Of a stretch of DNA of 30,284 nucleotides, positions 1 to 30,284 are shown in pieces (within the stretch, counting starts at the first letter, position 1; every line of letters starts with the position of its first letter). This stretch comes from Thermoproteota archaeon (GTDB taxonomy: Archaea > Korarchaeota > Korarchaeia > Korarchaeales > Korarchaeaceae), in assembly GCA_037917625.1 (NCBI GenBank), contig JAVCBY010000116.1, positions 1 through 30,284 of the forward strand, given 5' to 3'. The notes under the pieces are model-generated. The model ran no database searches. It worked only from the letters and a program-made list of their open reading frames with translations, and was not told where the DNA came from. The position numbers and the translations under genes were made by a program.

Positions 1-505
1 TATCGCAACCATCAGCTGTAGCTACTATACCGGCTTCTATGCTCGTGGGCTCGAACCTACCCATGTGGCACATTATGGCTTCATATATCATACTACCTAT
101 TTTAACGGCCTTCGAACTGTCATCGTAAAAATCGGAGAGTATATCATCCACGAATGGTTTAGCGAGGATAACGCTGAGTATTTCATGCTCATCCCTCATA
201 ATAGAGTTCCCTATGTCATGGAGGAAGCTAGCGGTCATGACTATGAGTTTCGAATCCTCTAAGTCACGCCAATCTTCATTGACGACTTCCCGAGATAATA
301 TGTTTAAGATCTTCAGGGAGTTCCTAGCAGTTATCATAGCGTGCATCATACCATGATCGTTATACTTGAGTCTATGAACTAGGACTATGTTCGACATCTC
401 TAGGAGACCCCTTATCCTAGGATCCCCCTTGAGATATTCAAATACTTTGATGAGCTTCTCAGATTTCAGGAACTCATGTATTTCCTCCTCTAACTCAGGA
501 ATCAT
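1..505 (-). CDS. HD-superfamily metal-dependent phosphohydrolase (COG3294-like), 3'-partial
   Basis: Not in the ORF track. Manual minus-strand translation from ATG 505: MIPELEEEIHEFLKSEKL...LKYNDHGMMHAMITA...TASFLHDIGNSIMRDEHE...EAIMCHMG...GIVATADGCD, open to the window edge. H...HD...H...D motifs. ATG overlaps the stop of the upstream gene (ATGA at 505-502). Confidence 0.9.
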   Translation of the reverse strand, partial: MIPELEEEIHEFLKSEKLIKVFEYLKGDPRIRGLLEMSNIVLVHRLKYNDHGMMHAMITARNSLKILNILSREVVNEDWRDLEDSKLIVMTASFLHDIGNSIMRDEHEILSVILAKPFVDDILSDFYDDSSKAVKIGSMIYEAIMCHMGRFEPTSIEAGIVATADGCD

Positions 506-828
506 TTTTGAACTCCCAATCTCTTCAGGGCCTCCAATATCATCTCCTTAGGGGGAAAGCTGTAAACACCGCCTTTCCACTTATACAGCCTAGTGCATGC
601 GGCCTTGTAGATCCCCTTATCCTCAAAGTTAGGATCGACATCTACACCGTTTATCCTCACGGTCGGTACTCCGAGGACTTTATGCTCCACTGCCTCATCA
701 TCGCTCACTAAAACTATCTCCTCTATCTCATAAGATATGCCCGCCTCAGATAAAGTCTCCCTCAACTCCTTCAGGAACTCATCAGCTGGACACTCCGGAG
801 TATAGTAGACTGATACCTTTGCGCTCAT
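502..828 (-). CDS. Small thioredoxin-fold protein (DUF2703-like)
   Basis: Likely start ATG 828 (MSAKVSVYYTPECPA), since the track's extension to 933 overlaps the divergent gene. Cis-Pro-type motif GVPTVRINGVDV and C-terminal ACTRLY...PPKEMILEAL. Confidence 0.7.
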   Translation of the reverse strand: MSAKVSVYYTPECPADEFLKELRETLSEAGISYEIEEIVLVSDDEAVEHKVLGVPTVRINGVDVDPNFEDKGIYKAACTRLYKWKGGVYSFPPKEMILEALKRLGVQK

Positions 829-884
829 ATGATTAATGGACCAATACTCTTTTTTATCTTTCCGGTGAGGGGTGTTGAAGCGGC

Positions 885-2303
885 ATGATGTCCCACTATA
901 TGCGTGAAGATCCCCTCGCTTCCCTGAGACCATCTGGGAATACTGAGAGATTTTTAGCTCACTTAATAGACTTAATCGTGATAACTATAATTCAAACACC
1001 ATTAATTGTCCTTTTATTTGTACAGCAGAGTTTAATGAGTATCGTAATAACGTCATCAATCGCGACTTTAACTCTGATTCTGTACTTCACATTATTGGAG
1101 GGTATCTTCTCCACGACCATAGGGAAGAGAGCGCTAGATCTCAAAGTGATATCCTTGAATGGAATGTGTAACCTCTCTTTGAGGGAATCTTTCCTCAGGA
1201 ACACTTTCAGATTAGCGGACATCCTAGTTCTCTACTTACCATTGTTCCTGATTAAGGGAGGTAGGAGGATCGGGGATTTACTAGCTAATACAGCTGTTGT
1301 CTCTAAGAAATTCGTAAGGATAGAGCTTCCTTCTCCAGGATCTAGACTAGGGAAAGAGATAGGGGAAAGCATAGTTAAAGCTGTGGCTCTAGAGCTTGAG
1401 AACTTGGAGATTAAGCCTCAAGGGATCCCTAAGACTGAAATAAGGGAGTATGTAGCTGGGATCTTAGGGGAGAGGGAGGAGTTAGTGGATAGCGTAGCTC
1501 ACTTCATATCGAGTCCCTCACTTCAACTCATGACCCTAGGGGCCGAAGGTATCGCTAGGGTATATGAAGCAGCATCGGAGCTCTGCTCAGGGGAATGCAG
1601 CAAGATCCTGAGGAACAGAGCTATGATAATAAGGGCCCTTTACAAAAAAGCTGAGGGAACTGGTGAGATCAAATATTCCTGGAGAAGTAGTTTCATGAGA
1701 TCATCCCCTTACTTCCTGCTATCTATCGCACTCTTCCTGCTCTCATCTATCCTAGCGTACTACCTGAAGCCGGAGTGGATAGAGAGCTTAATCAAGGAGA
1801 TCTTCGGGAGGGATGTGATACCGAGTGAGGAGAGCCCTCTAATATTATCGATCTTGATATTCCTGAATAATCTCAGGGTCGTCCTAGCTACGCTCGGCTT
1901 AGCTCCCCTGATCTTCATGCCATTCCTCACCTTAATCGTAAACGGCCTCTTAGTTGGGTTCGTCCTATCGATCTCGAGCAATCCCATTAAATCACTACTC
2001 TTAATACTCCCGCACGGAGTACCGGAGCTCTCTTCAATCTTCATCTCTACCTCCGTGGGCCTCAGGATATCCAGGTATATGCTAGATAGTAAGAAGTGGC
2101 CCCGGGCTATGGAAGCTGCTATGGAGTCCGTTGACCTCATAATCCTCTCCTATATCCTCCTCCTCTACGCTGCACTCGTTGAGGGCTTCATAACTAGATG
2201 GATCTCGAATTACCCCATCCTAGATGTAGCTCTCTCAATCGCTGAAGCTGTGATAATATACTCTATCATATCTTCTCCAAGTTCCTCACGAGATCCGACT
2301 TAG
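885..2303 (+). CDS. Membrane protein: N-terminal RDD domain fused to C-terminal SpoIIM-family domain
   Basis: RDD motifs RFLAHLID, TIGKRALDLKV, LRNTFRLAD, RRIGDLLANTAVV. Soluble helical linker. SpoIIM motifs IFLNNLRV, NGLLVG, ILPHGVPEL, AALVEGFIT. Confidence 0.85.
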   Translation: MMSHYMREDPLASLRPSGNTERFLAHLIDLIVITIIQTPLIVLLFVQQSLMSIVITSSIATLTLILYFTLLEGIFSTTIGKRALDLKVISLNGMCNLSLRESFLRNTFRLADILVLYLPLFLIKGGRRIGDLLANTAVVSKKFVRIELPSPGSRLGKEIGESIVKAVALELENLEIKPQGIPKTEIREYVAGILGEREELVDSVAHFISSPSLQLMTLGAEGIARVYEAASELCSGECSKILRNRAMIIRALYKKAEGTGEIKYSWRSSFMRSSPYFLLSIALFLLSSILAYYLKPEWIESLIKEIFGRDVIPSEESPLILSILIFLNNLRVVLATLGLAPLIFMPFLTLIVNGLLVGFVLSISSNPIKSLLLILPHGVPELSSIFISTSVGLRISRYMLDSKKWPRAMEAAMESVDLIILSYILLLYAALVEGFITRWISNYPILDVALSIAEAVIIYSIISSPSSSRDPT

Positions 2304-2817
2304 TGATTATCCCCACTATGCCCCCATTCTCTTGTATCAAGACCGCTTGATAATAGAGGAGTGCCTCCCTTATCAGTGCAACAGATGTATCTGGGGGGAA
2401 TATTGGAAATGGGCTCCCCATGACTTCCTCCACTAGCGTCTCCATCGATATAGATCCTATCCTATTTATTATCGCCTCCTCCGTTAATGAGCCGACGACC
2501 TTCCCATTCGAGATCACCGGAAGTTGAGATATACCGTGCTCCTCCATGAGGGATATCGCCTTCCTCAAGCTATCCTTGGGTGAGACGCTTATGACAGGGG
2601 AGCTCATTACCTCCTTAGCTCTAGAAAGACCTTTCTTTTCCCTAGCAAGCTCGAGAGCCCTAATTATCCTCAAAGCTACATCATAATTCGGGATCAGTTG
2701 ACCATTCTCTACCTTCGAAATGAGAGATTGACTCACTCCAGCCATTTTCGCTAGTTCCCTCTGGCTTATCCCGAGCAATTTCCTCTCCTTCCCGAGTGAG
2801 CTCAGATCCCTGAGCAT
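2266..2817 (-). CDS. XRE-type HTH transcriptional regulator with CBS pair (COG3620-like)
   Basis: RKLLGISQRELAKMAGVSQSLISKVENG HTH followed by two CBS repeats (VMSSPVISV...GISQLPV; VMGSPFP...VGIITKSDL). Confidence 0.9.
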   Translation of the reverse strand: MLRDLSSLGKERKLLGISQRELAKMAGVSQSLISKVENGQLIPNYDVALRIIRALELAREKKGLSRAKEVMSSPVISVSPKDSLRKAISLMEEHGISQLPVISNGKVVGSLTEEAIINRIGSISMETLVEEVMGSPFPIFPPDTSVALIREALLYYQAVLIQENGGIVGIITKSDLVRNLEKI

Positions 2818-2838
2818 ATTCCTATTGGAATCATTTAT

Positions 2839-2856
2839 TATTTAAACTTTTAAATA
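2839..2856. promoter_or_regulatory. Back-to-back TATA boxes (perfect inverted repeat) of a divergent promoter
   Basis: TATTTAAA-CT-TTTAAATA. Each TTTAAATA begins 27-29 nt upstream of a start codon (2876 on plus, 2817 on minus). Confidence 0.65.
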
Positions 2857-2875
2857 GATGATTCTCGCTCTTACT

Positions 2876-3958
2876 ATGTCGGATTTCTCACCCATCGAGA
2901 TTCCAATATATATGACAGCTACTTTTCAGAACCCTCTACCTTCAGGAAAGCCTAGCATCTCTCGGAGGGGCAGGGAGTTGAAGTACTCGAGGGAGGAGAA
3001 CCCGAGCGTCGAGGGGCTCGAGAGGATAGTGGCTTCCCTCGATGGATACGATGACTGCTTAGCTTTCAACAGTGGGATGGCATCTATCTCAACGCTCTTC
3101 CTATCGAGGTATAGGAAGAAGATCTTGGTGAATTTAGATTCCTACTCAGCTACAGTAAGTTTGGCGCTCCGCTTAAAGGCTATGGGGTTCGATGTCGAGA
3201 TATGCAGCACTGATCATCTTGGGGATCATATAAAGCCAGGGAGCTTGGTTTTCACAGAATCTATAACGAATCCACTGCTCAGAGTACCTGATTTGGAGAT
3301 GCTTAGGGATTCTTGCATAGATAAGAACGCTGAATTAGTTATAGATAACACATCTGCGACCCCTATCCTCCTAAAACCATCTCCTTTCTCAGACCTATCG
3401 ATACAGAGCGCTACTAAGTATCTAAGTGGTACGAACGATATCTTGGGAGGGGTTATATCAGGCAATGAGTTATCTGAGTTATGGGAATGGAGGAAGATCC
3501 TAGGGAATATATTAGATCCTTTCAGAGCATTTCTAGTGATTAGAGGGATTAAAACGCTCGAGCTCAGGATGAAGAGACATTGTGAGACCGCGCTTACTAT
3601 AGCTAGATGGCTACAAGATCATCCTAAGGTGAGGGAAGTTATATACCCCGGATTGGAGACGCATGAGGATCATCAAATAGCTAAGAGAATACTCAAGGGA
3701 TTCGGGGGGATAATTTCTTTCAGGGTAAGTGAGGATGCGAGGAAGTTCTTAATGAACCTCAGGAGGATAAAGAGAGCTACGAGCTTCGGAGCTTATATAT
3801 CGCTAGCGAGCATTCCCTATGAATCCGCTTCCTCCAACTTGACTGAGGACCTCATAGAGGCTAGCGGGATAGATAAAAGCTTGATAAGACTCTCAGTTGG
3901 GCTGGAGGATCCGGAAATTTTGATAGATGATCTTGACTCTTCACTGAAAGGGATTTGA
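2876..3958 (+). CDS. Cys/Met metabolism PLP enzyme (cystathionine gamma-synthase/lyase family)
   Basis: YSREENP, FNSGMASI, ESITNP, IDNT, SATKYLSG (PLP lysine), LIRLSVGLED. ATG 2876 preferred over 2858 on TATA spacing. Confidence 0.9.
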   Translation: MSDFSPIEIPIYMTATFQNPLPSGKPSISRRGRELKYSREENPSVEGLERIVASLDGYDDCLAFNSGMASISTLFLSRYRKKILVNLDSYSATVSLALRLKAMGFDVEICSTDHLGDHIKPGSLVFTESITNPLLRVPDLEMLRDSCIDKNAELVIDNTSATPILLKPSPFSDLSIQSATKYLSGTNDILGGVISGNELSELWEWRKILGNILDPFRAFLVIRGIKTLELRMKRHCETALTIARWLQDHPKVREVIYPGLETHEDHQIAKRILKGFGGIISFRVSEDARKFLMNLRRIKRATSFGAYISLASIPYESASSNLTEDLIEASGIDKSLIRLSVGLEDPEILIDDLDSSLKGI

Positions 3959-4050
3959 AATATTCATCGAGCTTTTTTTGTAACGCATTATGCGACTATA
4001 CTGAAGGATCACATTTTAATTATTCCTACGATGACTCACCCGAGGCACGT

Positions 4051-4977
4051 ATGGAGCTCGAAGTACTGAGGAGGATCTTGAAGAGCAATGCTAAGAGGAC
4101 CTCTAACCCATTGGGTGTGAGTGAGAGGGAATGCGGGAAATGGTCGAGGGATCTGAACGTACCTGAGAGGGGAGAGGTGCTCCTCTATACGGGATGCTTG
4201 TATCAGATGGCCCCTCAGATAGAGATATTCTCAGATCTCCTGAGGAGATTCGAATCTATCGGGCCCAGCTTCCTGGATCTCTCAATGAGGCTCTACGCTT
4301 CCTTCCTCTCCATGGGGATCGATGCATCAGCTCCTATTAAGCTCATGAAAAAGAAGAACAGATATCTCAATATATTGAAGAATATAGCATATGCTTTGAG
4401 GGAATCTGGTGTCAAATTCGCATGTTTAAGGGAGGAGCCTTATAATGGCGTCCTCTATCACGATCTGGGACTTGATGAACTATTTGAGAAGCAGATGATG
4501 AGGATAGCAGGGAAAATAAGGGAAGCTGGGGCTAAGGAAGTGATAACTGTCGATCCTCACGGTACTTACATGCTGAAGTACCATCTAACTGAATACTTAG
4601 ACGTTGAGGTATTCCATTACTCTGAGATCCTCCTCAAGAGCTACGAGCCTACGAGAAAGGGGCTTGAGGTAACGCTCCACGATCCCTGCTATCTAGCTAG
4701 GTGGAGCGATTCAACGGAGCAGATAAGGGAGCTATTGCGAAAGGCTGGAGTCATTTTAAGGGAATCTGAGTTCTCTAAGAAGTTCACTGGATGCTGTGGA
4801 GGACCAATAGAATCTATTTTCCCGAATTTAGCTTCTAAAATAGCTGAAAAGAGGTTAGAGGAACTGAAGTCGACTGGATCTAGTAAGATAGTGGTAGCCT
4901 GCCCCATCTGCCTCCTCAACTTGAAGAAAGTTGCTGGAGGTTTAGAAGTACTAGATCTCGCGGAGGTGATCGTATGA
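4051..4977 (+). CDS. CCG-domain Fe-S oxidoreductase (LutA/GlpC/HdrD-like)
   Basis: LYTGC, HDPCYLAR, CCGG and ACPIC motifs; the first CCG repeat is degenerate (EPYNG, TVDPH). Start moved to ATG 4051 because 3959-4050 holds a T7 run and a TATA-like TTTTAATTA. Confidence 0.85.
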   Translation: MELEVLRRILKSNAKRTSNPLGVSERECGKWSRDLNVPERGEVLLYTGCLYQMAPQIEIFSDLLRRFESIGPSFLDLSMRLYASFLSMGIDASAPIKLMKKKNRYLNILKNIAYALRESGVKFACLREEPYNGVLYHDLGLDELFEKQMMRIAGKIREAGAKEVITVDPHGTYMLKYHLTEYLDVEVFHYSEILLKSYEPTRKGLEVTLHDPCYLARWSDSTEQIRELLRKAGVILRESEFSKKFTGCCGGPIESIFPNLASKIAEKRLEELKSTGSSKIVVACPICLLNLKKVAGGLEVLDLAEVIV

Positions 4978-6137
4978 ACTTGAGGGGAGTGAGCTCCCTC
5001 CTGATAGAGGCGAGCTCCAACAGTTTCTTGAGGACCTCACTGGATAGAGCTAACCTCTCATACTGGGAGCTGAGGAAGAGCGTGTTCTCAAAGTACCCCT
5101 ATCTGAGGGAACTAGCTGATAAAGTGAGGGAAGTCAAGGAACGCTCATTGGAGAGAATGGAGGAGCTCACTCACATCGCTATGGAGAGCGTAGAGAGGAA
5201 CGGAGGCTTCGCATATTTAGCTAGGACTCCTGATGAAGCTAGGAGGATCGTGGATGAGATAGTAGGCGATAGCAGAGTTATAGTGAAGGGGAAGAGTATA
5301 ACGAGCGATGAAGTTAGGTTCAGGGAACACTTAACGAGTAGAGGAAAGGAGGTCTATGAGACAGATTTGGGGGAGTTCTTAGTTCAGTTCATAGGGCCGA
5401 AATCTATGCATTTCATATCGGTATCCATCCACTTAACTAGGGAGAGGGTCGCCGAGTTCCTGAGGAGTTTCGTGGGGGAGGAGGTTGATAAGGATGATAT
5501 AGAGGGCATGGTGGCTCTCGTCAGGAAGTTCCTGAGGAGGAAGTACTTCGAAGCGGATATAGGGATGAGCGGCGCTAATGCCTTCGCTGCGGACGAGGGA
5601 TGCGGCTTCATAATAGAGAATGAGTCTAATGTGAGACTCTCCATATCGTTACCGAAGAAGCATGTGATGCTCGTGGGTATGGAGAAGGTCTTACCCACGA
5701 TGCTGGATGCTTGGAGGGCCGTGGAAGTCATAACGAGGTATAACGGGTACAAGGTATCATCGTACGTTAACATCGTGAGGGGACCTCAGAAAGATGAGTT
5801 CGGCCCAAGAGAGCTTCATGTGATATTTCTAGATAATGGGAGAGTTGAGAGCTCCCGAGATCCTATTTTGAGAGAGGCTTTACTCTGCCTCAGGTGCGGG
5901 GCCTGCCAGTACTTATGTCCCGTCTTCTGGATAGTCGGCGGTTACTGGGGAGGGTTAAAATCCGTTTACTCCGGTGGGATAGGGGTCATATGGGAGTACA
6001 TAACTGGAAGCAAGGAGGAGGCTATAAAGCATTCCTTCGCATGTCTCCTCTGTGGTAGATGTGAGGAAGCCTGTCCCATGCGAATAGATCAGCAGAAGAT
6101 ACTCAGGGAGATCAGGAGGAGGGGATATGAGCATTGA
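4974..6137 (+). CDS. LUD domain + 2x[4Fe-4S] protein (LutB-like)
   Basis: VKGKSITSDE, ETDLGEFLVQ, SGANAFAA, ENESN, GPRELHVIFLDNGR, CLRCGACQYLCP and CLLCGRCEEACP. ATGA overlap with the upstream CCG gene. Confidence 0.9.
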   Translation: MNLRGVSSLLIEASSNSFLRTSLDRANLSYWELRKSVFSKYPYLRELADKVREVKERSLERMEELTHIAMESVERNGGFAYLARTPDEARRIVDEIVGDSRVIVKGKSITSDEVRFREHLTSRGKEVYETDLGEFLVQFIGPKSMHFISVSIHLTRERVAEFLRSFVGEEVDKDDIEGMVALVRKFLRRKYFEADIGMSGANAFAADEGCGFIIENESNVRLSISLPKKHVMLVGMEKVLPTMLDAWRAVEVITRYNGYKVSSYVNIVRGPQKDEFGPRELHVIFLDNGRVESSRDPILREALLCLRCGACQYLCPVFWIVGGYWGGLKSVYSGGIGVIWEYITGSKEEAIKHSFACLLCGRCEEACPMRIDQQKILREIRRRGYEH

Positions 6138-6201
6138 GGTGAGATCCTCAACCGGCTTTAATATTTGAACCCCTCATCCGAGCATTTCTTGAGGCCTCCA
6201 G

Positions 6202-7185
6202 TTAGAGGAGCTTCAGTAAGGGAGCTAAGTCCATACCCAGGCATTCCGTCAATCTTTTATCGATCAGATATTTCGCTAACTCCTTAGAGTGATCTATCCC
6301 GAGGATCTCCTTCCAGAACGGCCAGAGTTGAGGGCATGGTATTTTTCCCAGTAAGGGCAGCGATAATACATCTTTGAAGGGACTTCTTCCCATGTGCTCC
6401 CTCCTCCCATCATCTAAAATTATGACGTGGACCTCCTTCGGCCCATGAGCGCCGTAAACTACCTTCTTCTCTATATCACCTGTCTTACTGGGACCACCGA
6501 CTACGCTAGCGTAATTGTAACCTTTACTGAGCATCGCGAGCTCCACGATACTGAAACCCTCCTCGTAGTTAGGGACCAACTGATCCATGCCCACTAAAGC
6601 TATGTGCTTCAGTGGGGCCATTGAGATTAGCCTCTCTAAGCCGCTACTCGGGAGGAGGAAGAGAGCCCCCGGATTCACCGAGAGAGCTACTGCATCTGTG
6701 ATCCCGAAATCAGCTCTCTCTATTTTCTCCCTGTAGGTACTGAGTTCCCCTCCTCTCAGTTCCTTGAGCAGGAGCGGGTACTCCGTATCGTAAACTTCAT
6801 TGCCTAACTCAACCAGATATTCACCTAAGCTACATTCCTCAAGTGCAAGAGCGAAAGATTTGAAAACTACTTTCCCGCTTCCCACTATCTCCCCTACAAT
6901 TTTTCTGGCATCTTCCCGAGTCTCCGCTATATAGCACTTCATCCTGTTCTCCTCAAGCTCCCTGCAGGCATTGGCCAGCATTGAATCGATAGGTATCTCA
7001 CTCCTAGACCTCAAAACAGAGTTCAATAGTTCTGGAGGGGGATTCCCATGGGAAGAATATGCTCTGATGAATTCCGCGACCCTCCCGTTCAACCCCCAGG
7101 ATAGAACTTTGTCTATGAGCTCTAGGTTAGATCTAAGCTCGGACCCGGTGAGCTCTGAGTTCGCGAGTGAGTAGAGGAGGCTCAT
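6202..7185 (-). CDS. LUD domain protein (LutC-like, long form, no intact Fe-S motif)
   Basis: ADFGITDA, GGPSKTGDIEKKVVYGAHGPKEVHVIILD. Start ATG 7185 (MSLLYSL) supported by TTTATA at 7215-7210 on the minus strand. Confidence 0.85.
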   Translation of the reverse strand: MSLLYSLANSELTGSELRSNLELIDKVLSWGLNGRVAEFIRAYSSHGNPPPELLNSVLRSRSEIPIDSMLANACRELEENRMKCYIAETREDARKIVGEIVGSGKVVFKSFALALEECSLGEYLVELGNEVYDTEYPLLLKELRGGELSTYREKIERADFGITDAVALSVNPGALFLLPSSGLERLISMAPLKHIALVGMDQLVPNYEEGFSIVELAMLSKGYNYASVVGGPSKTGDIEKKVVYGAHGPKEVHVIILDDGRREHMGRSPFKDVLSLPLLGKIPCPQLWPFWKEILGIDHSKELAKYLIDKRLTECLGMDLAPLLKLL

Positions 7186-7232
7186 CCAGAGAGGGGCTCC
7201 CCTGAAAAATATAAAGATTTCAGTGCAATCCT

Positions 7233-7646
7233 TCAGGAAATGCATCGAGATATCTCGAGCTCCTCAAACCTATCCCCGACTAATCTGAAAGCTTTAAAGC
7301 TCCCGTCCCCTGAGACTATGAGGTAGATGAGGCCCGGGATCGCTCTCTCCTCATCGATCTTCGAGGGTACTGGGGCTCCGAGTGGATGACTATGATAAAC
7401 TCCAATCAGCTCTAAGCCTGATGATTCTGCCTCCTCTATGGCCCTATATGTATCTCGGGGATCCACTTCGTAGAGTGAGTGCGACTCGCTCAAATTTCTG
7501 GCCCTATGAATGCCCCTCACTAAGACTTTTGAGCTCTCTATACGCCCTATGAGCAGGCCGCAAGCCTCCCTAGGCATCTCCTCCATCGCGTGCCTCAATA
7601 TCTCCTCGATTATACGCTCAGGGATTTCCACCTTCAACGGTCCCAT
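7233..7646 (-). CDS. JAMM/MPN+ (Mov34) metalloprotease
   Basis: PREACGLL plus HSHPLGAPVPSKID (E...HxH-x10-D). Confidence 0.92.
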   Translation of the reverse strand: MGPLKVEIPERIIEEILRHAMEEMPREACGLLIGRIESSKVLVRGIHRARNLSESHSLYEVDPRDTYRAIEEAESSGLELIGVYHSHPLGAPVPSKIDEERAIPGLIYLIVSGDGSFKAFRLVGDRFEELEISRCIS

Positions 7647-7689
7647 ACATTATCGATAAGAATATAAGTAAGTGTCCCCTTAACTCATC

Positions 7690-8046
7690 ATGGATTTATT
7701 TATGCCAGAGCTCTTGAGCTTCATAATCACACTCATAGTGAGCGCATTTGTGATATGGCTCGCTCAGAAGATAGTGCTTCCGAGACATAAGGAGAAAGGC
7801 ATCCTCTCAGTTCTGGCATTAGCTTTCTTATGGTCTCTGATAGAATTCGTGCTCTCTCTCATCTTCTCTATAATACCCTTAGGCGTAATAGAGGAGATAG
7901 TGGTCCTCATCCTCTGGATATGGGTACTGAAAGCATGGTTCAATGTGGGTTGGCTTCAAGCAGCAGCTATAGCTCTCGTCGCTTGGATAATAATGCTCGC
8001 GGCGGGATTCTTCTTAGGGATCGGTTCCCTCATGAGGTCCATCTAA
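7690..8046 (+). CDS. Small multi-pass membrane protein, unknown function
   Basis: 118 aa with about four hydrophobic segments; fills the gap between neighbouring genes. Confidence 0.75.
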   Translation: MDLFMPELLSFIITLIVSAFVIWLAQKIVLPRHKEKGILSVLALAFLWSLIEFVLSLIFSIIPLGVIEEIVVLILWIWVLKAWFNVGWLQAAAIALVAWIIMLAAGFFLGIGSLMRSI

Positions 8047-8819
8047 CCAATTATTTTTCTCAATTCATCGAAAGCTCTCCCTATTTCTTTATGTGTGAGG
8101 GCCATATCCTCGAATAATATGGATTTTAGTCTCTCTAATGGGGTCTCATCGAACGCAGCTTCTATGTATCTCAGCCCCCGCCTATCTTTGAGGAACTCTC
8201 TGATCTCATGAGGGCCCTCCTGCAGCTTCAGGAGGCCAGCTACTGCTACAGTCCCTACGGATGATGCTAGAGCTAGAGTACCAGCTTTATTTATCAGATG
8301 AGTCCTAGTAACTCTATCAGCTCCCACCAGTCCAATAGCCCCTCTCTTCATGGAAATCCAGGGGATTAAGGAATCTCTAGTCAATATCACTGAGAACCCA
8401 TATTCCTTCAGGATCCTCGCTGTCTCAAGTCCCTCCCCTCCTGGAAGGGATTCGCTCACTATAACTTCCTCAGGGCCGTACTCTTTAATGCAGTTTATGA
8501 CAGAGGAGCTCCTGCTTATCGTAGCTATTCTCCTAACTCCTAGCTCACTCAAATATTTCGAGCATGTCCTGATGAGCCTCCCCTTTGAGCTCTCGAAGAA
8601 ATCGCGGAGCTTCATCAATAAGCCCCTGCAAGCAGCTCTAGCGAGATGCTCAAGAGCTGACATCTCGGGATGGGCCCTAGCTAGCATTAAAGCATGCTTG
8701 CACGGGTCTTCCATATTCATCAAGATGTTAAGGGCATCCTCGAATATCTCTAGGGATCCCCTCCTCTTATCCTTTACTAGATCCTCAATACTCGTAAGCC
8801 GGACCCTCCTCAAACGCAT
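8043..8819 (-). CDS. eIF-2B alpha/beta/delta family protein
   Basis: RRGSLEI, HPEMSAL, TISRSSSV, ESLPGGEG, LVGADRV, INKAGT, FDETP motifs. Confidence 0.85.
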   Translation of the reverse strand: MRLRRVRLTSIEDLVKDKRRGSLEIFEDALNILMNMEDPCKHALMLARAHPEMSALEHLARAACRGLLMKLRDFFESSKGRLIRTCSKYLSELGVRRIATISRSSSVINCIKEYGPEEVIVSESLPGGEGLETARILKEYGFSVILTRDSLIPWISMKRGAIGLVGADRVTRTHLINKAGTLALASSVGTVAVAGLLKLQEGPHEIREFLKDRRGLRYIEAAFDETPLERLKSILFEDMALTHKEIGRAFDELRKIIG

Positions 8820-10101
8820 ACTTGACGTTCCTGAACTTCTTCCTCAGCTCGCTCACTTCCTCAGCTACCTTCTTAGGATCCTCCTTATCCAAGAGGACCT
8901 TCCTGTAGAACTTAGCTATTTCCCTCATCTCCTCCTCCCCCATCCCTAACCTCGTCAACTCAGCCACACCTAGCCTCAAGCCTCCTGGATCCCTGAAGCT
9001 CCTCCCCCTCTTTATGTCCCAAGGCAGTAAGTTCCTATTCACTATTATATTCGCCTCCTCCAGGAGCTTCTCGCATTTATACCCCCCTCCCAGAGCGTCC
9101 ACATCTAAGAGTACTTGATGAGACTGCGTGAAGCCTAAATGCTCAGCTACTACTGAGAAGCCCTCATCATGGAGCGCTTGAGCTAGGGCTTTAGCATTCC
9201 TCACTACTGCTCTCGCATATTCCTCCCCGAATGCTAACATCTCAGCTGCAGCTAGGGCTAACGCTGCCACAGAGTGCAAGTGGTGATTGCTCAGGAGACC
9301 GGGAAAATTAGCTAATTTTATCTTTTCAAATTTCTCCTCATCGTTAGTGACGACTGCCCCATGCTGAGGACCGAAGAAAGTCTTGTGAGTGCTCATCGAC
9401 ATCACATCCGCTCCTTCCTCCATAGGCTGTTGGAACTGCTTCCCAGCTATGAGGCCAGCTACATGAGCTGCATCATAATGTAAAAGAGCTCCTATTGACT
9501 TGCATACATTAGAGAGCTCCTTAACAGGATGAGGGAAGAGTATCACGCTCCCTCCAAGTATTACTAGCTTAGGCTTGTTCTCCTCTATCCTCTTTATGCT
9601 CTTATCAACATCTATATTCATGTTATGATCATCGAAAGCCAGGTACTTGACATCGAGCCCCCTGACAGCTCCAGCAGTCCCTCCGATGAACTGACCCTCG
9701 CTTCCCCTGAGGGGCCCCATGCTTATGTGCCCTCCTTTCGTTATCGGGAGGGCCATCGCTACATCCCCAGGATTAGTGAATGCAGTATATACAGCTAAAT
9801 TTGCGATTACACCGCTTATTGGCCTTACATCAGCGAACTTAACGTTAAAAAGCTTCTTAACTAGCTCTATAGCTATTGATTCTACTTCATCTATGTACTT
9901 AGTCCCCGCGTAAACCCTCTCCCCCACCCATCCCTCAGCGTATCTATGACCGAAATCTGAGGTCATAGCTTTTTTAACAGCTGGGCTAGTTACGTTCTCG
10001 CTCGCTATCATCGGGAGGGATGAATCGAACCACTTATGATGCTCCAGTATTGATGATTTAACCCTCTCATATGCCTCGATAGGATCCAAAGCGACACCCA
10101 A
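8785..10101 (-). CDS. glyA: Serine hydroxymethyltransferase
   Basis: IASEN, RYAEG, GGHISM, YDAAHVAGLIAG, STHKTFFGPQHG, GLRLG motifs. Confidence 0.97.
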   Translation of the reverse strand: MGVALDPIEAYERVKSSILEHHKWFDSSLPMIASENVTSPAVKKAMTSDFGHRYAEGWVGERVYAGTKYIDEVESIAIELVKKLFNVKFADVRPISGVIANLAVYTAFTNPGDVAMALPITKGGHISMGPLRGSEGQFIGGTAGAVRGLDVKYLAFDDHNMNIDVDKSIKRIEENKPKLVILGGSVILFPHPVKELSNVCKSIGALLHYDAAHVAGLIAGKQFQQPMEEGADVMSMSTHKTFFGPQHGAVVTNDEEKFEKIKLANFPGLLSNHHLHSVAALALAAAEMLAFGEEYARAVVRNAKALAQALHDEGFSVVAEHLGFTQSHQVLLDVDALGGGYKCEKLLEEANIIVNRNLLPWDIKRGRSFRDPGGLRLGVAELTRLGMGEEEMREIAKFYRKVLLDKEDPKKVAEEVSELRKKFRNVKYAFEEGPAYEY

Positions 10102-10148
10102 GGATCATTGAAGAGTAAGTTATTAATTTAGTTTACTCGTCCTCCCCA

Positions 10149-11327
10149 ATGCTCGAAAGTTACGTGCTCAGATGTTTGAGCTGCGGAGCTACGTATGAGT
10201 CGGATCCCTGGTTGATGAGGTGCCCCTCATGCGAGGGGCTGCTTGAACCGAAGCTAATCGATGTTAAGGTCTCCTGGGAGGATTTCAGGAGCAGGAAGTT
10301 CTATGTTTGGAGGTATAGGGAGCTCCTCCCTAGAGTGAGGCATCCAGTGACGATGGGGGAGGGGGGAACTCCCCTCATAGAGCTTGGAAATAACTTGTTC
10401 GTTAAGTTCGAGGGAGCCAATCCGACTGGGTCATTCAAGGACAGAGGAATGTCGGTCGCTATGAGTATAGCGAGAGAGATCGGGGTTAGGAGCGTTATCT
10501 GTGCCTCTACAGGAAATACTGCTGCTTCTATGTCAGCTTACGCTGCTAGAGCAGGTTTAAAGAGCTTCATAATCCTACCTAAGGGTAAGGTAGCTAAGGG
10601 GAAGCTTGCACAAGCCTCTCTTCACGGGGCCATAATAATAGAGATAAGCGGGTCCTTCGATGAAGCCCTCGAGGCTGTAATAGAGGCATCAGGAAAGGAA
10701 TTGGGACTTTATCCACTCAATTCATTCAATCCTTGGAGGTTGGAGGGACAGAAGACCTTAGCTTATGAGATATCAGATGAGCTCGGCGTCCCCGACTGGG
10801 TAATTCTACCAGTGGGTAACGCTGGGAATATATCAGCTATATGGAAGGGGTTCAAGGAGCTCAAGAGCTTAGGGCTCATAGATAAGCTTCCCAGACTCGT
10901 GGGAGTGCAAGCTCGTGGGGCGTCCCCTCTAGTCAGGGCATTCAAGGAGGGGAAGATGGAGTTCTTCGAGAGACCCGAGACAGTGGCTACAGCCATAAGG
11001 ATAGGGAGGCCAGTGAACTGGCCAAAGGCATTGCTAGCTCTCAAGGAGAGCGATGGTATAGCGATTGATGTGAGCGATCAGGAGATATTAAGGGCTCAGA
11101 TGATGCTGGGGAGGATGGGGATTGGAGTCGAGCCAGCGTCAGCAGCTCCTTATGCAGCTTACCTCGACCTCATAGGGAGGGAGATAGCTGAAGATGAGAG
11201 AGTAGTATTAATAGCCACGGGCCACGCGTTGAAGGACCCGGATATCATACCCACCCCGAAGCCAATTGAGGCATCTAGTGTAGAGGAAGCTGTTGAGGAG
11301 ATAAGGGGGGTGATCGGACGAGAGTAA
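10149..11327 (+). CDS. thrC: Threonine synthase
   Basis: N-terminal CxxC...CxxC, GEGGTPL, NPTGSFKDRG, CASTGNTAAS, PVGNAGN, TGHALKD. Confidence 0.95.
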   Translation: MLESYVLRCLSCGATYESDPWLMRCPSCEGLLEPKLIDVKVSWEDFRSRKFYVWRYRELLPRVRHPVTMGEGGTPLIELGNNLFVKFEGANPTGSFKDRGMSVAMSIAREIGVRSVICASTGNTAASMSAYAARAGLKSFIILPKGKVAKGKLAQASLHGAIIIEISGSFDEALEAVIEASGKELGLYPLNSFNPWRLEGQKTLAYEISDELGVPDWVILPVGNAGNISAIWKGFKELKSLGLIDKLPRLVGVQARGASPLVRAFKEGKMEFFERPETVATAIRIGRPVNWPKALLALKESDGIAIDVSDQEILRAQMMLGRMGIGVEPASAAPYAAYLDLIGREIAEDERVVLIATGHALKDPDIIPTPKPIEASSVEEAVEEIRGVIGRE

Positions 11328-12220
11328 GGGCTTTCTGCTCTAGCGCTAACTTAGGACCCGGATATGACATATTGGGGCTAGCCCTAAATGCTTTTTACGA
11401 CATAGTTGAGGTGGAGTTAGTTAAGGGGGATGGCCGGGCCAAGGTCGTGGATATCAAAGGGCCTTATTCGAGCTCCATACCTCTAGGAGAGAGGAACTCG
11501 GCAGCTGAGGCTGCTAGAGCAGCTCTAAAGTTGGCTGAGCAGAGGTTAGATGCGAGGATAAGGATATGGAAGGGGGTTCCCCCTAGGAGGGGGCTCGGTA
11601 GCAGCGGAGCTTCAGCTGCCGCTACTGTGAGAGCCATAGATATAATACTGGGAGGCGTGTTGAAAGATGAAGAGTTAGTTAAAGCAGCTAGTGAGGGTGA
11701 GAGGGTTTCTTCTGGGTCATCACATCCAGATAATGTAGCTCCTTCCCTCTTCGGTGGCCTCGTCGTAATAGGGAGGGAGATACTCAAGTTCAAACCTGAC
11801 TTCGAGTTCCTACTAGCTATACCTTGGATCGATGTCCCTGAGAACAAAACTGAGTATATGAGAAATTTGATACCGAGAGAAGTGCCTTTAGATAAATTCA
11901 CAAGGCATTGCTTGCACCTCTCCCACTTAATGCTAGGTATAGCTTTGAGAGATGCGAGGATCTTCGGAGAGGGGATGAATTACTCCTTCGTAGATGAGTG
12001 CAGGGCACCATCGATCCCAGGATTCTATGAGTTGAGGAAGAGAGCCTTTGAGAACGGAGCTCTCGGCGTTTCTATAAGCGGAGCGGGCCCCAGTATTCTC
12101 ATCCTATGTGAGGATTGCCCTAAAGTGTCTAAGGCGCTAAGAGAGGAATTTAAGAGGCTTGGGATCCCCGCTACGATATTAAGGGCTTCTCCTGCTGAGG
12201 GAGCATCTCCCTCTGAATGA
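11318..12220 (+). CDS. thrB: Homoserine kinase (start codon position reads ACG)
   Basis: GHMP motifs PPRRGLGSSGAS, HPDNVAPS, ISGAGPS. The conserved N-terminal RVRAFCSSANLGPGYDILGLAL lies in frame upstream of the track's TTG 11372. No ATG/GTG/TTG occurs between the in-frame stop at 11294 and 11372. Confidence 0.9.
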   Translation, partial: TRVRAFCSSANLGPGYDILGLALNAFYDIVEVELVKGDGRAKVVDIKGPYSSSIPLGERNSAAEAARAALKLAEQRLDARIRIWKGVPPRRGLGSSGASAAATVRAIDIILGGVLKDEELVKAASEGERVSSGSSHPDNVAPSLFGGLVVIGREILKFKPDFEFLLAIPWIDVPENKTEYMRNLIPREVPLDKFTRHCLHLSHLMLGIALRDARIFGEGMNYSFVDECRAPSIPGFYELRKRAFENGALGVSISGAGPSILILCEDCPKVSKALREEFKRLGIPATILRASPAEGASPSE

Positions 12221-12370
12221 TGTCATGCTATTGAGGAGTCCCTCGGGCCCAATAGTTCGCGAGATTTGAACTGAGGTGAGCTTATACGTATTAATCATCC
12301 GACCAACCTTGTAATAATTGAGACAGCTCTCACAATGAAAATTTTTATTTCTCTCCCATCAGGTCACCTT

Positions 12371-13459
12371 ATGAAGATAAGGATAAGGGGAGGTTACTTC
12401 ATCCCCGATCTTGAATCACCTAAGGAAGCTCACATCGAGTTAACTAACGAGTGTAACTTGAATTGCACGATCTGTTACAGGAGATGGTTCGAGAGATCTG
12501 GCTTCATGGATTTAGATCTCTTTAAGAAAATACTTTCTGACCTCAAGGATATCGGAGTTAAGAGCATATGGTTCGATGGGTTCGGGGAGCCTACTTTCCA
12601 CCCGAAATTCGAGGAGCTCTCGAGTATTGCATCTAGGGACTTCGAGCTCAATCTCGTAACTAACGGTACGCTCGTAGGTAGCAAGCTGAAATGCATATCT
12701 GAGAACTTCACGAACGTTTTCGTCAGCTTAGAAGCTTCTGATCCCTCGTTATACTATGGAGTGAGGGGATTCGAATTTGAGAGGCTGAATGATGCTGTGA
12801 GATCTCTAGTTAGGGAGGGGGTGAGGGTCTGGATCTCTACAGTCCTCTTGAGGAGTACTTATGAAGCTCTCCCCTCCTTAGTGAAGTGGGCCTCCGAGCT
12901 AGGCATAAGGGGAATACTGACCTCTAACCTCATTCCTACGAGCGAGCAGATGAGTGAGGAAAAGTTATATGGTAGGGTTGAGGTGGATCACGTCTCAGAG
13001 GTCATGAGAGAGTCCTGGATCCTCGCTACTTCGAATAGCATGAAGCTACTGGCTCCCTCATTTTATTACAAGAGCGATAAGTGGTGCCCGTTCATCGAGG
13101 GGAATTCCCTCGCTATAACATATGAGGGAGATGTCTCCCCCTGCCTCTTCACTCTTCACGACTATAGGGCTTGGATTGAGGGAAAGGAAGTCCAAGTGAA
13201 GCAGGTAAGCTTCGGAAATTTGAGAGAGAGGAGCCTAAGGGAAATTTGGTTCTCAGAGGACTATATAACTTTCAGATCTTTCGTGAAGCTCTCTAATTAT
13301 CCATCATGTCACGACTGCCCGGCTTGGGAGGGGTGCCAGATCTCTGAGAGCAATGAATATGATTGCTGGGGCAATTCCCCATCCTGTTCCTTCTGTCCAT
13401 ATTACAGGGGAGTCGTGAGATGTCCTACAGGTCATGCTGTGAGGGGATTGCTCTCCTGA
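12371..13459 (+). CDS. Radical SAM/SPASM protein, tungsten-cofactor oxidoreductase maturase type
   Basis: CNLNCTIC, GFGEP, SPASM CPFI...GDVSPC, and a Cys-rich tail PSCHDC...C...DCWGNSPSCSFC...RCP. ATG 12371 follows TTTTTATT at about -29. Confidence 0.8.
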   Translation: MKIRIRGGYFIPDLESPKEAHIELTNECNLNCTICYRRWFERSGFMDLDLFKKILSDLKDIGVKSIWFDGFGEPTFHPKFEELSSIASRDFELNLVTNGTLVGSKLKCISENFTNVFVSLEASDPSLYYGVRGFEFERLNDAVRSLVREGVRVWISTVLLRSTYEALPSLVKWASELGIRGILTSNLIPTSEQMSEEKLYGRVEVDHVSEVMRESWILATSNSMKLLAPSFYYKSDKWCPFIEGNSLAITYEGDVSPCLFTLHDYRAWIEGKEVQVKQVSFGNLRERSLREIWFSEDYITFRSFVKLSNYPSCHDCPAWEGCQISESNEYDCWGNSPSCSFCPYYRGVVRCPTGHAVRGLLS

Positions 13460-13521
13460 TCAACTCGATGGGGTCATTTTGAACTAGGGAAACTTTTAAA
13501 ATTAGGGCATCCTTAAGCAAG

Positions 13522-13594
13522 GGGCCGGTGGTCTAGTGGCTATGACGCCGCCCTCACACGGCGGAGGTCGTGGGTTCGAGTCCCACCCGGCCCA
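13522..13594 (+). tRNA. tRNA-Val (anticodon CAC)
   Basis: Acceptor GGGCCGG/CCGGCCC-A; anticodon arm CCGCC-CTCACAC-GGCGG; T arm GTGGG-TTCGAGT-CCCAC. CCA not encoded. Upstream GGGAAAC-TTTTAAAA promoter. Confidence 0.97.
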
Positions 13595-14035
13595 CTCTCT
13601 AGGCATGTCGCTCCCGATTCTTCATATCGCTAGCGTAACTGAGCTATTACGAAAAAGTATGCTCCGATAGATCGCAAGAAATTGGGAGAATCGCGGTTCA
13701 GAGGGAACTTTTGGATAGCTTTCATCGAACTCCAGGTTCTCTTGATCCCTTTCCGTATAAACTCTCTCATATAGATAAGGCCATTAAACTGTATGAATAT
13801 TACTTCGATACCCCGATAACTGTCCAGTGTAAAGTTGGGAAAGCGACACTTACGGCAGATATATCCTCGGATCTGCATGCGATCCTATGAGCGGTCTCGG
13901 AATTCATTACCTTACCCCCATGAGTCCATGAGGCCTCGAAGGTCTCTGCCGGGGGTGAGCCTCCTCTCAGAAGCATTTCCGAGAGGCGGACCTCGTCATG
14001 AAGCTACTGAGCCCTCTGAGGATCGTCCAAGTTCA

Positions 14036-14710
14036 TCACCAGTTTTTCAGCGTTATCGCTATAAAATCACCGTCCTTTAATTTAAGAAGCTCCCTGAGAT
14101 TTTCTTTGTGTATTATCTCTAACACATCGAAACCGTAATGCCTCCTCCTAGGGAATACTGAGTACGCCTCTATCTCGCTATTGATCTTCACGGGGTACAC
14201 TTCCACCTCCCCGAAGGTCCTTCCGCCCTCCGAGAATCCTTGTATCACTTTGGGCACTACCCTCCTCCTCCACTCATCGATCTTTCTCGCATCCTCAGCG
14301 CTCACCCTCAAGTTGAGGGTCCCGGGATATGGTTCGTAACCTATCATCTCAGCGAAAGCTGTTGAATATCCCTTCCTAGATATGTAATAAGCTCCCTCAC
14401 CCATCCCCGAGAAAACCTCCCCCATTATCACTACTTCCCCCCATTCCACACCTTCCAAAGATTCTTTCAATGATAGAAGGAAATCCAAAGCCTTATCTGA
14501 TAATAGGATGAACTGCGCTTTATTTGATGATACCTTGACAAATCCAAGCTCCTCAGCCCTTGAAACCCATCTCGATAGTGTCGCTCTCGAGACCCCCATA
14601 TGCTTCCCGAGTTCTGTGACCTTCACGGGCCTCTTAGTCGCCCCAAGGAACGTTAGAGATACTATTAAATGAGTTACGAAGGGATCCATCCTAGCTGCCC
14701 TCAATTCCAT
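14036..14710 (-). CDS. ribK: HTH-fused CTP-dependent riboflavin kinase (RbkR-type)
   Basis: wHTH (VTELGKHMGVSRATLSRW) plus GEVFSGMGEGAYY, PYPGTLNL, LEII...LRELLKLKDGD. Confidence 0.92.
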   Translation of the reverse strand: MELRAARMDPFVTHLIVSLTFLGATKRPVKVTELGKHMGVSRATLSRWVSRAEELGFVKVSSNKAQFILLSDKALDFLLSLKESLEGVEWGEVVIMGEVFSGMGEGAYYISRKGYSTAFAEMIGYEPYPGTLNLRVSAEDARKIDEWRRRVVPKVIQGFSEGGRTFGEVEVYPVKINSEIEAYSVFPRRRHYGFDVLEIIHKENLRELLKLKDGDFIAITLKNW

Positions 14711-15302
14711 CCCTCCTACTTGCCTTAACGAATATGACCTCGGATATTGTTTTCTCTATCATGATCCTAGCCTCATCAGCTTTCTTCTTCAATGGTATCA
14801 AAGAGTCCGGGAAGATGACAGAGTTTATCTCCTCATATATCTCCTCCATGATCTCTATGAGCTCCTCAGCATCCCTAACGTTTCCCTCCTTCAGATAGTG
14901 GAGGGCTATCCTCCTGAGCTCTCCTACTACATCGCTCACCCCCAGCAAGTATTCCCTAGCCCCCACACCCAGCTCGATGTGATTCGGCACTTCCTCACCC
15001 ATCAATATCTTACAGAGGACTATCCCCTCAACTAGCTCTTGGACGGCATCCCGTATTACGCTCACTATTAGCTCAGAGAAGCCTGGTTTAGATCTGAGCT
15101 CCCCCATGAACTCTCTCGCATCTCTCAATGATTCTAGTAACCTCCTCTCAACATTTTTGAGGTTCCTGAGCTCTCTAGAGTACAATATGGAGTTCCTAGC
15201 TATCGATATCCATCTCCTCGAACTTCTTATTGCCTCTTCCCTTATCTCATTCAGTTCCTCCATTTCCCTTATCGCTAACTCAAGTTGCTCCTTCAGCATC
15301 AT
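14691..15302 (-). CDS. Translin/Trax family protein
   Basis: REEAIRSSR, QELVEG, YLLGVSDVVGELRR, LKKKAD motifs. Start is ATG 15302 or 15317. Confidence 0.88.
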   Translation of the reverse strand: MMLKEQLELAIREMEELNEIREEAIRSSRRWISIARNSILYSRELRNLKNVERRLLESLRDAREFMGELRSKPGFSELIVSVIRDAVQELVEGIVLCKILMGEEVPNHIELGVGAREYLLGVSDVVGELRRIALHYLKEGNVRDAEELIEIMEEIYEEINSVIFPDSLIPLKKKADEARIMIEKTISEVIFVKASRRDGIEGS

Positions 15303-15337
15303 TTTTATCAGTGGCATGTCACATTACGTGATAAAAG

Positions 15338-16315
15338 ATGTTGGCCCTGAGCGTGAGAACCCCCTCCCACGTGAGGAAGTTGATGGAGAAGCAGGGCTAC
15401 AAATTCGTCCTAAATCATTCAGCTGTGAAGCCCTGCTATTGGTTTAGGAAATCTATAATGGAGGGCAGGACTTGCTATAAGAATAAATTTTTCGGTATAC
15501 CTACTTGGAGATGCATCCAAATGACCCCCACAGCTTCATTCTGCAATATGCAGTGCGTTTACTGTTGGAGGTTGAACGCTAGCGACGTTCCTATGTCGCA
15601 GAGGTGGATAGAGGTCCCGGAGGGGAAGTGGGACGATCCTGAGGAGATAGCTGAGGAGAGCGTGAGAGTTCACAGGATGCTAGTGCAGGGATATAAGGGT
15701 GTGAAGGTCTTTAATAAGGATTGGGTTAGGGAAGCTGAGGAACCTAAGCATGCAGCTATATCGCTGACTGGGGAACCGACCCTCTACCCATTCATAGGTG
15801 GGCTAGTGGAGGCCTTCTCCAAGAGGGGGATGACCACCTTCATAGTCACGAACGGCACTATGCCTGAGAGGATAGAGGGGCTGGAGAAGGAGCCCACTCA
15901 ACTCTACGTAACGGTTCCTGCCCCTAATGAGAAGTTGTATGCTGAGATAACCAGACCATTATGGCCGGATGCATGGAATAGGCTTATGAGGACGCTAGAA
16001 CTCCTCCAATCACTCTCATGCCCGACCGTAATGAGGATACCCCTCATGAAAGGATTCAACATGGATGATAAGACCTTAGAGGAATTCTCAGCATTGATAA
16101 GGAGTTATCAACCGACTTATGTAGAGCCTAAAGCATACGAGTGGGTAGGGTATTCGAGGAGGAGGCTCAACAAGTGGAATATGCCTAGGCATCATGAGGT
16201 CAGGGAGTTCGCTGAGAAGCTCTCTGATCTCACTGGCTATAAGATATTGGATGAATCTAAGGAGAGTGGAATAGTGCTACTCTCCAGATTGGAGGGGGCG
16301 ATCAGGTTCTACTGA
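15338..16315 (+). CDS. taw1: 4-demethylwyosine synthase Taw1/TYW1 (radical SAM)
   Basis: HSAVKPCYW, CYKNKFFGI, RCIQMTP, CNMQCVYCWR, HAAISLTGEPTLYP, EPKAY motifs. Confidence 0.95.
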   Translation: MLALSVRTPSHVRKLMEKQGYKFVLNHSAVKPCYWFRKSIMEGRTCYKNKFFGIPTWRCIQMTPTASFCNMQCVYCWRLNASDVPMSQRWIEVPEGKWDDPEEIAEESVRVHRMLVQGYKGVKVFNKDWVREAEEPKHAAISLTGEPTLYPFIGGLVEAFSKRGMTTFIVTNGTMPERIEGLEKEPTQLYVTVPAPNEKLYAEITRPLWPDAWNRLMRTLELLQSLSCPTVMRIPLMKGFNMDDKTLEEFSALIRSYQPTYVEPKAYEWVGYSRRRLNKWNMPRHHEVREFAEKLSDLTGYKILDESKESGIVLLSRLEGAIRFY

Positions 16316-16324
16316 GGTGGTAGT

Positions 16325-17005
16325 TTGAGGGGTATCGTCCTACTCCTAGGGGGCAGGGTATTTGAGGGGATATTCGAGGACCCCAGTAGGTTCAATAAGG
16401 TAATTGAATCGATTAAGGAGGTTCATAGAAGGAGGATGAGCTTAGCTATAGTAACAGGAGGGAGTGAGATCGCTAGAAAATATATAGAAGCTGTTAGGAA
16501 TGCTGGAGGGAGCAAATACATGCAGGATTACGCTGGGATACTCGTGACCAGATTGCACGCCCTCCTAACTATATCCGCTTTAGGTGATCTAGCATACCCG
16601 AAGGTAGTTGAGAGTTATGAGGAAGTAGCCCTAGCTGCTTCCACGAATAAGATACCGGTCTCAGGCGGTATTCATCCTGGCTATTCTACGGATGCTGTAG
16701 CCGCTATAATAGCTGAGAGGCTCAACTACGATACGTTGGTGAAGATGACTGGTGTAGATGGTATATATGATGAAGATCCGAGGAGGAATCCTGGAGCTAG
16801 GAGGATAGAAGAACTTAGCTACGATCTACTTGAGAAGCTCATAATGGAGAAATCATATGATCCAGGAAGATATGAGTTGCTCGACATTACATCAATAAAG
16901 ATCCTCAGGAGATCGTCTATAAAGACGATAATTTTAAGTGCTGATGAACCGATGGCTTTGATCGACCTCTTGGAGGGGAAGAGAGCTGGTAGCTTAGTGA
17001 GGTGA
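16325..17005 (+). CDS. pyrH: Uridylate kinase
   Basis: LGG, VTGGSEIARKYI, DYAGILVTRLHA, GGIHPGYSTDAVAA, VDGIYDEDP. SD GAGGTG upstream. Confidence 0.9.
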   Translation: MRGIVLLLGGRVFEGIFEDPSRFNKVIESIKEVHRRRMSLAIVTGGSEIARKYIEAVRNAGGSKYMQDYAGILVTRLHALLTISALGDLAYPKVVESYEEVALAASTNKIPVSGGIHPGYSTDAVAAIIAERLNYDTLVKMTGVDGIYDEDPRRNPGARRIEELSYDLLEKLIMEKSYDPGRYELLDITSIKILRRSSIKTIILSADEPMALIDLLEGKRAGSLVR

Positions 17006-17009
17006 AATC

Positions 17010-17387
17010 ATGCTCTCAAGGAGAAGTTGGAGAAGGGTTCCTGCCGCTAGGAGGAGAAGAAAGGTCTCTCCATCCGTAAAAGCTGCGATAGAGGAGGCAA
17101 TTTATGGTTCCTTGCTCGCCCTATTCACCTTCCCCATCTCATTATTCATAGCTGAACTAGGGGTCTGGGTGATGATAGTCTGGATGCAACCGCTCGATTT
17201 CATCCTCAACAACTTTTACCTGACGCTCATATTGATTCAAGCACTCTTCTTACTTATACCCGCTTATAATAAGCAACCTATACGGCTATTATTCGCTGCA
17301 CTCGTAGCATATTTGCTCTGGACGGCTCTAGTTTCCCTAGCTTCCTTCGATCCCGTCACTACGCTCTTCGGGAAATTACCCTATTGA
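17010..17387 (+). CDS. Membrane protein with Arg-rich N-terminus, unknown function
   Basis: GAGGTGA SD 4 nt before ATG; RRSWRRVPAARRRRK followed by about three TM segments. Confidence 0.8.
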   Translation: MLSRRSWRRVPAARRRRKVSPSVKAAIEEAIYGSLLALFTFPISLFIAELGVWVMIVWMQPLDFILNNFYLTLILIQALFLLIPAYNKQPIRLLFAALVAYLLWTALVSLASFDPVTTLFGKLPY

Positions 17388-17405
17388 TTTTATCAAAAAT
17401 TTTGA

Positions 17406-17480
17406 TGCTCCGGCCGGGATTTGAACCCGGGTCTGGGGCTCGAAAGGCCCCTATGCTTGACCGGGCTACACCACCGGAGC
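17406..17480 (-). tRNA. tRNA-Glu (anticodon TTC)
   Basis: Reverse complement: acceptor GCTCCGG/CCGGAGC-A, anticodon arm GGGGC-CTTTCGA-GCCCC, T arm CCGGG-TTCAAAT-CCCGG. CCA not encoded. Confidence 0.97.
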
Positions 17481-17519
17481 CCAGGTGAAGAGCGTATGGG
17501 AAATATAAATATTTCGGGA

Positions 17520-18047
17520 TTGATCGTGGTCATAGGCGCTCCGGGATCGGGGAAGACGAGGATAGCTAAACTCATAGCTGAGAGATTGAGGTGCAAGTAT
17601 TTGAACGTTGGGGAGCTTTCGTTAGAGAAGGGCTACATTCTAGGCAGGGATGATGAGAGAGGATCCTATATAATAGATGAGGAGAGAGTGAGAGAGGAGA
17701 TATCTAAGATGGAGGATACTATCGTAGTTGAGACGATAAGTCCTTATGCGATCCCTCGGGACAAAGTATCCTTAGTTATTGCGGTGAGATGCAGGCCCTC
17801 CATACTCCTCGAGAGGCTGAGGGAGAGAGGATATTCTAAGAGCAAGATAAGGGAGAACTTGGAGTATGAGGCTATAGATGGTCCTCTCTTCGATGCCATG
17901 CAGATAGCTGATGTCAGTAAGATAATCGAGATAGATGGCTACGAGGGAAGTGATGAGGAAATCTATGATGCCCTGAGAGGTATTAGGAAAGGCATTGGGA
18001 GGTTCAATTGGACCCAAGATTTCCTCTCAATACTAGAGGAGGTATGA
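17520..18047 (+). CDS. AK6/Fap7-type adenylate kinase
   Basis: IVVIGAPGSGKT P-loop, LLERLRERGYSKSKIRENLEYE. The track's start at 17421 lies inside the antisense tRNA-Glu, so the start is TTG 17520 (or ATG 17496). Confidence 0.88.
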   Translation: MIVVIGAPGSGKTRIAKLIAERLRCKYLNVGELSLEKGYILGRDDERGSYIIDEERVREEISKMEDTIVVETISPYAIPRDKVSLVIAVRCRPSILLERLRERGYSKSKIRENLEYEAIDGPLFDAMQIADVSKIIEIDGYEGSDEEIYDALRGIRKGIGRFNWTQDFLSILEEV

Positions 18048-18237
18048 GTGAGATCACTATTTGTGATAAAGCATTGAGAAAAGATTTACGAAATTCTGTA
18101 CTACAGTTTTAAATATTAGTTAGCACGCAAAATTCTCAAGAATTTTTAATGATATAGTGGTCCGCTTAATACTTTATATCTAAGGGCCTCCGCACGATCC
18201 CGGGGAAATTTTTATTTAGGTAAGATCCTTAAGCAGG

Positions 18238-18313
18238 GGGCCGGTGGTCTAGTGGCTATGACGCCGCCTTGACGAGGCGGAGGTCGTGGGTTCGAGTCCC
18301 ACCCGGCCCACCA
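18238..18313 (+). tRNA. tRNA-Val (anticodon GAC)
   Basis: Same body as the tRNA at 13522, with anticodon loop TTGACGA. CCA encoded at 18311-18313. Upstream GGGAAA-TTTTTATT promoter. Confidence 0.97.
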
Positions 18314-18326
18314 AAAAGGTGGGAAG

Positions 18327-18608
18327 ATGGCGAGGTATTCGATTGCTAGATTAGCTAATAAGCCTGTCATCACGGATCAGGGGCTCCTGCTAGGTGAGGT
18401 TACCGATCTAGTCGTTGATGAGATATCGGGAAAGGTGATCTCCCTGATAATCAGGAGCAATAGGGGGGCTGCTGATGCACTACTGCAGAAACTCAAGAGG
18501 GATAGGAAGGGGAATGTCCTCATACCATATTCTACAGTCAAGTACATCAGGGAGATGATAGTGGTAGATGAGAGGCTTCTGAAGGTCTACATAGCTACTA
18601 AGGGCTAG
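18327..18608 (+). CDS. PRC-barrel protein (CdpB-like)
   Basis: LANKPVITDQGLLLGEVTDLVVDEISGKV...IPYSTVKYIREMIVV matches the PRC-barrel pattern. Confidence 0.85.
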   Translation: MARYSIARLANKPVITDQGLLLGEVTDLVVDEISGKVISLIIRSNRGAADALLQKLKRDRKGNVLIPYSTVKYIREMIVVDERLLKVYIATKG

Positions 18609-18861
18609 GACTCATCCTCTTATATAAAAACTCAGCTATATCTTCCGATAGGTTAGAGAGAGCGTACTTCAATCCCATCCTCCTATCCGCTTCTAAGGAT
18701 TCCTCTAAGATCTTTACCCTATCTGGCCTGCCTATCTCATCATATATCTCCCTGAATAGATCTCTCAGTTCCTCCATTATCTCATCATCAGGACCTTCAA
18801 ATATAGCTCGCCTCGAGAGGTACCTCAACTTAGAATTCAATTGGAGCACTCGGTCGATCAT
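18598..18861 (-). CDS. Small helical hypothetical protein
   Basis: 87 aa, genome-typical codon use, fills the gap between genes. Confidence 0.65.
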   Translation of the reverse strand: MIDRVLQLNSKLRYLSRRAIFEGPDDEIMEELRDLFREIYDEIGRPDRVKILEESLEADRRMGLKYALSNLSEDIAEFLYKRMSPSP

Positions 18862-18921
18862 CCCATCATCAGCTAATCTCTTTTTAATCTGAATGTTCAG
18901 CGAAGCTTAGGTGAAAGTTAC

Positions 18922-19254
18922 TTGAGTAAAGTCAGGCTGAGTTCGGTTAGGAGTGATCCCATATTCGATATAGATATACTGAGTTTCGAGTCACTAGATG
19001 GGTCGTTCGAGGCGACTCTAGAGTTTCCCAAGGGTCTCATCGAACTGAAGGAGGGCATGGAAGCGGATTTAACGCTGGGGGAGGAGGGTGAGGGGGATAT
19101 AATAATGAAGGGGATTGTCTATAAGTTTGATGATTCTTCCAAAACTATTGAAATATCATTCCATGGACTCCTGATGAAGTTGACTTACTCAAGGGCAGCA
19201 CCGTTCAAACTTAGCCAAGGAGAGGAGGTCTATCTAACGATAAAGTTCGCTTAA
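18922..19254 (+). CDS. rpo8: RNA polymerase subunit Rpo8 (Rpb8 homolog)
   Basis: IIMKGIVYKF...ISFHGLLMKL...VYLTI matches the Rpb8 YVMxGxVY...SFGGLLMxL signature. SD AGGTGA upstream. Confidence 0.85.
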   Translation: MSKVRLSSVRSDPIFDIDILSFESLDGSFEATLEFPKGLIELKEGMEADLTLGEEGEGDIIMKGIVYKFDDSSKTIEISFHGLLMKLTYSRAAPFKLSQGEEVYLTIKFA

Positions 19255-19265
19255 TTACGAAACTA

Positions 19266-19280
19266 TTTTTTTATTTTTCT
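19266..19280 (+). terminator. T-rich terminator after rpo8
   Basis: TTTTTTTATTTTTCT shortly after the stop codon. Confidence 0.6.
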
Positions 19281-19318
19281 GGAGGAAAAGATTAATATTT
19301 GTGAATATTGATATCATC

Positions 19319-19918
19319 ATGATGGAAGAAGAGGAGGAGTTCCTAGGAATTCCTTTCGAGGGGTATGGGAAGCTCCCTGAAGGGAGGAGCAGGACCAAGG
19401 AGATAGTTAGGGATCTAGGGCTACCTGATGAGGTTGAAAAACTTGCGAGCGAATTATTCAGGAGGTATAGGATTAGCGGGAGGCGAGCACGCTTAGCAGC
19501 TATAGCTAGTGTAGCTTTAGCGAGTAGGATATATGGATTCGCGATCCCAATCAAGAAGATAATGGAGGAAGTTGGCCTTAAAGCGTCGCGTAGAGCTCTA
19601 CTAAGATCGATGAGTATGATGAAAACTGGAGGTGTAGAATGGGACGCTTATCTTAACTACGCCTTGATGAAAGTCTCGGAGGAGCTGCCGCCTTTAGTTA
19701 GGGAGAGGCTAATGATAAACGCCAAAAGAGAAATGATAAAAATCTTGAGGAGGAGAGAGCTCATATTAGGTCGTAATCCTTTTCACATAGTCGCTTTAGC
19801 TATTTACTTTGCAGCTAGGAGGAGTGGTCTCCGAATTACGTTGAGGATGATAGCCTCGAATCTAGGAGTGAGTGAGAGCTCGGTTCGCAGAGTGAAGAGG
19901 TTGATTAAAGATGGATGA
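19319..19918 (+). CDS. TFB/TFIIB core-only paralog (two cyclin folds + HTH, no Zn ribbon)
   Basis: Repeat 1 LGLPDEV...SGRRARLAAIASVALASR; repeat 2 GRNPFHIVALAIYFAAR...ITLRMIASNLGVSESSVRR. No Cys in the protein. GAAAAG-ATTAATAT promoter at 19285-19298. Confidence 0.8.
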   Translation: MMEEEEEFLGIPFEGYGKLPEGRSRTKEIVRDLGLPDEVEKLASELFRRYRISGRRARLAAIASVALASRIYGFAIPIKKIMEEVGLKASRRALLRSMSMMKTGGVEWDAYLNYALMKVSEELPPLVRERLMINAKREMIKILRRRELILGRNPFHIVALAIYFAARRSGLRITLRMIASNLGVSESSVRRVKRLIKDG

Positions 19919-20042
19919 GGAGTTCTTCTTCGAGATAGAGACCTTAAAGAATCAGATAGAGTACCTATTCTTCAAACTGGAGGAAGTTATGAGGAAGATA
20001 GAGTCTATCGAGGAGAGGCTATCTAGGATGGGAGGAGAATGA
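19911..20042 (+). CDS. 43-aa acidic coiled-coil microprotein
   Basis: Not in the track: MDEEFFFEIETLKNQIEYLFFKLEEVMRKIESIEERLSRMGGE. Overlaps the upstream gene by 8 nt and the downstream ATG by ATGA; heptad hydrophobic pattern. Confidence 0.8.
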   Translation: MDEEFFFEIETLKNQIEYLFFKLEEVMRKIESIEERLSRMGGE

Positions 20043-21685
20043 CTATTAAAAGGGAAGATCTAGATATTTACTTATTGATTGCTGCCTTAATAATTCTATT
20101 ATTTTTTAAGAACTACGGAAATATAGTGAAGATTTTAATGAATTTATCCATGTATTTATTCATGATGCTCGCTGCCGTATCTTTAATCCTCCTCATCAAG
20201 GTGAAGAAGCCCCTACCCCGCAAGGGTCTCTTAGTAGTTCCAGCTAGGCTCTCTGTTTACGATAAAGATGCAAATATAAACTTGAATAAGATAAAGGATA
20301 TTGCAGAAGAAATGGGATTTAGGATAATATTTTTAATATCAATCGGGAAGGGCGCCGGGTTCATGGGGAGGAGCTCGGGGAGGGTCTCCTATAAGGTGCT
20401 CCTCTTAGGGAAGGATAGGGAGCTTATAAGAGCGGGAGCTTCAGCTATAAACAGTACCTCAGAGGGGTTCAAGATAGAGCTTATGGAGAGGAGCCTAAGC
20501 CCAGATTTAGCTCAGGAAATAATTGAAATTTGTGATGAGAGTGAGGTAGCATCTATAGGGGTCGGGAGGAGCTCTGAGAGGGATGAGCCCTTATTGGAGC
20601 TCGGGGAGAGGAGGGGTAGAGTCGTAGGAATTCCGGTAAGCGAGTTGACTAAGCATACATTAGTTATCGGACAGACAGGATCTGGAAAAACAACGACGGT
20701 CAAGAGAATTATATATGAAGCTTGGAACCTTGGAATACCATCTTTAGTGCTCGATTCCCACTGGGAGTATCGGAACTTGATCTTCGGGATGGGAGGCAGG
20801 ATATTCTGCAGTAGAGCGGGATATCCGCAGATATGCATAAATCCTCTGATCTCAATACCTAAGGGAGAGAAAGAGATATTCTTAGTAGCTGAGACATTAT
20901 CTTCCCTCTTAGACCTCACGCCTTCCCAGTTCTACTTACTCCTGAAGGCATTAAGAAGGTTAAGCGATATTTCAAGCGAGAAAAATCCGCCTAATATATA
21001 CGATTTACTTATGGAGATTAAGGGTTTCTCAGTGAGTTCCCAACCTGAGGAGGAGAGCAGGGCTTCACTCGTGAGGAAGTTAGAGCCATTAGTCTCTGGG
21101 GGTGGGGAGGCTATTTTCAAATGTGACAATATACTTTCAACGGGTTTTGAGGAGGTCCCCACGCTCTTAGAGCTAGGAGATATAGAGAGCGATCTCCAGA
21201 AGAGGTTAGTAGCGTTCTTCACTCTGAAGAGGATAAAAGACTACTATATAAGGGAGGAAGCTAAGTCCAGATATCCTAGGCTCATAGTCGTACTTGAGGA
21301 AGCTGAAAAGTTGATCCCCTACTATAAGGATCAGATTGGTATGGAGCTCATCAGCAGGCTATTTGCGGAGCTTAGGAAATTCGGAGTAGCATTAATATTG
21401 GTCTCTCAGAGCCTCTCTGAGATACCTGAAGGAGTTGTGAGGAATGCTGGAATTAAGATAATCCATAAGGTTGAATCCCCAAGCGATCTAAGGTCTCTGA
21501 GGGCCTTCATAAGGGAGAAAAATATTATGGATAAGATACTGACCTTAGCTCCCGGTGAATGTATAATGAATCTCCCGGGAGGCTTAGAGAGCTTGCAAGT
21601 GAGGCCTGTGGATGAGTTACCGCTCAGTAGGGAGTCCTTGGATGAAGCGATCATGATGAACTCATTTTATTGGATCTCAAGATGA
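20039..21685 (+). CDS. Membrane-anchored HerA/VirB4-family ATPase (DUF87; CedB-like architecture)
   Basis: Two N-terminal TM helices; HTLVIGQTGSGKTT, VLDSHWEY, IVVLEEAE, ELRKFGVALILVSQS. SD GGAGG upstream. Confidence 0.88.
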   Translation: MTIKREDLDIYLLIAALIILLFFKNYGNIVKILMNLSMYLFMMLAAVSLILLIKVKKPLPRKGLLVVPARLSVYDKDANINLNKIKDIAEEMGFRIIFLISIGKGAGFMGRSSGRVSYKVLLLGKDRELIRAGASAINSTSEGFKIELMERSLSPDLAQEIIEICDESEVASIGVGRSSERDEPLLELGERRGRVVGIPVSELTKHTLVIGQTGSGKTTTVKRIIYEAWNLGIPSLVLDSHWEYRNLIFGMGGRIFCSRAGYPQICINPLISIPKGEKEIFLVAETLSSLLDLTPSQFYLLLKALRRLSDISSEKNPPNIYDLLMEIKGFSVSSQPEEESRASLVRKLEPLVSGGGEAIFKCDNILSTGFEEVPTLLELGDIESDLQKRLVAFFTLKRIKDYYIREEAKSRYPRLIVVLEEAEKLIPYYKDQIGMELISRLFAELRKFGVALILVSQSLSEIPEGVVRNAGIKIIHKVESPSDLRSLRAFIREKNIMDKILTLAPGECIMNLPGGLESLQVRPVDELPLSRESLDEAIMMNSFYWISR

Positions 21686-21720
21686 TCTTCCCCTCTATGA
21701 GCTTAGTAATGAATGTGAAA

Positions 21721-21781
21721 GGCGGGTCAGTACTCAAGATCATCCTCACAGTTCGGCGGGCCGTTTACCTCATCCACCGCC
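21721..21781 (-). ncRNA. Box C/D 2'-O-methylation guide sRNA
   Basis: GGCGG-TGGATGA(C)-GGTAAACGGCCCG-CCGA(D')-ACT-GTGAGGA(C')-TGATCTTGAGTA-CTGA(D)-C-CCGCC. 61 nt, 13 and 12 nt guides, terminal stem, intergenic, TTTAAATT TATA at 21810-21803. Confidence 0.85.
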
Positions 21782-21925
21782 TATTAGGAACCTCTGATGG
21801 ATAATTTAAAGATTTAGCTGATCCACTTCCACGTGTTGAGTGATCCACTACATGCTCAATAGATTCCTTAGGGAGCTCCCGAGCCCTCAAGAATATTTTT
21901 AAGCCTAAAGTTTAGGTGATTCGTT

Positions 21926-22267
21926 ATGGACGATAGAATTATCAGAGATTTGAGTGAGATCATAAGGAAGGTAAAGGCTGGTGAGGGAGTGGATAAGAGT
22001 AAGATCGAGGGGATAAAGAAGTCTATATCTGGTGTGGAGGATCCGATCCTCAGGAAGCACCTACTCGCCCTAGTTGAGGAGATAGATAGGGGTTACGAGG
22101 AGGGAGACATCTTGAGCAAATTGCTCCTACATGAGAGCTCGGAGGTAACTAAGATGAAGAGCGCTATCCTCGAGTTCATGTATGAGGAACCATTCGAAGG
22201 GCTAGATCTCAAGCGGACCCTAGAGTTCTGGAGGAGGCTTCTGGAATCCCTTGAGAGGAAAAAATAA
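21926..22267 (+). CDS. Hypothetical charged helical protein
   Basis: AGGTGA SD and TTTTTAA TATA upstream; typical codon use. Confidence 0.8.
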   Translation: MDDRIIRDLSEIIRKVKAGEGVDKSKIEGIKKSISGVEDPILRKHLLALVEEIDRGYEEGDILSKLLLHESSEVTKMKSAILEFMYEEPFEGLDLKRTLEFWRRLLESLERKK

Positions 22268-22377
22268 ACATTTTATCGTTTGTTTCTGAAAATTCTATTC
22301 TTTAAACGCTGCTATAGTTTAACAATTGAGCTTAATAATAGCTCTCGCTATATAGATAGTTCCTGAAGAGAGTACTA

Positions 22378-23517
22378 CTAAACTTTACTACCCTTTATCG
22401 AGTACCTGCCCGTTTCAGTCTTGTAGACGATCCCCTCCCTCATTAGCTCAGATATTAAAGCATTAGCTTCAATCAGCTTCAAGCCCCAGACTCTTGAAGC
22501 GTCTACCAATGAAAAAGATGTTCCTGGTGGGAATTTCTTCCTTAAGGCATCGAATTCCTCCTTTAAACCATCAGGTATTTTCTCCTCGAGAATCCCTCCT
22601 TCCGGTGGGGTTTCCTTGCCCTCATCCGCCGACTTAACTATTTGAAGGACTTTTTCCTTGCTCAATTTTCCACTTTCCCTCAACTCCTTAGTCAATACTG
22701 CTAAGACATTCCTAGCAAGTTTCATCAACTTTCTAGGATTGCCCTCCGCCATCTCATTCATCTTAATGACGAGATCCTCTGTGAATGGTTCATCCATCCC
22801 GAAATCTCTAGCTTCTTTGTTCATTAAAGCTCTATAATATTCTAACCTCTTCTTCAGGATCCTGCTAGCTTCAGCCGGACTGAGCCTCTTCATCTCGATC
22901 TTCTCATGGGGCACATCCATGAGCCTCTTCACTATATCGTAAGCTGGAGGGATGCACCCTATGACTATCGCTTTACCCCCATTGAGTCTCTGGAAGATCC
23001 TTGAGATAGCTTTAGAGAAAAGCTCGGCATCCTTCCTGGTCCCAAACACGACAACGTTCTCTACTTCATCGAGGAGGAGGGCTGCTAGATCATAGCTATT
23101 GAGCTCATTTATTATAATCTCTATCAGCTGATCGGGATCCTTGGGGATCCTCCTCTTCAACAACTTAACAGGTATTCCGCTCTTGATCACGTGAGCGACC
23201 CTATATATAGCTGTGCTGAAATCGTCGACATCTATCTTAACATAGAATGTGGAAGCTTCTTCTAATATTTCACCGATGAGCCTCAACCTATGAGTTTTCC
23301 CGGTTCCGAACTCCCCAACTAGGAAAATTAACCTCTTCTCCCTATTTTTGACGACTTTATCGAGAATATCAGCCAATTTCTCATCAATATCGGTATCCAC
23401 ATGAACTTCCCTTACTTCTTCAAGGCTCTCACTGCTCAAGTAAGCGAAAGGATTTGCTCTAAGCATCCATCTCAGATAGCCAGCCTCAATCACCTTGATG
23501 TCACTCTCATCAGGCAT
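22378..23517 (-). CDS. AAA+ ATPase with C-terminal winged helix
   Basis: N-terminal NPF, Walker A GEFGTGKT, Walker B LLLDEVE, sensor-II-like AEGNPRKL, C-terminal wHTH FSLVDASRVWGL...ELMREGIVYKTETGRY. Confidence 0.85.
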   Translation of the reverse strand: MPDESDIKVIEAGYLRWMLRANPFAYLSSESLEEVREVHVDTDIDEKLADILDKVVKNREKRLIFLVGEFGTGKTHRLRLIGEILEEASTFYVKIDVDDFSTAIYRVAHVIKSGIPVKLLKRRIPKDPDQLIEIIINELNSYDLAALLLDEVENVVVFGTRKDAELFSKAISRIFQRLNGGKAIVIGCIPPAYDIVKRLMDVPHEKIEMKRLSPAEASRILKKRLEYYRALMNKEARDFGMDEPFTEDLVIKMNEMAEGNPRKLMKLARNVLAVLTKELRESGKLSKEKVLQIVKSADEGKETPPEGGILEEKIPDGLKEEFDALRKKFPPGTSFSLVDASRVWGLKLIEANALISELMREGIVYKTETGRYSIKGSKV

Positions 23518-23621
23518 TTATTTACCCTCTCTCACTTCCCCAAGTTGAGTGACGTATCGAATTTATATACGCTTCCATCAAGTTAAAAAAAGCTATACGA
23601 CTAAGGGGTAAGGTGACTTCG

Positions 23622-24620
23622 ATGGAAAAAGTTAAGGGAATGATAATAGCCTCTCTCATCATTATGACGCTCCTAGCTCCTCTAATCATAGCTAATGCAG
23701 ATATCCTATCCGATAAGCCCTACTACATAACTACCGAGCTCGGGGTCTTCTTCCACACGGAATCCAGAGCGACGCTCACACTCAGTTACAGTTGGTATGG
23801 GATGATGGCGAATGATATAGAGAACTTACTCTCAAAATACCCGGGAGGAGAGGAGAACTACACGAAGGGTTTCATAAATTACGTGAAGGAGAACGTGGAT
23901 GGCCCATTCATAGCGGGTGACTTCGAATTATATCCCAATAAGATGGAAGCTAAGATATCGAGGGAGAGGGAGGGAAATTATACCAAGAGGGTGAGCTTAA
24001 CTCTCACAGTAGAGCTGGAGGCTAGGAAGGGGACTCCTAAGATAAGCGAGGGGAGGAAAGGTATAATCTATTCAACTAGGGAGGATATGTGCAATCTCTC
24101 GAAGATATACGTGAAGGAAGTGGATCTTCTAAACGTTTCAGTAGTGCTCCCTAAGGATTACGTGATAAGCATTGTGAGGCCCACGCCTAACTCAATATAC
24201 ACAGTTAACTCGAGCGATGGTATAAGGGTCGTGGCTTCCTGGATCATAAGGAATCCATCGGTTGATACTAGGGGGACAGCTGGCTATAGCGGTTGGTTCT
24301 TCATTGGAGCAGCGAATCTGACGAGGGATGAAGTTGAGAAGATAAACTCCTTGAGGAAGAGCATATCAGACCTTAGGAGGCAAGCTTTAATCCCTCTAGA
24401 TGAGAGAGGGAAAGCGAAGGCTAGGGAGTTATTCGACTTGTTTTACTTGTTCTCCACTAGAGCCCCATACTCCCTCGATAAGGATTTGAGCTATGCATTG
24501 AGCCTAGCTAATGAGATCCCTAAGCTACCAGTCAGTTTAGATACTATCGTTCTGATAATATCCGCTCTAATCGTGATCGCTGAGATAGCTTTTTATTTGT
24601 TGCGAACTAGGAGGGGGTAA
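23622..24620 (+). CDS. Secreted, C-terminally membrane-anchored surface protein
   Basis: Signal peptide (KVKG + hydrophobic stretch + ANA), beta-rich core with several NxS/T sequons (NYT twice, NLS, NVS, NSS, NLT), C-terminal TM + RTRR. The track's GTG 23613 is part of the AGGTGA SD for ATG 23622. Confidence 0.8.
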   Translation: MEKVKGMIIASLIIMTLLAPLIIANADILSDKPYYITTELGVFFHTESRATLTLSYSWYGMMANDIENLLSKYPGGEENYTKGFINYVKENVDGPFIAGDFELYPNKMEAKISREREGNYTKRVSLTLTVELEARKGTPKISEGRKGIIYSTREDMCNLSKIYVKEVDLLNVSVVLPKDYVISIVRPTPNSIYTVNSSDGIRVVASWIIRNPSVDTRGTAGYSGWFFIGAANLTRDEVEKINSLRKSISDLRRQALIPLDERGKAKARELFDLFYLFSTRAPYSLDKDLSYALSLANEIPKLPVSLDTIVLIISALIVIAEIAFYLLRTRRG

Positions 24621-24692
24621 TACTTTCACATACCCCTCCCCTGCTATATAGTACCGAAACGAAATTATTTTATTGAATCCCTTAGCCTGGGT

Positions 24693-25841
24693 GTGACCAT
24701 ACCTATAGTGAGGGATCCCAAGCTCTTCTCTGATTCATATACCCCTAGCAGGCTACCTCATAGGGAAAAGGAAGTAGAGACCCTCTATAATGCCCTATCA
24801 TCCGGATATGAGCTTAATGAGGGTCTTGTTCTGCTGAAAGGGGAGCCTGGAGTTGGTAAGACATCAGTAGCAAGGTTATCAGCTAGTAAGCTCTCAAATC
24901 TGGGTATTGAAACAGTACATATAAATTGCAGGACTTATCGCTCTCCTTCCTCCGCTCTTCAGAAGATAATAGCTTCTATAATCCCTGGAGTCCCTGAGAG
25001 AGGGCTTAGCTATGAGGAGATGGTCCTGATGCTGGAGAAGATCATGGGGAAGGAAGGGAAGCCTCTCCTCATAATTCTGGATGAGATAGAGTACTTAAGG
25101 GAGGGGGAGACCCTAGTATACACCCTTTTGAGGCTCCATGAGGGGGGAGCGACTAAGAGCCCGACTTTAGTTGCTGTAGCGAGATGGGATCCCCCATACA
25201 CATTGGACGATTCCATAAAGAGCTTCATGATACTCAAGCTCACCTTAGAGAAGTATAGCGCTTCACAACTGAGGGACATCTTAGCTTTTAGGGCTTCTGA
25301 AGCGTTATACGATGGAAGCTATGACTCCGATGTCATAGAGAAGGTAGTTGACCTCTCTAAACACACTGGAAACGCTAGAATCGCTCTAAAGATGCTATTC
25401 TCCGCTGCGAGGCTCGCGGAGGAGAGAGGGTTGAGCTTGATAACCCCAGATTTAGTTAGTGAAGCTGCAGCGAGGATAGGGGTGGTCGGGATAACTGAGG
25501 ATTCCTTGATGCCATTAGATACTCACGATAAACTACTGCTCTTAGCCGCAGCCAAAAGGTTGGCGATGACCAGCAGGGGATGGATAAAGATGGGGGACCT
25601 CTTGGAGGAATATAAGCTCATATGCGAGGAACTGGGCATAATCCCCTATAAGTATACGGCAGTATGGAAGAGAGTGAGGGATCTGAAGAACATGGGATTC
25701 GTGGAGACGAAGCGGAGCGGTGAGGGGATGAAGGGGCAATCTACTCTAATTTCACTGGGCTCCATTCCAGCTGAAAGGCTAGCGGAGAAGCTCAAGGAGA
25801 TATTGAGGGAGGACCTAAGTCCCCTTCCCTCCAGCTTCTAA
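24693..25841 (+). CDS. cdc6: Orc1/Cdc6 replication initiator
   Basis: YTPSRLPHRE, GEPGVGKT, HINC, IILDEIE, YSASQLRDILAFRA, GNARIAL, C-terminal wHTH. Confidence 0.93.
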   Translation: MTIPIVRDPKLFSDSYTPSRLPHREKEVETLYNALSSGYELNEGLVLLKGEPGVGKTSVARLSASKLSNLGIETVHINCRTYRSPSSALQKIIASIIPGVPERGLSYEEMVLMLEKIMGKEGKPLLIILDEIEYLREGETLVYTLLRLHEGGATKSPTLVAVARWDPPYTLDDSIKSFMILKLTLEKYSASQLRDILAFRASEALYDGSYDSDVIEKVVDLSKHTGNARIALKMLFSAARLAEERGLSLITPDLVSEAAARIGVVGITEDSLMPLDTHDKLLLLAAAKRLAMTSRGWIKMGDLLEEYKLICEELGIIPYKYTAVWKRVRDLKNMGFVETKRSGEGMKGQSTLISLGSIPAERLAEKLKEILREDLSPLPSSF

Positions 25842-27068
25842 CTTATATATCTCCTCGATATCTGAGAGTATTTCCCTCATATCGCTCTCCCTAATCCCCA
25901 GTTCCCTCCCCAGCTGCCTTAAGATCTTCCCCCCTGCTTTAGCATCAGCTATGAGGAGAGGTATTAACTCCATCCTGGCGACAGCTGTGGATACGTGAGT
26001 TTTCTTAGCTATCTTCTCCAGGAATTCTTTCGTCTTAGATCTCATCTCCTTCGTCGCTGAGAGTTGCTTTATCAGGGATGGGGGTCTGAGCTTTTCGCCT
26101 TCCGGCCTCCCCTCCTTTACTGCGCACACGCCGAAGGTCATCAGTTGAGTGTAGTAAGCTAAGAACCTCCAGTTGTTAGTCCTTATTATCCTCCCCCTCA
26201 TCAGGTCCGCGAGCGAGAGCATCTCGTAGGCCCTAGATAATGATCTACCGCTGTAAACGTGAGCTACGTTCTCCTCGATCCACCTGAAGAGCATATCTGG
26301 ATCCATATCTAGATTGAGGGAGGAGAGGTAAGCTGGGTAGCAATTCTCACCGTAGAATATGGAGCTGAGGACCTTGAAGACATCCGTCTCTATATCCCTC
26401 TTCCCATACTTCTCGCCGATATGTTTGAGGAGCTCAGTAGAACCTTTAACGAGCCCCTCAAGATCATTTATAGCAGCTCTAAGATCCCCTTGACAGGATT
26501 TAGCTATCTTATTTAGGACTTCTTCTGGAACGTTCAGCCCCTCCTTCCTGCATATCTCCTTCAGGACGCTAACTACACTCTGCCATCTTATCCTGGAGAA
26601 CTTCACCATAATCGAGAGGTTCCTTATCTCATGTAGGTGCCTCTCATAAGGATCGTTTGCCGTCATTACGATGGGGACGTTCCCCTTAGATATGAGCTCT
26701 TTGACCAAGGAAGCTATCGCGTGTCCCTCCCCAGGGAGGACATCTATCTCATCCAAGATTATGAGCCTCCTCTTGCCACTCAACAAGCTTACAGCACTAG
26801 AGCTCTCAACTATATATTGTAAGTGAGCTCTATCCCTCAGATCGCTCGCATTCACCTCTATAGCATCGTAATTGAGCTCATTTGCGATAGCGTGAGCTGC
26901 TGATGTCTTTCCAGTCCCAGGAGGTCCCACTATTAAGAGGGGCTTTACTCTCTTCCCCTCTCTCAAATCCTTTATCCAATTCCTTATCTCATCTATAGCT
27001 TCCTTCTGCCCCTTTATCTCATCTAGAGTCCTCGGCCTATGTTTCTCTACCCACGGCACCTCTCTCAT
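25815..27068 (-). CDS. rfcL: Replication factor C large subunit
   Basis: PWVEKHRP, GPPGTGKT, EVNASD, ILDEID, GDLRAAINDL, WIEEN. ATG 27068 follows a GGTGA SD. Confidence 0.95.
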   Translation of the reverse strand: MREVPWVEKHRPRTLDEIKGQKEAIDEIRNWIKDLREGKRVKPLLIVGPPGTGKTSAAHAIANELNYDAIEVNASDLRDRAHLQYIVESSSAVSLLSGKRRLIILDEIDVLPGEGHAIASLVKELISKGNVPIVMTANDPYERHLHEIRNLSIMVKFSRIRWQSVVSVLKEICRKEGLNVPEEVLNKIAKSCQGDLRAAINDLEGLVKGSTELLKHIGEKYGKRDIETDVFKVLSSIFYGENCYPAYLSSLNLDMDPDMLFRWIEENVAHVYSGRSLSRAYEMLSLADLMRGRIIRTNNWRFLAYYTQLMTFGVCAVKEGRPEGEKLRPPSLIKQLSATKEMRSKTKEFLEKIAKKTHVSTAVARMELIPLLIADAKAGGKILRQLGRELGIRESDMREILSDIEEIYKLEAGGKGT

Positions 27069-28032
27069 GGGATTCACCGACCTCCACTAGTTTAGCGAGC
27101 ATCGCAGCTAGCTGAACATCTCCGTGAGCTCCCTCGGTGACCCTGAAGTCAACATCACTCAGGAATATCATGAGCATTGCCTTCTCCCTATCTGATAGGG
27201 ATTTGCTCGCCATTATCTCCCTATTGAGCTGCCTTATGACGTCCTGCGCCGACATCCCATAGTTTATCATCAAGTTCCTTAGGGCCTCCCTAGCGGATAG
27301 GAACTTCCCCTTGAGGGCTGAGTTTATCATCGCCCTGACTTCCTCTGGATGCGCCAAGCCTGCCACTCTGTAAACGACCTTAGAGTCCACTGTGCTCGCC
27401 ATAGCTGATGCTGTCTGAAGCAAGTTTATCGCCTTCCTCAAGTCCCCTTCCGCAACGTATATTATAGCTGATATCCCATCCTCTGTGTACTTCAGTCCCT
27501 CCCTCTCAGCTATCATGATCAGCCTGTTCTTCACGGCTTCCTCAGGTATCGGTCCGAATCTGAAGACAGCGCATCTCGACTGTATCGGTTCTATTATCTT
27601 CGAGGAATAATTGCAAGCGAATATGAATCTTGTGGTAACTGAGTACATCTCCATTATCCTCCTCAGGGCCTGCTGAGCGTCTGCTGTTAAGTTATCAGCT
27701 TCATCTAAGTGTATTATCTTGAATGGAACTTCTCCAAAAGGAGCTGTCTTAGCGAAATCCTTTATCTTAGTCCTTATCGTATCTATACCTCTCTCATCAC
27801 TCGCATTGAGCTCCAGATAGTTAGCGGCTACGAGCTCCTCGGATTTATAGAGATCGTTAGCTAGCGCTAATGCAGTTGTAGTCTTTCCAGTACCAGCTGG
27901 ACCAGCGAAGAGTAGATGAGGCATCGATCTCTTCTCAACAAATCCCTTAAGGGCTCTTATAACATCATCTTGCCCAACGACATCATCCAATGTTTTCGGC
28001 CTGTACTTCTCCACCCACAGCTCGAAGGTCAT
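27037..28032 (-). CDS. rfcS: Replication factor C small subunit (no intein)
   Basis: WVEKYRP, GPAGTGKTT, ELNASDERG, LDEAD, AQQALRR, IQSRC. Confidence 0.97.
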   Translation of the reverse strand: MTFELWVEKYRPKTLDDVVGQDDVIRALKGFVEKRSMPHLLFAGPAGTGKTTTALALANDLYKSEELVAANYLELNASDERGIDTIRTKIKDFAKTAPFGEVPFKIIHLDEADNLTADAQQALRRIMEMYSVTTRFIFACNYSSKIIEPIQSRCAVFRFGPIPEEAVKNRLIMIAEREGLKYTEDGISAIIYVAEGDLRKAINLLQTASAMASTVDSKVVYRVAGLAHPEEVRAMINSALKGKFLSAREALRNLMINYGMSAQDVIRQLNREIMASKSLSDREKAMLMIFLSDVDFRVTEGAHGDVQLAAMLAKLVEVGESHERGAVGRET

Positions 28033-28089
28033 GGTCCCCTCATGATCGATGCATGATAATTTAATAACTCAGTCGGGCCCAAGCGCTCG

Positions 28090-28299
28090 GTGGTTATGTT
28101 CCCGATAAGATGTTTCACATGCGGCAGCGTGATAGGGGACAAGTGGGAGGAGTTCTCCCGTAGGGTTATGGCTGGGGAGGATCCAGGAGAGGTGCTCGAT
28201 TCCATGAATATAAAGAGGTATTGCTGTAGGAGGATGTTCCTCTCCCATATAGAGCTATCAGATTTGGAGCTCTCCTTCTCGCCCCTGATGGAGAGGTGA
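28090..28299 (+). CDS. rpo10: RNA polymerase subunit Rpo10 (N)
   Basis: PIRCFTCG...RYCCRRM. Confidence 0.97.
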
Positions 28300-28303
28300 T
28301 CCC

Positions 28304-28957
28304 ATGGGATATGATGATACTAGCTTAGCCAACGTCCCTCCAGTTGAGGACAAGGATCTCCTAATACCTAAGCAGAAGTATCTCCTCTCAGGAGTGCACG
28401 TCGGGACTGGGATAAGGACTAAGGACATGGAGAAGTTCATATATAGGGTCAGGCCCGACGGCCTCTGCATAATAGACATAAGGAAGATAGATGAGAGGAT
28501 AAGGACAGCTGGCAAGTTCTTAGCGAGATTCGAGCCAAATAGAGTTCTAGCAGTTTCAGCTAGGATATACGGGTTTAAGCCCGTCAGGAAGTTCGCTGAG
28601 TACACTGGTGCGATGTACATAACTGGGAGGATACTTCCAGGTACCTTGACGAACCCTCAAGCCCCTCTCCACCTCGAGCCTGATGTAGTGCTCCTCTCCG
28701 ATCCGAGAGTAGACAGGCAGATACACATAGAGTCCGTTAGGATGGGCATCCCCGTCGTAGCTCTAGTAGATGCTGATAACATGCTCGAGAACATAGACTT
28801 AGCTATCCCAGTTAACAATAAGGGGAGGAGATCTCTAGCTCTCGTCTACTGGCTCCTGACGAGGGAAGTCCTCAGGAACAGGAAGGTGATACCGCCCGAT
28901 GGCGACCTTCCTGAGGGATATGAGGAATTCGCTACTAGGATAATGGGAGTAAGATGA
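28304..28957 (+). CDS. rps2: 30S ribosomal protein uS2
   Basis: [36 protein letters not shown]. Confidence 0.97.
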
Positions 28958-29811
28958 AGTTGGGGTTGAGGAAGCCTGCTGTAGCTGGCTCCTTTTATCC
29001 ATCGAGGAGCGATGATCTCCTCAAGCTCCTCGATTCCCTCTTCAGGGGAGCGGGATCCGAGGGGATACCATCACCTAACCCAGCTGGGGAGAGGAGAATA
29101 GCAAGCATGATGGTCCCTCACGCTGGCTACATTTACTCTGGAAAGACTGCAGCTTCAGCATATTCGATATTAGCTCAAGATGGCATCCCAGAGACTTTCG
29201 TCATAATAGGACCTAATCACACGGGACTGGGATCTGCTTTCTCAGTTACTAAATCCAAGTTCTGGGAGACGCCCCTGGGGAGGGTGGAAGTCGATCTCGA
29301 ATTAGCTGAAGCTATCTCAGACTACTTCGGGGATCTGGATTTCGATGATCTAGCTCATACATGGGAGCACTCAGTGGAAGTTCAAGTGCCATTCCTCCAA
29401 TCAATATACGGAGCATCCCTCAAGATACTACCGATAGCGATGGCGATACAGGAACCCGAGCCCTCGATAGATCTAGGCAAGTCCATAGCGCTAGCCTCAG
29501 AGAAGTTGGGGAGGGACGTCTTAGTAATAGCTTCCTCAGATATGTCCCACTACCTTCCTGAGGGTGAGGCGATTAGGAGGGATAGAGCTGCCATAGATGC
29601 GATCCTTAACATGGATGTCCACTCCCTCTTCAGGATAATTCGAGAGTTAGATGTGAGTATGTGCGGGCCTGGCCCAGTTTCAGTAGCTATATCGTTCGCG
29701 AAGCTCAAGGGTGTCTCTAAGGGCGAATTAGTGAGATATTCCACGAGCGCTGAGACTAGTGGCGATAAGTCCTTCGTAGTAGGCTACGCCTCCGTGGTGT
29801 GCAAGTTATGA
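28954..29811 (+). CDS. MEMO1-family protein (AmmeMemoRadiSam protein B)
   Basis: [56 protein letters not shown]. Confidence 0.95.
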
Positions 29812-30281
29812 GAGAGGATCTGACTAACAGGAGGAAGGTAGAGCACATAGAGATAGCTTTGAGCGATGATATAGATCTGAGTGATAGCTGCAGATGGTTC
29901 GATTTCGTGAAGTTAATACATAATGCACTACCCGATTCCTCTTTTGAGGAGACTAACCTCAACTGGAGCTTCTTGGGTTATGAGCTCGAGGCTCCCCTAT
30001 TGATAGAGGGGATGACTGGCGGGCATGAGGCATCCCTTAAGATAAATGAAGCATTAGCTAGAGCTGCTCAATCTGAGAGAGTAGCTATAGGGGTTGGAAG
30101 TCAGAGGGCAGCTTTGAAGGATTATTCCGTAGTCAAGACTTATAAAATAGTGAGGGAAATAGCTCGCGACGTTCCGGTAATCGCTAACTTGGGTATCTCC
30201 CACATCCTAGGGGATGAGGGCGTAGATAATGCTAAAGCTGCTGTCGATATGATAGATGCTGATGCCATAGCTATAGAATAG
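29808..30281 (+). CDS. fni: Type 2 isopentenyl-diphosphate isomerase, N-terminal half only (stop 3 nt before window end)
   Basis: RKVEHI, HNALP, GMTGG, GVGSQR, IANLG, ADAIAI. ATGA overlap with the MEMO1 stop. Confidence 0.9.
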   Translation: MREDLTNRRKVEHIEIALSDDIDLSDSCRWFDFVKLIHNALPDSSFEETNLNWSFLGYELEAPLLIEGMTGGHEASLKINEALARAAQSERVAIGVGSQRAALKDYSVVKTYKIVREIARDVPVIANLGISHILGDEGVDNAKAAVDMIDADAIAIE

Positions 30282-30284
30282 GGA

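Follow-up and report, generated by a model that had tools for sequence, protein, structure and literature searches.

A divergent TFB paralog beside a CedD/CedB-related membrane ATPase: a predicted korarchaeal operon with counterparts across Thermoproteota

In the 30,284-nucleotide stretch of korarchaeal DNA analyzed here (the window), a gene for a TFB-like protein, a 43 aa ORF and a gene for a HerA/VirB4-type membrane ATPase overlap one another, which raises the questions (i) whether this arrangement is more than a chance juxtaposition; (ii) what kind of TFB and what kind of ATPase are encoded; and (iii) how the locus relates to the DNA-import machinery of Sulfolobales, where TFB3, a truncated TFB paralog, activates ups and ced genes after DNA damage. 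To our knowledge, neither the Ced system nor TFB3 has been reported outside Sulfolobales-type archaea. The initial annotation of the window had proposed an undescribed, lineage-specific module for DNA transfer or damage response.

The three same-strand ORFs lie 3' of rpo8 and of a BRE/TATA-like promoter, and their coordinates, Pfam matches and fold matches agree with the domain assignments and overlaps originally claimed (Table 1). The TFB-like ORF (19301–19918, plus strand) contains in-frame ATGs at 19319 and 19322, its product being 199–205 aa long depending on the start; it overlaps the 43 aa ORF by 8 nt, and the latter overlaps the ATPase gene by 4 nt (ATGA). We infer that the three genes are co-transcribed. 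The ATPase gene sits among rpo8, Fap7-like, Orc1/Cdc6 and RFC genes. A tRNA-Glu gene on the minus strand (17406–17480) overlaps the long ORF call of the Fap7-like gene, the real start of which is probably downstream of 17480. As had been noted, no CedA-like polytopic membrane gene adjoins the operon: a crude hydropathy scan revealed only two multi-TM-like ORFs within 12 kb, of 118 and 125 aa.

Table 1. Features of the candidate operon and its upstream neighborhood (positions in the window)
Feature	Position	Strand	Basis
Fap7/adenylate-kinase-like P-loop kinase gene	17421..18047	+	Pfam AAA_18 1.2e-21
rpo8 (RpoG/Rpb8-like RNA polymerase subunit)	18922..19254	+	Pfam RNA_pol_Rpb8 1e-5
Conserved T-rich element ([AT][CT]GAAA, T-run, ATTT)	19257..19278	+	By reading, 17 of 19 loci of the genus
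BRE-like purine run and TATA-like octamer ATTAATAT (19291–19298)	19281..19298	+	Read from sequence
Divergent TFB paralog: two cyclin repeats and C-terminal HTH, no Zn ribbon, B-reader or B-linker	19319..19918	+	ORF open from GTG 19301
43 aa single-helix (coiled-coil-like) microprotein, overlapping both neighbors	19911..20042	+	tblastn, codon pattern
Membrane-anchored HerA/VirB4-fold P-loop ATPase, 548 aa, CedD/CedB-related superclade	20039..21685	+	Domains, fold, tree

The earlier claim that the operon has its own promoter downstream of rpo8 is supported by the BRE-like run and the octamer ATTAATAT, which follow the T-rich tract and stand 28 nt before the ATG at 19319. Using a regular expression, a BRE/TATA-like element was detected 22–34 nt ahead of the start codon in 16 of the 19 loci of the genus, a spacing that suggests a leaderless or nearly leaderless mRNA. 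In the 17 genus loci where the T-rich element was read, it lies 31–32 nt upstream of the TATA-like box, independent of the distance to the rpo8 stop codon; it may serve as a terminator for rpo8, as a cis element linked to the promoter, or as both. A regulon search with the composite T-rich and BRE/TATA element yielded a single occurrence in the 1.22 Mb assembly, the operon's own promoter. The hexamer A(N)TTTC, given as the damage-response motif of Sulfolobales in PMC5817253 and PMC6061795, is not conserved at the corresponding position 5' of the BRE (exact matches in two and NNTTTC in eight of the 19 genus loci).

Matches to the ATPase were obtained in all 43 genomes of the phylum, although the match in three of them (G001–G003) is a longer, different paralog, and the gene is single-copy and near-universal in the phylum. 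The TFB-like gene lies directly upstream of it in each of the 27 assessable loci among L005–L034 (26 with a tblastn E<1e-3), as well as in all four genomes of two further families; the pair is thereby present in 31 of 31 assessable loci from three korarchaeal families. Upstream of the TFB-like gene, rpo8 was identified in 22 of 27 assessable loci (tblastn E<1e-3), plus G004 and G005. The microprotein was found in all 19 assessable loci of the window's genus (tblastn E<=6e-6), and a 42 aa counterpart occupies the same position in G006 and G007. Across 17 orthologs and 31 codons, pairwise differences in this ORF show a coding pattern (0.33/0.18/0.54 by codon position), and residues E8, E10, Q15, I16, F20 and F21 are near-invariant. 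Since the arrangement recurs across Korarchaeota and the 43 aa ORF has a coding pattern, the arrangement is beyond chance; the initial annotation had staked its proposal on the conservation of the triplet, which was observed for the microprotein throughout the genus and for the pair in every assessable korarchaeal locus. A gene with a core cellular function could show the same pattern, near-universal and single-copy and located next to housekeeping genes. A complex prediction with the ATPase and the TFB-like protein, performed without control runs, scored 0.00 for the microprotein as a partner and gave no verdict.

The TFB-like protein matches the Pfam TFIIB repeat (8.4e-12), and Pfam TFIIB was matched by 18 of 21 aligned members of the korarchaeal family. 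Its AF2 model (pLDDT 79) has the TFB core of P. woesei (1ais_B, 188 columns) as its best PDB fold, and hhalign aligned it with canonical TFBs over 174 columns covering both cyclin repeats (probability 99.7%). It is not, however, a canonical TFB: it has both cyclin repeats but neither ribbon nor linker, and on the canonical TFB model (NCBIfam NF001658, curated cut-off 384 bits) it scores only about 26–28 bits, over model positions 133–302 and without a ribbon, as compared to 291 bits for the canonical TFB of the same genome (contig C30). The B-reader and linker are missing from all members of the korarchaeal paralog family, in which the ribbon and core are separated by about 16 alignment columns rather than the roughly 80 of canonical TFBs. 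A CxxC...CxxC ribbon is kept in 18 of 31 korarchaeal orthologs, and mapping the ribbon state on the ATPase tree requires at least four changes; hence, while the window protein does lack the ribbon, as the term "headless" had implied, this form is a derived state that arose by repeated, lineage-specific loss of the Zn ribbon.

The ATPase is composed of a TM hairpin (residues ~5–56), a beta-rich N-domain (~65–150) and an ATPase domain (~185–530), with hydrophobic segments at about residues 5 and 29 and, in the AF2 model, helices at 5–24 and 26–56 followed by the beta-rich domain. It matches the Pfam HerA central domain (2.4e-11), carries a Walker A motif (211–219) and a Walker-B-like motif (415–422), and has fold matches to HerA (4d2i, E 2e-17) and VirB4 (4ag6, TMt 0.72); an ESM Atlas search with residues 1–195 gave a best score of 0.76 and no informative match. 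The best NCBIfam model is the CedD equivalog (NF053655), which was matched with 134.1 bits (133.5 bits in the search of the genome), over residues 195–513 only and far below the curated cut-off of 600 bits. Scores were 48 bits for HerA, 25.6 bits for CedB (NF041017, cut-off 700) and 30.8 bits for VirB4 (TIGR00929, below the cut-off of 643), FtsK and VirB4 models overall giving 21–31 bits. CedD was also the best model for all ten more distant ATPase relatives scanned. Kinship to the Ced ATPases, which had been drawn with CedB in mind, is real, but the nearest curated family is CedD. No CedB ortholog was detected in the 84%-complete assembly, where the CedB model matched only the window ATPase (24.8 bits).

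In phylogenetic trees (quick LG+G4 with SH-aLRT, on a reference set that did not extend to VirD4, FtsK or named TedB/TedD proteins), the window protein grouped with CedD, CedB and pilus-linked ATPases, and the genome's other HerA-like gene (contig C62) grouped with HerA. The korarchaeal ATPases fell into a clade with the pilus-linked ATPases and bacterial homologs of about 1000 aa, sister to the CedD/CedB clade (SH-aLRT 92); when they were held with the CedD/CedB clade instead, p-AU was 0.565, and the two placements are indistinguishable by the AU test. The window ATPase falls in a CedD/CedB-related superclade, its exact place within it being ambiguous. Forcing the korarchaeal rows together with HerA cost 50 lnL units (p-AU 0.032), so that a grouping with housekeeping HerA, singled out beforehand as the outcome that would speak against the module, was disfavored. 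Moreover, no HAS barrel was matched in the window ATPase, while HAS-barrel and HerA domains both occur in the C62 protein, whose gene adjoins one of the Mre11 type. By these comparisons, the window ATPase is not the housekeeping HerA, which is encoded in the HerA–Mre11 cluster on C62.

The nearest archaeal relatives outside Korarchaeota, which are found in Nitrososphaeria, Brockarchaeota, Geothermarchaeota and some Thermoprotei MAGs (loci L037–L058 and L097), are encoded at the end of a type IV pilus-like operon in all 20 assessable loci, each of which has a T2SSE ATPase gene about 1.5 kb upstream on the same strand. The window genome has one such pilus locus, on contig C106, and in the four korarchaeal genomes that carry both on one contig the pilus genes and the ATPase gene are 20–326 kb apart; a functional tie between the two in Korarchaeota can be suggested only by analogy with the relatives. 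A TFB homolog lies beside the pilus locus in all five genomes checked outside Korarchaeota. Where scored, these pilus-side paralogs reach about 40 bits on the canonical model, on which the canonical TFBs from their own genomes score 295–469 bits, and they join the korarchaeal paralogs against eight canonical TFBs (SH-aLRT 99.4), a split that may be inflated because it joins two long-branched groups. A Fap7-like homolog is convergent to the ATPase gene in 22 of 22 pilus-linked and 7 of 19 CedD-type loci, and is also present in G004–G007; the Fap7-like gene is a syntenic companion of the window's ATPase family. The operon may accordingly be regarded as the korarchaeal form of a neighborhood that is seen across Thermoproteota and comprises a divergent TFB paralog, a type IV pilus-like operon, this ATPase clade, a Fap7-like kinase and rpo8, which is at odds with the label "lineage-specific". 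The ~85 aa helix-TM proteins encoded before the pilus-linked ATPases were considered as homologs of the microprotein and rejected: a profile search matched only L112, and this match is circular because L112 is from the same genome as a profile member.

The explanation that we favor, plausible though still tentative, is that the locus encodes a pilus-associated DNA-translocation ATPase together with its own TFB-type regulator, as the korarchaeal form of an old Thermoproteota/Korarchaeota module. The promoter after rpo8 would give rise to an mRNA from which the three overlapping ORFs are translated together. The membrane-anchored and presumably hexameric ATPase would most likely move DNA at the membrane in cell-to-cell DNA exchange or uptake, working with the type IV pilus-like apparatus encoded elsewhere in Korarchaeota (C106 here). 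The TFB paralog would retain the TBP/BRE-binding core and, without the B-reader and linker and here also without the ribbon, would be unable to initiate transcription alone; its most likely function would be to regulate the module to which it belongs while bound at promoters, much as TFB3 acts on the ced and ups genes in Sulfolobales. The 43 aa helix may be a conserved small partner of either the ATPase or the TFB paralog. We infer DNA as the substrate, the role of the regulator and any contacts among the proteins.

The pilus connection can also be read differently, with the ATPase serving the type IV pilus-like machine itself as an accessory motor, in assembly, retraction, or protein or pilin export and without moving any DNA, and with the TFB paralog regulating pilus genes. 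All 20 assessable pilus-linked relatives are indeed last in a T2SSE/membrane-protein operon with pilin-like genes nearby, and TFIIB homologs were noted in 2016 as the commonest predicted regulators in the archaeal pilus loci treated in PMC4858521. However, the ATPase shares its fold and its family with DNA translocases (HerA, VirB4, CedD, CedB), those relatives that have been studied by experiment, CedB and CedD, function in DNA import, and the gene is unlinked from the pilus locus in Korarchaeota, so we consider an accessory motor unlikely. A housekeeping DNA role, whether as a HerA-like repair helicase or as an FtsK-like segregation or division pump whose neighbors merely reflect old housekeeping synteny, seems very improbable: although the ATPase is single-copy and nearly universal in the phylum, is set among rpo8, Fap7-like, Orc1/Cdc6 and RFC genes, and has a Fap7 adjacency conserved far beyond Korarchaeota, the genome has a separate HAS-barrel HerA beside an Mre11-type gene, grouping with HerA is disfavored, FtsK and VirB4 models score poorly, and all 31 assessable loci keep the divergent TFB paralog immediately upstream.

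It is also conceivable, if rather improbable, that the pump includes the TFB core and the microprotein as physical subunits and that these are not transcription regulators, the core being either a DNA-binding adaptor, an idea already raised in the initial annotation, or a protein that the ATPase keeps at the membrane and sets free on becoming active. The overlapping ORFs imply coupled synthesis of all three proteins, the core has been kept across at least four changes of ribbon state, the B-reader and linker are missing from all members, and one face of the microprotein is strongly conserved; in the five loci outside Korarchaeota with ORFs listed, however, the paralog and the ATPase gene are set apart, with pilin-like genes in divergent orientation between them. 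A broader scenario, which we put forward as speculative and doubtful, is that the ancestor of Korarchaeota and Thermoproteota had a DNA-exchange apparatus, consisting of a type IV pilus-like machine and a CedB/CedD-type membrane pump, beside a B-reader-less TFB paralog and rpo8; that the TFB3-Ced/Ups circuit of Sulfolobales descended from it; and that in Korarchaeota the repeatedly ribbon-stripped paralog and the 43 aa helix became co-translated partners of the pump, whose activity would control a general-factor-like protein. If true, DNA translocation would be directly coupled to promoter occupancy.

The pairing of a divergent TFB paralog with a CedD/CedB-related ATPase, in a predicted operon found throughout the korarchaeal phylum, bears on the origin of the TFB3 circuit. 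The matching neighborhoods in Nitrososphaeria, Brockarchaeota, Thermoprotei and Sulfolobales suggest that the link between TFB paralog and ATPase may be ancient, and this link is testable by biochemistry, the proteins being small and thermostable. Paralogs with and without a ribbon, all of them B-reader-less, constitute natural experiments on what a TFB core does alone, and the conserved 43 aa protein is a small-protein candidate worth a partner search. For lineages that include relatives of ammonia oxidizers, and in which we know of no DNA-uptake route, the pilus-linked ATPase clade hints that one may exist.

Several pieces of this neighborhood had appeared in print, in 2007, 2016 and 2025; "undescribed" applies to the korarchaeal operon and the deep synteny, for which no description was found in the literature, as far as the accessible text of these sources goes. 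In 2007, an rpoG gene adjoining a TFIIB-type gene was noted in a korarchaeote (PMC2234397). The clade 4D operon of Thermoproteales, as presented in 2016 in PMC4858521, comprises a secretion ATPase, a membrane protein, the TFIIB variant arCOG05559 and RPB8, and thus resembles the window in combining rpo8/RPB8, a divergent TFIIB/TFB homolog and a pumping ATPase in a predicted operon. However, its ATPase is of the T2SSE/VirB11 type and its TFIIB variant combines a ribbon with a single cyclin domain, whereas the window encodes a HerA/CedD-type ATPase and a paralog with two cyclin repeats. HerA of the nurA-herA-mre11-rad50 operon shares the P-loop fold and the Pfam central domain with the window ATPase, which differs in having a TM hairpin in place of the HAS barrel, a different operon and a separate clade.

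Among the closest parallels are CedD of Sulfolobales and TedD of Thermoproteales, described in 2025 as VirD4-like membrane ATPases of the Ced and Ted DNA-import systems; cedD is reported there to be TFB3-dependent and essential for DNA import (PMC11823120; PMC11868833). The window ATPase shares with CedD, as depicted in PMC11868833, an architecture of TM segment, N-domain and C-terminal HerA/VirB4-like ATPase, and it shares the superclade; both also have a TFB paralog gene nearby and rpo8 in the neighborhood. Unlike in the CedD systems, the TFB paralog of the window is in the ATPase operon with a microprotein in between, no CedB was detected in the 84%-complete assembly, and the match to CedD covers the ATPase domain only. 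The parallel with TFB3 that had been drawn initially is real and is positional: in all five Sulfolobales genomes with a CedD over the curated cut-off, a ribbon-bearing TFB3-type gene of 166–195 aa lies about 1.7 kb from cedD, separated from it only by a thermosome-like gene (named from its sequence), with an rpo8-like gene a few kb off. TFB3 and the window paralog are both non-canonical and B-reader-less and are both encoded close to a CedD-type ATPase gene. Their truncations are opposite, however, TFB3 having the ribbon and the first cyclin repeat and the window paralog both cyclin repeats and no ribbon. Orthology between TFB3 and the korarchaeal paralog is unsupported: hhalign aligned only the ribbon of ribbon-bearing members (30 columns), as compared to ribbon through first cyclin repeat (171 columns) for TFB3 and canonical TFBs. 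The 118–132 aa protein encoded upstream of cedD in Sulfolobales was rejected as a TFB-core remnant (hhalign probability 0.2%).

The pilus-linked CedD-like ATPases differ from the window in ending an operon of T2SSE, two membrane proteins and a ~85 aa helix-TM protein, while the korarchaeal counterparts of these genes are encoded at another locus, with the TFB paralog directly adjoining the ATPase gene; like the window ATPase, with which they form one clade, they have a divergent TFB paralog and a Fap7-like gene nearby.

The window carries four genes at 18922-21685, all on one strand: rpo8, the TFB-like ORF, the 43 aa microprotein ORF and the ATPase ORF. The overlaps between the last three, together with the single promoter-like element preceding them, indicate that these probably form one operon; scans for bacterial-type promoters and terminators have no bearing on this locus. 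Among the 19 loci from the window's genus, a BRE/TATA-like element lies 22–34 nt ahead of the start codon in 16, while in 17, by reading, a T-rich element with a preceding [CT]GAAA is found 31–32 nt 5' of the TATA-like box, at a spacing that is constant regardless of the distance from the rpo8 stop. Searched for as a composite with BRE/TATA, the T-rich element occurs once in the window's assembly, and resembles either an operator or another site of the BRE/TATA type.

Features of the window and of related loci, with their coordinates
Feature	Location	Strand	Remarks
tRNA-Glu(UUC)	17406-17480	-	
tRNA-Val(GAC)	18238-18313	+	
rpo8	18922-19254	+	Pfam Rpb8 1e-5
Intergenic stretch, 64 nt	rpo8 to TFB-like ORF		T-rich tract, purine-rich BRE-like run, octamer ATTAATAT
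T-rich element	19257-19278		
TATA-like octamer ATTAATAT	19291-19298	+	starts 28 nt ahead of first in-frame ATG (19319)
TFB-like ORF	19301/19319-19918	+	alternative starts 19301 or 19319
43 aa ORF	19911-20042	+	shares 8 nt with TFB-like ORF
ATPase ORF, 548 aa	20039-21685	+	shares 4 nt with 43 aa ORF
Helical protein, 113 aa	21926-22267	+	no family match
AAA_22/ORC-like ATPase, 379 aa	22378-23517	-	weak NCBIfam match, anti-phage protein model, 6.6e-7
Orc1/Cdc6 gene, bona fide	24693-25841	+	
RFC large and small subunit genes	25815-28032	-	
T2SSE, locus L192 (G000:C106:1-9800)	344-1912		only T2SSE locus detected in the window's genome
318 aa ORF, L192	1869-2825		no Pfam match; TadC-like by position
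118–132 aa protein upstream of cedD	L162:6842-7240	-	
118–132 aa protein upstream of cedD	L163:6953-7351	-	
118–132 aa protein upstream of cedD	L164:5244-5618	+	
118–132 aa protein upstream of cedD	L165:7304-7696	-	
118–132 aa protein upstream of cedD	L166:5188-5544	+	
Bacterial relatives of the ATPase	L066, L069, L073, L077-L080, L082-L084, L086, L088, L089, L091, L093-L095, L101, L104, L108, L111		

As to the flanking genes, the longest Fap7-like kinase ORF call (TTG 17421) runs into tRNA-Glu at its 5' end, so that the Fap7-like gene probably starts further downstream. The 113 aa helical protein is conserved no further than the four closest genomes (L005-L008) and lies outside the conserved module. 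The damage response of Sulfolobales has an Orc1 paralog, Orc1-2, as its master regulator.

A phylum-wide search matched the ATPase in all 43 korarchaeal genomes, including 25 of 25 high-quality ones; in three of them (G001-G003; L197, L198, L199), which represent the two deepest families, the match is a different, 840–890 aa HerA-superfamily paralog, around which a TFB-like gene was not found within the stretches fetched. L100, a relative of this paralog, branches outside both main clades of the ATPase tree. Thirty loci were fetched, three of which (L010, L011, L027) end at the ATPase, leaving 27 assessable for the upstream gene. A TFB-like family ORF lies directly 5' of the ATPase in all 27, of which 26 reached tblastn E<1e-3 and one, L033, was counted by position and alignment only. 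The same pair occurs in G004-G007, four genomes that belong to two additional families, and rpo8 lies 5' of it at 22 of the 27 loci as well as in G004 and G005.

The 43 aa protein is predicted to be one amphipathic helix in which E8, E10, Q15, I16, F20 and F21 are almost invariant, and differences by codon position (0.33/0.18/0.54) follow the pattern of coding sequence. All 19 loci of the window's genus that could be assessed have it (E<=6e-6). L028 has a candidate by position, and G006 and G007 have a 42 aa coiled-coil ORF overlapping both neighbours, with a profile E-value of only 0.0027; where the TFB-like ORF itself overlaps the ATPase ORF (L026, L029, L031, L032, L034, G004, G005), the microprotein is missing. 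The triplet that the initial annotation had proposed as a module is conserved as a pair across these korarchaeal loci, and with its microprotein across the genus.

The N-terminus of the ATPase has two hydrophobic helices, followed by a beta-rich N-domain and then by a P-loop domain with Walker A at 211–219 and a Walker-B-like motif at 415–422; its fold matches HerA (4d2i, E 2e-17) and VirB4 (4ag6, TMt 0.72). Its top NCBIfam model is CedD (134 bits), followed by HerA (48 and 45), VirB4 (31) and CedB (26), all far under the respective cut-offs. CedD was also the top model, at 146–254 bits and never above cut-off, for all 10 distant relatives scanned of the 150 listed by exhaustive search; true CedD, above cut-off, was found in five of 151 sampled Thermoproteota genomes.

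A quick IQ-TREE analysis of 95 ATPase domains, with references for CedD (5 genomes), CedB (4), HerA (5) and VirB4-like proteins (8 sequences), recovered the korarchaeal ATPases as one group (SH-aLRT 91). This group falls within a clade (SH-aLRT 92) of ATPases from Nitrososphaeria, Brockarchaeota, Geothermarchaeota and some Thermoprotei MAGs together with ~1000 aa bacterial proteins, the sister clade (SH-aLRT 99) comprising CedD, CedB and Desulfurococcales-type relatives. A constraint that keeps the korarchaeal rows with the CedD/CedB clade was not rejected by the AU test (p 0.565), and one that puts them with HerA is 50 lnL units worse (p 0.032). The second HerA-like gene of the window's genome, on contig C62, groups with HerA (SH-aLRT 98–99), encodes a HAS barrel and lies next to an Mre11-type gene. 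Taken together, the model scores, tree, AU tests and separate HerA-type gene argue that the window ATPase is not a housekeeping HerA and belongs to a CedD/CedB-related superclade; it is not demonstrably CedD itself. In bacterial proteins of ~870–1100 aa (from Latescibacterota, Clostridia, Legionella, Streptomyces and others), the ATPase domain falls with the korarchaeal/pilus-linked clade, not with CedD or HerA.

The TFB-like protein matches the Pfam TFIIB repeat (8.4e-12), but positions 133–302 of the NCBIfam TFB model align at only 28 bits versus a cut-off of 384; the canonical TFB of this genome, on contig C30, scores 291 bits. Its AF2 model (pLDDT 79) has eleven helices, with residues 1–28 disordered, and the best PDB match is the P. 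woesei TFB core (1ais_B; 188 columns aligned), to which TM-scores are low because the orientation of the two repeats differs. When the family was compared with eight canonical TFBs by hhalign, both cyclin repeats aligned (174 columns, prob 99.7%). The description of this protein as a "headless" TFB, lacking the Zn ribbon, holds for the window's subclade and several others but not generally: an N-terminal CxxC...CxxC ribbon is present in paralogs of 14 of 27 loci and in G004-G007, and seven of 21 aligned korarchaeal paralogs reach the Pfam TFIIB zinc-binding model. The ribbon state requires at least four changes on the ATPase tree, and the headless form is a derived state. Even in ribbon-bearing paralogs, ribbon and core are separated by ~16 alignment columns, versus ~80 in canonical TFBs, and therefore the B-reader/B-linker is missing family-wide.

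Outside Korarchaeota, the nearest archaeal relatives of the ATPase end type IV pilus-like operons. This pilus-linked set comprises 22 archaeal loci, 19 assigned by tree placement and three by similarity. In 20 of the 20 loci with enough upstream DNA, a codirectional gene for a T2SSE secretion ATPase lies ~1.5 kb upstream, and a convergent Fap7-like kinase gene lies downstream in 22 of 22; by contrast, CedD-type loci have T2SSE in 0 of 19 and Fap7 in seven of 19. In the window, a Fap7-like gene lies 2 kb upstream of the ATPase. All five ORF-listed pilus-linked loci (L037, L038, L040, L046, L049) have membrane-protein genes between T2SSE and ATPase and divergent pilin-like genes upstream, and three encode a ~85 aa helix-TM ORF. 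A TFB homologue adjoins the pilus locus in five of five genomes searched whole; against the canonical TFB model, two score only ~40 bits and the other three fall short of E 1e-5. Canonical TFBs were found in four of these genomes (295–469 bits), and none was found with that model in the fifth, G047. In a small tree, these five homologues and 16 korarchaeal paralogs were separated from eight canonical TFBs, including that of the window's genome (SH-aLRT 99.4), which, given the long branches, calls for caution and is not proof.

Within Korarchaeota, the pilus ATPase lies 20–326 kb from the module in four genomes having both on one contig, and on a different contig in a fifth. The pilus locus of the window's genome, on C106 (L192), includes several small, pilin-like ORFs with hydrophobic N-termini and has a thermosome gene 6 kb off. 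In L037, too, the ATPase locus has a thermosome-like neighbour, and in Sulfolobales-type genomes such a gene stands between tfb3 and cedD.

On the best-supported reading, this would be an old DNA-translocation module, associated with a pilus and equipped with a TFB-type factor of its own, that has shrunk to a compact operon in Korarchaeota. Its substrate would presumably be DNA, with the TFB-like protein as regulator and the microprotein as a partner; rival readings diverge chiefly over the cargo of the ATPase, and over whether the TFB core would act at promoters or on the pump. A full-text literature search returned no treatment of Korarchaeota with Ced, TedD or this operon, although supplementary homologue tables may name korarchaeal genes. 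Archaeal pilus loci are described as often having TFIIB homologues, Thermoproteales clade 4D combining a secretion ATPase, a membrane protein, a TFIIB variant and RPB8 (passages in PMC4858521), and a "TFIIIB" gene is noted as a common rpoG neighbour, codirectional in the korarchaeote (a passage in PMC2234397).

Among known systems, CedD is described in part of PMC11823120 as a membrane ATPase that DNA import requires and that belongs to the TFB3-dependent UV regulon, TedD being encoded in the ted locus; Ted loci carry HerA-like genes (a section of PMC9905601), and the relevant passages of PMC11868833 treat the CedD architecture and the CedB/CedD/VirB4 distribution for Crenarchaeota only. In all five genomes with true CedD, the gene immediately 5' of cedD, codirectional with it, encodes a conserved 118–132 aa protein containing invariant cysteines; hhalign (prob 0.2%) ruled this protein out as a TFB-like relative. 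A 166–195 aa ribbon-bearing TFB3-type gene lies ~1.7 kb from cedD in the same five genomes, with only a thermosome-like gene in the gap and an rpo8-like gene a few kb away, both named by reading the sequence and not by scan. T. tenax TFB3, like that of S. solfataricus, is reported to miss one cyclin fold (a passage in PMC3189178). In our profile comparison, TFB3 consists of the ribbon and first cyclin repeat, and only the ribbon is common to it and the korarchaeal family; the likeness of Sulfolobales TFB3 to the korarchaeal paralog is thus positional, each lying near a CedD-type ATPase gene.
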